A stretch of 64,000 nucleotides of DNA from Dehalococcoidia bacterium (GTDB lineage: Bacteria > Chloroflexota > Dehalococcoidia > GIF9 > UBA5629): NCBI GenBank assembly GCA_050011565.1, contig JBEKIW010000003.1, positions 160,001 through 224,000 of the forward strand, written 5' to 3'. The first letter of the stretch is position 1, and each line of letters begins with the position of its first letter. The notes under the pieces were generated by a model. It had not been told where the DNA came from, searched no databases, and worked only from the letters and a program-made list of their open reading frames with translations. Positions 1 to 64,000 of this stretch are shown piece by piece. Made by a program: the position numbers and the translations under genes.

Positions 1-2
1 GC

Positions 3-479
3 GCGGCAGGTGACGCCATGGAAAATCTAAAGGTAATAGGTATGGCTGATGTGATTCGCCAACTGATTGAAGCCAGACGACCTCTGTTCGCTGTCTGTGT
101 CGGACTGCAACTCCTCTTTTCCGGCACCGAGGAGGGTGGCTGGCATGAATGTTTAAACGTGATTCCCGGTACCGTAAAGAGATTACCTGCGGGCCTCAAG
201 GTTCCTCATATGGGTTGGAATCAAGTCAAGCAGATAGTCGGGCATAAGGTCTTCGATGCTATACCGGATGAAGCTAATTTCTATTTCGTTCACAGCTATT
301 ATGTCGACCCGGAGGATAAGTCGGTTATAGCCGGCACCACAGATTACGGGATATCTCTTAGCAGCGTGATTATCAAAGACAATCTGATAGCGACCCAGTT
401 TCACCCGGAAAAAAGCGGCAACTGGGGTTTAAAGATGTATTCTAATTTTTTGAAAAAGGCACTGGGCCGGGAAGGATGA
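3..479 (+). CDS. hisH: Imidazole glycerol phosphate synthase glutaminase subunit (5' truncated by window)
   Basis: Class I GATase motifs VCVGLQLL, VPHMGWN, YFVHSY, QFHPEKS; frame is open to the window start. Confidence 0.93.
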   Translation, partial: AAGDAMENLKVIGMADVIRQLIEARRPLFAVCVGLQLLFSGTEEGGWHECLNVIPGTVKRLPAGLKVPHMGWNQVKQIVGHKVFDAIPDEANFYFVHSYYVDPEDKSVIAGTTDYGISLSSVIIKDNLIATQFHPEKSGNWGLKMYSNFLKKALGREG

Positions 480-480
480 T

Positions 481-1779
481 ATGGCAACTAAAAAAGCTCT
501 CAGAACTGAATATCTAATCATAGGCAACTCAGCCGGCGGCATCGGAGCTGCTGAAGCAATACGTGAGACTGACAAGAAGAATTCCATAACCATAGTCTCC
601 GATGAACCGTACCCAGCATATTCCCGTCCGCTTATCTCTGAATATCTGGCTTGCGAGCGGACCGTTGAGGAGATGCTTTTCCGTCCTGCTGATTTCTACA
701 AACAAAATAATATCGACCTTATGCCGGGCAAGAGCGTAAAAAGCCTGGACTTGCCCCGACGGCTTGTGGAACTGAACAGTGGCGAAAAAATCTCATGGCA
801 CAAGCTATTACTCTCCACCGGCGGCATACCTATCGTCCCGAAGATGAAGGGAATAAATAAAAAAGGCGTATTTAAGTTCCTGACGCTCGACGATGCCAAG
901 GCAATTGATAAATTCTTGAAGGATTATAGTCGCGCTGTGGTTATAGGCGGTGGTCTTATCGGCGTGAGTGTCAGCGAAGCTCTGACGAAACGCGGTGTGT
1001 CAGTCACCATAATAGAAATGAAAGACAGGGTGTTGAATACCATACTTGATGAACGTGCATCTGCAATAGCCGAAGAAATGCTCACCGAAGCCGGCATCAG
1101 GGTCATTGTCAACAACACGGTTTCGGAAGTTATCGGGGAAAATACTGTCGAGGGCGTCGTCCTGGACAGCGGTGAGACAATACCGTGTGACCTGGTGGTC
1201 ATAGCTATAGGCGTTTTGCCACGGACTGAACTTGTGCAAGGTACTAAAATAAAAGTGAATCGCGGCATTGTAGTTGACCGATACATGGCCACCAGTTTTC
1301 CGGATGTTTACTCCTGCGGAGATGTCGCTGAAGCTTACGATTTCGTTTTGGATACAAACCGGCTGACACCTATCTGGCCAAATGCTTATATCGGCGGCAG
1401 AGTGGCCGGCTGTAACATGACCGGTGTCAAAAAAGAATATCTCGGCGGCACGGCTATGAATTCAATCAACTATTTCGGCCTCGATATAACCACAGCCGGA
1501 ATTGTAAATCCTCCTGACGTCAACAACTACGAGGTCATAACCAGGAACCAGGATGGCGTCTATCAGAAGGTGATGTTAAGCGATGGGCTTATTGTGGGTA
1601 TGGTCTTTGTTAAGGATATTGAGAAGTCGGGTATGATTTTTGGCTTAATGAGAGACAAGGTGAATGTCAGCGACTTTAAGGACGCACTTCTGGCTGACGA
1701 CTTTGGGCTGGCATATCTGCCCCAGGAGCTATTGCGGGAGCGTTTAGGAAATGTGTCTCTGCTGGTGGCTAAACATTAA
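481..1779 (+). CDS. FAD/NAD(P)-dependent pyridine nucleotide-disulfide oxidoreductase, probable electron-input partner of the split glutamate synthase
   Basis: IIGNSAGG and VIGGGLIG dinucleotide motifs, YSCGDVAE; lies among GltB-domain genes. Confidence 0.8.
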   Translation: MATKKALRTEYLIIGNSAGGIGAAEAIRETDKKNSITIVSDEPYPAYSRPLISEYLACERTVEEMLFRPADFYKQNNIDLMPGKSVKSLDLPRRLVELNSGEKISWHKLLLSTGGIPIVPKMKGINKKGVFKFLTLDDAKAIDKFLKDYSRAVVIGGGLIGVSVSEALTKRGVSVTIIEMKDRVLNTILDERASAIAEEMLTEAGIRVIVNNTVSEVIGENTVEGVVLDSGETIPCDLVVIAIGVLPRTELVQGTKIKVNRGIVVDRYMATSFPDVYSCGDVAEAYDFVLDTNRLTPIWPNAYIGGRVAGCNMTGVKKEYLGGTAMNSINYFGLDITTAGIVNPPDVNNYEVITRNQDGVYQKVMLSDGLIVGMVFVKDIEKSGMIFGLMRDKVNVSDFKDALLADDFGLAYLPQELLRERLGNVSLLVAKH

Positions 1780-1795
1780 ATCCTGGAGTATTTAG

Positions 1796-2944
1796 ATGAA
1801 AGATATTATGCAAATTAATAATCCCCACCTTGACGACAAAGTAATCGATGCCTGCTCTATCTTTGGAATGATGGACACCACGGGTAAGTGTTTTTCGGGT
1901 AAGGACATAATTAAGGCCATCGCCAATATGCATGTCCGCGGCAACGGACTTGGCGGCGGTTTTGCCGTTTACGGACTGTACCCGGAATATGCTGACCTGT
2001 ACGCTTTCCACATAATGTATTTAAGCCGCGAAGGGAAGACGGAAACAGAGGAGTTTCTGAAGCAGAAGTTTAATATAGTTCGCGACGGCGTAGTGCCAAC
2101 CCGACCGATAGCAGCTATAACGAATCCGCCTTTAGTCTGGCGTTACTTCGTGGAAGTGAATCGTCGTGAATCCAAGGGGCAGTCGGACGATGATTATGTA
2201 GTAGCCAGGGTCATGGACATCAATACCGATATCAAAGACACGTTTGTCTTCTCCAGCGGAAAAAATATGGGTGTATTTAAAGGCGTGGGTTACCCCGAGG
2301 AGATTGGCGAATACTTCTGCCTGGAAAACTACCAAGGTTATTTGTGGACGGCACATGGCAGGTTCCCAACCAATACCCCCGGTTGGTGGGGTGGCGCACA
2401 TCCGTTTAATATCCTGGACTGGACGGTAGTACACAACGGCGAGATATCATCATACGGGATAAACCGTCGATATTTGGAGCAATTCGGCTACCGTTGCACT
2501 CTTCAGACTGATACCGAGGTGGTAGCTTATGCCGTCGACCTGCTGATAAGGAAACACGGCCTTCCTATTGAGGTGGTAGCCAAGATACTGGCGCCTCCTT
2601 TCTGGAATGATATAGAGCGCCGGCCTGCTGAGGAGCAGGAACTTCTCCGAGCCTTGCGTCAAGTATATGGCAGCCTTCTCTTAAATGGGCCGTTCACCAT
2701 AATCATTGCTCATCAGGGTGAAATGATCGGGCTTACCGATAGGATAAGGTTGCGCCCCCTAACCGCTGGAATAAAAGACCAGATACTTTATCTGTCTTCG
2801 GAGGAATCGGCGATCCGCCTGATTTGCCCCGAATTAGATGAAGCCTGGATACCGGTAGGCGGCGAACCGATAGTTGGTAGCCTGGACAAACCACTTCGAC
2901 GACAGAGCATTTCAGTGACAGAAAAGATGGCGGGAGCCAAATAG
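1796..2944 (+). CDS. Glutamate synthase GATase-II (Ntn) domain subunit (GltB1/GlxB-like)
   Basis: DA|CSIFG N-terminal nucleophile after a propeptide, [26 protein letters not shown]. Confidence 0.88.
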
Positions 2945-2969
2945 AATTGTTAAAAAGGGGTTTAAGCTG

Positions 2970-3743
2970 ATGTTGACTAAGAGGATTATACCCTGTCTCG
3001 ATGTAACTCAAGGGCGAGTGGTAAAGGGCACGAGCTTTACCGACCTCCGCGATGCCGGTGACCCCGTTGAGCTTGCCGCATTTTATTATCAGGAAGGCGC
3101 CGATGAGCTGGTCTTTTTAGATATCGGCGCTACGCCTGAGGGGCGCGATACCATGGTGGATATAGTTGAACGCGTATCAAAACAGGTCTTTATTCCGCTT
3201 ACCGTCGGTGGCGGGCTGCGAAGCATCGAGGATATTAGACGTATGCTCAAGGCGGGTGCTGACAAAATAAGCATAAACACGGCTGCCGTCCTTAATCCCG
3301 AGCTTATTAAAGAGGGTGCACTTAAGTTTGGCTCTCAATGTATCGTTATCGCTATTGATGCCAAGCGGAACAATGGGAGCGGTGAATTTAAATGGGAGAT
3401 ATGCACTCACGGCGGACAGAGGCCGACGGGCATCGATGCCATTGCCTGGGCGAAGAAAGCCGCTGGACTTGGGGCCGGCGAGGTTCTACTTACCAGTTGG
3501 GATGCCGATGGTCAACGTACAGGTTATGATTTGGAGTTGACTCGTACTATCGGAGATGCAGTGACGATACCGATTATCGCCAGTGGTGGCGCCGGAAATC
3601 TGGAGCATCTGTATGAGGCACTTGTGCTGGGCAAGGCTGATGCTGTTCTTGCCGCCAGCATCTTTCACTACCGGACTTATTCCATACGCCAAGCCAAAGC
3701 TTATCTGGGAGAAAGAGGTATCCCGGTAAGAACTGAACAATAA
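2970..3743 (+). CDS. hisF: Imidazole glycerol phosphate synthase cyclase subunit
   Basis: [39 protein letters not shown]. Confidence 0.96.
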
Positions 3744-3757
3744 CAGGGAGAACATAG

Positions 3758-5263
3758 ATGAAGACTTATTTACCGCCAAAGTTTTTAATAGAAAGGGACC
3801 AGGCACGGTGTATCCAGTGCCAGGTTTGTTGCAATCAATGCAGCTTTGATGTGCACTACTACGATGCCGAGGACGTCGAGGTAAGAAGCCGTGAGGAAAA
3901 CTGCGTTGGCTGCCATCGCTGCACGGTATTTTGCCCGACGAATGCCGTCAATATTCGAAGAAACCCGCTCGAATACAGGGAAAACTATAACTGGCGTCCT
4001 GAGGTAATCGAAGACATTATCAAACAGGCTGAGACCGGCGGCGTGTTACTTACCGGCATGGGCAATGATAAAAGCCAGCGCATTTACTGGGACCATCTGG
4101 TTTTGAACGCCAGCCAGGTGACAAACCCTTCAATTGACCCTCTCCGGGAGCCTATGGAGCTAACCACCTATCTGGGTCGTAAACCGGATATCGTTGAAAT
4201 AGACCTGAGTTCCATGCGCTTGAAGACAAAAATGGCGCCTCAAGTAAGAATCGATATCCCGGTGATGTTCACAGCCATGTCCTATGGTGCGGTAAGCATC
4301 AATGTCCAGGAGTCTTTGGCTCGAGCGGCTACCGAGGCTGGTACTTTGTGGAATACCGGTGAAGGCGGCCTTCATCCCAGGCTATACAAGTACGGTAATA
4401 ACACCATCGTCCAGGTAGCTTCGGGAAGGTTCGGAGTACATCAGGAATATCTGGATGCTGCCAGAGTAATTGAAATCAAGATCGGGCAGGGAGCCAAGCC
4501 CGGCATCGGCGGACATCTCCCCGGAGAAAAAGTCAGCGCCGATGTATCCAAGACCAGAATGATTCCCCAGGGAACGGACGCCCTGTCACCGGCACCGCAG
4601 CATGATATCTACTCCATAGAGGACCTGGCTCAGCTGGTCTATGCTTTGAAGGAAGCTACCAACTATACCAAGCCGGTATCGGTGAAAATAGCTGCCGTCC
4701 ATAATTCGGCAGCTATCGCCAGCGGCATGGTCAGAGCCGGAGCCGACATTATAGTCCTTGATGGGCTGCGAGGTTCTACCGGGGCTGCTCCCAAAATCAT
4801 TCGCGACAATGTTGGTATTCCCATCGAGATGGCACTGGCCTCACTGGATACACGATTGAGGCAAGAAGGCATTCGAAATCAAGCATCAGTGGTCATTGCC
4901 GGCGGCATCAGGAATAGCGGTGACGTGGCTAAAGCCATAGCCCTCGGCGCCGACGCTGTTTATATCGGCACGGCGGCTCTAATGGCTCTCGGTTGTACCT
5001 GTTGCCAGCAGTGCCATACCGGCAAATGTGCCTGGGGAATTTGCACCAGCGACCTGGCGCTAACCAAGAGAATCAATCCGGACATTGGCGCTAGACGTCT
5101 GGCAAACCTTCTCCGCGGCTGGAGCATCGAGCTGAAGGACATACTCGGCGGCATGGGCATTAATGCCATAGAAAGCCTGCGGGGTAACAGGCTGGCATTG
5201 AGAGGTATTGGGCTCAGCGATACCGAGCTGGATATCTTAGGTGTAAGGATGGCAGGAGGCTAA
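3758..5263 (+). CDS. Glutamate synthase FMN-binding subunit with N-terminal 2x[4Fe-4S] ferredoxin domain (GltB2)
   Basis: Two CxxCxxC motifs, AMSYGA, NTGEGG, IEIKIGQGAKPGIGGHLPGEKV, CxxCxxCHTGKC. Confidence 0.92.
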   Translation: MKTYLPPKFLIERDQARCIQCQVCCNQCSFDVHYYDAEDVEVRSREENCVGCHRCTVFCPTNAVNIRRNPLEYRENYNWRPEVIEDIIKQAETGGVLLTGMGNDKSQRIYWDHLVLNASQVTNPSIDPLREPMELTTYLGRKPDIVEIDLSSMRLKTKMAPQVRIDIPVMFTAMSYGAVSINVQESLARAATEAGTLWNTGEGGLHPRLYKYGNNTIVQVASGRFGVHQEYLDAARVIEIKIGQGAKPGIGGHLPGEKVSADVSKTRMIPQGTDALSPAPQHDIYSIEDLAQLVYALKEATNYTKPVSVKIAAVHNSAAIASGMVRAGADIIVLDGLRGSTGAAPKIIRDNVGIPIEMALASLDTRLRQEGIRNQASVVIAGGIRNSGDVAKAIALGADAVYIGTAALMALGCTCCQQCHTGKCAWGICTSDLALTKRINPDIGARRLANLLRGWSIELKDILGGMGINAIESLRGNRLALRGIGLSDTELDILGVRMAGG

Positions 5264-5264
5264 A

Positions 5265-6038
5265 ATGGTAAAAACCAACGCCAGAAGAAAGAGCAACTCG
5301 GTCGTAGAAATCGACGCCCAGGACCTGCTAACGCGTGAGCTTAACATCCAGCTTAGAGAAGCAGCATCCAACGGAGCTCAGCGAATTGAGCTTCGCAATG
5401 TTTACGGGCAAAGATACATCGGCACCGATTTGAACAAGCCCGTGGAAATCGAGATATTCGGCACTCCGGGCAACGACCTGGGAGCATTTATGGATGGACC
5501 AAAAATTACAGTTCGTGGCAATGCCCAGGATGGCTGCGGAAACACCATGAATAACGGCGAAATAATAGTTCACGGTCACGCCGGCGATATTATTGGCCTA
5601 TCGGCTCGTGGAGGAAAGATATTTGTCAAAGAGGGCGTGGGCTACCGTGCCGGCATACACATGAAGGAATACGGAGACAAAAAGCCCGTCCTGGTTATAG
5701 GTGACACAGCCCAGGACTTCCTGGGCGAATATATGGCAGGGGGAATATTAATATTACTCGGCCTAAATTTGAAGCCGGGGGAGAACCACCGGGCAAATTA
5801 CATTGGGACCGGCATGCATGGCGGCGTTATATATCTCAGTGGAACTGTCAGCGACTTCCAACTGGGCAAGGAAATAGGCGTGTCTGAACTCGATGAGAAG
5901 GATTTTCTAAACTTAGAAAAATATGTGGGTGAGTTCGCCTCTCACTTCGGCTACGACACTCGAGAAATATTAAAACATAAGTTCATGAAGCTATTTCCAC
6001 TTTATCTCAGACCTTATGGCAGGCTCTACGCCTACTAA
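5265..6038 (+). CDS. Glutamate synthase GXGXG-domain subunit (GltB3)
   Basis: GQRYIG, GNDLGAFM, DFLGEYMAGG, GTGMHGG. Confidence 0.9.
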   Translation: MVKTNARRKSNSVVEIDAQDLLTRELNIQLREAASNGAQRIELRNVYGQRYIGTDLNKPVEIEIFGTPGNDLGAFMDGPKITVRGNAQDGCGNTMNNGEIIVHGHAGDIIGLSARGGKIFVKEGVGYRAGIHMKEYGDKKPVLVIGDTAQDFLGEYMAGGILILLGLNLKPGENHRANYIGTGMHGGVIYLSGTVSDFQLGKEIGVSELDEKDFLNLEKYVGEFASHFGYDTREILKHKFMKLFPLYLRPYGRLYAY

Positions 6039-6051
6039 GGGAGGCTCGAAG

Positions 6052-7053
6052 ATGATAGGACAAGAAACTCGTGATGTAGAGAGAAAGATAACAGCCATTC
6101 TGAAAGTTCTCAGCGATTCGGCAGACCCGTTGGGCGGCAGGGTTATTTCACGTCGCCTTAAGGAGCAAGGGGTGGACCTCAACGAGAGAACAGTACGCTA
6201 TCATCTCAAAATAATGGATGAGCGAGGTCTAACCCGCTCAATCGGCCAGAGGGACGGCAGGAGAATAACCGAACCGGGACTTGAGGAGTTGAAGAGCGCT
6301 CTGGTCTGTGACAAGGTAGGTTTTGTAACCAGCAGGATTGAGCTGCTGTCTTATCTAACGACATTTGATTTGGAGGAATTTACCGGCGACATTCCAATCG
6401 ACGTATCCTTGTTCCCCAAAGAGCAGTTTGCTCAAGCCTGGGAGATAATGAAAGATGTCTTCGCCTCAGGGTTCTGCACCAGCAATTTAGTTGCCGTCGC
6501 TTCCGATGGCGAAAGGTTGGGAGACACAATTATACCGCAAGGCAAAATAGGTTTGGCTACAGTATGCAGTGCGGCCATCAGCGGTGCCTTGCTCAAAGCC
6601 GGTATCCCCATAGATTCCAGATTTGGCGGCATACTCCAAATACGAAATCACGAGCCGGCTCGCTTTGTCGAACTGATAGAATATAGTGGCTGCACTGTCG
6701 ACCCCTTCCAGATTTTCATTGCCGGCAGAATGACCAATGTTGTTGAAGCGGCCAAAAAAGGCGAGGGGAAGGTGCTTGCCAGCTTCCACGAAGTTCCTAT
6801 GCCTTCAAGGTCAGCGACTGAAGTCGTTCTTAATAAGCTTAAAGTACTCAATCTCTGCCATCTAGTGGTAATGGGCAAGGCCAGCGAGCCAATATGTGAA
6901 GTCCCCACAAGGTTAAACAAGATTGGATTGACGCTTCCCAGCGGGCTTAATGCTGTAGCCGCTGCCGCAGAAAAAGGAATTGACGTGACCTGCAGGGCAA
7001 TGAACGGCCTCATAGATATCGGCAAACTAAGAAGTTTCCGGACCTGTAATTGA
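6052..7053 (+). CDS. nrpR: NrpR-family nitrogen regulator (wHTH + NRD/DUF128), copy 1
   Basis: ERTVRYHL wHTH, GLATVCS, SRFGGIL; ATG 6052 follows AAGGGAGG. Confidence 0.85.
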   Translation: MIGQETRDVERKITAILKVLSDSADPLGGRVISRRLKEQGVDLNERTVRYHLKIMDERGLTRSIGQRDGRRITEPGLEELKSALVCDKVGFVTSRIELLSYLTTFDLEEFTGDIPIDVSLFPKEQFAQAWEIMKDVFASGFCTSNLVAVASDGERLGDTIIPQGKIGLATVCSAAISGALLKAGIPIDSRFGGILQIRNHEPARFVELIEYSGCTVDPFQIFIAGRMTNVVEAAKKGEGKVLASFHEVPMPSRSATEVVLNKLKVLNLCHLVVMGKASEPICEVPTRLNKIGLTLPSGLNAVAAAAEKGIDVTCRAMNGLIDIGKLRSFRTCN

Positions 7054-7077
7054 CAGTCAAATTGTTAGAGGTCTGTC

Positions 7078-7755
7078 TTGAAGAGAATATTGATAGTCGC
7101 CAGCAATGCTGTGGGAGCCAGGGAGTTGGATTCAGGGCTTACACAGATGGGCTTTGCCTGCCTGACTGTGAACAACGCCGACATAGCAATGGATACGGTC
7201 AGGAAGGAAACCCTTGATATGGTGCTTGTTGACGCTGATGGTTTATCAACCTCGTCCTGGTCCAGCCTAAAAACGAAACAGCTCCCAAAAATCAAATCGG
7301 CCGTTCATCTACCTGTCATTGTTCTTATGCCTACGGGAATTCTCGATGGCGTTGATTCTGACTTCCAGCTAGATGATTTCATCGTTAGGCCATTCAACCT
7401 GTCTGAGTTAGTAGTTCGAATAAGGCGAATCCTCAACCGGACAAACAACGATGGCAATCAAGATTCCGTCAGGGGTGGCGATTTGATGATAGATGTTGCC
7501 AAATGTGAGGTATCGGTTAACGGCAGGCTTGTTGTCTTGACATTCAAGGAATATGAGCTGTTAAAGTTTCTGATGCGCCACAAAGGCAAGGTATTTACTC
7601 GAGAGGCTCTGCTTAATGAGGTCTGGGGCTATGATTACTACGGTGGTGATAGAACTGTTGATGTTCACATAAGAAGGTTGAGAAGCAAGATAGAGGACGC
7701 CAATCATACTTTCATCGATACAGTCAGAAACATAGGCTACAAGTTCAGTGATTAG
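7078..7755 (+). CDS. OmpR-family orphan response regulator with atypical receiver, GlnR-like
   Basis: C-terminal LTFKEYELLKFL...VWGYDYYGGDRTVDVHIRRLRSKI; receiver lacks the acidic pair and has R in place of the conserved K. Confidence 0.8.
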   Translation: MKRILIVASNAVGARELDSGLTQMGFACLTVNNADIAMDTVRKETLDMVLVDADGLSTSSWSSLKTKQLPKIKSAVHLPVIVLMPTGILDGVDSDFQLDDFIVRPFNLSELVVRIRRILNRTNNDGNQDSVRGGDLMIDVAKCEVSVNGRLVVLTFKEYELLKFLMRHKGKVFTREALLNEVWGYDYYGGDRTVDVHIRRLRSKIEDANHTFIDTVRNIGYKFSD

Positions 7756-7837
7756 GCGGTAAAAACATCACCTCAGCCTACTTCCATTTCGACTAATCCT
7801 TTTCACACATTGCTGAATAGGCAATGTCCATCAATTT

Positions 7838-7891
7838 GTAACACGATTTTAACATCTTTGCAATACCTCCGAAATATTTAGCTGGTACTCT
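7838..7891 (+). promoter_or_regulatory. GlnR-box-like operator (four pentamers, 11-bp period) plus extended -10 upstream of amt1
   Basis: GTAAC-n6-TTAAC-n6-GCAAT-n6-GAAAT, then TGnTACTCT; identical geometry upstream of amt2. Confidence 0.7.
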
Positions 7892-7940
7892 TATATCCAG
7901 GTTCGGCAACCAGCATATAAAAATTTTTGGAGGTTCTAAA

Positions 7941-9173
7941 ATGTCTATCAATTCCGGCGACACAGCCTGGCTGTTGATATCTACAGCAATGGTTATACTG
8001 ATGACACCCGCCCTGGCTTTTTTCTACGGCGGTATGGTGCGAAGGAAGAACATCCTTTCAACCATAATGATGAGCTTCGCCATCCTTGCCCTGGTTTCCA
8101 TCCTCTGGGTTGTATATGGCTACAGTATAAGCTTTGGCCCAGACAGAGGCGGCATTATCGGAGCACTCGACTGGATTGGACTTACGGGTGTGGGGCAGGC
8201 TCCATCATCAGTATATGCCACCACCGTGCCCCATCTGGCATTTATGATTTTTCAAGCTGCATTCGCCATCATCACCGTAGCTCTCTGGACTGGAGCCGTG
8301 GTTGAGCGCATCAAGTTCAGCACACTTCTGGTTTTTGCTGCCTTATGGCTAACCCTAGTCTATTGTCCGGTGGCTCACTGGGTATGGGGCAGCGGCGGCT
8401 GGCTGGCCAGATTAGGTGCTCTCGATTTTGCCGGCGGTACTGTAGTCCACGTGAATGCCGGAATATCTGCCTTAGCCTTAGCTCTGGTACTCGGCCCACG
8501 CTTGGGATTTAAAGAGAAGGAGACAATGGAGCCAAATAATATACCTTATGTTGTTCTTGGCGCCGCTCTTCTCTGGTTTGGCTGGTTCGGCTTCAATGCT
8601 GGAAGTGCGCTCACTGCGGGTGGGCTAGCATCCAGCGCCTTCGTTTCTACCAATACTGCGGCGGCTTCTGCTGCTTTCACCTGGATGATACTTGGCTGGA
8701 TTAATCGCAGACCATCGGTACTTGGCGCAGCCACAGGCGCCGTGGTTGGTCTGGTAGCAATTACGCCGGCTGCCGGCTTTGTCCAGCCCTGGGCCGGCAT
8801 ACCTATAGGGGCTATAGCTGCAATGCTCTCCTACTATGTCATGATCTGGCGGAATAAGGCAAACAAGATAGACGAATCGCTGGATGTCTTCGCCTGCCAC
8901 GGTGTTGGTGGGGCATGGGGTGCTTTAGCTACCGGCATTTTCGCTACGGCTGCCGTCAATTCGGCAGGTTCCGGCTTAGTAGATGGGAATGGCAAACAAA
9001 TTCTAATTCAGTTAGCTGCTATCGTTACCGTTATGATCTACGCCTTTGGCGTTTCCTGGGTGCTGGCGAAAATTCTGGATGCTACCATGGGGCTTCGTGT
9101 CCAGCAAGAGGAAGAGGTAGTCGGACTCGATATATCCCAGCATGGAGAGCGAGCTTATGGAGGTCTAGCCTGA
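7941..9173 (+). CDS. amtB: Ammonium transporter Amt, copy 1
   Basis: FYGGMVRRKN, DFAGGTVVH, LWFGWFGFNAGS, DVFACHGVGG. Confidence 0.96.
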   Translation: MSINSGDTAWLLISTAMVILMTPALAFFYGGMVRRKNILSTIMMSFAILALVSILWVVYGYSISFGPDRGGIIGALDWIGLTGVGQAPSSVYATTVPHLAFMIFQAAFAIITVALWTGAVVERIKFSTLLVFAALWLTLVYCPVAHWVWGSGGWLARLGALDFAGGTVVHVNAGISALALALVLGPRLGFKEKETMEPNNIPYVVLGAALLWFGWFGFNAGSALTAGGLASSAFVSTNTAAASAAFTWMILGWINRRPSVLGAATGAVVGLVAITPAAGFVQPWAGIPIGAIAAMLSYYVMIWRNKANKIDESLDVFACHGVGGAWGALATGIFATAAVNSAGSGLVDGNGKQILIQLAAIVTVMIYAFGVSWVLAKILDATMGLRVQQEEEVVGLDISQHGERAYGGLA

Positions 9174-9240
9174 TTAGAAAAATCCTGGAAGCTTGTTGGA
9201 CCACTAGCCCGGAGCACGAACTTTTATATTGTTGCCATTC

Positions 9241-9294
9241 GTAACATAGATTTAACAAAGTCGTAATATCGTTGAAACATTCGGCTAGTATCAT
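9241..9294 (+). promoter_or_regulatory. GlnR-box-like operator plus -10 upstream of the amt2-glnK-glnA operon
   Basis: GTAAC-n6-TTAAC-n6-GTAAT-n6-GAAAC, then TATCAT 15 nt after the start of the last pentamer. Confidence 0.72.
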
Positions 9295-9313
9295 TGTCTA
9301 CAGAGGTGAGCTA

Positions 9314-9511
9314 ATGTACAGGGACCTGGCTCAAATGTCTAAAGCTAAAGGTATTTATCGAACTCTGGCACTGCTGGCTATTCTCTCGCCGAAACCAATC
9401 AGGCATGAAACCAGTAAGTATTCGCCGAGAAAGGATAGCCATAAGACAGATGAACAGGTCAATATTAGCGATGCTGGTGTGAAAAAAGAATGTACGGTCT
9501 CACCTAGATAG
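9314..9511 (+). CDS. Putative 65-aa small protein leading the amt2 operon
   Basis: GAGGTG Shine-Dalgarno before ATG 9314; stop abuts the amt2 RBS; no recognisable family. Confidence 0.4.
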   Translation: MYRDLAQMSKAKGIYRTLALLAILSPKPIRHETSKYSPRKDSHKTDEQVNISDAGVKKECTVSPR

Positions 9512-9523
9512 GAGAGGATACAG

Positions 9524-10759
9524 ATGTCGGTTAATTCTGGCGATACTGCCTGGCTGTTGATATCGACCGCGCTAGTTATGCTGATGACACCCGCCCTGGC
9601 TTTTTTCTACGGCGGTATGGTGAGAAGAAAGAATATACTTTCGACCATGATGATGAGCTTCGCCATCCTGGCTCTGGTCTCCGTCCTCTGGATAATTTAT
9701 GGCTACAGCATAAGCTTTGGTCCAGACAGAGGCGGCATTATCGGAGCACTCGACTGGATTGGACTTACGGGTGTCGGTCAAGCTCCTTCATCTGTTTATG
9801 CCACGACCGTTCCCCATCTGGCATTCATGATTTTTCAAGCTGCATTCGCCATCATTACGGTAGCTCTGTGGACCGGCGCCGTAGTCGAACGCATTAAATT
9901 TGGCGCATTGCTGGTTCTCGGTATCTTGTGGCTAACGGTAGTCTACTGCCCGGTTGCTCACTGGGTATGGGGCAGCGGTGGCTGGCTGGCCAGATTGGGA
10001 GCACTGGATTTTGCCGGCGGCGGTGTAGTCCATGTCAATGCTGGAATATCCGCTCTGGCCTTAGCTCTGGTGCTCGGCCCGCGTCTGGGATTTAAAGAGA
10101 AGGAGCCAATGGAGCCAAACAACATACCTTTTGTTGTGCTCGGTGCTGCTCTACTCTGGTTTGGCTGGTTCGGATTCAACGCCGGAAGTGCAGTTACTGC
10201 CGGTGGATTAGCCTCCAGCGCGTTTGTGGTTACCAACACCGCAGGTGCTTCAGCCGCTCTTACCTGGATGACGCTTGGTTGGATTAATCGCCGACCGTCC
10301 GTACTTGGCGCAGCCACTGGTGCTATTGTTGGTTTGGCAGCCATTACACCCGCTGCCGGCTTTGTCCAGCCCTGGGCAGGTATACCCATAGGCGTTATAG
10401 CTGCAGTGCTCTCTTACTATGTCATGCTGTGGCGGAATAAGGCAAATAAGATAGACGAATCGCTTGACGTCTTCGCCTGCCACGGAGTCGGCGGTGCCTG
10501 GGGGCTTTTAGCCACCGGCATTTTCGCCACGGCTGCCGTCAACCACGCTGGTTCCGGTTTAATAGACGGAAATGGCAAACAAGTTCTCATTCAGTTAGTC
10601 GCCATTGCTGCCATTATGGTCTATGCCTTTGCGGTTTCATGGATTCTGGCCACAATTCTAAAGGCCACTATGGGACTTCGCGTGAAGGAAGAGGAGGAGG
10701 TAGTTGGACTTGATATTTCCCAACACGGAGAACGAGCTTACGGAGGTGTATCACAATGA
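9524..10759 (+). CDS. amtB: Ammonium transporter Amt, copy 2
   Basis: Same Amt motifs; close paralogue of 7941-9173. Confidence 0.96.
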   Translation: MSVNSGDTAWLLISTALVMLMTPALAFFYGGMVRRKNILSTMMMSFAILALVSVLWIIYGYSISFGPDRGGIIGALDWIGLTGVGQAPSSVYATTVPHLAFMIFQAAFAIITVALWTGAVVERIKFGALLVLGILWLTVVYCPVAHWVWGSGGWLARLGALDFAGGGVVHVNAGISALALALVLGPRLGFKEKEPMEPNNIPFVVLGAALLWFGWFGFNAGSAVTAGGLASSAFVVTNTAGASAALTWMTLGWINRRPSVLGAATGAIVGLAAITPAAGFVQPWAGIPIGVIAAVLSYYVMLWRNKANKIDESLDVFACHGVGGAWGLLATGIFATAAVNHAGSGLIDGNGKQVLIQLVAIAAIMVYAFAVSWILATILKATMGLRVKEEEEVVGLDISQHGERAYGGVSQ

Positions 10760-11103
10760 AAAAGATAGAGGCGATTATAAGGCCAGAGAAGCTGGAAGAT
10801 GTGAAAACAGCGCTGGAGGCCAGGGGTATCCTGACCATGACTGTTACCCAGGTGAGCGGTAGAGGGCGTCAAAAGGGTATAGCTTTGCAATGGCGTGCCG
10901 GCGAATATCGAGTAGAGTTCCTGCCTAAAATAAAACTGGAGATTGTGTGCAGTGATGATGAATGCAAAACTGCTGTCGATATTATAAGTAAGTCAGCCCG
11001 AACAGGAAAGGTAGGTGATGGCATGATATTTGTCTTGCCCGTGGACAGCGCCGTGCGGGTAAGAACTAGCGATATCAGCGAAACACTCGTCAAAACGAAA
11101 TAA
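10756..11103 (+). CDS. glnK: P-II nitrogen regulatory protein
   Basis: MKKIEAIIRPEKL, GRGRQKG, TGKVGDG; ATGA overlap with amt2. Confidence 0.93.
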   Translation: MKKIEAIIRPEKLEDVKTALEARGILTMTVTQVSGRGRQKGIALQWRAGEYRVEFLPKIKLEIVCSDDECKTAVDIISKSARTGKVGDGMIFVLPVDSAVRVRTSDISETLVKTK

Positions 11104-11123
11104 AAAGCATTAAAGGAGGTATT

Positions 11124-12557
11124 ATGAAACCGGAAGACATAGCCAGTTTTATAAAGAAAAATTATATTGAATTCGTAGACCTTAAATTCAACGACCTGCC
11201 CGGATTATGGCAGCACTTCTCCATACCCGTTAGTGAACTTACTGAAATCGATGATCCCACTCGAGGTATTTGGGTCGATGGCATAGGTTTCGATGGCTCA
11301 AGCATTCGCGGATTCCAGGCAATACAGGAAAGCGATATGATACTTCTTCCTGACCCCGACTCGGCTGTTATCGACCCTATATGCGAGGTCCCGACGCTAA
11401 GCATAATCTGTGATATTCATGACCCGCTGACAAAAAAGCCTTATACCCGGGACCCGAGATATATAGCCAAGAAAGCCGAGAAATATCTGAAGTCCACTAG
11501 CATAGCGGATACCAGCTACTGGGGCCCGGAAATGGAATTCTTCATTTTCGACGACATCCGATTTCGTCAAAATCAGCACTGCGGCTTTTACTATATCGAT
11601 TCCGTAGAGGCAGACTGGAATACTGGAAAGGAAGAAAATCCAAACCTGGGATATAAGCCCCGCTACAAAGAAGGCTATTTCCCCGTGCCACCTCACGATT
11701 CGCTGCAGGATTTAAGGTCGAAAATCGTTCAGACCTTAATTAAAACTGGCATTCATATAGAGGTACACCATCATGAGGTGGCTACTGCCGGTCAGTGCGA
11801 AATCGATATGAAGTTTCAGTCTCTTACTCTGATGGGCGACCAGATGATGTGGTATAAGTATATTGTCAAGAATATGTGTAAGAAACATAATAAAGTAGCC
11901 ACATTTATGCCTAAGCCTATCTTCGAGGATAACGGCTCGGGCATGCATGTCCACCAGAGCTTATTTAAAGGAAAAGAAAATGTTTTCTTTGACCCCAAGG
12001 GCTACGCTCTAATTAGCCAGATTGCCAAGTACTATGCCGGAGGGTTGCTCAAGCATGCAGCTTCCCTGTCAGCCATCGTAGCCCCTACCACCAATTCCTA
12101 TAAACGGCTGGTTCCCGGGTTCGAAGCTCCGGTCAATTTGGTGTACTCTGCTCGGAATCGCAGCGCTTGCGTCCGAATTCCGGTTTACACTGACAATCCC
12201 AGAACTAAAAGACTTGAGTACAGACCGCCTGACAATTCCTGCAACGGCTATTTAGCTATGGCGGCAATGCTGATGGCCGGACTTGACGGCATCCAAAATA
12301 AAATAGATCCCGGCGAGCCTATGGATAAAGATTCTTACCATCTGAGTCCAAGAGATGCCGCTAAAATAAAGACAGTGCCGTCATCTCTGGAGGAAGCTCT
12401 TAACGCCCTGGAAAAAGACCACGCATATCTTCTCAAAGGCGATGTCTTTACTCCCGATGTAATTGAAGTTTGGCTTGATTACAAGAGAACCAGGGAGGTT
12501 GATGCTTTAAGGCTCAGGCCTCATCCCTACGAGTTCTACATGTATTTCGACATTTAA
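11124..12557 (+). CDS. glnA: Glutamine synthetase type I (beta-like, 477 aa)
   Basis: FDGSSIRGF, KEGYFPVPPHD, HHHEVA, FMPKP..DNGSGMH, NSYKRLVPGFEAP; Tyr kept in KDSYHLSP. Confidence 0.96.
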   Translation: MKPEDIASFIKKNYIEFVDLKFNDLPGLWQHFSIPVSELTEIDDPTRGIWVDGIGFDGSSIRGFQAIQESDMILLPDPDSAVIDPICEVPTLSIICDIHDPLTKKPYTRDPRYIAKKAEKYLKSTSIADTSYWGPEMEFFIFDDIRFRQNQHCGFYYIDSVEADWNTGKEENPNLGYKPRYKEGYFPVPPHDSLQDLRSKIVQTLIKTGIHIEVHHHEVATAGQCEIDMKFQSLTLMGDQMMWYKYIVKNMCKKHNKVATFMPKPIFEDNGSGMHVHQSLFKGKENVFFDPKGYALISQIAKYYAGGLLKHAASLSAIVAPTTNSYKRLVPGFEAPVNLVYSARNRSACVRIPVYTDNPRTKRLEYRPPDNSCNGYLAMAAMLMAGLDGIQNKIDPGEPMDKDSYHLSPRDAAKIKTVPSSLEEALNALEKDHAYLLKGDVFTPDVIEVWLDYKRTREVDALRLRPHPYEFYMYFDI

Positions 12558-12590
12558 TATCTGTACCCGGAGGATTCGGGGGTGTGACTT

Positions 12591-13931
12591 GTGGCTGTAA
12601 AGAGTCGAACTGAGGGGCGGGGCTATGTGCTTAAGATAGCCAGGGAGCAAGATGTTAAGTTTATCAGGCTCTGGTTTGCCGATATCTTGGGCTTCCTCAA
12701 AAGCTTCGCTATCACGTTCGAGGAACTGGAGGCTGCCCTGGAGGATGGCGTGGGCTTCGATGGTTCTTCAATCGAGGGATTTGCTCGTATAGATGAGAGC
12801 GATATGCTGGCTCTACCCGACCCGGATACCTTCCAGTTGTTGCCCTGGAGGCCGAAAGAACATGCCGTAGCCAGGATGTTTTGCGACATTGTCAGACCTG
12901 GTGGCGAGCCTTTCGAAGGAGATCCCAGATACGTCCTGAGACAGAACTTGAAGCGGGCAGCAGACATGGGCTACACATTTTATGTTGGGCCAGAGCTCGA
13001 GTATTTCTATTTCCGTGATTCCAATGGTACCAACATCCTAGATAAAGGCGGCTATTTCGACATGACCCCTCTGGATGCCGCCACTGACCTGAGGAGAGAC
13101 ACAGTTTTGACTCTCGAAGAGATGGGCATAGGTGTGGAGTTCTCCCACCATGAGGTTGCGTCCAGCCAGCATGAAATAGATATGCGATATACTGACGCAC
13201 TGACTATGGCTGATAATGTAATGACCTATCGGCTGGTAGTCAAAGAGGTGGCCATCAAGCACGGTGTCTACGCCACTTTTATGCCCAAACCTGTTTTCGG
13301 GATAAATGGCAGCGGTATGCACGTCAATCAGTCTCTGTTTAAGAGCAATAAAAACGCCTTCTTTGATAAGAATGATGAATATCATCTTTCTGATGTAGCC
13401 AGGTGTTATATAGCTGGACTACTAAGACATGCCCCCGAAATCACTGCCATTACCAACCAGTGGGTCAATTCTTATAAACGGCTGGTTCCCGGCTATGAGG
13501 CGCCGGTATACATCTCCTGGGCCCGACGCAATAGAGCTGATTTGATAAGAGTACCCGAATATAGGCCCGGGCGTGAGAACGCGACCAGGATTGAGTTTCG
13601 TTCGCCCGACCCGGCTTGCAACCCTTATCTCGCCTTCAGTGTAATGCTGGCTGCCGGACTCGAGGGTATAGAGAAGGGATATGAACTGCCTGCACCTGTC
13701 CAGGAGAATGTACATGAGATGACTGATGGGGAAAGGAAGAAAAGAGGTATCGGAACTCTGCCTGCCGACCTACTTGAGGCGGTACATTTAACATCAAAGA
13801 GCAAGCTGGTTCGTAAGGCTCTGGGTGAACACACCTATAATGCTTTCATTAAAAATAAACTAATCGAATGGGACCAGTACCGGAGTCAGGTCACTCAATT
13901 TGAACTTGAACGATATTTGCCTGTATTATGA
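12591..13931 (+). CDS. glnA: Glutamine synthetase type I (alpha-like, 446 aa)
   Basis: FDGSSIEGF, HHEVASSQHEI, FMPKP..INGSGMH, NSYKRLVPGYEAP, RSPDPACNPY. Confidence 0.93.
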   Translation: MAVKSRTEGRGYVLKIAREQDVKFIRLWFADILGFLKSFAITFEELEAALEDGVGFDGSSIEGFARIDESDMLALPDPDTFQLLPWRPKEHAVARMFCDIVRPGGEPFEGDPRYVLRQNLKRAADMGYTFYVGPELEYFYFRDSNGTNILDKGGYFDMTPLDAATDLRRDTVLTLEEMGIGVEFSHHEVASSQHEIDMRYTDALTMADNVMTYRLVVKEVAIKHGVYATFMPKPVFGINGSGMHVNQSLFKSNKNAFFDKNDEYHLSDVARCYIAGLLRHAPEITAITNQWVNSYKRLVPGYEAPVYISWARRNRADLIRVPEYRPGRENATRIEFRSPDPACNPYLAFSVMLAAGLEGIEKGYELPAPVQENVHEMTDGERKKRGIGTLPADLLEAVHLTSKSKLVRKALGEHTYNAFIKNKLIEWDQYRSQVTQFELERYLPVL

Positions 13932-13981
13932 TGATTAAAGATGAGCTAGCAAGCCAGAACAATATATAAAAGGAGGTTGTA

Positions 13982-14350
13982 ATGTCATACAATTGGGGGC
14001 CGCACTACATCGTTCCTACGGATGTTCTGAAAAGCTACTCTGGAACGGTTCTATTGCGCGAGGAGTTCGATGAAGACCTGCTGCACAAGGAGTTGCAGGC
14101 ACTGGGTATCTCCGGTCCTATAGTGACCATCACCAATCCATGGTATTACCGCAAAAAGAAAACAGATACCTGGGTCAAGATTGGAGAATCAAGCAACGAA
14201 CAGCAGAACTTCCCTACCCGATGGGACACAATCGGCCTCGAAAACGGACAGTACGAGGTTATGGGACTGATGCATGTCTTTGCCAAGAAAGGTACTGCAG
14301 AGGTAGCCATCGCCCGGCAGAATGTAGTCGAAATTACTGTTAAGAATTAG
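13982..14350 (+). CDS. Hypothetical protein (122 aa)
   Basis: AAGGAGG RBS; normal composition; no family recognised. Confidence 0.75.
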   Translation: MSYNWGPHYIVPTDVLKSYSGTVLLREEFDEDLLHKELQALGISGPIVTITNPWYYRKKKTDTWVKIGESSNEQQNFPTRWDTIGLENGQYEVMGLMHVFAKKGTAEVAIARQNVVEITVKN

Positions 14351-14505
14351 GCTTTAATCAACTGTGTGCCCGCATTTTCATCATCTTCACTCATAATGTT
14401 AATAGAGAGCACCGATAAAGGACTCGGTTGACCGGATGTCAACTTGAGTTATTCTTGTTGGTTCTCTAAAATTACTGTTGGTCTGGTTTTCTAGGAGAAA
14501 CTAAT

Positions 14506-16242
14506 ATGCGCAAGCTGCGTATCGGCATGTCTCAAATCAATACCACCGTAGGCGATTTTGCTGGCAACACGCGAAAGATTCTGGAAGCCATCGCCGCGGC
14601 TCGCCCTTTGGGAGTTGACCTCATCGCTTTTCCTGAGCTGGCTATCTGCGGTTATCCGCCGGAAGACCTTTTGTTCAAGCCGCAGTTTATCGAAGAGAAC
14701 CTGAAATCTCTTGAGAAAGTCATCAAGCAAACATCCGGGCTGGCTGTCATAGTCGGATTCGTCGATGCCAAGAGCGACATCTATAACGCAGCGGCAATTA
14801 TCAACGACGGCAAGCTTGTCAGCATTTATCATAAGATATACCTGCCGAACTACGGCGTCTTCGATGAAAATCGCTATTTTCAAGCCGGCAGGGAATGTCC
14901 GGTGTATACCATACTTGGAGTCGGTATCGGCGTCAATATTTGCGAAGATATCTGGTATGAGGCGGGGCCGGCCACGGCTCAGGCTTATGCGGGGGCGGAG
15001 GTTATAATAAATATAAGCGCCTCTCCCTATCACTTCGGTAAGGAAAACGACAGAGAAAGAATGCTGGCGACTCGTGCCTCGGATAATGTAGCCATTATCG
15101 TCTATGATAACCTGGTAGGCGGCCAGGATGAACTGGTTTTTGATGGCAACAGTATGGTGCTGAATGAGAAGGGACAACTGTTAGCCAGGGGCAAACAGTT
15201 TGAAGAAGACCTGATAGTTGTTGACCTCGATGTGGAAGCCGTTTTCCGGACTCGTTTGCATGACCCCAGGTGGAGGAAGGAGACGCTGCTTCTAGAAGAC
15301 CATCCGGAACATGCGGTCAATGTAGTGGTGTCCGAGCTATCTCCGGCAGCTCCCAAGCCGGCATTGCCGCCTAGGCAGATTAAAGAGCACAGCTTTCCAG
15401 GTGATGTCTATGATGCCTTGGTGCTGGGGACACGCGACTATATAACTAAGAATGGTTTTAAGAAAGTACTGATAGGACTGTCAGGCGGAATCGATTCCAG
15501 CCTGGTAGCAGCCATAGCCGCCGATGCCCTAGGCCGGTCCAATGTTATAGGAGTATTGATGCCCTCCAGGTATTCATCGTCGGGGAGTGTATCTGATTCC
15601 GAACTTCTGGGCCGGAATTTGGGTATTAAATATATTACCATTCCTATCGAGAAAGTATACCAGGGCTACATTGAAACACTGGCAGAACAATTTCGAGATG
15701 CCAAACCGGATTCCACCGAGGAGAATATCCAGGCGCGTATCAGGGGGAACCTGCTTATGGCCTTATCGAACAAGTTTGGCTGGCTGGTTCTGACCACCGG
15801 TAACAAGAGCGAGATTGCCACCGGCTACACCACTTTGTATGGAGACATGGCCGGCGGCTTTGCCGTGATAAAGGATGTGCCTAAGACATTAGTATATGAG
15901 CTGGCTAAATATAGAAATTCGATAGCTAACGATGAGGTCATACCGCCCGGCATCATTTCCAAAGCACCTTCGGCGGAGTTGAGGCCGGAGCAAAAAGACA
16001 CCGACAGCTTGCCACCGTATGAACTGCTCGACCCCGTCCTGACCGCTTACGTTGAAGAAGACAAGAGCGTTGAACAAATTATCGGCTCCGGTTTTGAAGA
16101 AAGTGTGGTGAAACGGGCAGCACGGCTGGTTGACGGCAGTGAATACAAAAGACGCCAGGCACCGCCGGGTATTAAGATAACGCCCAGGGCCTTCGGTCGA
16201 GACAGGAGATTGCCAATTACCAACAGGTTCAAAGGATGTTAG
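14506..16242 (+). CDS. nadE: Glutamine-dependent NAD+ synthetase
   Basis: Nitrilase domain (FPEL, ICEDIW) plus GLSGGIDS, ENIQARIRG, TGNKSE, SAELRP. Confidence 0.96.
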   Translation: MRKLRIGMSQINTTVGDFAGNTRKILEAIAAARPLGVDLIAFPELAICGYPPEDLLFKPQFIEENLKSLEKVIKQTSGLAVIVGFVDAKSDIYNAAAIINDGKLVSIYHKIYLPNYGVFDENRYFQAGRECPVYTILGVGIGVNICEDIWYEAGPATAQAYAGAEVIINISASPYHFGKENDRERMLATRASDNVAIIVYDNLVGGQDELVFDGNSMVLNEKGQLLARGKQFEEDLIVVDLDVEAVFRTRLHDPRWRKETLLLEDHPEHAVNVVVSELSPAAPKPALPPRQIKEHSFPGDVYDALVLGTRDYITKNGFKKVLIGLSGGIDSSLVAAIAADALGRSNVIGVLMPSRYSSSGSVSDSELLGRNLGIKYITIPIEKVYQGYIETLAEQFRDAKPDSTEENIQARIRGNLLMALSNKFGWLVLTTGNKSEIATGYTTLYGDMAGGFAVIKDVPKTLVYELAKYRNSIANDEVIPPGIISKAPSAELRPEQKDTDSLPPYELLDPVLTAYVEEDKSVEQIIGSGFEESVVKRAARLVDGSEYKRRQAPPGIKITPRAFGRDRRLPITNRFKGC

Positions 16243-16296
16243 ACTACTGTTAAGAAAGATTCGGCACCAGAGGATAGCAGAGCTTCGAAGGAAATA

Positions 16297-17382
16297 ATGA
16301 GCAAGCGTGCCTTTCTAGTTTTGGAGGATGGCTCCATCTATGAAGGCTATTCCTTTGGAGCTGAAGATACCACCTTTGGCGAAGTTGTCTTCAACACCAG
16401 CATGTCCGGCTACCAGGAGATGCTAACCGACCCTTCTTACGCCGGGCAGATTGTAGTTCCCACATATCCTCTCATCGGCAACTACGGCATCAACCAATTC
16501 GACTTCGAATCCAGGCAGATTCAAGTAAGAGGCTTTGTCGTTAGAGAATATTGCTCCACCCCCAGCCACTGGCAGAGTACCAGCAGCTTACACGAATTTC
16601 TACAAAGCAGCGGCATACCCGGCTTGAGCGGCATAGATACTCGAGCTTTAACCCGCCGCCTCCGCTCAGCCGGGGTTATGATGGGTATACTGTCCTCTGA
16701 GATGACGCCTGAAGAGGCTCTGAGGGAGCTGAAAAACCTGCCCGGTTATGGCTCAATCGATTTCGTCAAAGAAGTCGCTACCGTTAAATCATATCAATGG
16801 GAATTGCCGCCCGATATCACTCAACCTCAGCGCCACATTGTAGTCGTTGACATGGGATTAAAATACAACATCGCCCGCATACTGACTCGACTCGGCTGCT
16901 CGGTGACTGTTGTCCCCTGCACCATGCCTGCGCCGGATATTTTGAAACTAAAACCCGACGGCATTGTTTTATCTCCCGGTCCCGGCGACCCGGCACTTCT
17001 CGACTATCTGATAAAAACGGCCAGAGAGCTTGTCTACCGAAAGCCGGTCATGGGTATCTGTTTGGGACATCAACTGATTGGGCGGGCCTTTGGCGCCGTA
17101 ACATTCAAGCTTAAGTTCGGCCATCGCGGCGGCAACCATCCCGTTTGTGATCTGGCAACGGGCAGAGTCAATATTACAACTCAAAACCACGGCTATGCCG
17201 TGGACGGTGATAGCCTGAAAGGAGGGCTTGAGGTCAGCCAGATAAACTTAAACGACGGTACGGTTGAGGGCTTTCGTCACAAGGAACTTCCTCTCCTATC
17301 CATCCAGTACCACTCCGAAGGCTCCCCCGGCCCTCAGGATAACGTCTACTTGTTCCAACAGTTCCTGGAGATGGTGAGGTAA
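16297..17382 (+). CDS. carA: Carbamoyl-phosphate synthase small subunit
   Basis: [37 protein letters not shown]. Confidence 0.97.
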
Positions 17383-20300
17383 TGGGGAAGTCTAAAATCT
17401 CAAAGGTACTGGTCATCGGGTCGGGGCCGATAATCATCGGGCAGGCGGCCGAGTTCGACTACGCCGGCACTCAGGCCTGTAAATCGCTACGTGAGGAAGG
17501 CGTGACCACAGTGCTGGTGAACTCAAATCCGGCGACTATTATGACCGATGAGGGTATCGCTGACATCGTTTACATCGAGCCATTAACCGTTGAAGTCATA
17601 GCCCGCATAATCGAGCGGGAACGTCCAGACGGGCTGCTGCCGACCCTCGGCGGGCAAACAGGGCTTAACCTGGCCGTAGAGCTTGCCGATGCCGGCGTGC
17701 TTGATAAGTATGGTGTCCGGTTACTGGGAACACCGCTGGAGACAATCAAGAAGGCTGAGGAGAGGTCTCTATTCAAACAACTGATAATTGACATCGGTGA
17801 GCCGGTGCCTGATAGCGCCACGGTGAATTCCGTTGCGCAAGCGAAAGAGCTAGCCAGAACCATCGGTTTACCTCTGATAGTCCGCCCGTCGTATACCCTA
17901 GGCGGAACCGGCGGCGGCATTGTTAATACCATGGAAGAACTGGAGACTATCGCGTCGGGCGGTTTAGCCTCAAGCCTGACCCACGAGGTACTGGTGGAAA
18001 GGTGCCTCCTCGGCTGGAAAGAAATCGAGTATGAGGTAATGCGGGATGCCGCCGATAACTGTATAACTGTGTGCAATATGGAGAACATCGACCCCATGGG
18101 AGTGCACACCGGCGATAGTATCGTGGTTGCTCCAAGCCAGACCCTAACCGACAAAGAATATCAAATGTTAAGGTCGGCCAGCCTGAAAATAATCAGGGCC
18201 CTGGGCATCGAAGGCGGCTGCAACATCCAGTTCGCCTTGACCCCCAGTCCGGTAGTAGCTCAAAAATGGGCGCCGGACCAGTTAAATATAAACAAAAGCC
18301 AGTACTATATTATTGAGGTAAATCCTCGCGTCAGCCGCAGCTCGGCCCTGGCCAGCAAGGCCACCGGCTATCCTATCGCCCGCGTGGCGGCCAAGATAGC
18401 TATGGGCAAGAGACTGGATGAAATTCTCAACCGGGTAACAGGTAAGACAAAAGCAGCCTTCGAGCCAGCCCTGGACTACTGCGTGGTGAAAATCCCACGC
18501 TGGCCGTTCGACAAGTTCGCCCTGGGAGACCGCAGGCTGGGCAGCCAGATGAAAGCTACCGGCGAAGTCATGGCAATCGACCGCTGTTTCGAAGCTGCTC
18601 TCCAGAAAGCAGTTCGCTCCCTTGAATTCGGTAAGAAATCACTTCTCTGGGAAGACAGGAGCTGGGGCAAAGGCACAGACCTCGATTCTTACCCGCTACA
18701 CCCCAACGACCTGCGGCTGTGGGCAATTATGGCAGCGCTGAGACGCGGAGTAGGCTACGAACAGGTAGCGCAACATACCGGCATCGACCCGTGGTTCATC
18801 AGCAAATTGCTCAACATAGTAGACATGGAGAAAAGGCTTCTTGCCGAACCATTGACGCCTGAATTTCTATGGCAGGCAAAACGCCTTGGCTTTTCCGATG
18901 AGCAAATCGGGACTTTAGCCGATAGATTGCCGGAGCGAGTCCGCCAACTGCGGCATAACTGGCAAATATGCCCGGTCTACAAGATGGTAGATACCTGCGC
19001 CGCCGAATTCGATGCGGAAACGCCTTATTTTTACAGCGCCTATGAAAAAGAAAACGAGGCCGAGCCGATACCTGACAAAAAGGCTGTAGTCATCGGCAGC
19101 GGTCCTATTCGCATAGGCCAGGGCATAGAGTTCGACTACTGCTCCGTTCATTCCGCCTGGGCGCTTCAAGAGGCAGGCATCAAGAGCATCATGGTGAATT
19201 CCAACCCTGAAACGGTGTCCACGGACTTCGATACCAGCGACCGTCTTTACTTCGAAGCTTTAGACGAGGAAAGCCTGCGTGACATTCTTGAAAATGAAAG
19301 TGCGGTAGCTAAAAATAACATTATTCCGCCCTCAATTGTTCAATTTGGTGGTCAAACTGCCATCAACCTGACTGAGGCCCTGGCCCGCAGCAATATGCCC
19401 ATAATCGGCTCCACCGCAGAAACCATCGATATAGCTGAAGACCGTCGTCGATTTGAAGATTTCCTCAATCGTTTAGGCATACCTCAGCCGCCGGGAGCCG
19501 GCGTGACTTCTTTAGAAGAAGGTATTAAGACGGCTAAATCCCTCAGTTATCCGGTGCTGGTTCGGCCGAGTTATGTTCTTGGCGGCAGGGCTATGGAAAT
19601 CGTGCACAACGAGGAGGAACTGGTCCGTTACATGTCGCTGGCCCTGGAGATGGACAGTCAACACCCGACGTTGATTGATAAGTATTTCGAAGGCAAAGAG
19701 GTAGAAGTGGACGCCGTCAGCGATGGGAAAGATGTCCTCATCCCGGGAGTAATGGAACATATAGAACGTGCCGGGGTTCATAGCGGCGATTCTATAGCTG
19801 TTTATCCGGCACAGAACCTTACCAAAGACGAGGTAAACACCATCGTTGATTACACAATAAGAATCGGGCAGGCGCTCCAGGTAAAAGGTCTAATGAACAT
19901 ACAGCTCGTCGTTATGCGGGGTGAGCAAAATGGTTCACCCTCAGTATATGTACTGGAAGTAAATCCGCGTGCCAGCCGAACCATACCGTTCATTTCTAAG
20001 GTTACGGGCGTGCCCATGGTCCGAATCGCCACCAAGGTAATGTTAGGCATAGGGTTGAAAAAGCAGGGTTATACGACAGGTTTGTGGAAAAAGCAGAAAC
20101 TTGTAGGCATAAAAGCTCCCGTTTTCTCCATGGCCAAACTGATGGGCGTAGATACCTATCTCGGCCCCGAGATGAAGTCGACCGGCGAGGTTATGGGAAT
20201 TGACTACACCTTTGAAGCGGCTTTGACCAAGGCACTAATCGCCGCCGGCCTTATGCTGGCACCTCAGGGTAATCTATTATTCAGCATCGCCAACCAAAAT

Positions 20301-20672
20301 AAAGCCGAAGCTTTACCCATAATAGAAGGCTTTTATTCTATTGGCTACCATCTTTTCGCCACGGAAGGGACGGCGGCTATGATCAAAAAATCGGGTATGA
20401 AAGTAAAGAAGATCGGCAAGAAGTTAGGCGAAGGCCATCCCAATGTGGTTGATATTATCAATGACGGCTCTGTAACCGGAGTAGTCAATACGGCTACGGG
20501 CGGTCGTGTTCCGCTGCAAGACGGTTTTCATATCCGGCGAGCTGCTACCGAAATGCGTATCCCTTGTTTTACATCGCTCGATACCGCTCGCATAGTTTTA
20601 AAAGCGCTATCCAGCGGTATCCGGAACTTCAACGTGAAACCGTTACAAGAGTATTTGTCAGGACCGAGTTAA
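17382..20672 (+). CDS. carB: Carbamoyl-phosphate synthase large subunit
   Basis: [52 protein letters not shown]. Confidence 0.98.
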
Positions 20673-20700
20673 TCACAGTCTTCAGAAGCAGACAGCTTCT

Positions 20701-20762
20701 AAATTTCCCATTTTTGACTTTTAATTTGTTCTTTTGACTTTTGGTCTTTAACTTTTGACTTT
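20701..20762. repeat. Strand-asymmetric imperfect heptamer repeats (TTTTGAC-like)
   Basis: tttttgact tttaattt gttcttttgact tttggtc tttaact tttgactt downstream of carB. Confidence 0.6.
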
Positions 20763-20832
20763 CGTTGGGGCATTCTGTTTTTACCGCGGAGATAGTATAA
20801 TACATATAATTTGTATTGAGGATACACAGCAT

Positions 20833-21840
20833 ATGATTTCTGCTGCCGGCGCCGATACCGAAAAAAAGGTCATGATGATTCTCAAGGTCTTGAAAGAATC
20901 TTATGAACCATTGGGGTCAATCGCCATAGCCCGGAAACTTGAAGAACGTGGACTGTCCATGAATGAGCGGACAGTTAGATACCACCTGAAAATCACAGAT
21001 GAGAGGGGCTACACCCAGCCGCTGGGTCGAGACGGCCGAATGATTACTCCGCGTGGACTAGAAGAGCTGCGGGCCGCTCTGGCGCCCGACCAACTCGGCT
21101 TCATCCTGGAAAAACTCGAGCTCTTAGCCTTCAATACTACCTTTGACCCGAAAACACGAACCGGTCTATTTCCCATCAACACCTCTCTCTTTGACAAAAA
21201 GGTTTTCCCCAAGGCCGTCGAAGCTATGAAAGGTGCCTTCAAAACCGGCCTGTGTGTCAGTCAATTAGTTGCCATTGCCACTGAAGGTCAGAAGCTTGGT
21301 GATGTGGTTATCCCGGATGGCAAAGTAGGTCTGGCCACTGTCTGCAGCGTCATCGTAAACGGTGTATTACTGAAACACGGCGTTCCCGTGGATTCCAGAT
21401 TTGGTGGAGTGCTCGAAATCAAAGACTTCAAACCAAAACGCTTTGTGGCTATTATCAACTACGGCGGCACATCGCTGGACCCGTCCGAGCAGTATATTCG
21501 TGCCAAGATGACGAGTGTGAGCGAGGTGGCTAAAACCGGTAACGGCAAGATACTGGCTAATTTCCGCGAGTTGCCGGCACCGGCAAGGCCGATTGTGGAA
21601 CAGGTTATCGCGGAACTGAAGGAAGTCGGTATGAATGGCGTTTATGCTCTAGGCAACACCAGCGAGCCCGTTTGCCAGATTTCAGTCGGCACTAACCGCA
21701 TGGGAATGGCACTATTGGGTGGGCTGAATCCCGTAGCCGCCGCAGTGGAAGCGGGTATCGAAGTTGATAATGTGGCCGAAAGCGGCATGATTGATTATCA
21801 ACAGCTAGTCAGCTTCTTGGAACTACCTCACAAATCTTAA
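20833..21840 (+). CDS. nrpR: NrpR-family nitrogen regulator, copy 2
   Basis: ERTVRYHL, GLATVCSV, SRFGGVL, GTSLDP, GGLNPVAA. Confidence 0.88.
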   Translation: MISAAGADTEKKVMMILKVLKESYEPLGSIAIARKLEERGLSMNERTVRYHLKITDERGYTQPLGRDGRMITPRGLEELRAALAPDQLGFILEKLELLAFNTTFDPKTRTGLFPINTSLFDKKVFPKAVEAMKGAFKTGLCVSQLVAIATEGQKLGDVVIPDGKVGLATVCSVIVNGVLLKHGVPVDSRFGGVLEIKDFKPKRFVAIINYGGTSLDPSEQYIRAKMTSVSEVAKTGNGKILANFRELPAPARPIVEQVIAELKEVGMNGVYALGNTSEPVCQISVGTNRMGMALLGGLNPVAAAVEAGIEVDNVAESGMIDYQQLVSFLELPHKS

Positions 21841-21921
21841 GCCCGATTTTTGCTCAAATAATTATATATCCCTGGCACTTCCGACAATCTCTTTGACTTC
21901 CCGGTAATTGATTGTCTTTGA

Positions 21922-22122
21922 CTAAAGAGTCCCGGTAAATAAGCCAACGACTCCACCGATAGCTGCGGCCAGTCCCAGTACCATCCAGGCTGCGCCGAAC
22001 CACCAGAACTGCCGGGCAAAAGTTTTCTGCCTTTTAGGTTTGAGAGTAATCTGGGCCTGAAAATAAAGTGTCATCCCTATGCCAAAAATGGCCACCCCAA
22101 AGGCAATGATTGCATAAGCCAT
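21922..22122 (-). CDS. Small two-TM membrane protein
   Basis: GGAGGTG RBS before MAYAIIAF; two hydrophobic helices. Confidence 0.6.
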   Translation of the reverse strand: MAYAIIAFGVAIFGIGMTLYFQAQITLKPKRQKTFARQFWWFGAAWMVLGLAAAIGGVVGLFTGTL

Positions 22123-22254
22123 GTTCACCTCCTGCAGCTCAAGTACGCCGCAGACCTTCCCCGTCAACATCAATCACAGCCAGTTGATGAAAACCTGGCT
22201 ATTAAAGGAGCTTATTAAATGCAATCACCCTGTTACTAATAACGGCAGCCCAGG

Positions 22255-22710
22255 CTAAAACCAACCGAAATAGTGGCCGATAGCGATAACCCCCTGGATA
22301 ATGAAGGCGATAGCTATCACTATGTTAATTATGGCCGGGAAAATAAATATGATGATGCCCAGGACCACGAGGATAATACCGGTGATAAGCCCTGCTGTTA
22401 CTACGGCGAAACCGGCCGAGAAGATAGTTATCAGGCCGATTATGATCAGGTAAGCGGCCACAAGGTAGTTGAGAATCCTGGGGAAAATCATTACCACGAT
22501 GCCGAAGAGAAGAGACAGGATGCCAATCAAAAGGCTACCACCCAAAATGCTGAATATTCCGAATAGGATGAGGGCGATGCCCACCAGATAGTTGAGAATG
22601 CGGGGGAAAATCAAAATGAGGATACCAAACAGGATTGCTATAATCCCCCCAATTAGGCCAACAATTGGGAATCCCAGGTTGAAGCTGAACGGTAGACTGA
22701 TTGCGAACAT
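22255..22710 (-). CDS. Hydrophobic repeat membrane protein (DUF3096-like repeats)
   Basis: Three GIxxxIFPxIxN repeats; AAGGAGG RBS. Confidence 0.75.
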   Translation of the reverse strand: MFAISLPFSFNLGFPIVGLIGGIIAILFGILILIFPRILNYLVGIALILFGIFSILGGSLLIGILSLLFGIVVMIFPRILNYLVAAYLIIIGLITIFSAGFAVVTAGLITGIILVVLGIIIFIFPAIINIVIAIAFIIQGVIAIGHYFGWF

Positions 22711-23013
22711 GTGATTACACCTCCTTTATTTTTTATGCCAAATGTTCACCAATGAGCCAAAAATAATCATAGACCTAACAATATCAAAAACTCATAAAAT
22801 TGTAAACCGAAAGAATTAAATAGTCGTAGCATTTAAAAATTAGAGCCCCATATTATATTAAAGGACGGCGCTCGGTCTTACGAGTGGAGTTCAACACCGA
22901 TATACCACTAAATACAATTACCGTTACGCCCCCACCCAACAATTATAACATGCAATTATGCTTTGGGGAATAGGATTGGTGAATAAATTTTAGAAGCTAC
23001 TGAAGCAAATGGC

Positions 23014-23088
23014 TGGAGCCAGCGGTCAGAGTCGAACTGACGACCGGCGGTTTACGAAACCGCTGCTCTACCACTGAGCTACGCTGGC
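23014..23088 (-). tRNA. tRNA-Thr(CGT)
   Basis: GCCAGCG acceptor, TAGCTCAGTGGTAGAGC D arm, anticodon CGT, GTTCGAC T loop, encoded CCA. Confidence 0.96.
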
Positions 23089-23134
23089 CCGCAAAGCTAA
23101 CTTTCAAAAAGTTGGTGTTAAATTGACGTTATTT

Positions 23135-23278
23135 TTAAGACACCCCCGGTGGTAACAGTTCGTCCAGTAACGCCATAGCATCGCTCTGCATTCCCTCAAT
23201 TATATGGAAGTAAGTGTCCATTGTAAACGCCATGATGGAGTGTCCTGGAGCCTCACTGATAATTTTTGGCTTTGCTCC
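23135..23278 (-). pseudogene. C-terminal fragment of a tyrosine recombinase/integrase
   Basis: Translates GAKPKIISEAPGHSIMAFTMDTYFHIIEGMQSDAMALLDELLPPGVS*, matching the (L)GH...T..Y box; no upstream body. Confidence 0.7.
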
Positions 23279-23383
23279 TCCATAAATGTCATAACTATGT
23301 AACAAATGCACGCCAAATTATACTACTATTCCATTCTGAGCTTGCTATTATTACTTATATAACAAGCGAAGGAGGTAAATGTC

Positions 23384-23569
23384 ATGTCAGCAAAATTTGA
23401 GGTGTATAAGGATAAAAAGGGCGAATTCCGCTGGAAGCTCCGTGCTGCGAACGGGCAAGAATTCGCTTGCTCGGGTGAGGGTTATACGTCCAAAGAGAAC
23501 GCGAAAGCTGGAATCGAGGCTGTTAAGAAGAATGCTCCGACAGCCATAATTGAAGACCGGACCGTCTAA
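23384..23569 (+). CDS. YegP/DUF1508 family protein
   Basis: FEVYKDKKGEFRWKLRAANG...SGEGY..KENAKAGIEAVKKNA. Confidence 0.88.
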   Translation: MSAKFEVYKDKKGEFRWKLRAANGQEFACSGEGYTSKENAKAGIEAVKKNAPTAIIEDRTV

Positions 23570-23720
23570 TAAGAGTTTCAACTTAAACCATTCTTTATAT
23601 ACATATTTTAATTAGAGTAGGAGAAATAGATGATACATGTATTGCTTTAAATGCCGCAGCTTCCTACCACTGTTAAAATAGCCGTGATTTAAAACGTAAT
23701 TGATAAAAAAGGAGGTAGTT

Positions 23721-23870
23721 ATGAATATCTTATTAATCATTGGTATTATTCTCTTAGTTTTGTGGTTGCTAGGTTTATTTGCTCTCCCCTCTTTGGGCGG
23801 ACTGGTCTATATCGCACTTGTTATTGGGATTATTCTAATAATTATCTGGCTGGTACGAAGAGTAAGATAG
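23721..23870 (+). CDS. Small two-TM protein (lmo0937/DUF5670-like), 49 aa; below the ORF-track cut-off
   Basis: AAGGAGG RBS; MNILLIIGIILLVLWLLG...GGLVYIALVIGII. Confidence 0.75.
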   Translation: MNILLIIGIILLVLWLLGLFALPSLGGLVYIALVIGIILIIIWLVRRVR

Positions 23871-23978
23871 GCCACACTGGTGGCAGCGGTAGCGGGCGCC
23901 ACGCTGGACGGCAGGGCGTTGGCATGTATTGCCGCGGTTACCTTAGACTCCAATGCCGTTACCAAGCCTGCCCCGTAA
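23871..23978 (+). pseudogene. C-terminal relic of a DUF3494 (ice-binding-like) protein
   Basis: GATLDGRALACIAAVTLDSNAVTKPAP* resembles the GATLxGRALA..AVTLDSNxI terminus. Confidence 0.55.
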
Positions 23979-24176
23979 GGTAAAAGGTATTCGGTGTGAA
24001 AGCAGGACAAGTTAGAAATATGAGAAGCTCTTCATTATCTGGCTGGTGCAGCGAGTGAGAATTAGAAAGTAAAAGCGTTTGAGCACCGTCGATTCTTAAT
24101 TTGGCTTAGCGATTTACTTAACTTTACTCCTTTGATTCTCTTTGGTTTTGAGGTAGGCCTGTCTACTGATTAGCCT

Positions 24177-24698
24177 CTATTTTGTTTTATCCTTTTCTAA
24201 ATGAGCCAATATTTTTAAGATGAGTTTATTTTGGTTTTCTAGATGCATAAGAATAGCTTCAACTTCCCTCTCTGCCTTGGTGTTTACATCGAAGTCAGCT
24301 TCGGCTCTTTTTTCAGCATGGCGGCCCTGAAGATTTTGTCCCACCATGATTAAAGGCATCAAAAAGATCTGAATCATGTTTGAAATAAAGAGCCAGAGGG
24401 CAAAAGCTGGAAGTGGGTCGAATCTTAAGCTATGTGGCGCGATAAGATTCCAACTCAGCCAGAACACCGTCCAGAAAAAAATAATAAGAAAGAATCCCAT
24501 CGTCCCAACGCGGTCGGTAATCCAAATAGCGAGTCTATCAAGAGTTGTTAAACTTCTCTTATGCTCGATATTAATATTTCGTAGCGGCTTCCTTAACTTT
24601 TTCAACTCTTGCACAGTTAATAAATGCGATTTATGAGATACCTTTGGATCGCTGGATGCCAAATCAGAATTTTCGATTTTTTTATTTCTGTTCACCAT
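24177..24698 (-). CDS. DUF1003 family membrane protein
   Basis: DRLAIWITDRVGT, FDPLP, PLIMVGQN, AEADFDVNTKAE. Confidence 0.85.
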   Translation of the reverse strand: MVNRNKKIENSDLASSDPKVSHKSHLLTVQELKKLRKPLRNINIEHKRSLTTLDRLAIWITDRVGTMGFFLIIFFWTVFWLSWNLIAPHSLRFDPLPAFALWLFISNMIQIFLMPLIMVGQNLQGRHAEKRAEADFDVNTKAEREVEAILMHLENQNKLILKILAHLEKDKTK

Positions 24699-24804
24699 TC
24701 TTAAATCCCCCTTCTGTATTTTCCTTTTGTAGTTTAAATTCAGAACTACCTTCTTGCCTCTTCTAGCCCTGCTCTGCTAATCTGCGACAATGGCTGTCTT
24801 CATC

Positions 24805-25554
24805 TTAACCTGTAGATTTGGGTGGCCTGGCAGCCAAGAGCGTGCGGACTTCTTCAGGGGTTAGCTCACGCGCGGCGCTTTCCTTGAGGTTTCCCAGATT
24901 CAGGTTTCCCATCCTTATGCGCTTGATGGCCAGGACCTGATAACCGAGATTTGCCAGCATGCGGCGCACCTGCCGCTTCCTGCCCTCGTGCGTGATTATG
25001 CTGTAATTAAACGGCGGCGGCGATTTTATCTCTTTGAGAACGACGGGATAGGTCATGCCATCCTCGAGCTCAAAACCCTTTTCCAGCTTTCTTTTCTCGT
25101 CGTGCTTGAGCACGCCGCCAATATGAATCAGGTACTCTTTCTCATGCTCGAACCTGGGGTGCGTAAGACGGTAGGTAAGCTCGCCGTCGTTACTCAACAG
25201 CAAAAGCCCGGTGCTGTCTTTATCCAGTCGCCCCACGGGATATAACCTCAGGTGTCGATATTTTCCAGGCAGGATATCCAGCACCGTCCTGCGACCTCTC
25301 TCATCGCTGGTGGTAGTTATAATGCCCGCCGGCTTGTTGACCATAAGATAAACTGTACGCCTGGGCTTGAGATCAACCGGTTTGCCATTTATCGAGACGC
25401 GGTCGGTCTCCAGATTCACCGGATGACGGAAGTTCTCAACCGGCTCGCCGTTCACTTGTACCCGGCCATTTTTTATGGCATCGGCTATCCGCCTCCTGGA
25501 GCCAACCCCAGCCTCAGTCAGAGCTTTCAACAGCGGGATTGATGGTGCATTCAT
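24805..25554 (-). CDS. rRNA pseudouridine synthase, RsuA/RluB family
   Basis: S4 domain, NKPAG, VGRLDKDSTGLLLL, EGRKRQVRRM. Confidence 0.93.
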   Translation of the reverse strand: MNAPSIPLLKALTEAGVGSRRRIADAIKNGRVQVNGEPVENFRHPVNLETDRVSINGKPVDLKPRRTVYLMVNKPAGIITTTSDERGRRTVLDILPGKYRHLRLYPVGRLDKDSTGLLLLSNDGELTYRLTHPRFEHEKEYLIHIGGVLKHDEKRKLEKGFELEDGMTYPVVLKEIKSPPPFNYSIITHEGRKRQVRRMLANLGYQVLAIKRIRMGNLNLGNLKESAARELTPEEVRTLLAARPPKSTG

Positions 25555-25612
25555 TACTTACACGGCTAGGTTAACCCAATAAACTGATATACGTCAACTT
25601 GGATATTTTAGA

Positions 25613-25641
25613 TGAGATTCTTCACTGCGCTCAGAATGACA
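25613..25641. repeat. REP-like palindrome (GAGATTCTTC...CTCAGAATGACA family)
   Basis: Related copies near 28468-28557 and 46132-46166. Confidence 0.6.
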
Positions 25642-25738
25642 TAAATGAAATACTGGACATTCTCAGGCTCTTGTGGTAAATAGTATTAGGAACTGGGACA
25701 ACAACCACATCCGAAATAATTGAACAAGGAGGTAACAA

Positions 25739-26068
25739 ATGCAAAAAACATGGATGCCAATGGTGGCCGGAATACTGGACATAGTCGCTGGCAGCTTGGG
25801 CATAATACTGGCTATTGCACTTATTTTTGTGGGTGTCCTCATGCGATTTGTACCGGACGTCCCCCCATATTTATTTCCGATTTTCACCGCGCTGTCTTTA
25901 CCATTTGCTATTGTCGGGATACTGGCTATTGTAGGCGGCATCTACGCTCTAAGAAAGAAAATATGGGGATTGGCACTGGCCGGCTCCATCGCTGCCTTCT
26001 TTCCTTGCTGGATTCTGGGGCTAACAGCTATCGTATTAACAGTACTATCGAAGAAAGAGTTCGACTAG
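25739..26068 (+). CDS. Small multi-TM membrane protein
   Basis: AAGGAGG RBS; hydrophobic; WGLALAGSI motif. Confidence 0.75.
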   Translation: MQKTWMPMVAGILDIVAGSLGIILAIALIFVGVLMRFVPDVPPYLFPIFTALSLPFAIVGILAIVGGIYALRKKIWGLALAGSIAAFFPCWILGLTAIVLTVLSKKEFD

Positions 26069-26084
26069 CTGTTTAGGCAACTGA

Positions 26085-27347
26085 CTATTTATGCCAGAGC
26101 TGCATGTGCTGTCTCTGCGCTTTGGTCACTATTCCTTTAGAAAAGTTTTTATCGTAGAAATCCAGGTCTAAATGATGGACCTGCAGCCAGACCGGCAGCG
26201 ACTTGGTATCGGTGGTGGCTGGAAATCTGCCGTAGGTCTCATAGACATAAGTGCAGATTGCCTTGACTTGGTCTATAGACGTCTTTGATGGAATATTGAA
26301 GTCCGACTGAATCGCCTTCCAGTCTTTGAATGAGGTGGTTCCTTTATATTCAGCAGTATGCGTACCACCGCCGCCGAACTTCTTCTCGACGAAGGCGTCC
26401 ACAGCCTCATTCATATCTTTGTAATAAGGCGGGCAGTAGGCTTCGAAAATTTTATCAAGACCGACTGGATTAGGCCTTCCATCTTTCCCTATCTGGGCTT
26501 GGAAACCGAGCCCTTTGCTCATCGGCGTGATGCCCAGCATTATCTGTCCGGTGTAGCCACCGAACATCACCGAGCCCAGCCCCATGGCTTCGGCAACAAG
26601 ATGTATATTCTCCAGTATAAGATACGCCGGAGCCAGGTCGCTCAGCATCAGGCTATTTTCAAATGACGCCAGAGGAACCTGCGGACCCTTCAACTTACCG
26701 GCATCAATCCACTCCTGCAGCCCCGCTGACTGCCCTTTCATATCATCGAAGACTTTGTATCCATAGCCTTCGACTTCGAAGATAGCCAGTAAAAAGTTAA
26801 TATACTCTTCCGACTGGTCGATAATGGGGATGAAAACGGTGGTACCCGGCTGGTTAGTATTCCAGTGCATTACGCCTAACAGGGCTCTGGGCACAAACTC
26901 CACCCTTTCATCCAGAACCTTAGTGCAATCCTCTTTATAGTAGGTCATTATCCTTTCGCGGTCGGCTTCGGTGTCTATTTCCACAGGCTTAGTCGCCTTT
27001 TTCGGGTCATAGACAAAGGTGCCGTTGTCGTTGGTAAAGAACAGCTTAGTATTATGGACATTACTGGGATAAGGAGTAGCTCTGCCTACCCAGGTGCCGA
27101 AGGCGCTGCCGCCGATTTTCGTGGAAAGGTCGCCGGTGATGCTGCCCGTTATGCCGGCTCCCGACCAGCAAAGTATGGCTGTTTCGATGTCATTCAGCGG
27201 TACAGGTGGTTTCTTGGAGGCGTACTGCATGGCGCCCTCGGGCAAGGTGCAACCCAGTGGAAATCTTCGTGACCTCCGGCGGGCTATGGCTTCCAGAATA
27301 GGGTATTTAAAAACCTGCTTTACTTCGTTTCTGTCAGCTAACCCCAT
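26085..27347 (-). CDS. Hypothetical protein, possibly nitroreductase-like fold
   Basis: N-terminal EAIARRRSRRF and LVAEAMGLG motifs; AAGGAG RBS. Confidence 0.6.
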   Translation of the reverse strand: MGLADRNEVKQVFKYPILEAIARRRSRRFPLGCTLPEGAMQYASKKPPVPLNDIETAILCWSGAGITGSITGDLSTKIGGSAFGTWVGRATPYPSNVHNTKLFFTNDNGTFVYDPKKATKPVEIDTEADRERIMTYYKEDCTKVLDERVEFVPRALLGVMHWNTNQPGTTVFIPIIDQSEEYINFLLAIFEVEGYGYKVFDDMKGQSAGLQEWIDAGKLKGPQVPLASFENSLMLSDLAPAYLILENIHLVAEAMGLGSVMFGGYTGQIMLGITPMSKGLGFQAQIGKDGRPNPVGLDKIFEAYCPPYYKDMNEAVDAFVEKKFGGGGTHTAEYKGTTSFKDWKAIQSDFNIPSKTSIDQVKAICTYVYETYGRFPATTDTKSLPVWLQVHHLDLDFYDKNFSKGIVTKAQRQHMQLWHK

Positions 27348-27515
27348 GTTTAATTTTCTCCTTTCAAATGTACTTTTCCAGGTTAAATTACATTAAATCG
27401 GTTTCTGCGTCAAGAAGACTAAAATTTAGTTTGTCTAAAAGCAGAGTGCCCTGTATAATACCTCGCATCGGATTATATAACCATAACACGACACAGGAAA
27501 CAACGAGGAGAAGAC

Positions 27516-28448
27516 ATGTGGATTAAAGAGCCGGGCAAAATCAGCGACAGGTTAGATTTTTTAGGCGCCAGGGAAAATTGCCTGTATTTGCTCAGAGGCA
27601 ATGACATGATGATTATCGGCGGTGGAATGAGCTGGATAGCGCCATCGCTGGAAGTCCAATTCTCAACAGTGGATTTCGAGCCCAAAAAGCTTAAGTACCT
27701 GGTGGTTTCCCACTCCCACTTCGACCACTGCGGGGCTGTGCCTTATTTGAAAAAGAAATTCCCGCATATCCAGATACTTGCCTCGGCGTACGCTGAAAAG
27801 ATTTTTGCCAAGGAGAAAACGGTGAATTTCATCGCTGTTACCAATAAGTACGCGATTGACAGGCTGGGACTCCAAAGTGAATATGAGAAGTTGGATTTGA
27901 AATTCGACGGAATCCATGTTGACCGCATTATCACTGAAAAAGATATTGTTGACCTTGGCGACGGCATAGAAGTGCACTTCCTGGAAGTGCCAGGGCACAC
28001 CCAGTGTTCCATTGCCGCTTATGTCCCAAAGTTGAAAGCTCTGTTTCCAGCGGATGCGGCACCGCCACCAACGGACGATAGAGACACAATATTCTTCCCC
28101 GGACCGCAGTATAACTTTGGCATGTATAAACAATCAATGGAAAGACTGGCCAGCCTCGAAGTCGAAATATTTGCCTCCGAGCATTATGGCGTTGTCACCG
28201 GCGCCCAGGCAAGGCAATTATTACAGGAAGGGCTTAGACAAACGGAAAGGTTCAAGAACCGCATCGTCGAGATGTACCGACAGACAGGAGACTTTGACGA
28301 GACAGTTCAAAAAGCTGCTGCCGAAATCCTGCCGAGGAACGAATTCGACTTTATGGGTATGGGCAGGGAAATGCAACTAATGGTTTTAAACACGGCAACA
28401 CGCAGGATACTGGAATACGCCGGACTCATCGACAAGCCGGCGACGTAA
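27516..28448 (+). CDS. Metallo-beta-lactamase fold hydrolase
   Basis: SHSHFDHCG, VPGHT, SEHYG. Confidence 0.9.
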   Translation: MWIKEPGKISDRLDFLGARENCLYLLRGNDMMIIGGGMSWIAPSLEVQFSTVDFEPKKLKYLVVSHSHFDHCGAVPYLKKKFPHIQILASAYAEKIFAKEKTVNFIAVTNKYAIDRLGLQSEYEKLDLKFDGIHVDRIITEKDIVDLGDGIEVHFLEVPGHTQCSIAAYVPKLKALFPADAAPPPTDDRDTIFFPGPQYNFGMYKQSMERLASLEVEIFASEHYGVVTGAQARQLLQEGLRQTERFKNRIVEMYRQTGDFDETVQKAAAEILPRNEFDFMGMGREMQLMVLNTATRRILEYAGLIDKPAT

Positions 28449-28467
28449 TCAGCTTTCTGGCATTTAT

Positions 28468-28557
28468 GAGATTCTTCGGTCGCAGTCCAAACGGACGGAC
28501 CTGAACGTCCGCCCCTACAACAACTAGTGTAGATTCTTCACTTCGCTCAGAATGACA
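28468..28557. repeat. Nested REP-like palindromes between convergent genes
   Basis: CGGACGGACCTGAACGTCCGCCCCTACA (GTAG-type, - strand) between two AGATTCTTC units. Confidence 0.6.
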
Positions 28558-28578
28558 CTTAAGGCTGCGGTTTTCGGT

Positions 28579-29367
28579 CTACGATTTGGATTTTTCCAGG
28601 AGAGAAGCGGCACCCTGTTGTATATTCTGGCGGGTGCTAACTGCGGTGATTGTCTCATAACTTAAGCCCACATCCAGAGGATGAGACACTGCCATATTGA
28701 TAGCTCGCTTGGCGCCCTGAATTAACGGTGGAGCAATGGCAGCTATTTCCTGGGCCAGCTTACCGGCCTCCTCCATGAGCTTATCCAATGGGTAAACATG
28801 CTCGACCAGTCCTATCCTTAGAGCCTCGGCAGCATCTATTCGCCGGCCGGTAAATATCAGCTCCTTGGCTTTGCCGGAGCCGACAAGTTTAGTCAGGCGC
28901 TGCGTGCCGCCGAAGTCGGGAATGGTACCCAACTGGACTTCAGGTATGCTGAAAATAGCGGTCTCGGAGGCAAGCCGTATATCGCATACCAGCGCCAGCT
29001 CAAAGCCGATGCCCAAGCAGTAGCCGTTGATGGCTGCTATTACCGGGACCGGTAACGTCTCCAGCGCCATATAAATCTGTCCGCCCGCTTGAAGCGTCTC
29101 GAACTCTGAGCGGGCCGCACGCGTCAGCACGAGGCCCTCACCTGCTGTGGTTGCCGCCTTGAGGTCCAGGCCGGCACTGAAAGCACGGTCTCCGGCACCG
29201 GTAACTATGACGGCACGTATTTCAGTCTGAAAAAGAATACTCTGTGTAGCCGCTGCCAGCCCCTCAAGTACCTCCCCGTTAACCGCATTCCGGACTTCGG
29301 GTCGGTTAATGGTAACCATCGCTACTTTATCCCGTACTTCAAATAACACCACATTGCTCTTAGCCAT
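28579..29367 (-). CDS. Enoyl-CoA hydratase/isomerase (crotonase family)
   Basis: [41 protein letters not shown]. Confidence 0.92.
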
Positions 29368-29475
29368 ATCGATGTCTCCTTTCAATATATTCGCCACAAA
29401 AATCAAATTCGAAAAAATACCCCGATAGAGCGTAACCGGACGACGAAAACCTGGATGGATGCAACCACTAAAATG

Positions 29476-29778
29476 TTATAACGGCTCTCGCTTATTTTTC
29501 AGAGTGGAGATTAAATTTTCCAGAGGTATGGCGGTCAAAGTCAGTGTCTGCAGGCCGCCTCTGGCGCTCAGATGTATCGCCACTTTAGCCGCAATCTCGT
29601 CGCTGGGAGCCTCGACTATGTTGACGAAATCGTACTGCCCCAGAAGCCCATACTGAGCCAGTATTTTAACCCCCATATACTCCACCTCTTTGTTAAGCTC
29701 TTTAAGCAATTCGGGATACTCTTCCATCCTTTTTCGGCCCTCGCCGGTGAGAGTCGTCAGCATAAGATAAAAGGCCAT
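29476..29778 (-). CDS. GYD-domain protein
   Basis: LGQYDFVNIVEAP motif. Confidence 0.85.
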   Translation of the reverse strand: MAFYLMLTTLTGEGRKRMEEYPELLKELNKEVEYMGVKILAQYGLLGQYDFVNIVEAPSDEIAAKVAIHLSARGGLQTLTLTAIPLENLISTLKNKREPL

Positions 29779-29951
29779 GGCTACCTCCTCCTGGTGGAAT
29801 TATTTTGTGCACTCATTATATTCTCAGTCATCATGAAATACTAGCCCAACCGCCGCCTTGACACTGCGAAGGAGAAAGTTTACAATTTGACTTTGCCGAT
29901 TACCTGTTTTCAGGCAGGTATTCAATTAGTCATAGGAAGGAGTGATGCCAT

Positions 29952-30137
29952 GTGTCCGAAGTAAGACTTTCACAAGGAGAAAGCTTTGAGAGTCTGCTAC
30001 GACGGTTCACCAAGAAGGTACAGCAACAGGGGATAATTAGCGAAACCCGCCGTCGTGGATTTTACGAGAAGCCCAGTATAAAACGTAAACGGAAGGAAGC
30101 GGCAAAAAGGAGAAAAAGCTCCAGGAGCAGCAGCTAG
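29952..30137 (+). CDS. rpsU: 30S ribosomal protein S21
   Basis: GESFESLLRRF, FYEKPS..RKRK. Confidence 0.93.
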   Translation: MSEVRLSQGESFESLLRRFTKKVQQQGIISETRRRGFYEKPSIKRKRKEAAKRRKSSRSSS

Positions 30138-30140
30138 AAG

Positions 30141-30590
30141 ATGTCTCTGGCTCAAAAAATTAGAACCGACCTCGAGCAATCGTTAAGGAAAAGCGATAAA
30201 TTACGGTGTTCAGTGTTGCGTCTGGCTCTATCCAGTATAAGAAATGCCGAAATCGCTCAACAAAAAACATTAGACGACGACGGTATTTTAATTGTCATAG
30301 ACAAAGAAGCCAAGATGCGACGTGAGAGCATTGAGGCTTTCGAGAAGGGCAACCGGCCGGACCTAGTGGCTAAAGAGACGGCAGAGCTGGCAATTCTTCT
30401 GGAGTATCTACCCGAGCAACTGACCCGGGAAGAGATTGTAGCTGCAGCACGCAAGGTAATCAGCGAATTGGGGGCAGCAAGCCCGAAGGACAAGGGTAAG
30501 GTTATGTCCCAGCTTATGCCCCAGCTCAGGGGGAAAGCTCAAGGGCAAGAAGTAAGCGAAGTTGTCACGGAACTCTTAAGCAGCACGTAG
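30141..30590 (+). CDS. GatB/YqeY domain protein
   Basis: RRESIEAF, YLPEQL, GKVM; follows rpsU. Confidence 0.92.
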   Translation: MSLAQKIRTDLEQSLRKSDKLRCSVLRLALSSIRNAEIAQQKTLDDDGILIVIDKEAKMRRESIEAFEKGNRPDLVAKETAELAILLEYLPEQLTREEIVAAARKVISELGAASPKDKGKVMSQLMPQLRGKAQGQEVSEVVTELLSST

Positions 30591-30660
30591 ATATCACATC
30601 TTGCCCTCTTTTTTAACAGGATAATACTCGGCGGCAGAGAATGCCGCCATCTTTGTTATT

Positions 30661-31359
30661 ATGAGTAGCAGTATGAAATTCGGCATAATCATTTTTCCCG
30701 GCACCTGGAGCGATAGAGACTGTTATTACTCCCTGAAGGATATACTGAAACAGAAAGTCGACTATATCTGGCACAAGGAGACGGACCTTTCCGGATATGA
30801 CTGTGTCATTCTGCCCGGCGGTTTTTCCTACGGAGATTACCTGCGGCCGGGAGCTATAGCCAGGTTTTCGCCGGTGATGGCATCGCTGGAACGCTTCGCT
30901 TCTCAGGGCAAGCTGGTCACCGGCATCTGCAACGGATTTCAGATTTTGTGCGAATCCGGCCTCCTGCCGGGGGTATTGCTGCGCAATATCCACCTGGAAT
31001 ATCGCTGCCAGTGGACGCATCTTAAAGTAGAAAATACATCGACCGCTTTCACCTCACAGTGTCAAAACGGGCAGGCCTTGAAAATACCTATATCTCATTA
31101 CGAGGGTAGATATTATGCCGACGATACCACACTGGCTGAACTGGAGGCTGATAAACGCGTCGTCTTCCGCTACTCGACTCCAACGGGTCAGGTAACTGAA
31201 TCAGCAAACCCTAACGGCTCGTTGCGTAATATCGCCGGTATTATCAACAAGAGGGGCAATGTATTAGGCATGATGCCGCATCCCGAACGCGCCTGTGAGC
31301 CGCTATTGGGCAGCATTGATGGCAACATAATCTGGGAGTCAATAATTGCCGGTATCTAA
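30661..31359 (+). CDS. purQ: FGAM synthase glutaminase subunit (start may be 30673)
   Basis: [31 protein letters not shown]. Confidence 0.96.
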
Positions 31360-33550
31360 AGAAACACTAGATGAAATCGCTCTGAGCCAGAAAGAATATC
31401 AGCTCATAGTGGAACGGCTGGGCAGGGAGCCGACCGAGGTCGAGCTGGGAATGTTCGGTGCGCTGTGGAGCGAGCATTGCGGCTACAAACATTCCAAAGC
31501 TCTGCTCAAACAATTTCCCTCCAAAAGCAAACGGGTACTGGTTAAACCGGGAGAGGAAAATGCCGGAGTCATCGACATCGGCGACGGGCTGGTAATAGTA
31601 ATGAAGATAGAGTCTCACAACCATCCCTCGGCAATCGAACCATATCAGGGAGCGGCCACCGGCGTGGGCGGCATCGTTCGTGATATTTTTACCATGGGAG
31701 CACGGCCGATTGCCCTTATGAATTCGCTGCGGTTCGGTCCCCTGACCGATTCTCATAACAGATACCTTTTTGGTGGTGTTGTCGGCGGCATTGCCGGTTA
31801 CGGCAACTGTCTGGGTATTCCGGATATCGGCGGCGAGATTTACTTCGCCGGCTGCTATTCGGCTAACCCGCTGGTCAACGCCCTGTGCCTGGGCATTGCC
31901 GAAGCTAAACACCTGGTCATGGCCAGGGCGTACGGAGAAGGTAATTTGTTAATGCTGGTTGGTGCCGATACCGGACGTGACGGACTTCACGGGGCCTCTG
32001 GCCTGGCTTCGAGGACGTTCGAGGACGAGCGCGAACTCAGGTCTACAGTTCAGGTCGGCAATCCATTTTTAGAGAAACTGCTTATCGAAGCCTGTCTAGA
32101 GCTGGCTCAAACGGATTGGATTGCCGGCATGCAGGATTTAGGCGCTGCCGGTCTAACTAGCTCGGCTGTGGAATCAGCCAGCAGGGGCGGTGGCGGCATT
32201 GAAATCGACGTCCTCAAAATACCCCGTCGTGAAAAAGGTATGACCCCTTACGAGGTAATGCTATCCGAATCACAGGAGAGGATGCTGGTGGTGGTGAAGA
32301 AAGGCTATGAAGGCAAGGTGAAAGCTTTATTCGACCGGTGGGAACTTCGCTCGGATATAATCGGCTTTGTCACCGGCGATAGCTTAACCAGGATTAAAGA
32401 AGGGGTAAAGGTGGTTGCTGAGGTGCCGGTGAATGTGCTGAGCTCATCGCCCGTGTACCGGAAGCGGGTTAAAAAGCCGGAATGGCTGAATAAGCTGCAG
32501 TCCTTCGACGTCAGCTCTATTCCTGATTTGCCGCGAAAGAAAGTAAAAACAGCCCTGCTCCGCTTACTGGCATCGCCCAACATTGCCAGCAAACACTGCG
32601 TCTATCGACAATACGACCACCAGGTAGGTAACAACACTGTGGTCTTTCCCGGCAGCGATGCGGCAGTGCTGCGGATTAAAGGTACCAAAAAGGCCATCTC
32701 ATTAACTACCGATGGCAACGGCCGGTTTTGTTATGTAAACCCATACCTGGGCGGTGTTATTGCGGTGTGTGAAGCGGCTAGAAACCTGGCCTGCAGCGGC
32801 GCTCAGCCACTGGCTATTACCGACTGCCTTAACTTCGGCAATCCGGAGAAAGACGACGTTTACTATCAACTGAAGGAATGCATTGCCGGCATGGCTCGCG
32901 CTTGCCGTGAGCTCAAAATACCGGTTATCAGCGGCAACGTCAGCCTGTACAACGAGACCAGGGGCGAAGCCGTATATCCAACTCCGGTAGTGGGAATGGT
33001 CGGGCTCATCGAGGATGTAGCCAAACATTGCACTTCCGGATTCAAGAATGAAGGTGACCTGGTGTTTTTGCTCGGCGAAGGCAATACAGTTGACGGCTCC
33101 ATCGGCAGCAGCGAATATCTGGAACTGACGCACGGAATGATAAAAGGCAATCCCCATATTGATTTGGAGATGGAGAAACGTCTACAGCGCTGCTGTCTTC
33201 AAGCAATCAGGCGAGGGTTCATAAACTCAGCCCATGATTGCTCCGAAGGAGGATTGGCGGTAACCCTGGCAGAGAGCTGTCTGGCTAACGGCCTTGGCTT
33301 CATTAGTTCTGAATGGGATATTGAAGGCCGACTGGACGCAGCTCTTTTCGGCGAGGCGCAATCGAGAATCGTGGTCTCAATAGCACCCAAATCGTCCTGG
33401 AAATTGCAGAAACTCGCTGACCATTATCGTATAGCCGCCACCAAGCTTGGCGTTGTAGGCGGCAAACGATTCATTTTGAAGGGCTACACGGATTTATCTC
33501 TTAAAGAGATCGGGGAGGCATGGTGGGGTGGCCTTGAGAAATTGTTATAA
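31346..33550 (+). CDS. purL: FGAM synthase subunit II
   Basis: [37 protein letters not shown]. Confidence 0.97.
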
Positions 33551-33569
33551 ATATGAACGGAGGAAATAC

Positions 33570-34853
33570 TTGGCCGAGATTAGTGCTTTCTTAGGTGTTC
33601 GTTACAACCAGGAACTTGTCAAAGATATGGCAGCAGTCATCTGCCCGCCGTACGATGTCATCTCTACAGAAGAACAGAAAGCCTACTATGAGAAAAGCGA
33701 TTACAATGTCATTCGCCTTGAGCACGGTATGGTGCTGCCCAACGATACTAAGACAGACAACAAGCATACGCGAGCCTGCACTACCTTCAATCAATGGCTC
33801 AAAGACCGTGTGCTGCTGACTGACCACGTTGCCTCATTCTACATCCACGAACACTGTTTTACCTATCAAAATATCAGAAAAAGGCGCCTCGGCTTAACGG
33901 CCTGTGTCAGACTCGAGCCCTGGGAGAAAAAGACCATATTTCCCCACGAAAATACGGTACCGGGGATTAAAAGCGACCGCCTGGAACTGATGCGAGCCTG
34001 TCCTGTCAACTTCAGTCCGCTACTCGGCCTCTACGAAGACATGGGCCAGAAAGTTACCAAGCTCCTGACGATACAGGCCAGTCGTAAGCCGGCGATTGAC
34101 TTTGCCGAAGCCGGGGAAACGCACAAACTCTGGGTAGCTAACGAACCTGAATTCGTCCAGAGAGTAAGTCATTTCCTGGCTTCGAAGCCCATTTATATCG
34201 CCGATGGCCATCACCGCTATGAAACAGCACTGGCTTATCGGGATGAAAGACGGCAAGAAACCAGGCACATTAAAGGTAACGAAGCCTTTAACTTTGTCAT
34301 GATAACATTAGTCTCCTTCTCTGACCCCGGTCTTGTAGTGCTGCCCGTGCACCGATTGATACGCAATTTATCCACCGATGCCCTGGATAAATTCAGAAGC
34401 GTCATGGAAACTTACTTCGAGCTGATATCCGCTCCGTTGGGTGAAGGTGGCTTACCCGAGATAGCAGGAGCCACTACCAGGGTTATGGGGCTGGAGCCGG
34501 GCAAAATAGTAGCTCTGAAACTCCGGCAGCCCTTAGCGTTAAAAGAAATAATGCCGGAAGGTCATTCCGAAGCCTACAAGAGACTGGACATTAGTATTGT
34601 CCAGCACCTTGTCATAGACAGGCTGAAGGCGCTCGATAAAAGCTGCAGCATCGCCTATACACCAAATGCGATAGAAGCTCGCCGACTTATAGAACGCGGT
34701 GAATATCAACTGGCTTTTCTACTGAATTCGATACCCGTGTCGACGATTAAAACGATCGCTAATTCAAACGATAGAATGCCCGGGAAGTCAACCTATTTCT
34801 ATCCCAAATTGCCCACCGGTCTGGTCATCAACCGCCTTGAGGGAACACTGTAA
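33570..34853 (+). CDS. DUF1015 family protein
   Basis: PPYDVIS, FPHENT, IADGHHRYETA, MPGKSTYFYPK; TTG start after GGAGG. Confidence 0.9.
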   Translation: MAEISAFLGVRYNQELVKDMAAVICPPYDVISTEEQKAYYEKSDYNVIRLEHGMVLPNDTKTDNKHTRACTTFNQWLKDRVLLTDHVASFYIHEHCFTYQNIRKRRLGLTACVRLEPWEKKTIFPHENTVPGIKSDRLELMRACPVNFSPLLGLYEDMGQKVTKLLTIQASRKPAIDFAEAGETHKLWVANEPEFVQRVSHFLASKPIYIADGHHRYETALAYRDERRQETRHIKGNEAFNFVMITLVSFSDPGLVVLPVHRLIRNLSTDALDKFRSVMETYFELISAPLGEGGLPEIAGATTRVMGLEPGKIVALKLRQPLALKEIMPEGHSEAYKRLDISIVQHLVIDRLKALDKSCSIAYTPNAIEARRLIERGEYQLAFLLNSIPVSTIKTIANSNDRMPGKSTYFYPKLPTGLVINRLEGTL

Positions 34854-35531
34854 GTCAAGCTGGATGCCTTTCAGAGATTCTGTGCCAGCTCATTAAGCAT
34901 AAGCCTGTACAAAATGGACTTTTGTACAAGTCGACAAAATGCCCTTTTTAAAAGGCACACCTAGTAATTATAATGTTTATAGGAGCAATACTATATATTG
35001 GGTGATCTGAGTCTACTGGACCGAGCCTTGGATTGCATCGGCTAGCTCTTGAAGAGCTCGCTTGTACTTATCAATAAACCCCGATTTGAAGGCATACTTA
35101 TGTGTCTCTCTAATAAGTAACCTCACCTCTGTCTGCGATTCATTTATTCGTTCGAGATGAATTTCCGCTTTCTTCGGTAGGGTTTCCCTGGATACCCAAA
35201 ACTCTCCTAGAAATCTCGATTTAAGAAGTGAGCCAAAATTGTATTCTATGTAAACTCCACCGGATTTCATATCTCTTCTTCCCTTGAGGAATTCTAGCGT
35301 TTTTGCGAGAGCTGACCTAGCTTCGTCAAGGCTCATATTAACTCTCCATCTTCTCTCAACTGGCTCTATTCCACTCACTTACATCCCCCCTTTCAAGTTA
35401 AGCTTATATGGTTCAAGTCCTAGAGCAATAACATCAGAGACAGTAACACTACTTTCGAATAAGATTGAACACAAAACGCCCTATTGTGTGATGGCAACCT
35501 GGTGATTAACCGCCTTGAGGGAACACTGTGA
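34821..35531. mobile_element. Small cassette bounded by a 33-bp direct repeat of the DUF1015 3' end
   Basis: 34821-34853 vs 35499-35531 match at 30/33; both encode LVINRLEGTL*. Confidence 0.6.
35013..35378 (-). CDS. Hypothetical protein (121 aa) inside the cassette
   Basis: ORF with a purine-rich RBS; AT-richer than its flanks. Confidence 0.6.
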   Translation of the reverse strand: MSGIEPVERRWRVNMSLDEARSALAKTLEFLKGRRDMKSGGVYIEYNFGSLLKSRFLGEFWVSRETLPKKAEIHLERINESQTEVRLLIRETHKYAFKSGFIDKYKRALQELADAIQGSVQ

Positions 35532-35546
35532 CTGGGCTGTGCCTTA

Positions 35547-37208
35547 TCACAAGGCATTTACTTTACCGGTACTGTATGAGGCGTAGTTGTCCCGCCCCTG
35601 TTCTTTAACCCAGTACATCGCGATGTCGGCATTCCTCAGCAGCGTGTCCGAATCTTCGCCATCCTCGGGGTAAATAGCAATGCCGACGCTGTTAGTAATA
35701 CGAACTTTAAAACTATTAATCATAAAGGGCTTTCGAAAGGCTTCCAGGATCTTTCGGGCAACCCTTACGGAATCTTCAACCCTGGCGATTTTTGGCAGCA
35801 AAACTAAAAACTCATCCCCGCCGACGCGAGCCACCGTATCGCTCTTACGCACCAGAGCCACCAGCTGCTCTCCAGCAGCCCTTAATACCTTATCGCCCAA
35901 ACTGTGGCCAAAAGTGTCGTTAACTACTTTAAACCGGTCTAAGTCCAGCATCATTACGGCCAACTTAGTTCTATTGCGTCTCGCCCCAGCCAGCGCCACA
36001 TTTAGTCGGTCCTGTAGCAGCATCCTGTTAGGTAATCCGGTTAAGAAATCATGGGTAGCTATATCATTAAGTTCCCGCTCCAGCCGCATACGTTCGGTAA
36101 CATCACGGGCGATGCCGCGAAAAGCGATAACTTTTCCGGCCTCGTCCTTTATGGCAGAAACCGACAATTCATTAAATCCCACGGTGCCATTTCTATCTAC
36201 AAACTTATAGGATAGACCTTTCATGGTTTCACCCGTGCGAAAAACCCGGTTGAAATCTCGGTACACAACCTCAGCATCTTCTTTCGCCGTAAAAACTTGA
36301 TAGTTCATGCCCATGAGTTCTTCTTTAGAATAACCCATGGTCCGGCACATGGCATCATTGACAAAGATGAAATTACCAGCCAGGTCTGTTTCAAAGTAAT
36401 TATCCTGAATTTCCTCGAGGATAGTCCGGTATCTCTGCTCAGATTCTTTTACAGCCTCCTCAAGCTTTTTACGCTCAGTAATATCGAAGACAATGGCCAT
36501 ACCTGCAGTCAAGGTATTTTTATGAAAAATGGGTGACACGGAAGGGTATATCCAGACAGTATGCCCGTCTTTGTGGATTGCCCTGAACTCCAATTGATAC
36601 TCTACCCCAGGATGCCCAAGACCTTCTGCGAATCTCTCCAGCACGCTTGCTTTGTCATCAGGATGAAGAAAGTCAGTAAAAGGTTTTCCCGTCAGTTCCT
36701 CCTGGGAGTAGCCAAGTATCTTACAAAATGACTCGTTCACAAAGGTTATGTTTCCGTTCAAGTCTCCCGTGAGAACGCCTGCCCCGCCAGTCTCAACAAT
36801 GCTTTGATATCTGGCTTGGCTCTCCGCCAATGCCTCTTCTGCCTGCTTGAGTTCGGTTACATCCAGGAAACTTCCCACTGTGGCCCGTTTTCCCTTGTAT
36901 TCTGTTGAGGTGACTTTTTCCAGGACCCATATTATTTCGCCATTCTTCTTAACGAACCGGTACTCGTAAGGTAAAGAGCTGCCAACCTTCAGGCTGTCTA
37001 TTGCCTTTTTTCTGACTGTTTCTCTGTCTTCAGGATGGACGAGGTCGAGAGAATATTTGCCCAATAACTCCGGCTCCGAATAGCCTGTCAGTTCCAGAAA
37101 CAGGGGATTAACATACCTAAATTTTCCATTCTGAACAATGTAAACTCCTGTCCCGGCGCAGCGCAGTAACGCTTGAGCCAGTTCCGCCGACTCATCGAAT
37201 TTAGCCAT
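35547..37208 (-). CDS. Diguanylate cyclase with three PAS/PAC domains
   Basis: HPEDR/HPDDK PAS motifs, HDFLTGLPNR, DLDRFK.VND, RVGGDEF, RxxD I-site (RKSD). Confidence 0.93.
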   Translation of the reverse strand: MAKFDESAELAQALLRCAGTGVYIVQNGKFRYVNPLFLELTGYSEPELLGKYSLDLVHPEDRETVRKKAIDSLKVGSSLPYEYRFVKKNGEIIWVLEKVTSTEYKGKRATVGSFLDVTELKQAEEALAESQARYQSIVETGGAGVLTGDLNGNITFVNESFCKILGYSQEELTGKPFTDFLHPDDKASVLERFAEGLGHPGVEYQLEFRAIHKDGHTVWIYPSVSPIFHKNTLTAGMAIVFDITERKKLEEAVKESEQRYRTILEEIQDNYFETDLAGNFIFVNDAMCRTMGYSKEELMGMNYQVFTAKEDAEVVYRDFNRVFRTGETMKGLSYKFVDRNGTVGFNELSVSAIKDEAGKVIAFRGIARDVTERMRLERELNDIATHDFLTGLPNRMLLQDRLNVALAGARRNRTKLAVMMLDLDRFKVVNDTFGHSLGDKVLRAAGEQLVALVRKSDTVARVGGDEFLVLLPKIARVEDSVRVARKILEAFRKPFMINSFKVRITNSVGIAIYPEDGEDSDTLLRNADIAMYWVKEQGRDNYASYSTGKVNAL

Positions 37209-37429
37209 AATTGCTTTTTATCCTTAGGATTACGACAACAAATCTTTTCTTCAACGTGCCGCTAAATCAGCCTGACTTTACATATAATTTCCTAAGGCTT
37301 CGATAAATAGATACATAATTATATATATTCGTATGGAAAAAGGATAGACCGATAAATCAAGACCCCTAAGGTCTTTACGCGGTTATTCACCACAAAAAAA
37401 CCCTTAACCAAAACAGTTGTGACCTGCGT

Positions 37430-39004
37430 CTAAATCTTGACCACTTTGGCGGTATGAACATCCTCAAGGTCGAGGATTTTCTGTATCTGTTTATCAGGCA
37501 GCGGCTCATCCAGGGCCAAAATCATAAGCGCCTGCCCTCTGAGTTTAAGACGGGCAAGCTGCATGGAACTGATATTGATATCCGCCTTGCCAGTGATAGA
37601 ACCCACGGCACCGATAAGCCCGGGCCGGTCACGATGGTCACTGAACAGAAAATAACCTCCGGTGGGAACGATATCCAGCCAGAAATCGTTCACGCGGACT
37701 ATATGAGTTTCTCCACGTAAAACAGTACCAGCGACTGTGGTCATGCCGGCATCAGTTACAGCTTCCAAGGTAATCATACTGGCGTAGTTCTCACATGTGG
37801 CCTCTTTCTGTTCCATAATCTTTATGCCCCGCTGAGCAGCAATGACTGCGGCATTTATTAAATTTATTCTTTCCTCGCTTATACCTTCCAGTAAACCTCC
37901 GATAACCGATGCCTTTATCGCCGCAGTGTCATAGCCGGCAATCTCACCGTTGTATTTGATACGGAGGCTATTTATTTGTCCTTCCATCAACTGACGGGCT
38001 AAACTGCCAAGCGTTGATGCCACCTGCATAAAGGGAGCTAAAACAGACAACAACTCAGCTGGAATCTGCGGGGCATTCACAGCGTACTTGGCGGGCTGAC
38101 CTTTTAATACAGCAATTACCTGCTCGGCGACCTCGAGAGCAACGCTAGCCTGCGCTTCCTTAGTAGAGGCTCCCAGATGTGGAGTAACGATAATCTTGTC
38201 ATTCTGGAAAAGTACGCTATCGGTCACCGGCTCTTTAACAAAGACGTCAACAGCAGCGCCAGCCACTTTTCCTGCCTCCACGGCTTTGAGCAGAGCTTCT
38301 TCATCGATAAGTCCGCCGCGGGCACAGTTGATGATACGCACCGTTGGTTTCATCTTGCTCAGTTCTTTGGCGCCAATCAACATCTTGGTTTGGGAAGTCA
38401 AAGGCAGATGAAGAGTAATGAAGTCAGATTCCTTGAGCAATTGCTCCAAGGTGACCAGTTCCACAGCCAGGTTACGGGCATAATCACTGGTGACAAAAGG
38501 GTCATAGCCGATAAGCCGCATATTAAAAGCCTGAGCCCGCCTGGCAACCTCGGAACCCACATTGCCCAGGCCGATGATACCTAAAGTTTTGCCTCTGAGT
38601 TCAACGCCCATATAGTCGCTGCGTTGCCAGAGACCTGATTTGAGCTTGGCATTAGCCTGAGCGATATGCCGGGCCAGAGCCAACATCATGGCCACCGTAT
38701 GTTCGGCAGCAGCGATGGTATTGCCGGTGGGCGCGTTGACCACCACCACACCCTGCCGGGTAGCTGCCTCGACATCAATATTGTCCAGACCGACACCAGC
38801 CCGCGCGATAACCTGAAGTTTTGTGCCGGCCTGAATAATATCGGCAGTAGCCTTGGTCTCACTGCGAACCACCAGGGCTTCATAATCGCCTATAACTTTC
38901 TTAAGCTCGTCAGGCTTAAGGCCGAGTTTGACATCAACCTGAGCCTGAGCTTTCAAAGCTTCTATGCCTTCTTTAGCTACCGGGTCGGCAACAAGTATTT
39001 TCAT
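37430..39004 (-). CDS. serA: D-3-phosphoglycerate dehydrogenase (ASB + ACT domains)
   Basis: RAGVGLDNID, NCARGG, TPHLGAST, DRPGLIG. Confidence 0.96.
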   Translation of the reverse strand: MKILVADPVAKEGIEALKAQAQVDVKLGLKPDELKKVIGDYEALVVRSETKATADIIQAGTKLQVIARAGVGLDNIDVEAATRQGVVVVNAPTGNTIAAAEHTVAMMLALARHIAQANAKLKSGLWQRSDYMGVELRGKTLGIIGLGNVGSEVARRAQAFNMRLIGYDPFVTSDYARNLAVELVTLEQLLKESDFITLHLPLTSQTKMLIGAKELSKMKPTVRIINCARGGLIDEEALLKAVEAGKVAGAAVDVFVKEPVTDSVLFQNDKIIVTPHLGASTKEAQASVALEVAEQVIAVLKGQPAKYAVNAPQIPAELLSVLAPFMQVASTLGSLARQLMEGQINSLRIKYNGEIAGYDTAAIKASVIGGLLEGISEERINLINAAVIAAQRGIKIMEQKEATCENYASMITLEAVTDAGMTTVAGTVLRGETHIVRVNDFWLDIVPTGGYFLFSDHRDRPGLIGAVGSITGKADINISSMQLARLKLRGQALMILALDEPLPDKQIQKILDLEDVHTAKVVKI

Positions 39005-39051
39005 AGCGTACTTCCTCGGACAGACCTAAAGGCATGCCCTAAATTTTTGAG

Positions 39052-40134
39052 TTACACGCTTGCCTTTGGCAAAGCTTTACCTATAGCACCCAGGGTTTCT
39101 TTGATGTCCGCTTCAGTAACCCAGCCCAGGTGTCCGATGCGGAAAATCTTCCCTGTCAGGTCGCCCTGACCCCCGGATACTACCACCTTATATTCGTCTC
39201 TAAGTATTTGTTGCAGCTTAGATACATTTATCTTATCCGAAGCATTAACTGCCGTTACAGTATTAGAGGCGTACTTCTCGTCGGCAGGAAACAGGGACAA
39301 CCCCAGAGATTTCACTCCCTTTCGGGTCATATCGCCCAGTTTAGCATGCCGAGCAAAGATATTGGTTAATCCTTCTTTCAGCATCATGTCCAGCGAAACA
39401 TCCAGGGCAAAGAAGACCGAAATACAAGGTGTCCACGGTGTCTGTGCCTTCTCCAGGTAGCTCTTGGCTTTGGTGAAATCCCAATAATAACGAGGTATCT
39501 TGGCTTGAGCATGGGCCTTCCAGGCCTTTTCGCTCACGCTAACCATAGCCAGGCCGGGCGGCACCATCCAGCCTTTTTGAGAGCCGGTAACTACAACATC
39601 GCACTTCCAGGCATCGGTTTTCAGGTCGATGCAGCCAAGGCCGCTTATGGCATCGACCAGAATAAGCTTGTCAAACTCATTGATAACAGCGCTGATTGCC
39701 TGCAAATCGCTGGTCACGCCTGTGGAAGTTTCATTCTGAGTCACCAGGACTGCCTTTATTTTGGAGTCGGCCTTTAAAGCCTTACGCACAGCATCCGGGT
39801 CAACCGGCTTACCCCAATCAAACTTGAGCCGTGTTACCTCAGCGCCGTAGCACTCAGCGATATCGGCAAAGCGGTTTCCGAAGACACCGTTGGCAGCTGA
39901 TAACACCTTGTCACCGGGCGACAGCATATTAACTACAGCAGCTTCCATGCTTCCGGTACCCGAACCGGTCAGGATGTAAAGGTCGTTTTTGGTTTGAAAC
40001 AGTTCCTTCAGTTTTACTGTAATACGGTTGATCATCTCACCGAACTCTTTGCCGCGGTGATTGATCATCTGTCTGCTCATGGCTTTCAAAATCTCGGGCG
40101 GACAAGGGGTGGGGCCTGGTATTCGCAATTGCAT
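39052..40134 (-). CDS. Class V PLP aminotransferase (probable phosphoserine/serine aminotransferase)
   Basis: IPGPTP, NETSTG, GSQKG..PPG, FRIGHLG; directly upstream of serA. Confidence 0.88.
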   Translation of the reverse strand: MQLRIPGPTPCPPEILKAMSRQMINHRGKEFGEMINRITVKLKELFQTKNDLYILTGSGTGSMEAAVVNMLSPGDKVLSAANGVFGNRFADIAECYGAEVTRLKFDWGKPVDPDAVRKALKADSKIKAVLVTQNETSTGVTSDLQAISAVINEFDKLILVDAISGLGCIDLKTDAWKCDVVVTGSQKGWMVPPGLAMVSVSEKAWKAHAQAKIPRYYWDFTKAKSYLEKAQTPWTPCISVFFALDVSLDMMLKEGLTNIFARHAKLGDMTRKGVKSLGLSLFPADEKYASNTVTAVNASDKINVSKLQQILRDEYKVVVSGGQGDLTGKIFRIGHLGWVTEADIKETLGAIGKALPKASV

Positions 40135-40153
40135 GTCATACCTCCATTTTATT

Positions 40154-41365
40154 CTAATTATTGCCGGCAATCTGGGCGAAGCGCCGCTTGCCCACTTTTA
40201 TTATGCTACCCTTTTTGATTTGTGTTATTTCTAAATCTTCGGTAACCGTTTTTCCGTCAATCTCTATAGCGCCCTGAGCCAGCAGTCTCCTCGCTTCGGA
40301 ACGACTTTTAGTCAGGCCGGCTTCGGTTAATTCAGCCGTCAACGTGCTTTTGTTCCCAGCGGAAGTTTTTAAGGGCACTAACTCCTCCGGCATTTCCCCC
40401 CTTTGAAATACCTTGGTAAAATGCTCTTCCGCTTCACTTGCAGCCGGAGCACCGTGAAATTGAGTAACAATCTCCTGCGCTAATCTTTTTTTGATGACCA
40501 TCGGGTTAATCGACTGATTAGCCATTTGCTCCTTGAAATCGGCAATCTCCTTATCGGGCACGTCGGTCACTAACTCAAGATAATCGATAATCAGGCTATC
40601 AGGGATTGACATGACCTTACCGTAAATTTCGTTTGGTGGCTCGTCGATGCCTATATAATTACCCAAACTCTTGCTCATTTTCTGGCTGCCGTCAGTGCCG
40701 ATAAGCAGAGGCACCAGAAAAACCTGCTGAGGTCGCTGCCCCCTCATTTGCTGCAGTTCCCTGCCGACAAGGCAATTAAATTTCTGGTCGGTGCCGCCGA
40801 ATTCAACGTCGGCCTCAATGGCTACCGAATCGTAGGCCTGCAGTAATGGATACAACAGCTCCGTGATAGCTATAGGACGCCCCGTGCTATACCGCTTGGC
40901 GAAGTCTTCCCTGGCCAGGAATTGGGCCACGGTAAATTTGCTGGTGAGCTTTATCACGTCCTCGAGGCCAAATTTACCGAACCATTCGCTTTGCCATCTC
41001 ACTTCGGTCTTATCCTTATCAACCACCTTGAAGAATTGGTCCATATAAGTCTGAGCATTAGCCTGCACTTCTTCCGCGGATAACATGGAGCGGGTGGCCG
41101 ATACACCGCTGGGGTCTCCAATCTGTGCCGTCCAGTCACCGACGATAAGTACAACGCGATGACCTAGCTTTTGAAACTGACTCAATTTTCTTAAGCCAAC
41201 CACATGTCCCAGATGTATATCCGGGCAACTGGGGTCGAAACCCTGTTTCAATCTGAGTGGTTTGCCCGATTCCAGTAACTTCAACAGCTCAGATTCAACG
41301 ATAACCTCGGCCACACCTCGCTTTAACAGCCATTTTAGGTCGTGAGCAGTCATGTTCTTAATCAA
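40154..41365 (-). CDS. tyrS: Tyrosine-tRNA ligase
   Basis: GFDP..DIHLGH, YPLLQAYD, GGTDQ, KMSKS, S4 domain. Confidence 0.97.
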   Translation of the reverse strand: MIKNMTAHDLKWLLKRGVAEVIVESELLKLLESGKPLRLKQGFDPSCPDIHLGHVVGLRKLSQFQKLGHRVVLIVGDWTAQIGDPSGVSATRSMLSAEEVQANAQTYMDQFFKVVDKDKTEVRWQSEWFGKFGLEDVIKLTSKFTVAQFLAREDFAKRYSTGRPIAITELLYPLLQAYDSVAIEADVEFGGTDQKFNCLVGRELQQMRGQRPQQVFLVPLLIGTDGSQKMSKSLGNYIGIDEPPNEIYGKVMSIPDSLIIDYLELVTDVPDKEIADFKEQMANQSINPMVIKKRLAQEIVTQFHGAPAASEAEEHFTKVFQRGEMPEELVPLKTSAGNKSTLTAELTEAGLTKSRSEARRLLAQGAIEIDGKTVTEDLEITQIKKGSIIKVGKRRFAQIAGNN

Positions 41366-42303
41366 ACCCTCTCCTGTTTCACCTGTTCGTTTAAAATTTG
41401 TCTTGCCTGCTCCACGTCTCTTATCATCTGAGCCTTCAGTTCTTCAACGGTATCGAAACGTTCCTCGTCTCTTAGCTTATCCACCAGTTCAATTGTGAGC
41501 TTCTGCCCGAGCAAATCACCTTCGAAGTCCAATATGTGGGTTTCCACCAGGCGTTTACTGCCACCAAAGGTGGGACGAACGCCAATATTAGTTACCGAAG
41601 GCAGAGAGTCGTCGTCGGTGTGAGTGATAGTAGCATAAACTCCATCGCCGGGCAATGCCTGTTCCGGCTTCAAATCCAGGTTGGCCGTAGGAAATCCGAG
41701 ATTTCTGCCACGCCTGTCGCCGCTGACCACCTGCCCGCTAAGGCTGAAGAGCCGCCCGATTAACTTCTCCACCTTCTTCATATCTCCCTCGACCAAAGCC
41801 TGACGGATGGTACTGCTGCTTACCACATAGCCATCGATTACTACCGTCGGTATGACTTCAACACTAAAGCCCATTTCCTCCCCCAAAATCCGGAGCTTTT
41901 CATAATCCCCTTCCCTGTTTCTGCCCAGGGCAAAATCAGGACCTATTATCAAGCCGCGCATTTTCAGGTGCTGTTTAAGTAGTTGAACAAATCTCCGAGC
42001 CGTGAGCCGGGACAGTTCAGAACTGAAAGGCAGCGCCACAACGATATCTATGCCTAAATTTCGGAGTAGGCTAATTCTCGTCTCCAAATCATTTAACCAG
42101 AGTAGTTTGTTTTCCCCGGCCAGCACCACCTCCGGATGAGATTTAAAGGTGACCACACCGCTTAGCCAGTTCTTACTCCGAGCTTCATCCCGTAAATGAG
42201 TCAGCAGCTGTTGATGTCCAAGATGAACGCCGTCGAAAACACCGATGCTAAGCAACATCTCCTGTTGTGGTTTTACTCTGGCTAACTCTTTTTCAACCTG
42301 CAC
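41362..42303 (-). CDS. ribF: Bifunctional riboflavin kinase/FAD synthetase
   Basis: GVFDGVHLGH, GFPTAN, NIGVRPTF. Confidence 0.96.
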   Translation of the reverse strand: MQVEKELARVKPQQEMLLSIGVFDGVHLGHQQLLTHLRDEARSKNWLSGVVTFKSHPEVVLAGENKLLWLNDLETRISLLRNLGIDIVVALPFSSELSRLTARRFVQLLKQHLKMRGLIIGPDFALGRNREGDYEKLRILGEEMGFSVEVIPTVVIDGYVVSSSTIRQALVEGDMKKVEKLIGRLFSLSGQVVSGDRRGRNLGFPTANLDLKPEQALPGDGVYATITHTDDDSLPSVTNIGVRPTFGGSKRLVETHILDFEGDLLGQKLTIELVDKLRDEERFDTVEELKAQMIRDVEQARQILNEQVKQERV

Positions 42304-42335
42304 TACTGACTCTCCAATCGGCGTCGTATTACGGG

Positions 42336-43376
42336 CTAAGACTTTGCCCCGGCGGACGAACCGGCGATATGCCGGCCGACAGCCTTGGCTACATGTTCCA
42401 GTTGGGACATCAGTTGCTGAAAATTAGTAAAGGTCAGCGACTGCGCGCCGTCTTTAAGTGCCAGGTCCGGATGAGGATGGACCTCGACCATTATGCCATC
42501 AGCCCCAGCAGCTACCGCGGCCAGAGCCATCGGAATCACCAAATACCACTTGCCGGTGCCGTGACTGGGGTCGGCGATAATCGGCAAATGACTTACTTTT
42601 TCGATTATCGGGATAACGCTTATGTCCATGGTGTTGCGGGTATAAGTTTCAAATGTTCTGATGCCCCGCTCGCAAAGTATAAGCTGCCCATTGCCTTGGG
42701 CCAGGATATATTCAGCAGCCAGCAGCCACTCCTGGACGGTGGCTGATAGCCCACGCTTTAACATCACGGGCTTACCGGTTTTGGCGACTTCTTCAAGAAG
42801 ACTGAAATTTTGCATATTGCGAGCCCCAATCTGGAGAATATCAGCGTATGCGGCAACAAGTTCTACGTCGCCGGTAGACATAACCTCGGTTATGACCGGC
42901 AGTCCAACGTCTTTCTTAACCCTGGCTAAAAGCTCTAACCCGGGCTCACCCAGGCCGCGGAATTGATAAGGCGAGGTGCTTGGCTTAAAGGCGCCGCCGC
43001 GTAGAATGTTCGCCCCGGCCGCTTTCACCGCGTTAGCTGTTTCGAAAATCTGCTGCTCGCTTTCCACAGCGCAAGGTCCCGCCATAACCACAATCTCTTT
43101 ACCACCGATGGTAATATCGCCAACCTTAACCGTAGTGTCCAACGGATGAAACTCACGGCTGCTGAGCTTATACGGTTTACTTACCCGAATAACTTCATCA
43201 ACGCCGTGAAGCATTTCCAGCATGTCTTGAAGTTCAGGGAAAATTTGGCCCACCACACCGATAATAGTCCGTTCCACGCCTTGGGAAACATGCGTCTTCA
43301 AGCCGGCGGACTCAATACGCTTAATTACTCCTTCGATTTCCTTATCGCTTGAGCCAACTTTCATAACTACTATCAT
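42336..43376 (-). CDS. aroF: DAHP synthase type I-beta
   Basis: AGPCAVES, RGGAFKP, QIGARNMQNF, CERGIRTFE, DPSHGTG. Confidence 0.95.
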   Translation of the reverse strand: MIVVMKVGSSDKEIEGVIKRIESAGLKTHVSQGVERTIIGVVGQIFPELQDMLEMLHGVDEVIRVSKPYKLSSREFHPLDTTVKVGDITIGGKEIVVMAGPCAVESEQQIFETANAVKAAGANILRGGAFKPSTSPYQFRGLGEPGLELLARVKKDVGLPVITEVMSTGDVELVAAYADILQIGARNMQNFSLLEEVAKTGKPVMLKRGLSATVQEWLLAAEYILAQGNGQLILCERGIRTFETYTRNTMDISVIPIIEKVSHLPIIADPSHGTGKWYLVIPMALAAVAAGADGIMVEVHPHPDLALKDGAQSLTFTNFQQLMSQLEHVAKAVGRHIAGSSAGAKS

Positions 43377-43774
43377 TTTTTACCATCATCCTGCCAGATT
43401 CTTTCACCCTCGTCTCTAAGTGTCACGGCGCCGCCCAGATAGACGTGTACCATCTCCTCATTTCTCTTATCGGTGTTGAACAACACCAGTACTCTCAAAC
43501 AGCTCGGCAAACTCCCCGGCACATTCATTTCATGCCCGCACAACAACGGTACCTGCGTCCAACCCAGTTCCCTGGCAGCTGCCGCTGGAAACGCCGCATT
43601 GAGGTCGGATGTCGTAGTAAACAAAATACAGGCTATATCGCTGATTTTCACCTCATTGACTTTTATCATCTTCTGCAGCAACTCTTTGGTCGCAGCTCCT
43701 ATAGCCTCTTTCTTATTTTCCGGCACAGTAATAGCGCCTCTTATGCCACGGCACCACAATTTAGTTATCTCCAC
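43373..43774 (-). CDS. aroH: Chorismate mutase, AroH class
   Basis: RGIRGAIT, DLNAAFPA, HVYLGGA..LR. Confidence 0.93.
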   Translation of the reverse strand: MEITKLWCRGIRGAITVPENKKEAIGAATKELLQKMIKVNEVKISDIACILFTTTSDLNAAFPAAAARELGWTQVPLLCGHEMNVPGSLPSCLRVLVLFNTDKRNEEMVHVYLGGAVTLRDEGERIWQDDGKK

Positions 43775-43904
43775 CTATCTTTAGTAGGCTAATAGCCTAC
43801 TGCATTCCACCCTTCATCGTCAAGAGTTTCTTGCCTTAAGACCCAAAAGCGACTAAACTAATACGGTAAATTAATCGTTATGTTTTCAATAACGGAGGCC
43901 CATT

Positions 43905-44483
43905 GTGGATAATAGCCAGAAAATAGCTACTGCAATCAGCATATTCCTTGCCATCATCATACTGTGCGGCGGCTCGCTATTTCTCGGCTATATGCGTGGT
44001 TATCAGAAAGGCCATGCAGGCAGTTACACTCAAGCATATAGCCAGGGCAAGGATGAAGGTTATCAGGCTGGTTATCAATCCGGCTACCAGGCAGGATATA
44101 AACCCGGCACGGAACAGAAGACATCAGACGGATACATTCTTCAAAATCCCACGTACAAGGAAATGAAGACATTTCTAGCGCAAGACTCCACAAATGCCAA
44201 CAACTATGTGGAAGATCAATATGTCTGCGTAGACTTTGCGGCTGCAGTTAAGAATAACGCTGAGGCTAAAGGCATCCACTGCGCCGTCGTCGATATCTTC
44301 TACCCTGATGGCTACGGCCACACCATAGTAGCCTTCGACACTACTGACCGAGGTTTAATATACATTGAACCGCAGTTTGACCAGGAGGTAAAATTGGTTG
44401 TCGGTAGGAGTTACTCACAGCTTAATAACTTCACGGCCGCGCCCCGTGACGATACTATCAAACGATACCTGGTCGTCTGGTAG
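43905..44483 (+). CDS. Membrane-anchored protein with GYxxG repeats and a putative Cys-His-Glu transglutaminase/protease-like domain
   Basis: N-terminal TM, GYQAG repeats, YVCVDFA...GHTIVAF...YIEPQ. Confidence 0.65.
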   Translation: MDNSQKIATAISIFLAIIILCGGSLFLGYMRGYQKGHAGSYTQAYSQGKDEGYQAGYQSGYQAGYKPGTEQKTSDGYILQNPTYKEMKTFLAQDSTNANNYVEDQYVCVDFAAAVKNNAEAKGIHCAVVDIFYPDGYGHTIVAFDTTDRGLIYIEPQFDQEVKLVVGRSYSQLNNFTAAPRDDTIKRYLVVW

Positions 44484-44608
44484 GCTCCATTTCATTTTGA
44501 CCCGAGAAACCGGCCCCACTTCGTAACATACCTGTTTTTATAGTCGAAACCCCCTTTTAAGCATTTTCAGTCTGTGGTAAAATAACCCAAAATACAGGGA
44601 GGTGGAAA

Positions 44609-45250
44609 ATGAAAGTTCGAGATGTCATGACCTGGAATGTGGTCACTGTGACCAGCGATATGCCTATAATGGAAGCCAGGAAAATCATGGACGCGCATGG
44701 TATTCGCCGTTTGCCAGTGGTTGACAGAGGAAAACTGGTCGGCATGGTAAGCAAAGAGCGCATCACCCGTACGGCTCCCTCACCGGCTACCAGCCTGAGT
44801 GTCTGGGAAATTAACTATCTCCTGGCAAAAATGACGGTCAAGGAAGTAATGTCCAAAGACCCGGTCACAGTCGACCCCGAAATGTCGGTAGAGGCTGCTA
44901 TTGCCCTGGCTCAGAAGAAAGGCGTCGGCGCGCTGCCCGTGGTGGAAAATAATAAGTTGGTAGGCATAGCCACAACCAACGATTTCTTCTACAAAATACT
45001 AAATCCGGTATTAGGAATCGGCAAGTCGGGCACGCGCATCGTTATCTCCAAGGGTGGCGATATCAAAGGCTTGCAAGAGATTTTGGATGCTGTCAAGAAG
45101 GCAGGCGCCAAAATAGTTTCATTCCACAACATGCCGCCGGTCGAAGGCAAGGAACAGGACGTGTGCCTACATCTTGATAAAGAAGATGTTAAGCAGCTTG
45201 TCAAAGACCTGGCAAACAAAGGTTACGCAACTGAGATAGTAGAACGGTAA
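44609..45250 (+). CDS. CBS-pair + ACT-like protein (AcuB-like)
   Basis: VRDVMT, IRRLPVV, ATSLSVWEINYLL. Confidence 0.85.
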   Translation: MKVRDVMTWNVVTVTSDMPIMEARKIMDAHGIRRLPVVDRGKLVGMVSKERITRTAPSPATSLSVWEINYLLAKMTVKEVMSKDPVTVDPEMSVEAAIALAQKKGVGALPVVENNKLVGIATTNDFFYKILNPVLGIGKSGTRIVISKGGDIKGLQEILDAVKKAGAKIVSFHNMPPVEGKEQDVCLHLDKEDVKQLVKDLANKGYATEIVER

Positions 45251-45292
45251 AGCTATATAGTTCTGTTCTAAAAATATGAACATCTCAACGAT

Positions 45293-45326
45293 ATCAAGCT
45301 GCCTGGTTGAATTTAGGCAGCTTGAT
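45293..45326 (+). terminator. Hairpin downstream of the CBS gene
   Basis: ATCAAGCTGCCT / AGGCAGCTTGAT 12-bp stem; weak U tract. Confidence 0.5.
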
Positions 45327-45358
45327 GTCATTTATTCAGTGCCCAAGAGGAGCACGTA

Positions 45359-46081
45359 ATGCTGCTAGCCGATATCGCTCTTATTGTAGGTGCTTACCTG
45401 TTGGGCTCGCTGCCTTATATGATTCTTCTCGGTCGTGCTCGTGGTATTGAACTGTCGCACGAAGAGGACCTGCACATGGCACTATGGAGTAAAGCAGGCC
45501 GCCTCTATGGTTTATCTGGTATAGTCGTTGATGCACTTAAAGGGGCTGTTCCCATAATCGTCGGCTTTTCCCTTCATCTTCACCTGGCTGCGATTGCTGC
45601 CTCGGGAGTGGCTGCCGTTGTCGGGCAGATGTGGCCAGTGTTTCGAAAATTCGACGGTGAAAAAGGTAACACCACGGGTATCGGTTTTGTTATCGCTCTC
45701 ACCTCGTATCTGACAGCGACCATTTCTCCACTTGCCTACGTAGTCTTCATTATCTTCGCCATCCTTATACTTATAGGTGCCGGTATCAGGACACTTCCAC
45801 GATTTATTGCACCGGGTCAAACAATGAACGAACGCCTGATGCTTGGCGGCCCAATTAGCAACAGCATGCCGCTGGGTATGCTTACCGCCTTTGCCGTGGC
45901 ACCATTAGCCTCCGTGTGCCTGAGACAACCAGCGGAGATGACCTGGTCTTTCCTGGCAGTCTTCGTCGTAATAATAATACGTCGTCTCACCGCGGGACTG
46001 AGCAAAGACCTCAAAACACCTACTATCAGCGTAGGCACTATATTACTAAACCGCTTTCTCTATGACCGCAGCTACTTCTAA
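45359..46081 (+). CDS. PlsY-like membrane protein (divergent)
   Basis: AYLLGSLP, DALKG, GQMWPVF..FDGEKG. Confidence 0.7.
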   Translation: MLLADIALIVGAYLLGSLPYMILLGRARGIELSHEEDLHMALWSKAGRLYGLSGIVVDALKGAVPIIVGFSLHLHLAAIAASGVAAVVGQMWPVFRKFDGEKGNTTGIGFVIALTSYLTATISPLAYVVFIIFAILILIGAGIRTLPRFIAPGQTMNERLMLGGPISNSMPLGMLTAFAVAPLASVCLRQPAEMTWSFLAVFVVIIIRRLTAGLSKDLKTPTISVGTILLNRFLYDRSYF

Positions 46082-46216
46082 GCTTAGCCTTAGTATATGT
46101 CAAATCAACATCTAAAAAATGAGACAATGTATGTCATTGCGAGGCACGAAGTGCCGTGGCAATCTCGGTGGTGAGGCGGTAAAGGTGAGATTGTTTCGCT
46201 TGAAACGACGGAATAT

Positions 46217-47620
46217 TTATCTATCCAGCCGCTTCAGTATCTCCCGGGCAACCACCACGCCGCAAGCCGAGGCCTGTATTAGTCCGCGGCTGACACCGGC
46301 ACCATCGCCGGCAGCAAACATATTGCCGATTTCCGTTTCCAGGCACGGGCTTAGCTCCAGCTGGCAGGAATAGAACTTGACCTCGGCACCATAAAGCAGG
46401 GTATGCCGGGATGCCACCCCGGGCGCCAGCTTATCCATTGCTTGAAGCATCTCAACTATTCCCTTAAGATGACGAAACGGCAGAGCAAAGCTCAGGTCTC
46501 CCGGTGTTGCCGCTTTAAGAGTAGGCTCAACGATACTGTGCTGAATACGCTCCGGCGTTGAGCGGTGCCCCTCCATCAGGTCGCCGAAGCGCTGCACCAG
46601 CACGCCCCCGCTGAGAATATTCGCCAGTCGCGCCAGATATTTCCCGTAAGCAATAGGCTCATGAAACGGCTCGGTAAACATGGTGCTCACCAGTATGGCA
46701 AAATTTGTATTTCCGGTCTTGCGTTCGGCGTAACTATTGCCGTTTACTGTAATCACCGAATCAGCACCGCCGGTAGCCTCCATAATCACCTCACCGCCAG
46801 GGCACATACAAAACGTCCTTATCCGGTCATTAAAACTTCTGGAGAAAAATTCAAGCTTGGCTTCATATAGCACCGAGGTCAACTCGTCAAGCACCGGCGC
46901 CGGCACTTCTACTCGGACGCCGACATCTATAGGATTGGACTTCATGCTCAGCTTAAGCCGGCTGGCTTCATTTGTCAGCCACTCAGCACCTTCTCTTCCC
47001 GGCGCCAGGACAAGATACCGGCACCCCAACCGCTCACCGCGATTCGTCTCCACCCCGGCCACCACTCCGTTATCAACTATTATGCTCTCCGCCACCTCAC
47101 CCAACCTCAGTTCAACCCGACCGAAAATGAAATCTCGCATGGCTTTGAGCACCTGACGGGACCGTTCCGTCCCTATATGACGCAGCTTCACCGGAATTAA
47201 CTTCAATTCCGCCAGAATAGCCCTTCGTCTAAATTCATCTACCTCCTCGCCGACACCGTAAATCTTATCGGTAGCTCCAAACTTCAGGTAAAGGCTGTCG
47301 ACATAGTCGATAAGCTCCTGCACCTGGCTGTTACCCAGTAATTCGCCCAAACGCCCGCCTACTGCCGGTGACAAAGTCAGCTTACCATCGCTGAAGGCTC
47401 CGGCACCGCCGAGCCCGCTAACCATGTGACACGGTGTGCAAGATGAGCAGTTCTGGCCTTTTTCTTGAAGCGGACACCTGCGGTCATCGATATCTTTGCC
47501 CTTTTCTAGAATAAGTATGTTAACGCCAGCTGATTGGCACAACTCAAGCGCGGCAAAGATACCTGCCGGCCCGCCGCCAACGATAATGACATCGTACTTT
47601 TGAGGGTTTTGCGAAATCAT
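46217..47620 (-). CDS. FAD-dependent oxidoreductase (uncharacterised dehydrogenase family)
   Basis: VGGGPAG, GLGGAGAFSDGK, RTFCMCPGG, AGDGAG. Confidence 0.85.
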   Translation of the reverse strand: MISQNPQKYDVIIVGGGPAGIFAALELCQSAGVNILILEKGKDIDDRRCPLQEKGQNCSSCTPCHMVSGLGGAGAFSDGKLTLSPAVGGRLGELLGNSQVQELIDYVDSLYLKFGATDKIYGVGEEVDEFRRRAILAELKLIPVKLRHIGTERSRQVLKAMRDFIFGRVELRLGEVAESIIVDNGVVAGVETNRGERLGCRYLVLAPGREGAEWLTNEASRLKLSMKSNPIDVGVRVEVPAPVLDELTSVLYEAKLEFFSRSFNDRIRTFCMCPGGEVIMEATGGADSVITVNGNSYAERKTGNTNFAILVSTMFTEPFHEPIAYGKYLARLANILSGGVLVQRFGDLMEGHRSTPERIQHSIVEPTLKAATPGDLSFALPFRHLKGIVEMLQAMDKLAPGVASRHTLLYGAEVKFYSCQLELSPCLETEIGNMFAAGDGAGVSRGLIQASACGVVVAREILKRLDR

Positions 47621-47638
47621 GGCTTTTGCCGTCCTGCC

Positions 47639-48622
47639 CTAACCGCGGGGCCGCCTTTCAGCCAGCTGCCGCGACCATGTAGCCAGCAAAGTCCGCGGCC
47701 GCAGTATTTCATCAGCCGCTGAATAAGGGTCGACTTCGCCGGCTTCTACCATCGCCATATGCCGGCTCAACTCCTCATCGCCTTCCACCATCTTCAACAG
47801 TTCATCAGAAACTCTGCGTTCCACGATTTCCAGAAATTCACGGCGGCGCTGTTCCTGCCTGCGCTGCGGTAAGCGTCCCGTCTCTTCCAGGGCTCGGCGA
47901 TGATTTTTTATCTGGCAGTAAAGTTCATCAATGCCGATATTATTTACGGCTTCGGTGGCTATCACCGGCACCTGCCACCAGGTCTCCTCGGGACGAAGCT
48001 GCACCATCATCCTGAGTTCAGCCACCAGATTATCGGCCCCCGGCCGGTCAGCCTTATTTACCACAAAAATATCAGCAATCTCAAACAAACCCGCCTTCAT
48101 TGTCTGAATTGTATCGCCCGCCTCCGGGACCAATGCCACCACCACTGTATCTGCATTCTCCATAATGTCCAATTCAGTCTGTCCCACACCCACCGTCTCC
48201 ACCAGGATGAAATCTTTTCCGAACGCATCCAGCAATTTAATCACGCCACCGGTGCCATGTGGTAGGCCGCCATGGCTGCCGCGGGTGGCCATACTTCGAA
48301 TAAATACGCCTTCATCCAGGTAATGCTGCTGCATTCTTATCCTGTCCCCGAGCACGGCACCACCCGTAAACGGACTGGTGGGGTCAGCGGCAACTATACC
48401 CACGCTTAAATTATCGGACCGCATCTGTGCTGTCAACCGGTCAACGATGGTGCTCTTTCCCGACCCGGGAGGTCCGGTTACGCCCACGCAATAGGCTTTA
48501 CCCAGGTGAGGGCATATCTGCTTCATTATCTGCGGTACATCAGCGCCGTCTTTTTCCACCCTCGTAATCAGCCGTGCTAAAGACAGCACATTTCCAGCAA
48601 GCATTTCTTCAACCAGCTTCAT
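47639..48622 (-). CDS. meaB: Methylmalonyl-CoA mutase-associated GTPase (MeaB/ArgK)
   Basis: GPPGSGKST, DPTSPFTGGAVLGDRIRM, ETVGVGQ, NKAD. Confidence 0.93.
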   Translation of the reverse strand: MKLVEEMLAGNVLSLARLITRVEKDGADVPQIMKQICPHLGKAYCVGVTGPPGSGKSTIVDRLTAQMRSDNLSVGIVAADPTSPFTGGAVLGDRIRMQQHYLDEGVFIRSMATRGSHGGLPHGTGGVIKLLDAFGKDFILVETVGVGQTELDIMENADTVVVALVPEAGDTIQTMKAGLFEIADIFVVNKADRPGADNLVAELRMMVQLRPEETWWQVPVIATEAVNNIGIDELYCQIKNHRRALEETGRLPQRRQEQRRREFLEIVERRVSDELLKMVEGDEELSRHMAMVEAGEVDPYSAADEILRPRTLLATWSRQLAERRPRG

Positions 48623-48794
48623 TGCCAAAACTTTTTTCTGTCTCTTTGATTCAGCGGCCGCCACATTCAACATTCTATAAATTAACCCCTACTACGTCAA
48701 GAAGGTGAAAGAGGCTCAAACCGCTACAAACCGCATTGACAACTACATATAGTCCTGCTACACTGAAAATAAGTTTATTCGGAGAAGGTGACTA

Positions 48795-49493
48795 ATGCCA
48801 AAAGAACGCCCAAAAATAAAAGTGTTAATAGCCGACCAGCAACCCCTGTTCCGGCAGGGCGTGCGCGCCTCTCTAAATCAAATAGCTGATGTAGAAATCT
48901 GCGGTGAAGTTACTTCCGGCAACGACCTTATTTCAGCCATAAGCACTTTGTACCCTGATGTCGTTCTCCTCGATATCGAGCTGTCCCATACCGACGATAT
49001 GGATTTAGCCAAAGCCGTCAAGCAGCTATTACCCAGCGCCGCCGTAATACTCCTTTCACCGCAACCCAACGATGATGAGCTCTTCCAGGCAATTAAATCC
49101 CGGGTAGCAGGCTATGTCAGGCGCGATGTCTCCTCGAATGAACTGCTGACGCTAATCCGCAGGGCTGCTGCCGGCGAACACCCTATTAACGATACTTTTT
49201 TGTCGCAGCCTAAGGTAGCCCACCAGGTATTGGAACAATTTCAAAACTTCTCCTGGGGAAAAGGCGCCGAGTCCTTTGTTTCACCTCTGACCCCCAGGGA
49301 AACTGAAATACTCACCTACATGGCCCAGGGTTTCTTCAACAAGCAAATCGCCATCGAACTCAGTATCAGCGAACAGACCATTAAAAACCACATAACCTCC
49401 ATCCTGCGCAAACTGGATGCCAATGCCCGCACCCAGGCGGTAATCACCGCACTGAAACGAGGCTTCATCACCCTGGACAAAGATGTTAAGTAG
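48795..49493 (+). CDS. NarL/LuxR-family response regulator
   Basis: Receiver domain plus LTPRETEIL...NKQIA.EL.ISEQTIKNH. Confidence 0.93.
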   Translation: MPKERPKIKVLIADQQPLFRQGVRASLNQIADVEICGEVTSGNDLISAISTLYPDVVLLDIELSHTDDMDLAKAVKQLLPSAAVILLSPQPNDDELFQAIKSRVAGYVRRDVSSNELLTLIRRAAAGEHPINDTFLSQPKVAHQVLEQFQNFSWGKGAESFVSPLTPRETEILTYMAQGFFNKQIAIELSISEQTIKNHITSILRKLDANARTQAVITALKRGFITLDKDVK

Positions 49494-49593
49494 CCACTGT
49501 AGGCGAATGCCGCGTGGAACAATATTATCGCATCACACCATCCACAAATATATGATGTTATGCTTCCATCTGCAACCCCCGTCGAGAAACAGC

Positions 49594-50793
49594 TCAGGTG
49601 GCTCCGAGGATGAGTTTGTGCTGGTAGCGGGCTTGCTTGGGGCTATACTCGAACCGAATCCCGACCACTCTGAACTTGACGGCTGACTGGTTGGCTCCGG
49701 AATCCGATATTTGCACCACATCGAAAAGCTCCTGGCCACAGTTCGGCGGTATGAGTATGACCCCCCTCTTTCCCATAAGCCTTATTTTGGAGAGGACGGC
49801 TGAGGCTACATCTGCTGCCTGAGCGGTGGTGGGGATGGCAGGGTCTGGCTGGAAGTCCAACCTCTCTCCCACCAGTCCTATCTCGGTTGAGTCCTGGGCT
49901 TCTCCCCATACCGGGTTGCCATACCGGTCTCTGCCTATAACGAACATTCTGTTCTTTTCTGGCGTCTCGGTGGCATAATTTCCGTCAAGTATGACATGCC
50001 AGACATACTTGAGGAGGGTAGGTGTGCCGATGGCTACCGGCTGGATGGTGCTCTGCGGTTTGATTAAGCCAAGGATGCCGACCCACGGCATGCCAACAGA
50101 TATAGACTGAATGATGCTTGATGGAGATATGGTCTGGCGGTAACGAAGTGATGGCGTACCAATGGCTACGACCTGGAGAATGCTTGACGGCTGGATGATA
50201 AGAGCTGAGGTCAGGACCGTGGGCGTGCCGTAGACCAACGCCTGCAGTATGCTTGATGGCTTAATGGAGAGGTTTAGCTTGGGCGAGCCATAGCTTACGA
50301 GCTGGCTGATGCTTGACGGGGTGAGGACAAGGATGCCATAGGCTGAGTAGGATATGTATATGCCAGAGTAATCGGTCCAAGACATATCACCGCCGTTTTC
50401 AGGCAGGCCTTCAGCAAAGGTTTTTGTGTAGCTGAATTTGTATGATCTTCCCACCTCATTGTCGTATTTTACTGTGTTAGCAGCACTTTGTAGTACAACT
50501 AACCAATAAAGAGTGTTATTGGTTACCTCGCATTCTGCAGAAAGGTCGATGTCATTCCATTGCCCGCCGATGACGGGTGTGCTGGCATTCTGAACTCCGA
50601 TGCGTGTCCCAGGAAGACCGGCTGCGTCGGTATAAATGCCGACTTTTGCATTGGTGTTGGCGGCCGCATAAAAGCGAATCTTCTGGACTTTACCTGTCCC
50701 GGTGGCAGCCCAGCGGGTGGCAGCGGTGTGATTAACACCGCCGCCGGTCAATGTCCCAACGGAGTCAGTTCCAACTAGTTTACCTGTCGCCAT
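49594..50793 (-). CDS. Phage tail-like protein: N-terminal beta domain, five PSSI-Q repeats, C-terminal hub-like segment
   Basis: Repeats of the form IxPSSIxQxxxxGxP; C-terminal PPNCGQELFDVV. Confidence 0.55.
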   Translation of the reverse strand: MATGKLVGTDSVGTLTGGGVNHTAATRWAATGTGKVQKIRFYAAANTNAKVGIYTDAAGLPGTRIGVQNASTPVIGGQWNDIDLSAECEVTNNTLYWLVVLQSAANTVKYDNEVGRSYKFSYTKTFAEGLPENGGDMSWTDYSGIYISYSAYGILVLTPSSISQLVSYGSPKLNLSIKPSSILQALVYGTPTVLTSALIIQPSSILQVVAIGTPSLRYRQTISPSSIIQSISVGMPWVGILGLIKPQSTIQPVAIGTPTLLKYVWHVILDGNYATETPEKNRMFVIGRDRYGNPVWGEAQDSTEIGLVGERLDFQPDPAIPTTAQAADVASAVLSKIRLMGKRGVILIPPNCGQELFDVVQISDSGANQSAVKFRVVGIRFEYSPKQARYQHKLILGAT

Positions 50794-50825
50794 GTTTCAC
50801 CATTGATTACAGCGATTCACCGGGG

Positions 50826-51236
50826 CTAAGAGAGGCGGAAGATTTTGTCGGCACCGCTGGGCCACTGGATGGTGATGTCCGAGCCGTTGGGCGTGCAGGG
50901 CAGGCCGGTAGCCGTGTCAATGAGCAATATTAGCCGACTGGTACCCTCTACCCCGGTGTGCTTGTAGAGCGCCAGATATTCGAACTGGTCTCCTGAGACG
51001 CTAGCTACTACGATATCATCGGCATCGAAGACGCCGTCGGTGACGGTCTTGCTCTGCAGCGCGCCGGTGACGGCTACCCTGGCTGCTGAGGGGATATCGT
51101 CGAGGTTATCGTGAGTTGACAGGTTGGGGGTGTAGTCAGCGCCGTCCACCAGCACGACTCTGATATCGTCCGTGTCCAGGTCGATGCTGCCGTCTATGAG
51201 ACCCTGCTTGGCTTTGGTATAGAGTGCGTTGGCCAT
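50826..51236 (-). CDS. Phage minor tail-like protein
   Basis: MANALY...FDADD...IDTATGLP.TPNGSDITIQW resembles an actinophage-type minor tail family; AAGGAGG RBS. Confidence 0.65.
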   Translation of the reverse strand: MANALYTKAKQGLIDGSIDLDTDDIRVVLVDGADYTPNLSTHDNLDDIPSAARVAVTGALQSKTVTDGVFDADDIVVASVSGDQFEYLALYKHTGVEGTSRLILLIDTATGLPCTPNGSDITIQWPSGADKIFRLS

Positions 51237-51297
51237 GATTGTCCTTTAAACCTCCTTCCTTTTTTTAGTAATACATTTTGTAATGTAGTTTATTGAC

Positions 51298-51433
51298 CTC
51301 ACCCCCTTTGTCCCCCTCTCCTACCCCATATCCCAGTGGGAATAAATCCTCACTGGATGCCTACCCACCCTGCCTCCCGAGGAGAGGGGGAATGATTTTT
51401 TATTAAGAGGGGCTGTGCCCCTCTTAAACTCCC
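51298..51433. repeat. Palindromic intergenic repeat (CCCCCTCTCC/GGAGAGGGGG; AAGAGGGG/CCCCTCTT)
   Basis: Nested inverted repeats; related element at 57106-57143. Confidence 0.55.
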
Positions 51434-51435
51434 CT

Positions 51436-53244
51436 TTATGCTGGGAACTTGTATTTGTAGACAATCGTGTCTCCTGCCTGGGGGTAGACGATATAGCCGT
51501 CCAGGCCGAAGAAGTAGATTACATCTGGCACCAGGTTAAGAAGCCTTTTGAGCACGCCGGCTGCCGACTCGCCGGCACCGACTTCGAGCCTGGGGTACAA
51601 ACTGGTAATCAAGCTACTCCGGGACTTATAATCCAGCGTGCCCCCTATCGCCTGTACTACCTTTTCCATTAACTGGTAGCAGGTTAAATCATCGGAGCTA
51701 ATATTCCACTCCGCGGGCTTGTTGAACTGGTAACAAGAAAGCAACCCCCAGGCGTCCACACAGTGAATGATAAAGCTGGCAACATTGGGGTCTCTTTTGT
51801 ACTCCATAGCCTCTACGAAATACCTGGCTGCCTCTGAGAGCTGGTCACCTGAGGTAGTCTTATAACCGACAAAAAGATTAACCCGGGCGCCGCGCTTCAT
51901 AACGGCCAATGAACCTGAGCCCGGGCTGTTATAAGTGCCCCTGGAATTATCCAGCTCCACCACCAGCTCAGAGGGCTGGCTAGGATCTACCGCCTCAATT
52001 ATCCTGGCTATTTTGGAGACCGGGATGGTAATTTTGTCGCCGGCGCCACTTCCTGGGGTGGGGGGACTCCAGGCGCCAGGGCAAAGGGCGCGCCAGACCT
52101 CGGTCGGCTGCGTTGCCCAGATGTATTCTCCGTTGGGGTCGGCGGCTAAAGCCATGCCTCGAGAAGCTAAAGTATCAACGAAGCTGGCTTTATTCCAGTT
52201 GTAGTCGTAGAAATCCGTGCCCGGCTTAAGCCTGAATATCCAGGGCTGATTTTGGCGGGCTAGAGATAATAGGGGGCGTGAGCAAGATGTAGCCGGCTTT
52301 AACAGGTAGGGACCTGAGACATCCAGCGTCTCACCGGCCAGGGCTTCAACTACCGCCTGATGCCTCTCCCAGTACGTGGAAGCAGTCCGTGGCTCCCAGG
52401 GACCGAAGGGCTGCAACCTGCGAAAGCCTACAGGCCAGCCGACCTCGAACTGCCTTAACCTCACCTGGGCGGCAACATCTACCCTGGCCCTGCCTAAACC
52501 TATTTTGGCATCCGTGGCCCAGGTGCCGGCTGAAACCTTATAGCCGTCTCCGTAAACCATGCGGACCACAGAAATATAGCTGCCTTCCTGGACCAGGGCG
52601 ATGATGTTCCAGTCGCCATCATAGTACATGGCTAAATCTTCAATCTCCCGGTCTCCCGAGCGCTGGCCGAGGCCGGTGCTCCAGCTCCCCCCTGTCCTCT
52701 TTTGAATATACAGACTGGTGGGGTCATTGATATCAGAAGCGTGGACGATAGCACAATCGCCATTGGGCTTGTAGGCTATGGCGGCACCTCTTTCGCAGGG
52801 GCGGGCATTCATCATAGCCGTCCAGCTCCCCCAGGTGGCACCGTAGTCCGATGACTGCCGGCGATAGAGATTAGCGGCATCCATGGAGGCCACCATGACC
52901 TCTGCGCCTTGAGAGGCAATGGCGACCCTGGCATAGGCAGGGACACCGCCGAAGGAGCTACCCCACTGGGAAAAACCTGAGCTCGGGCCCGGGCTGGTGA
53001 CACGGGAGAGAAAGAGACTGGTGCCATCTTTGCGGACCCGAATCAATGAGCCGTCACCGGGAATGGTCAAACCGTGGGAATCATTGACCTCACCTCCCTG
53101 ATAAAAGCGCTGCCAGCCCAAGGCTTCCCACTGAAGGCTCGAGGACTGCTGGGGATGGCCGTAAGCCTGCACCTCGAGCTTGACCAGCGGCTTCCTGGTG
53201 GGCTTCCTCTGTTCTTCGAGCAGCGCGTCAGTTATGCTTCGCAT
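51436..53244 (-). CDS. Phage tail/baseplate-like protein (602 aa; true start MRSITDALL)
   Basis: AAGGA RBS before ATG 53244; upstream part of the 941-aa ORF is the IS antisense strand. Confidence 0.6.
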   Translation of the reverse strand: MRSITDALLEEQRKPTRKPLVKLEVQAYGHPQQSSSLQWEALGWQRFYQGGEVNDSHGLTIPGDGSLIRVRKDGTSLFLSRVTSPGPSSGFSQWGSSFGGVPAYARVAIASQGAEVMVASMDAANLYRRQSSDYGATWGSWTAMMNARPCERGAAIAYKPNGDCAIVHASDINDPTSLYIQKRTGGSWSTGLGQRSGDREIEDLAMYYDGDWNIIALVQEGSYISVVRMVYGDGYKVSAGTWATDAKIGLGRARVDVAAQVRLRQFEVGWPVGFRRLQPFGPWEPRTASTYWERHQAVVEALAGETLDVSGPYLLKPATSCSRPLLSLARQNQPWIFRLKPGTDFYDYNWNKASFVDTLASRGMALAADPNGEYIWATQPTEVWRALCPGAWSPPTPGSGAGDKITIPVSKIARIIEAVDPSQPSELVVELDNSRGTYNSPGSGSLAVMKRGARVNLFVGYKTTSGDQLSEAARYFVEAMEYKRDPNVASFIIHCVDAWGLLSCYQFNKPAEWNISSDDLTCYQLMEKVVQAIGGTLDYKSRSSLITSLYPRLEVGAGESAAGVLKRLLNLVPDVIYFFGLDGYIVYPQAGDTIVYKYKFPA

Positions 53245-53311
53245 GATAAAATCCTTAGGGTAGATTGGAGCAGACGCTCCGGGGTACCCCTTTATTAAAG
53301 GTAAGTATCCC

Positions 53312-53340
53312 TTGACAATATAAGCTCCTTGTGTTATGAT
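53312..53340 (+). promoter_or_regulatory. Sigma70-type transposase promoter inside the left IR
   Basis: TTGACA-17-TATGAT with extended TG. Confidence 0.75.
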
Positions 53341-53364
53341 GGTATTATAACAAGGAGAAAAGAA

Positions 53365-54321
53365 ATGACAGCCGTAAATAGAACTAACCCAATAAAGGCA
53401 AAATCTTCTGACTCTCAATATACACTCGTAGAGTTTATGGAGACATTCCCAACCGATGCCGCTTGTCTCGAATGGCTTTGGAAACGACGCTTTTCGAAAG
53501 ATGGCGAACATGCCCATTGCCCGAAGTGCAATAAGGTACGCTCTTTTAAGCGGTATCAATCGCATCAACTGAAAGTCTCTTGGACTTGCGTCGCTTGTGG
53601 TTATCATATTCACCCGTTGGCTAGAACTATCTTCGAGAAGTCCTCTACTTCCCTGCGATTGTGGTTCTATGCCATGTACCTGATGGTGAGCACTAAATGC
53701 GGTATTTCCGCCAAACAACTGGAGCGAGAACTTGGGGTTACATACAAAACAGCTTGGCGTATGGCCTATTTGATAAGGAAATACCTTATGGAACAAACAG
53801 GCGAATTGCTTGGCAGGAATGAGGGTGTTGAACTGGACGAGACATTTATTGGCGGGAAAGCCCATAATATGCACAAGGCCAAACGTGCCCGTCTTGGCGG
53901 ACGTGGAACTGCCGGTAAGGTTCCTGTATTTGGTGCAGTCGAACGGCATGGTAGAGTTGTGGCAGTCACTGTCCCTAACGTAGATAGAGTTACACTCCTG
54001 CCACAAGTCATAAGGCATGTTATTCCAGCGTCCACCGTTTATACCGACGAAATGGGTGCTTATGACCCGCTGACCGAGAATGGATATAACCATAAAAAAA
54101 TCAACCACATGGAAAAAGTCTATGTGAGCGGGGATGTCCATACAAACACAATTGAGGGCTTCTGGTCGCTCGTAAAGCGAGGCATTGGGGGTGTCTATCA
54201 CGCAGTGTCCGCTAAACATCTTCAAGGCTACCTGAATGAATATGCTTGGCGGTATAATCACCGCGACGATGAGAGGGCGCAGTTTGAGACGTTACTTCTT
54301 CGGGCGGCGGCTGGGAGCTAG
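53365..54321 (+). CDS. IS1595-family DDE transposase
   Basis: Zn ribbon CPKC...CVAC, HTH GISAKQLERELGVTYKTAW, VELDETF, YTDE, HTNTIEGFW, YLNEYAWRYN. Confidence 0.95.
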   Translation: MTAVNRTNPIKAKSSDSQYTLVEFMETFPTDAACLEWLWKRRFSKDGEHAHCPKCNKVRSFKRYQSHQLKVSWTCVACGYHIHPLARTIFEKSSTSLRLWFYAMYLMVSTKCGISAKQLERELGVTYKTAWRMAYLIRKYLMEQTGELLGRNEGVELDETFIGGKAHNMHKAKRARLGGRGTAGKVPVFGAVERHGRVVAVTVPNVDRVTLLPQVIRHVIPASTVYTDEMGAYDPLTENGYNHKKINHMEKVYVSGDVHTNTIEGFWSLVKRGIGGVYHAVSAKHLQGYLNEYAWRYNHRDDERAQFETLLLRAAAGS

Positions 54322-54420
54322 TGGTTTGATTGGCTTTGCCGCCTTTTCGAGTACGTCTAACACGTCCTTGCGTTTCGGGATTGGTATCTCGAAATCTTTC
54401 GGGGTTTTTTGTGTCTTCAT
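54292..54420 (-). CDS. Small basic 42-aa ORF overlapping the transposase 3' end
   Basis: GGAAGG RBS, upstream TATACT; MKTQKTPKDFEIPIPKRKDVLDVLEKAAK. Confidence 0.5.
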   Translation of the reverse strand: MKTQKTPKDFEIPIPKRKDVLDVLEKAAKPIKPLAPSRRPKK

Positions 54421-54454
54421 TTTCTTGCCTTCCATAGTTAGAGTATAGCATATC

Positions 54455-55318
54455 ATGAACGACTGGTGGCTCAAGTTCCAACGGGCTGAGAAGCACATGG
54501 TAGACATCAATCAAGAAGCCATGAGGTACGCAAGCAGCAATCCTTACAGTTTTACTCGTATTCGGTTGCCTAACAGCAAGAATGAAATCAGGGGACGCTT
54601 CCATATCACTGAGCAACCTAATCCCATGATTGCTGTTATGCTCGGTGATTTCATACATAACTTGCGAAGTGCACTTGATTACATCGTTGTTGCCTGTGTT
54701 CCCAAACAACATCGGAAGCACGCGAGTTTCCCAATCCTGTATCAAGACATCTTCGCCAAGGGTAAGGACGGACAATTCGTGGTCAATGATGCCCAATTGC
54801 GGGATAACTTTGAGACCGCCACCAAAGGGCTTCATCCGAGAGCTAAAGCATTCATCATATCTCTGCAACCTTATCAAGCGGTGATTCTTGGGCTTCCGCC
54901 AGATAATTCTCTCGGAGTTCTCAACCGCCTCGAAAACGCAGACAAGCACCGTCAACTTATTACCGTTGGTTGTGGCGGGCAAGAAGGTATTCTTAGTTTT
55001 ACTGTACGTGGTTTCACTGAATCTATTACATATCACCAAAGGTTGGGCGTCGGTACTCAATTTCTCAAAGATGATACAGTAATCCCGTTCGTTCTTCATC
55101 CTGATTTCAATAGAATTCGCCATCCCGATGGGTCGTTTGTCCAGCCATCCGATATGGAGATGCATCTCAGCACTACCGCTAAGATATTGGTCAAGGTACC
55201 CAGGATAGGAGGGAATCAGTCTGCCTATAACATGTTGATTGATGACATCATATCTACCTCCCTCTTTGACGTGAACGGCATTCTCAAGCGATTGGAATTC
55301 TTTGTTTGCAATACCTAA
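54455..55318 (+). CDS. IS passenger protein, putative HEPN-like
   Basis: GDFIHNLRSALDY and LNRLENADKHR motifs. Confidence 0.6.
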   Translation: MNDWWLKFQRAEKHMVDINQEAMRYASSNPYSFTRIRLPNSKNEIRGRFHITEQPNPMIAVMLGDFIHNLRSALDYIVVACVPKQHRKHASFPILYQDIFAKGKDGQFVVNDAQLRDNFETATKGLHPRAKAFIISLQPYQAVILGLPPDNSLGVLNRLENADKHRQLITVGCGGQEGILSFTVRGFTESITYHQRLGVGTQFLKDDTVIPFVLHPDFNRIRHPDGSFVQPSDMEMHLSTTAKILVKVPRIGGNQSAYNMLIDDIISTSLFDVNGILKRLEFFVCNT

Positions 55319-55373
55319 TCGTTTATTCAATTTTCCCCCTTTATATCGAGATGGGATAGGTACCTTTATTAAA

Positions 55374-55427
55374 TGTAGCCTCGACCTTTCAAGGTCGAGG
55401 TCGCGGGGTTAAAACCCCGCGGCTGCA
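55374..55427. repeat. GTAG-type REP-like doublet
   Basis: TGTAGCCTCGACCTT..AAGGTCGAGG plus CGCGGGGTT..AACCCCGCG; relatives at 56744, 59089, 63167. Confidence 0.7.
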
Positions 55428-55492
55428 TGCTTAACAAACTCTCCGCTATTCGCAGGCTGGACGTCGCATAAGAAATTTTTCTAAATTTTTTC

Positions 55493-55541
55493 AAAATAGT
55501 ACTATTTTCCCCTTGAAATTGGCCTGGCTTACTGTTATTAT
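55493..55541 (+). promoter_or_regulatory. 16-bp palindrome plus sigma70 promoter of the small TM gene
   Basis: AAAATAGTACTATTTT; TTGAAA-17-TATTAT with TG. Confidence 0.6.
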
Positions 55542-55570
55542 TCGTATACTCCTTGTGGGGGAGGAGTAAG

Positions 55571-55696
55571 ATGCTTAATAGAAATCTGATAATGGGCCTC
55601 ATTACCCTCGGAGTCTTGCTGGTGATATTGGTATATATAGCCATTACGCCATCCCCCTTTGGTAATTTACCTTCGATCATAATCCCGCAAGGCTAA
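55571..55696 (+). CDS. 41-aa single-TM small protein (moron-like); absent from the ORF track
   Basis: GAGGAG RBS; MLNRNLIMGLITLGVLLVILVYIAITPSPFGNLPSIIIPQG. Confidence 0.6.
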   Translation: MLNRNLIMGLITLGVLLVILVYIAITPSPFGNLPSIIIPQG

Positions 55697-55789
55697 AGCC
55701 CCATCTACACACCTGCTGCGGGAGCACTTGCTCCCGGCTATCCCCATCAGTCTCTATTAATTTCAATCGGTCTCCATCAATCTCTAACA

Positions 55790-56512
55790 TCAATTGAAAC
55801 TATTCGATAGCAGCTGCCCTGCCAGAGTTCCCACTCCATACAGCGTCCTGTTGAACGGCGCCAGCCTGGACTGCCAGTCGATTTTGGAACCGGCCAGCTC
55901 AGACAGGCTGTTGGCAGCCCTGACGGTAGTGTTGAAGTCCCGGTTAAAGACATAGTACTCGGGACTGCGGCCGCACTCTCCTTTCTTTTTCTCGGTCTGC
56001 TCCTTAATCCAGTCCTTGGCATCTACCGCCAGGTCGACCAGGTAATTCCAGTAGTCCACGGCCTGTGAGATGTGCTGGCAATCCGTCACCGAGCCTTTAT
56101 CCCGCGCCTTATAGAATATGGTGCACGGGTTCACCTCGGTATAGGTCTCCTTGACGGTAGCCATAACGCTCTCGTGGAACGCCTTGGGGTCAAAGGCGTG
56201 AATTCCAAGAGTTACTTGAGTTCCTTGAGTTTCTGGTGTTCCTTGAGTTTCTTGAGCTAAAGGGGCCGGCGCGCCGTTAGAAACAGTAGCCACCTGTGCC
56301 TCGGCGGTTTTGGTTTTCTCCTTCTCGGCGTCAATTTTGCCCTGAGTCAGTATATAGAAGACTCCGGCTGCGGCTGCTGCCAGGGATGGGACCATGTCCA
56401 TAAAGGTCTTCTGCGCCTCCGGCTCCTGGACGAAAAGCGGTATGATTGTGGCCAGCATAGTAATAATGAAGGCGCTGTACTTCTTTTTGCCATCTAAAAA
56501 CTTTTGTATCAT
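55790..56512 (-). CDS. Phage-associated protein with holin-like two-TM N-terminus
   Basis: LDGKKKY followed by two hydrophobic segments; AAGGAGG RBS. Confidence 0.55.
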   Translation of the reverse strand: MIQKFLDGKKKYSAFIITMLATIIPLFVQEPEAQKTFMDMVPSLAAAAAGVFYILTQGKIDAEKEKTKTAEAQVATVSNGAPAPLAQETQGTPETQGTQVTLGIHAFDPKAFHESVMATVKETYTEVNPCTIFYKARDKGSVTDCQHISQAVDYWNYLVDLAVDAKDWIKEQTEKKKGECGRSPEYYVFNRDFNTTVRAANSLSELAGSKIDWQSRLAPFNRTLYGVGTLAGQLLSNSFN

Positions 56513-56526
56513 TAATAATGTACCTC

Positions 56527-56775
56527 CTTTTATTTGGTTGCTGGGGGATGGGCATGAGCTCTGCTCATCCCTTTTTGTTTGGTTGTTGCGGGTGGGGTAT
56601 GAGCTTTAGCTCATCCCTTCATTTATTTATTATGATTACAGGATATTCCCTGTGGGTAGATTGGAGCATCCGCTCCAGGCATACCCTTTTTATTAAATGT
56701 CGCCTTTGTCTGCCGTTATATGTAGCCTTTGTCTGCCGTTATATGTAGCCTCGACCTTAAAAGGTCGAGGCTACA
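56527..56775. repeat. Cluster of tandem and palindromic repeats
   Basis: Two ATGAGC..GCTCAT units, a GGAGC..GCTCC hairpin, a 23-bp tandem, and a palindrome with perfect 15-bp arms at 56744-56775. Confidence 0.7.
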
Positions 56776-57046
56776 CATGGTGCCTACTTTTCGTGTTCCG
56801 TAAGGCTCGCTGTACCGTCCTCCGGCTGACTCCGAAAAGCCCGGCTATTTCCTTGACGCTTTTACCCATCCGCCTCAAGTCCTCCATTCGCCTCTTCCGC
56901 GCCGCCATCCTCAACCGCTGCTGACCCCGGGGTTCGTCCTCAACACATTTGGGCAGCGGACAATTCAAACACGACGGAAAGAACTCGCAGCCCTGGTCCC
57001 GCCACTCAACCTCATCAGGCAATAAATCAAGTTCGCCGCCAATCAT
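56771..57046 (-). CDS. Cys-cluster (C-x4-C-x2-C-x4-C) + HTH regulator
   Basis: GCEFFPSCLNCPLPKC; GKSVKEIAGLFGVSRRTVQRAL. Confidence 0.8.
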   Translation of the reverse strand: MIGGELDLLPDEVEWRDQGCEFFPSCLNCPLPKCVEDEPRGQQRLRMAARKRRMEDLRRMGKSVKEIAGLFGVSRRTVQRALRNTKSRHHV

Positions 57047-57055
57047 GATGACCCT

Positions 57056-57084
57056 ATACTAGCACTAATGTTCTATTTTCTCAA
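57056..57084 (-). promoter_or_regulatory. Promoter with a LexA (SOS) box-like operator
   Basis: TTGAGA-17-TAGTAT; TAGAACATTAGTGCTA (GAAC-N4-GTTC, one mismatch) spans the spacer and the start of the -10. Confidence 0.62.
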
Positions 57085-57172
57085 GATAATTTTGTCGCTT
57101 TTTCACCCTCACCACGACCCTCTCCCATCAAGGGATAGGGAGATTACAAACAGTTCAGGCGTGGCTTCGGAC

Positions 57173-57203
57173 TTGACAAGGCTCAGGCGAGGGGGTATAA
57201 GAT
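57173..57203 (+). promoter_or_regulatory. Promoter of the candidate selenoprotein gene (near-leaderless)
   Basis: TTGACA-17-TATAAG, 9 nt before GTG 57211. Confidence 0.5.
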
Positions 57204-57210
57204 TTATACC

Positions 57211-58560
57211 GTGAAATTTCTGGGTTATGCCGGTCTGATTCTTCTACTGACGTTATCCCTGGTGCCTGGCGCCGTCAAAGCCGACGGCTGAGCCGGGGGT
57301 TCCTGTGCCTCCACAGTTAGTGGAGCAGAAGGCAACACGGGTAAGGTCGGCTCTACGGCAACTATAAGCATAAATGGCGGCGGGTTCGATTTAAACGGGC
57401 CTTACAAAGTCAGGTGGAGCAAAGTCCCTATCGGGGATAACAGCGTTGAATGTACTGATGAGGTTTTACCCTCGTGTTACACCGTAGTAGGTAAGGGTGA
57501 GTTTCCTATCGACACGAAAAATGCAACGGTCTCTTTTACCATACCTGAAGCCACTTACGGTCCCAACTTCGTCCAGTTCCTGAGAGACTATCGCCCCGGA
57601 AACCCTTACGGCTTCTCCTTTTCCGTAGTGCCAGACCTCACCGTGACCTCATCGACATGCACGCCCCACTCTACCGTCACCATCAAGGGCACCGGCTTCC
57701 CGGCCAAGAGTCAAGACATCAAGGTCAGCTTCGATGGCAAAGATACCGGTCTGAGCATCCTTACCAGCGAACTGGGCAGCTTTACCGGCGATTTCACCAT
57801 ACCCGAGACCATGGCCGGCAGCCACCAGTTCAAAGCTACCGATGAGAACCTGTTCCTGGGAGATCTTACGGCTAACCTTCAGGTCGGCCCGACCATCAGC
57901 CTTCAACCGGAGCATCCCGAGATCGGCTCCGAGGTCACCTTGACCGGCTGTGGGTTCTCCGCCAGGAGCACGGTAGCTATTAAGTACGATGATATCGCCG
58001 TATCGAACTCTCCGGTTACTGACGACAACGGCAACTTCACCGAGAAATTCACCGTACCGGAAAGCTCCACGGGCAATCACGTCATCACCGCTACCGATAG
58101 GGCGGGCAATGTCGCCACCTACGGGCTGCCCCTGAAAGGCGGCCTGGAAGGCACAGCGCCGTCGGTACCGACTCCCACCTCACCGGTAGATGAAAGGTAC
58201 GGCTGGTTCGGCTCCCAGCCTGTCATCTTCACCTGGACTGATTGCACCGACCCCAGCGGCATCACCTATACCCTGGAGGTAGATAACAGCCTTCGCTTCT
58301 TTCCGCTGGAACCGGGCATGAGAAAGACAGGACTGACCAAGCCCAACTGCGTCATGAATCTCGAGCCTGGCACCTATTACTGGCGGGTCAAAGCCGTCGA
58401 CGGTGCCGGCAACGAAAGCGAATGGTCGCTCTCTCCATACCCCTTCCAGGTGGGATTTTTCTCCGGCCTGTATCTGGCCGGCGGCGCCGTCATCTTCCTT
58501 ATCATCTTCATCTTCATCATCCGTGCCTTCTTCCGTCGCGTCCGTGAATACTACAAGTAA
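57211..58560 (+). CDS. Secreted, C-terminally anchored Ig/IPT-FN3-like protein with in-frame TGA at codon 27 (candidate selenoprotein, 449 aa)
   Basis: Signal peptide MKFLGYAGLILLLTLSLVPGAVKA, TGA 57289-57291, then an open frame continuous with ORF 57628-58560. Confidence 0.7.
57302..57328 (+). other. Bacterial SECIS-like hairpin
   Basis: CTCCAC-AGTTA-GTGGAG stem-loop; loop begins 23 nt after TGA, G at loop position 2. Confidence 0.55.
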
Positions 58561-58586
58561 ACACCTCCTAATCCTGAGCCACCACC

Positions 58587-58750
58587 AAATAGCAAATTCT
58601 AAATGCTAAATCTCAAACAATATCAAAATTCAAATTGGCCAAACCCGAAATTTTTCGAGTTTCGGTCATTAATATTTGGTGCTTTGGATTTGTTTGGGAT
58701 TCGGTGCTTGGAAATTATTTGAAATTTAGTGCTTTGGATTTGAAATTTTA
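58587..58750. repeat. Imperfect inverted array of A-rich/T-rich heptamer-like repeats
   Basis: aaattctaaatgctaaatctcaaacaa ... tttggatttgtttgggatt...tttagtgctttggatttgaaattt. Confidence 0.6.
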
Positions 58751-58789
58751 CACTTGGGGGGTCTTGACAGCCGTGGTACAATAGTACTA

Positions 58790-59192
58790 AGGCAAGGGAT
58801 AACCCTTGTGCTTTGGACTATCTATATGGAAAGGAGGTGATGAGATTGGCAGGAGGCCGAAGCTGGCAGACACCGGCTGAAGCAAGCGAAGTAGTGTCCT
58901 GACTCCGGGACATAAAGCCAAACCCAGAAAAATTTGCTGGGTTATGTGTGGAGTAGCCCGTACAGGCGGGCTGTAAAAATACCTTCAAAAAGTTAATACT
59001 TTCCCCGAAAGGGGTCCCTAAAACCGGAGGCGGGGGTCGAATTTCCGCCGAAGGTCTCCGAAACAAATCCCGTACATGATTTTCTTTATGTAGCCCTGAG
59101 GCTTCAGCCTCGGGTGCACCCGACCTTAAAAGGTCGGGGCTACATTGGGAAAGAGAATAAGTTTTCGGAGTTTAGAAATATTAGGAGGTATA
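58790..59192 (+). promoter_or_regulatory. Long structured 5' leader of the S-layer-like gene, with upstream SD/uORF
   Basis: At least five hairpins including CCCC-GAAA-GGGG; AAGGAGGTGA at 58831-58840; TTG uORF 58846-58902. Confidence 0.5.
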
Positions 59193-62100
59193 ATGAAAAC
59201 GAAATATCCTAAACTATTCGGTCTCCTGGCGATGCTGATGCTGGTAGCCAGCTTCGTGGTGCCGACCAGTTTGGTCAACCCATCAGCAGTTCAGGCTGAC
59301 CCCGGCATGTGCAAATGGGATAACTTGGCGGAACCGGGATCAGCGCCCGTACTGAACAACATCACTCCCAATGAAATACTCGACTACTCTATCGCCAGTG
59401 ACGGGACCAACATGAGCGCCATAGTACGTATACCCAGCACTGCATTGGGAGGGGTAAACGTACTGATGAATTCACCGGCGTATACGGGTCTGTTCTGGTC
59501 ACTCGCCAAATACCCCGATCTGGCCGGGACGCCTGGCTTTTACGTGGGAGCCGTCCCACGCATGCTGTACCAGGTAATCTATGCCCCGGACGACCCCAAC
59601 TTCTTCGCTGTGACCAGCGATGGTTCAGCTGCTGCAGACTTATTCAAAGGCCCTAAAGAGGTGTGGGTCACGCGGAACAATGGCGGTACCTGGGAAAACG
59701 CCCAACTGCAGGGCAAACTGACAGCAGTAGGTGAGACCATCCGCTGCATCGACGTCTCAGTCGATTACGGCGGCAGGCGCGATATCGTCGTCGGTACGGT
59801 AAATGGTGCCGGCGCCGGCAAGCTCATAGTAGTTAAGTCAACCGGCTTCAGCGGCTGGGTGACACAGGTTACCACTGCTCTGGGCACTGTCGATTTCTTT
59901 GCCGCTAAGTTCTCGCCGAGCTATCCCAGCGATGGTTCGCTAGCGGTCGTCTTCGCTGACCTTACCAAGACTTATTACAACGTCGCCCTGCGCGACCTCG
60001 ATGCTAACACGATTATTAGCTGGGCATTCACCACGCCGGGCGTGGAAGTTGTAGACCCCACTAAGGCCGGCACGTCACCCGGTTATCTCGAGCTGAACAA
60101 GGCCGACCTTGAGCTGCCCTCCGACTTCTCGGGTCAGGCGGCATCACTGCGCCGCGCCTACATCAGCCTCGACACCTATAACTGTGGCGCAGCTAAGGCT
60201 GCCTGGGACGGTATCGTCCGCATAGACGACACTACCGTCTATGTCCTCATGGACACCTCAGGCATGCCCGACAAGTCCATTTACAGCATCGCCTACTTCG
60301 GCACCTATGCCTCAGGCAAGCTGCTGGCCGGCGAGCGAATGGGCTATCCGTGTGATGCAACCGTGCCCACGTGGTTTACCGATTCACCGACAACCTGCCC
60401 CGTCCCCTGCTGGTATCCGTGCCTTAAATGTCCTACCGGCGCTGCCTGCGGTGCTGGTGCCTGCAACTGCCCTGGCCTTTTCAACTGCGCACCAGGGTCC
60501 AAGACTGGCGTCGGTGCTGCTCTCGTTGCGTGGAGGCCTAACGGCCAGCTGGCATTCGTCGGCACCGGCGGGCTAGCCGCTGCTATGGGCGCAACCTGGT
60601 GGAGGTGCTTGTCGACTGGTGCCGTAACACCATGCGACGAGTCTGCCTTTGCCATCAGCCGCAACAACGGTGAGACCTGGAACGAGGTTGCACTCATCGA
60701 TACTAAGATAACCAAGTTTACCGATGTAGCGCCCTCGGCTGACTGCCAGACCGTTTACCTGGCTTCGGTCAACACAGGCTGCACGATCACTACTGGCGGG
60801 TGCATCTTTAAGCAACAAATACAATGTGACAACTCTACACTACCTTTACCTACTTTTAAGGACCTCGGGCAATTAGGTGGAGGTTACCCAAATTCGGCTA
60901 ATTGCACCGGCTGCGGTTATAATACCTATACCATCCTGTCGATGGCTACTGGCGGGTGGAACCCGGTTACCTGCAAGTGCGATTACACCATTAGTGGTAA
61001 CATCACATTTGACATGCCCTGTGCTCCGGGCTGCTGGACGGTCGTCCCGTTCTCCACTTCGGGCTCAATGCCCTGTGCCACATCGACAAATATCACTGTC
61101 ACCTTACCCTGCCAAGCCAGTATCTGCTGCCCTACTACTATTACTGAGGGTTGCTGCGGCTTCGACAGCGTGTGGCGCACCAGCAGCAATGCTGACGTGG
61201 TGGCACCTATTGCCAATCTGCCCGTAGGCACGATCTGGGAGAGGGTATGGACCCACGTAACTGCAGCAAATTGCAATTTACCACAGTCAAACGTGGCGCT
61301 GTTGAGGTTGGTGCCTTATTGCGCCGACCCGACCGGCGAAATAGTCGGCTGGGGCGTTTACGGTAAAAATGTAGCCTTCTGGTCGCCTGACTTCGGTGAT
61401 TACTGGGCTCCGATAACGGTGCGGAATACTATCCAAGACTTCACCTTTGAGTCCAGGACAATGCTGTACTTCCTCAGCCCCACCGGTCTGGTTCAGAAGA
61501 TGCCGTTCACCGGCACCTCCTGGTCAACCTCTCTGCCTAGCTATGATTCAAGTACAAACCCGGCTCATAGCATCGCCGCTCAGCCAACAGGCAAAGTCCT
61601 GGTTGGCAAGGGTGACGGAGGCGCGTATGCCGGTGCATTCAGCTTTAACATGGACACCGATAACCCGACGTTCGGGTCATGGTTAACAGCTGGACCCATA
61701 CTGGGTGGCGCTGTACATGTCGCCTTCGATCCTAACTTCGATGACAACAGCATCATCTATCTCGACCAAGAAGGTCCTGGTGGCTCGGTGTATCGAAACA
61801 ACCCCACATCGCAGCTAAGATGGACAGATATGGACATGCTGGCTGCTGCTAACGGCGCTGTTGGCTGCCTCCCTCTCAACCCTGCCTCAGGCTTTAGCGG
61901 TATATTTCTCGCCTACACCGGCCAAGCTCTGTACGCATCCAGCCAAGTTCCAGGCTGGGGTGTCTTCCGCATCATCGATGACGGCACCGGCAAATACGGT
62001 CCGCTCTCCGGCTTCCCCAAGCCGGGCATCGCCTGGGATCAGCTAACCGGAGTAGGACTTCCCGTCGATGTGGTATTCACAGCTCAGCCTACTGCACTCA

Positions 62101-63056
62101 AGGCATGCGGCTGCTGCACCCTGGACACCGATACCACGCTGTATGCCATTGACGACAGGCCTTACGGAGGGCCCCTTACGAATGTTGGCAAGATCTGGAG
62201 GTTCACCGACTGCCTGGCCAAGAGAGGCCCAAGCCTGGTTACCGAGGATAAGGTTCTCATTGGCTGCGACCCGGTATCCGGCAGGGCTGGTGAAGTCAAC
62301 CTGTGCTGGGAGCAACTCTGCGTGGCTAACGGGTACGATATCGAAGTCGCTAAGGATGCCAACTTCACCATTAGAGTTTTAGACTGGATGGACGAAGGAT
62401 GTACCATTAGCCCATTCGAGCCCGCTGATGTGACCACTCCTTGCGCCTATGTACCGGCTGGCGGCATAGTCTCGGGCAGCTCCGCGATTGGTAGCACCTA
62501 TTTCTACACGGGCAACCTCGAATGCGGACACACGTACTACTTCCGTGTCAGGGCTCGCGAGTGCGCCACTGGCGCGTTTGCCCGCAGCCCGTGGTCTGAG
62601 GTCAGAAGCTTCACCGTCAAGGCTGGCTACCCAGTTGTCAGCCAGTACCCTGGCCTGCAACTTCTGGCACCAGCCAACGGCAGCCTGGGCATCCCGGTCA
62701 AGTCAGTATCCTTCTCGTGGTCACCGTTTGGGGATGCCACGAAGTACAAGTTCGTACTGGCTAAGGACTCGAACATGACCCAGGTCGTCAAAGAGGCTGA
62801 GACTACCAACACCGCCTACGGGTACGATGGTACGCTGGACTACAGCACCAACTACTTCTGGCGAGTAATGGCTACCGAACCAGCTCCGAGCGATTGGTCA
62901 GCTACCTTCAGCTTCCAGACGGAGCCGCAACCTGCGCCTCCATCGGAAAAAGCACCAGTAGCTCCAACCCCAATTTGGGTTTGGGTTGTTATCGCTATCG
63001 GCGCTATTCTCGTCATCGTCACCCTGGTACTCATCTTCAAGACGCGCCGGGTGTGA
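59193..63056 (+). CDS. S-layer/cell-wall-like protein, Cys-rich (1287 aa)
   Basis: AGGAGG RBS, signal peptide, BNR/Asp-box motifs (TRNNGGTW, SRNNGETW, SPDFGDYW), FN3-like domains, TPIWVWVVIAIGAILVIV...KTRRV anchor. Confidence 0.85.
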   Translation: MKTKYPKLFGLLAMLMLVASFVVPTSLVNPSAVQADPGMCKWDNLAEPGSAPVLNNITPNEILDYSIASDGTNMSAIVRIPSTALGGVNVLMNSPAYTGLFWSLAKYPDLAGTPGFYVGAVPRMLYQVIYAPDDPNFFAVTSDGSAAADLFKGPKEVWVTRNNGGTWENAQLQGKLTAVGETIRCIDVSVDYGGRRDIVVGTVNGAGAGKLIVVKSTGFSGWVTQVTTALGTVDFFAAKFSPSYPSDGSLAVVFADLTKTYYNVALRDLDANTIISWAFTTPGVEVVDPTKAGTSPGYLELNKADLELPSDFSGQAASLRRAYISLDTYNCGAAKAAWDGIVRIDDTTVYVLMDTSGMPDKSIYSIAYFGTYASGKLLAGERMGYPCDATVPTWFTDSPTTCPVPCWYPCLKCPTGAACGAGACNCPGLFNCAPGSKTGVGAALVAWRPNGQLAFVGTGGLAAAMGATWWRCLSTGAVTPCDESAFAISRNNGETWNEVALIDTKITKFTDVAPSADCQTVYLASVNTGCTITTGGCIFKQQIQCDNSTLPLPTFKDLGQLGGGYPNSANCTGCGYNTYTILSMATGGWNPVTCKCDYTISGNITFDMPCAPGCWTVVPFSTSGSMPCATSTNITVTLPCQASICCPTTITEGCCGFDSVWRTSSNADVVAPIANLPVGTIWERVWTHVTAANCNLPQSNVALLRLVPYCADPTGEIVGWGVYGKNVAFWSPDFGDYWAPITVRNTIQDFTFESRTMLYFLSPTGLVQKMPFTGTSWSTSLPSYDSSTNPAHSIAAQPTGKVLVGKGDGGAYAGAFSFNMDTDNPTFGSWLTAGPILGGAVHVAFDPNFDDNSIIYLDQEGPGGSVYRNNPTSQLRWTDMDMLAAANGAVGCLPLNPASGFSGIFLAYTGQALYASSQVPGWGVFRIIDDGTGKYGPLSGFPKPGIAWDQLTGVGLPVDVVFTAQPTALKACGCCTLDTDTTLYAIDDRPYGGPLTNVGKIWRFTDCLAKRGPSLVTEDKVLIGCDPVSGRAGEVNLCWEQLCVANGYDIEVAKDANFTIRVLDWMDEGCTISPFEPADVTTPCAYVPAGGIVSGSSAIGSTYFYTGNLECGHTYYFRVRARECATGAFARSPWSEVRSFTVKAGYPVVSQYPGLQLLAPANGSLGIPVKSVSFSWSPFGDATKYKFVLAKDSNMTQVVKEAETTNTAYGYDGTLDYSTNYFWRVMATEPAPSDWSATFSFQTEPQPAPPSEKAPVAPTPIWVWVVIAIGAILVIVTLVLIFKTRRV

Positions 63057-63080
63057 TCCTTACCTGCTTGAGATAAGCAA

Positions 63081-63117
63081 AAAGGGAGGTGGCATAAGCC
63101 ACCTCCCTTTCTTATTT
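63081..63117 (+). terminator. Intrinsic terminator
   Basis: AAAGGGAGGTGGC-ATAA-GCCACCTCCCTTT followed by a T-rich tail. Confidence 0.85.
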
Positions 63118-63544
63118 CCGCCGATATCGCATAGATTGGTGCATCTGCTCTCGTGTCACCGCAACATGTAGCCTCGACCTTCCCATCGGCGATATCCCCG
63201 TAACCTTCATAATCGATGTAATCCTCATAGGGCAAATTTGCGATCGAGGGCCTTACGTCGGCAATATTACGATGACGGTATATGATTTCAATAGGCGGCG
63301 CATCTGAAAACCGCTGAGGATGACGTAACGGTACTAAAGTTCGTTGAATTCCAGGACTAAAGTATCGTCTACGGATAAACAAATCCACACCATATTCCGT
63401 TATCCTATTTAGGGATTGACAAGATTACGGTCATACTAAAAGGAGGTGATATTTTTTTGCAGGTAAGAGTTTCGGCTTAAAGGCAGGGTTTCCACCGCAT
63501 CAATGTAGGCTAAACGGAAATAATATTAATAAATGGAGGTGAAT

Positions 63545-64000
63545 ATGAATACGCAAAAATGGTTTCTTGTCTTAATCGCCATATCGTTGTTAGCGCTGAT
63601 TGGCTCCGCCGCCGGCTGCGGTGCAGCGGCACCGGCAACATCGGCTGCCATGCCAACCATCAGCTCCTTTGGCGCCAGCCCGCCGAGCATCAATCAGGGG
63701 CAGCAGACCACGCTTAGCTGGAACGTATCCGGTGCCACCACGCTTACCATACAGCCCGATATCGGTAGTGTAGGCCCATCAGGTTCGCTTACGCTGACCC
63801 CCAATGCTACTATCAGCTACACACTGACAGCCAGCAACGAGGCCGGTAGCACCACCGGTTCTGCTACCGTAAACGTGACGCCGGTGGTCGCCGGTAAGCC
63901 TGATCTGGTCATTACAGATTTCTATCTCATGTCCAGTCAGGTCTATTACGTAATAAAGAATCAGGGTAATGCCGAGGCGCAACCAACACAGACAGATTTT
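63545..64000 (+). CDS. Lipoprotein with Ig-like and CARDB-like domains (3' truncated by window)
   Basis: GGAGGTGA RBS, lipobox SAAG-C, PTISSFGASP..TLSWNVSGA, KPDLVITD..IKNQG. Confidence 0.8.
   Translation, partial: MNTQKWFLVLIAISLLALIGSAAGCGAAAPATSAAMPTISSFGASPPSINQGQQTTLSWNVSGATTLTIQPDIGSVGPSGSLTLTPNATISYTLTASNEAGSTTGSATVNVTPVVAGKPDLVITDFYLMSSQVYYVIKNQGNAEAQPTQTDF

Follow-up and report, generated by a model that had tools for sequence, protein, structure and literature searches.

An insertion sequence in the window (the whole 64,000-nt stretch of Dehalococcoidia DNA that was analysed) carries two protein genes on the plus strand, and long open frames run in register along the strand opposite both. 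Why should the reverse strand of such an element be readable as well? A sequence-only reading had proposed that selection keeps it translatable. The element and its genes are the following.

53300-55364, about 2 kb: IS1595-family element with a plus-strand transposase gene and ORF2, inverted ends and a TTTATTAAA target repeat
53291..53299 (left copy) and 55365-55373 (right copy): target-site duplication TTTATTAAA, found by sequence inspection
53300..53340, plus strand: left inverted repeat, beginning GGTAAGTATCCCTTGACAATATAAG, with the predicted transposase promoter
55340..55364, minus strand: right inverted repeat, GGTACCTATCCCATCTCGATATAAA in the inward reading
53365-54321, plus strand: transposase gene, 318 aa, IS1595 family
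54455-55318, plus strand: ORF2, 287 aa, conserved second gene of this IS group, possibly HEPN-like
54292..54420, minus strand: small gene, 42 aa plus stop, conserved, between the two plus-strand genes

The transposase is of the ISXO2/IS1595 DDE type, as judged by its matches to PF12762 (E = 1.8e-45; 155 bits, cut-off 27) and NF033547 (E = 4.8e-62; 210 bits, cut-off 75). Zinc-ribbon matches at residues 47-82 were all sub-threshold; the pattern CPKC...CVAC was seen in the translation. The inverted repeats are flanked by a target duplication, TTTATTAA(A) in the window and 8 bp in the relatives, whose ends read GGyAACTATCCC... between 8-bp direct repeats (e.g. L090, L045, L040, L002, L154 and L116). 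A transposase promoter, TTGACA-17-TATGAT, was predicted at 53312-53340 inside the left inverted repeat, with 11 of 12 promoter positions matched. The left ends of the relatives conserve the TTGAC -35 and an extended -10; this -35 is absent from the right inverted repeat of the window element and usually from the right ends of the relatives, and no minus-strand promoter was visible there. Rfam returned nothing at E <= 0.1 across 53000-55800, and a look-up of RNA runs listed none for this sequence. We place the element in a widespread three-gene IS1595-family group, with a transposase, ORF2 and a minus-strand small gene. Subgroups of IS1595 carry additional genes in the ISfinder classification. 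A literature search covering few subscription journals found no IS1595 element with a conserved opposite-strand small gene, ORF2 or stop-free antisense frames, nor antisense ORFs in IS1595 or ambigrammatic transposons.

ORF2 had been taken for an unrelated passenger. It proved to be a conserved component of the element: in 57 of the 161 sources a homologue follows the transposase gene on the plus strand, and mapped ends place ORF2 within the inverted repeats. The databases hold 258 relatives. A class-wide genome search detected ORF2 in 8 of 401 genomes, the window's own included, and no relative was found in the plasmid collection. The AlphaFold2 model of ORF2 is confident (mean pLDDT 90.7). 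ORF2 has an invariant R158...D163-K164-H165-R166; across 42 sequences neither R158 nor H165 varies, and the two stand in R-L-E-N-A-D-K-H-R at the R-x(4-6)-H spacing that defines the HEPN motif. In structural comparison the model matched the HEPN toxins 5yep_B (Z 7.2, rmsd 3.6, 120 residues aligned), 7ae2_A (Z 7.2) and 8xdj_A (Z 6.4); its HEPN matches, including 2hsb_A and 1wol_A, ranked among unrelated helical bundles with equal Z. Foldseek gave nothing for the model at E <= 0.001, Pfam, NCBIfam, PHROGs and PADLOC contained no match to ORF2, PDB sequence profiles returned nothing meaningful, and the ESM Atlas returned only unnamed clusters. ORF2 thus possibly adopts a HEPN-like fold, as far as the model and the motif indicate.

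Two long frames cover the opposite strand.

54212..55330, minus strand: ORF2 antisense ORF, 372 aa, TTG start at 55330, in register with ORF2
53300..54261, minus strand: transposase antisense ORF, in codon register with the transposase gene, first start GTG 54261, conserved ATG at 54219, stop-free to the left end

All ORFs named in the sequence-only reading were present, including minus 55330-54212 (372 aa) and minus 54261-51436 (941 aa, GTG start), the form that the transposase antisense ORF takes in the window copy. These two share 50 nt. Both are codon-for-codon antisense to the plus-strand genes, as had been described, and each extends over nearly the whole forward ORF, one of the defining features of ambigrammatic coding in narnaviruses. 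The ORF2 antisense ORF continues past ORF2 through the small-gene region, in a different frame, to TAG 54214-54212. The 941-aa ORF crosses the left end and the target repeat in frame into the next minus-strand ORF (ATG 53244); this ORF, a putative tail gene in the sequence-only reading, had no Pfam or PHROG match. This run-on into a downstream gene holds for the window copy and does not hold as a family property; among 22 open relatives with mapped ends, the transposase antisense frame exits the element without a stop in 16.

Antisense stops in this register arise from TTA, CTA and TCA. With 25 Leu and 17 Ser codons, the transposase gene uses TTA once (54292) and CTA and TCA never; ORF2, with 25 Leu and 16 Ser codons, uses none of them. 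The reported avoidance therefore stood; the hand count that came with it (47 Leu, 32 Ser) did not, the actual totals being 50 and 33. As had also been noted, the single TTA is the TAA stop of the 42-aa minus-strand ORF (54420-54292). From each gene's own A3 usage, 11.7 such codons were expected in the transposase gene and 9.4 in ORF2, against 1 and 0 observed; with host codon usage as the null, P(<=1) was 1.8e-3 for the transposase gene and P(0) was 1.9e-4 for ORF2. None of 995 long ORFs of the host genome lacks these codons, and 3 have at most one (mean 0.030 per codon). Other A-ending codons are freely used, at 20-25% of their families in these two genes. These results confirmed the stop-free antisense frames in the window.

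We then compared 160 related loci from several phyla. Of 161 transposase rows, 4 were incomplete and dropped, leaving 157; 61 ORF2 matches were reduced to 55, because 4 lay on the minus strand and 2 were truncated at a contig end. Inner stop counts of the transposase gene omit the last 35 codons, because the stop of the small gene falls there. The three-codon depletion recurs: no codon-aligned antisense stop precedes the last 35 codons in 79 of 157 complete transposase genes, and the ORF2 antisense is stop-free in 42 of 55 genes, with at most one stop in 52. Flanking genes of the same loci are stop-free in 82 of 374 cases, and below 56% GC in 0 of 38. Fisher's tests against the flanking genes gave p = 2e-6 for low-GC transposase genes, 5e-8 for low-GC ORF2 and 2e-11 for ORF2 at GC >= 0.56. 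The A3-based null overpredicts stops in ordinary genes (observed/expected 0.64 overall, 0.54 above 62% GC), and single high-GC relatives are weak evidence, because 76 of 288 high-GC flanking genes are also stop-free. The depletion is present at 43-50% GC and over more than 100 diverged copies. Low-GC transposase genes had 0 stops against 11.3 (L004), 8.7 (L094) and 7.0 (L088) expected; for low-GC ORF2 genes the figures were 0 against 12.3 (L094), 12.1 (L087) and 8.6 (L162). The depletion thus exceeds what codon usage predicts and is kept in diverged relatives.

The depletion could instead be a by-product of sense codon usage, arising from donor bias, TA-dinucleotide avoidance, or tRNAs that are scarce or attacked by the element's own, possibly HEPN-like protein. 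The tRNAs that decode TTA, CTA and TCA all carry a wobble U, a shared property that would suit this explanation, as would the shortfall and the stop-free high-GC cases among ordinary flanking genes. Against it, the low-GC open elements have CTA at 0.00 of 347 CTN codons, TCA at 0.01 of 227 TCN codons and TTA:TTG at 1:88, but use GTA, CCA, ACA, GCA, GGA and CGA at 17-23% each, and the low-GC flanking genes are never stop-free. Sister elements on the tree are all-or-none, their frames being clean or else interrupted about as often as expected; L082 contains 13 stops where its neighbours L001 and L081 contain 0, and the transposase antisense of L087 and L013 contains 14 and 11 stops. One ORF2 relative, L163, is closed (7 stops against 10.2 expected).

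The small gene bears on the same question. An alignment of 35 members showed the motif Q-x-T-P-K-G-x-E-I-P-V-P...L-K-K-x-A-K-P...P-K-K, in which Q, T, I, P and P are invariant; each member starts at a Met of its own, in many cases behind a Shine-Dalgarno site. No match was found in Pfam, NCBIfam, PADLOC, PHROG or PDB, where sequence profiles gave nothing meaningful. Across the family, TTA, CTA and TCA make up 56 of 141 Leu and Ser codons. The overlap with the transposase stop dictates 35 of the 56, which leaves 21 as free choices. A general avoidance of these codons or their tRNAs by the element is excluded, because its own small gene uses them freely. The within-gene null, host genes, flanking-gene calibration and closed sister elements together rule out a codon-usage artefact; the by-product explanation is largely refuted, and we consider it very improbable. 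The comparative evidence shows that selection removes TTA, CTA and TCA from both plus-strand genes.

Two candidate translation signals were found on the minus strand.

55335..55339, minus strand: Shine-Dalgarno-like GGGGG, 4 nt upstream of TTG 55330, just inside the right inverted repeat
54212..54219, minus strand: ATG/TAG junction ATGTTTAG, in which ATG 54219-54217 of the transposase antisense is overlapped by TAG 54214-54212 of the ORF2 antisense

The TTG at 55330 is preceded by AAAGGGGGAAAA on the minus strand. In 55 relatives, anti-Shine-Dalgarno pairing was stronger at the first in-frame start of the ORF2 antisense than at 671 internal in-frame starts; dG was <= -6 for 49% of the first starts and for 12% of the internal ones (Mann-Whitney p = 2e-9). 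Only the ORF2 antisense ORF has a conserved ribosome-binding site and start of its own. At the transposase antisense start no separate Shine-Dalgarno site is evident, and translation from it would rely on coupling. The predicted ATGnnTAG overlap is a junction of the translational-coupling type. In the window's clade, the His codon at the junction is CAT in 19 of 25 cases (background 0.35), and the Ala, Ser or Thr codon before it has T at its third position in 16 of 19 (background 0.21). The putative junction is thus maintained through synonymous choices in this clade, and fixing synonymous positions for an antisense ATG and TAG is inexplicable by sense codon usage. Two further possibilities were set aside. 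Stop read-through or recoding at the conserved stop ahead of the transposase antisense frame is unlikely, as TAA, TAG and TGA were all found there; a -1 frameshift at A-AAA-AAC, noticed by eye in the ORF2 antisense frame near the small-gene start, would lead into a frame that stops within about 15 codons.

The open frames might also encode proteins. Divergence of the transposase gene decreased from codon position 3 to 1 to 2, which indicated that the plus frame is its primary coding frame. For ORF2, the minus strand as the true coding strand was rejected, because divergence was greater at position 3 than at position 1 and the plus-strand product folds confidently. Transposase dN/dS values were 0.014/0.35 for L002-L003 and 0.034/0.69 for L001-L081, more distant pairs were saturated, and four-fold-site identity was equal in open and closed genes. 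Because transposase synonymous sites evolve freely, what is maintained opposite this gene is the absence of stops and not the sequence of an antisense protein; stop-free codon-aligned frames recur in relatives in which these sites are saturated.

We judge it unlikely that either antisense ORF, or both, gives rise to a functional protein in a true dual-coding arrangement, and the saturated, equally conserved synonymous sites of open and closed transposase genes argue that the transposase antisense protein is not under selection. The 372-aa ORF2 antisense product is the better candidate, because its ORF opens with a separate ribosome-binding site and start, which are conserved at the right end. 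Its frame also stays open where the transposase antisense has been lost (L082, L087, L016-L018, L090 and L059), and public data contain 39 such proteins as predictions of gene callers. When the same pairs were compared, ORF2 showed less synonymous divergence than the transposase gene (0.37 vs 2.15, 0.86 vs 1.8 and 0.54 vs 0.68; three of three finite close pairs), and sense and antisense amino acid identities of ORF2 in L094-L081 were nearly equal (0.74 and 0.68). This could reflect protein-level constraint on the antisense product; the low dS in the three pairs could equally reflect exchange of ORF2 modules between elements. At long range, four-fold-site identity of ORF2 was only 0.38 against 0.29 expected. 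The AlphaFold2 model of the antisense product had a mean pLDDT of 55.5 (five models, 36 to 55; 196 of 372 residues below 50), against 90.7 for ORF2 itself, and the antisense products matched no family or domain in Pfam, NCBIfam, PHROGs or PADLOC.

The element seems instead to be built for two-way translation, because the reverse strands of both protein genes are stop-free, also in many distant relatives. The sequence comparisons establish the stop avoidance, its conservation and the predicted translation signals. That selection keeps the reverse strand translatable, as had been suggested, is supported by the recurrence, the clean-or-expected pattern of stops, the Shine-Dalgarno site with its start and the start/stop overlap; the earlier interpretation as a whole is partly supported. 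Our best reading is that the whole length of the minus strand is kept open to translation, and we see the chances of this as evenly balanced. Ribosomes would enter at the Shine-Dalgarno site and start just inside the right inverted repeat and would first read the ORF that is codon-for-codon antisense to ORF2. This frame would terminate at the stop overlapping an ATG, at which the transposase antisense frame would start, usually leaving through the left end. Following RNA polymerase, the ribosomes would protect the antisense transcript from Rho-dependent termination and decay; the purpose of the translatable strand is probably to keep ribosomes on and so block either process. We infer by analogy with the proposal for ambigrammatic narnaviruses that translation itself matters. 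Transcription entering at the right end could thereby traverse the element, where it would express the embedded small gene, yield a full-length antisense RNA against the messages of both plus-strand genes, and leave the insertion non-polar for downstream host genes. In its broadest form the proposal is that the whole IS lineage evolved ambigrammatic coding: each base in the two plus-strand genes would also lie in a reverse frame open to ribosomes, with a start signal at the edge of the element and a coupled hand-over from frame to frame, and with transcription from both sides escorted by ribosomes and evading Rho for the sake of the small gene, antisense control and operon transparency. We advance this tentatively, rating it slightly short of an even prospect.

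A narrower version, the first option of the sequence-only reading on its own, is that the open frames serve mainly non-polar insertion, with host-operon transcripts translated across the element so that Rho would not terminate them before the downstream genes. The window element lies between two minus-strand ORFs, its own genes opposing both; the start signal sits at the extreme edge of the element, the left exit is mostly stop-free, and the host genome encodes Rho. The flanks are, however, only a putative operon; a GC-rich hairpin pair separates the upstream gene from the element. Where the ORF2 antisense is open and the transposase antisense closed, the element would remain polar. Lineages of this kind fit a local function on the ORF2 side better than whole-element read-through. 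The insertion-orientation bias that non-polar insertion might leave was not seen: 105 flanking genes were co-directional and 107 opposite by crude gene calls (long ORFs; above 56% GC a GC3 rule was applied), and closed relatives showed 28 against 35, with no excess of opposite orientation. Flanks shorter than 600 nt or without a called ORF had been dropped (60 left and 50 right of 161). The test is weak, because no bias is expected if both orientations are non-polar. We judge that non-polar insertion is quite unlikely to be the main purpose.

Two-way-readable coding has so far been described only for one group of RNA viruses. If the reading of ribosome-escorted, ambigrammatic coding is true, the element would be its first cellular, DNA-based counterpart and a natural device for evading Rho-dependent termination, and selection for being translated, without a conserved product, would shape a mobile element of about 2 kb across phyla. 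It would also be a second, independent ambigram, and one much more open to manipulation than that of a mosquito virus, with a laboratory bacterium, reporters and a Rho inhibitor at hand; it would offer a direct route to ask if ribosome escort of antisense and read-through transcripts is adaptive in bacteria. Annotation is affected too: gene callers choose either strand (258 ORF2 relatives against 39 antisense proteins) and overlook the conserved 42-aa gene. New parts are the three-gene IS1595 group itself, its second protein, possibly HEPN-like, and its small protein, both without described function.

Among known systems, the element shares with the IS1595 family (ISXO2-like) the transposase domain, a putative zinc-ribbon-like N-terminus, short inverted repeats and 8-bp target duplications. 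Long antisense ORFs have reportedly been noted in the older IS elements IS5 and IS903. Opposite the nylon-oligomer hydrolase genes lie 'non-stop frames', which in the nylB case are said to have been ascribed explicitly to missing TTA, CTA and TCA. In GC-rich DNA, long antisense frames arise from composition. To our knowledge, these cases are single genes or elements, mostly in GC-rich DNA, without comparative evidence of selection or conserved start signals. Like them, the element has a long open frame opposite a real gene; it differs in its 43-50% GC and its many diverged copies. The antisense overlapping genes of E. coli O157:H7 (such as laoB) likewise combine coding potential opposite an annotated gene with ribosome-binding sites (PMC5810103, PMC9927249). 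Such ORFs are short and lineage-restricted and their products are presumed functional, whereas those of the element span whole genes, tile it, and show no amino acid conservation in the transposase antisense.

The closest likeness is to the ambigrammatic narnaviruses, in which avoidance of TTA, CTA and TCA also opens an in-register reverse ORF over nearly the whole forward ORF (PMC8316113, PMC8155312). In these viruses the reverse ORF is kept by selection across relatives, as in the element; both viral segments are ambigrammatic, as are both plus-strand genes here; and the reverse product is apparently no conserved protein, translation itself being proposed to matter, a trait the element would share on the transposase side. 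PMC8316113 states that persistence of Culex narnavirus 1 requires an intact reverse ORF and proposes ribosome protection. The element, known from sequence alone, would likely avoid Rho termination or RNA decay, and the narnavirus the exposure of naked viral RNA. Unlike the narnavirus, the element bears putative bacterial translation signals on its reverse strand, a Shine-Dalgarno site and a start/stop coupling, and a genuine small gene is embedded between its two reverse ORFs. It is a bacterial DNA transposon with a DDE transposase and the narnavirus a eukaryotic RNA replicon with an RdRp, so the likeness is one of working, not of membership.

The insertion sequence spans 2065 bp (window 53300-55364), its ends are imperfect terminal inverted repeats (GGTAAGTATCCC... 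and ...GGGATAGGTACC), and the direct repeat TTTATTAAA flanks it at 53291-53299 and 55365-55373. Its plus strand carries two genes, a transposase gene and ORF2, and the element is present as one copy in the 2.0-Mb host assembly. The flanking ORFs on either side are both on the minus strand. The features of the element are as follows:

Left end, ahead of the transposase gene, plus strand: match to a near-consensus promoter, TTGACA-17-TATGAT
53365-54321, plus strand: IS1595-family transposase gene, 318 aa (PF12762, E = 1.8e-45; NF033547, E = 4.8e-62)
54219-54212, minus strand: hand-over junction ATGTTTAG, an ATG/TAG overlap
54420-54292, minus strand: small gene, 42 aa, conserved, QKTPKGxEIPVP...LKKxAKP...PKK
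54455-55318, plus strand: ORF2, 287 aa

Outside the element, two adjoining GC-rich hairpins were located at 55379-55421, separated by 6 nt from the right side of the target duplication; for the 56-nt stretch, dG is about -34 kcal/mol. Related copies were found at window 56745-56774 and 59121-59143, at 224893-224948 of contig C3 and once more on contig C1. They may represent a palindromic repeat family or a terminator set, and perhaps the target of the insertion. A 1303-aa ORF lies nearby on the plus strand (window 59145-63056).

The sequence-only reading had described two long minus-strand ORFs in codon register with the plus-strand genes. Both were present, at 55330-54212 (372 aa) and 54261-51436 (941 aa), and both were codon-for-codon opposite the genes they overlap, so that TTA, CTA and TCA in the sense genes are their stops. 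In agreement with that reading, the transposase gene, which has 25 Leu and 17 Ser codons, contained a single TTA (54292) and neither CTA nor TCA; ORF2, which has 25 Leu and 16 Ser codons, lacked all three; and A-ending codons made up 20-25% of the other codon families in both genes. From this A-ending usage, 11.7 such codons were expected in the transposase gene and 9.4 in ORF2. With host codon usage as the null, the probabilities were P(<=1) = 1.8e-3 and P(0) = 1.9e-4, respectively; among 995 long host ORFs, none had zero of these codons and three had at most one.

We then examined 160 related loci (numbered with the prefix L), fetched from genomes and metagenomes of Chloroflexota, Acidobacteriota, Actinomycetota and other phyla, with transposase identities of 48-77%. 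Codon-aligned antisense stops before the last 35 codons were absent from 79 of the 157 complete transposase genes and numbered at most one in 100, so the depletion recurs in related IS1595 transposases. On the protein tree, the state was nearly all-or-none, neighbours having either zero stops (open) or roughly the expected number (closed); for example, L082, with 13 stops, stands beside L001 and L081, with none. Closed frames were also seen in L087 (14 stops) and L013 (11 stops), and the transposase antisense frame was lost in several lineages. Low-GC elements are the informative cases: no stops were observed in L004 (44% GC), L094 and L088, against 11.3, 8.7 and 7.0 expected. These comparisons indicated that stop-free antisense reading is a property of the lineage and not an oddity of a single copy.

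The null was calibrated with 374 flanking genes of the same loci and was found to be too high for ordinary genes, with an observed/expected ratio of 0.64 overall, 0.75-0.82 below 62% GC and 0.54 above. As the null overestimates and 76 of 288 flanking genes in high-GC genomes were themselves stop-free, single high-GC relatives weigh little. Below 56% GC, stop-free genes numbered 0 of 38 among flanking genes and 11 of 16 among ORF2 genes, and 10 of 19 transposase genes below 53% GC were stop-free. At 56% GC or more, the proportions were 31/39 for ORF2 and 82/336 for flanking genes.

ORF2 had been regarded as a passenger. In 57 of 161 sources, however, a homologue (23-69% identity) followed the transposase gene on the same strand, mostly at a distance of 100-180 nt, and lay between the inverted repeats that these elements share, which are flanked by 8-bp target duplications; ORF2 is therefore a conserved component of the element. 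Its antisense frame had no stops in 42 of 55 uncut genes and at most one in 52, in total 17 stops versus 372 expected, or roughly 240 once calibrated. By these counts, openness is kept more strictly opposite ORF2 than opposite the transposase gene, and the ORF2 antisense frame was open in L082, L087, L016-L018, L090 and L059, where the transposase antisense frame was closed. The sole ORF2 relative with many antisense stops was L163 (G183:C31:1-2809; 45% GC), with 7 versus 10.2 expected, which makes it a ready-made closed reference for ORF2.

ORF2 is a real protein, and its predicted fold was confident (mean pLDDT 90.7, with 42 homologues in the alignment). The model is a helical bundle with an inserted beta domain. 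Family profile searches matched ORF2 to no protein family. Its invariant residues R158...D163-K164-H165-R166 form an R-x6-H arrangement in RLENADKHR, and structure matches to HEPN toxins reached Z 6-7, values equalled by unrelated helical bundles. The residues and these weak matches offer a HEPN-type protein, possibly an IS-borne RNase, as a lead and not as a finding. In some relatives (L016, L018, L045, L036, L071 and others), the gap between the transposase gene and ORF2 is 700-1000 nt and the elements reach 2.7 kb; these may carry an extra gene, and the usual small gene was unrecognisable in L016 and L018.

Divergence by codon position followed the order pos3 > pos1 > pos2, which identifies the plus frames as the primary coding frames. 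For the transposase, dN/dS was 0.014/0.35 for the pair L002-L003 and 0.034/0.69 for L001-L081, and more distant pairs were saturated. Four-fold-site identity exceeded the compositional expectation by an equal small margin in open and closed transposase genes. With synonymous change free and this margin equal, the transposase antisense product is free to change and only its stops are purged. An alternative is that the ORF2 antisense product is a functional protein. ORF2 dS was below the transposase dS of the same elements in all three close pairs with a finite value, which leaves room for such a product; at long range ORF2 showed little synonymous conservation, and the antisense product had a poor predicted fold (mean pLDDT 55.5; five models, 36 to 55). 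The proposal that selection keeps the reverse strand translatable agrees with the stop avoidance in both reverse frames and its maintenance across relatives.

Translation signals were found on the minus strand. The two ends of relatives differ in a consistent manner. The left ends retained a TTGAC -35 and an extended -10. At right ends, TTGAC was usually lost and replaced by CCCATCTCTG, CCCTCCACTG and the like (e.g. in L081, L004, L094 and L024), and no minus-strand promoter was visible there. Inside the right ends, an AAGGGAG- or GGGGG-type sequence precedes the start codon of the ORF2 antisense frame, and this start frequently lies just 9-12 nt past the ORF2 stop. The right end thus seems to avoid driving transcription into the element, even though a ribosome-binding site comes directly after it. 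Anti-Shine-Dalgarno pairing at the first in-frame start of 55 elements was stronger than at 671 internal in-frame starts, with dG <= -6 in 49% versus 12% (Mann-Whitney p = 2e-9).

In the clade of the window element, the ORF2 antisense frame crosses the small-gene region and ends at a TAG overlapping the ATG of the transposase antisense frame. The His codon at this junction was CAT in 19 of 25 genes (background 0.35) and the preceding Ala, Ser or Thr codon was T-ending in 16 of 19 (background 0.21), in tests that ignore shared ancestry, among sequences whose synonymous sites are saturated. Both features were gone in the closed element L087. Synonymous codon choice within the transposase gene thus holds the junction in place. 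The transposase antisense frame was said to run in frame into the next gene; it does so in the window, and this run-on is peculiar to that copy. Among 22 open elements whose ends were mapped, 16 have a transposase antisense frame that passes out through the left end before meeting any stop.

The lone TTA of the transposase gene is, as proposed, the stop of the 42-aa minus-strand ORF. Both in the window element and in at least 40 related loci, this small gene lies between the transposase gene and ORF2; it converges on the transposase gene, and the two overlap where the transposase gene ends. Many relatives, even at 60-66% GC, have kept a TTA or CTA, or a TCA at a neighbouring codon, within the last 6-19 transposase codons. 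An alignment of 35 members showed invariant Q, T, I, P and P and a basic tail, and each member had its own Met, frequently after a GGAGG-like site. Family and structure searches returned no family and no solved structure; the gene falls below the size limit of most gene callers. TTA, CTA and TCA were used freely in it, accounting for 56 of the 141 Leu and Ser codons; 35 of these were dictated by its overlap with the stop of the transposase gene, and the other 21 were free choices. Avoidance of these codons is therefore not a trait of the whole element. ORF2 and the small gene could form a toxin-antitoxin-like pair. A -1 slippery heptamer, A-AAA-AAC, occurs in the ORF2 antisense frame at the small-gene start (54400-54412, minus strand); the shifted frame closes after about 15 codons, and a -1 frameshift was rejected. 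On the plus strand, the run reads GGGGTTTTTTG and lies behind a weak hairpin flagged by a terminator scan.

Beyond the stop avoidance, its upkeep in relatives, the start signal at the edge, the coupled junction and the genuine small gene on the same strand, we propose that the minus strand would be transcribed, from outside or from a promoter not visible in the sequence, and that the transcript would be translated end to end. Escorted by ribosomes, it could escape Rho termination and decay; Rho is encoded in the host genome. One possible outcome is expression of the small gene, which is downstream of the ORF2 antisense frame; the retention of that frame in particular would then make sense. Another is full-length antisense RNA directed at the messages of the transposase and of ORF2. 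Insertion could also be non-polar; a crude test found no bias in insertion orientation (flanking genes 105 versus 107). However, several lineages without the transposase antisense frame and the lack of a visible minus-strand promoter count against ribosome escort.

Neither antisense ORFs in IS1595 elements nor ambigrammatic transposons turned up in a literature search with most subscription journals outside its coverage. Decades ago, long ORFs on the opposite strand were noted in IS5, in IS903 and antisense to nylon-hydrolase genes; to our knowledge, these were reported without comparative evidence of selection. Ambigrammatic coding, readable on both strands, has so far been described in narnaviruses, whereas the case here is a DNA transposon of bacteria whose translation signals are bacterial too.
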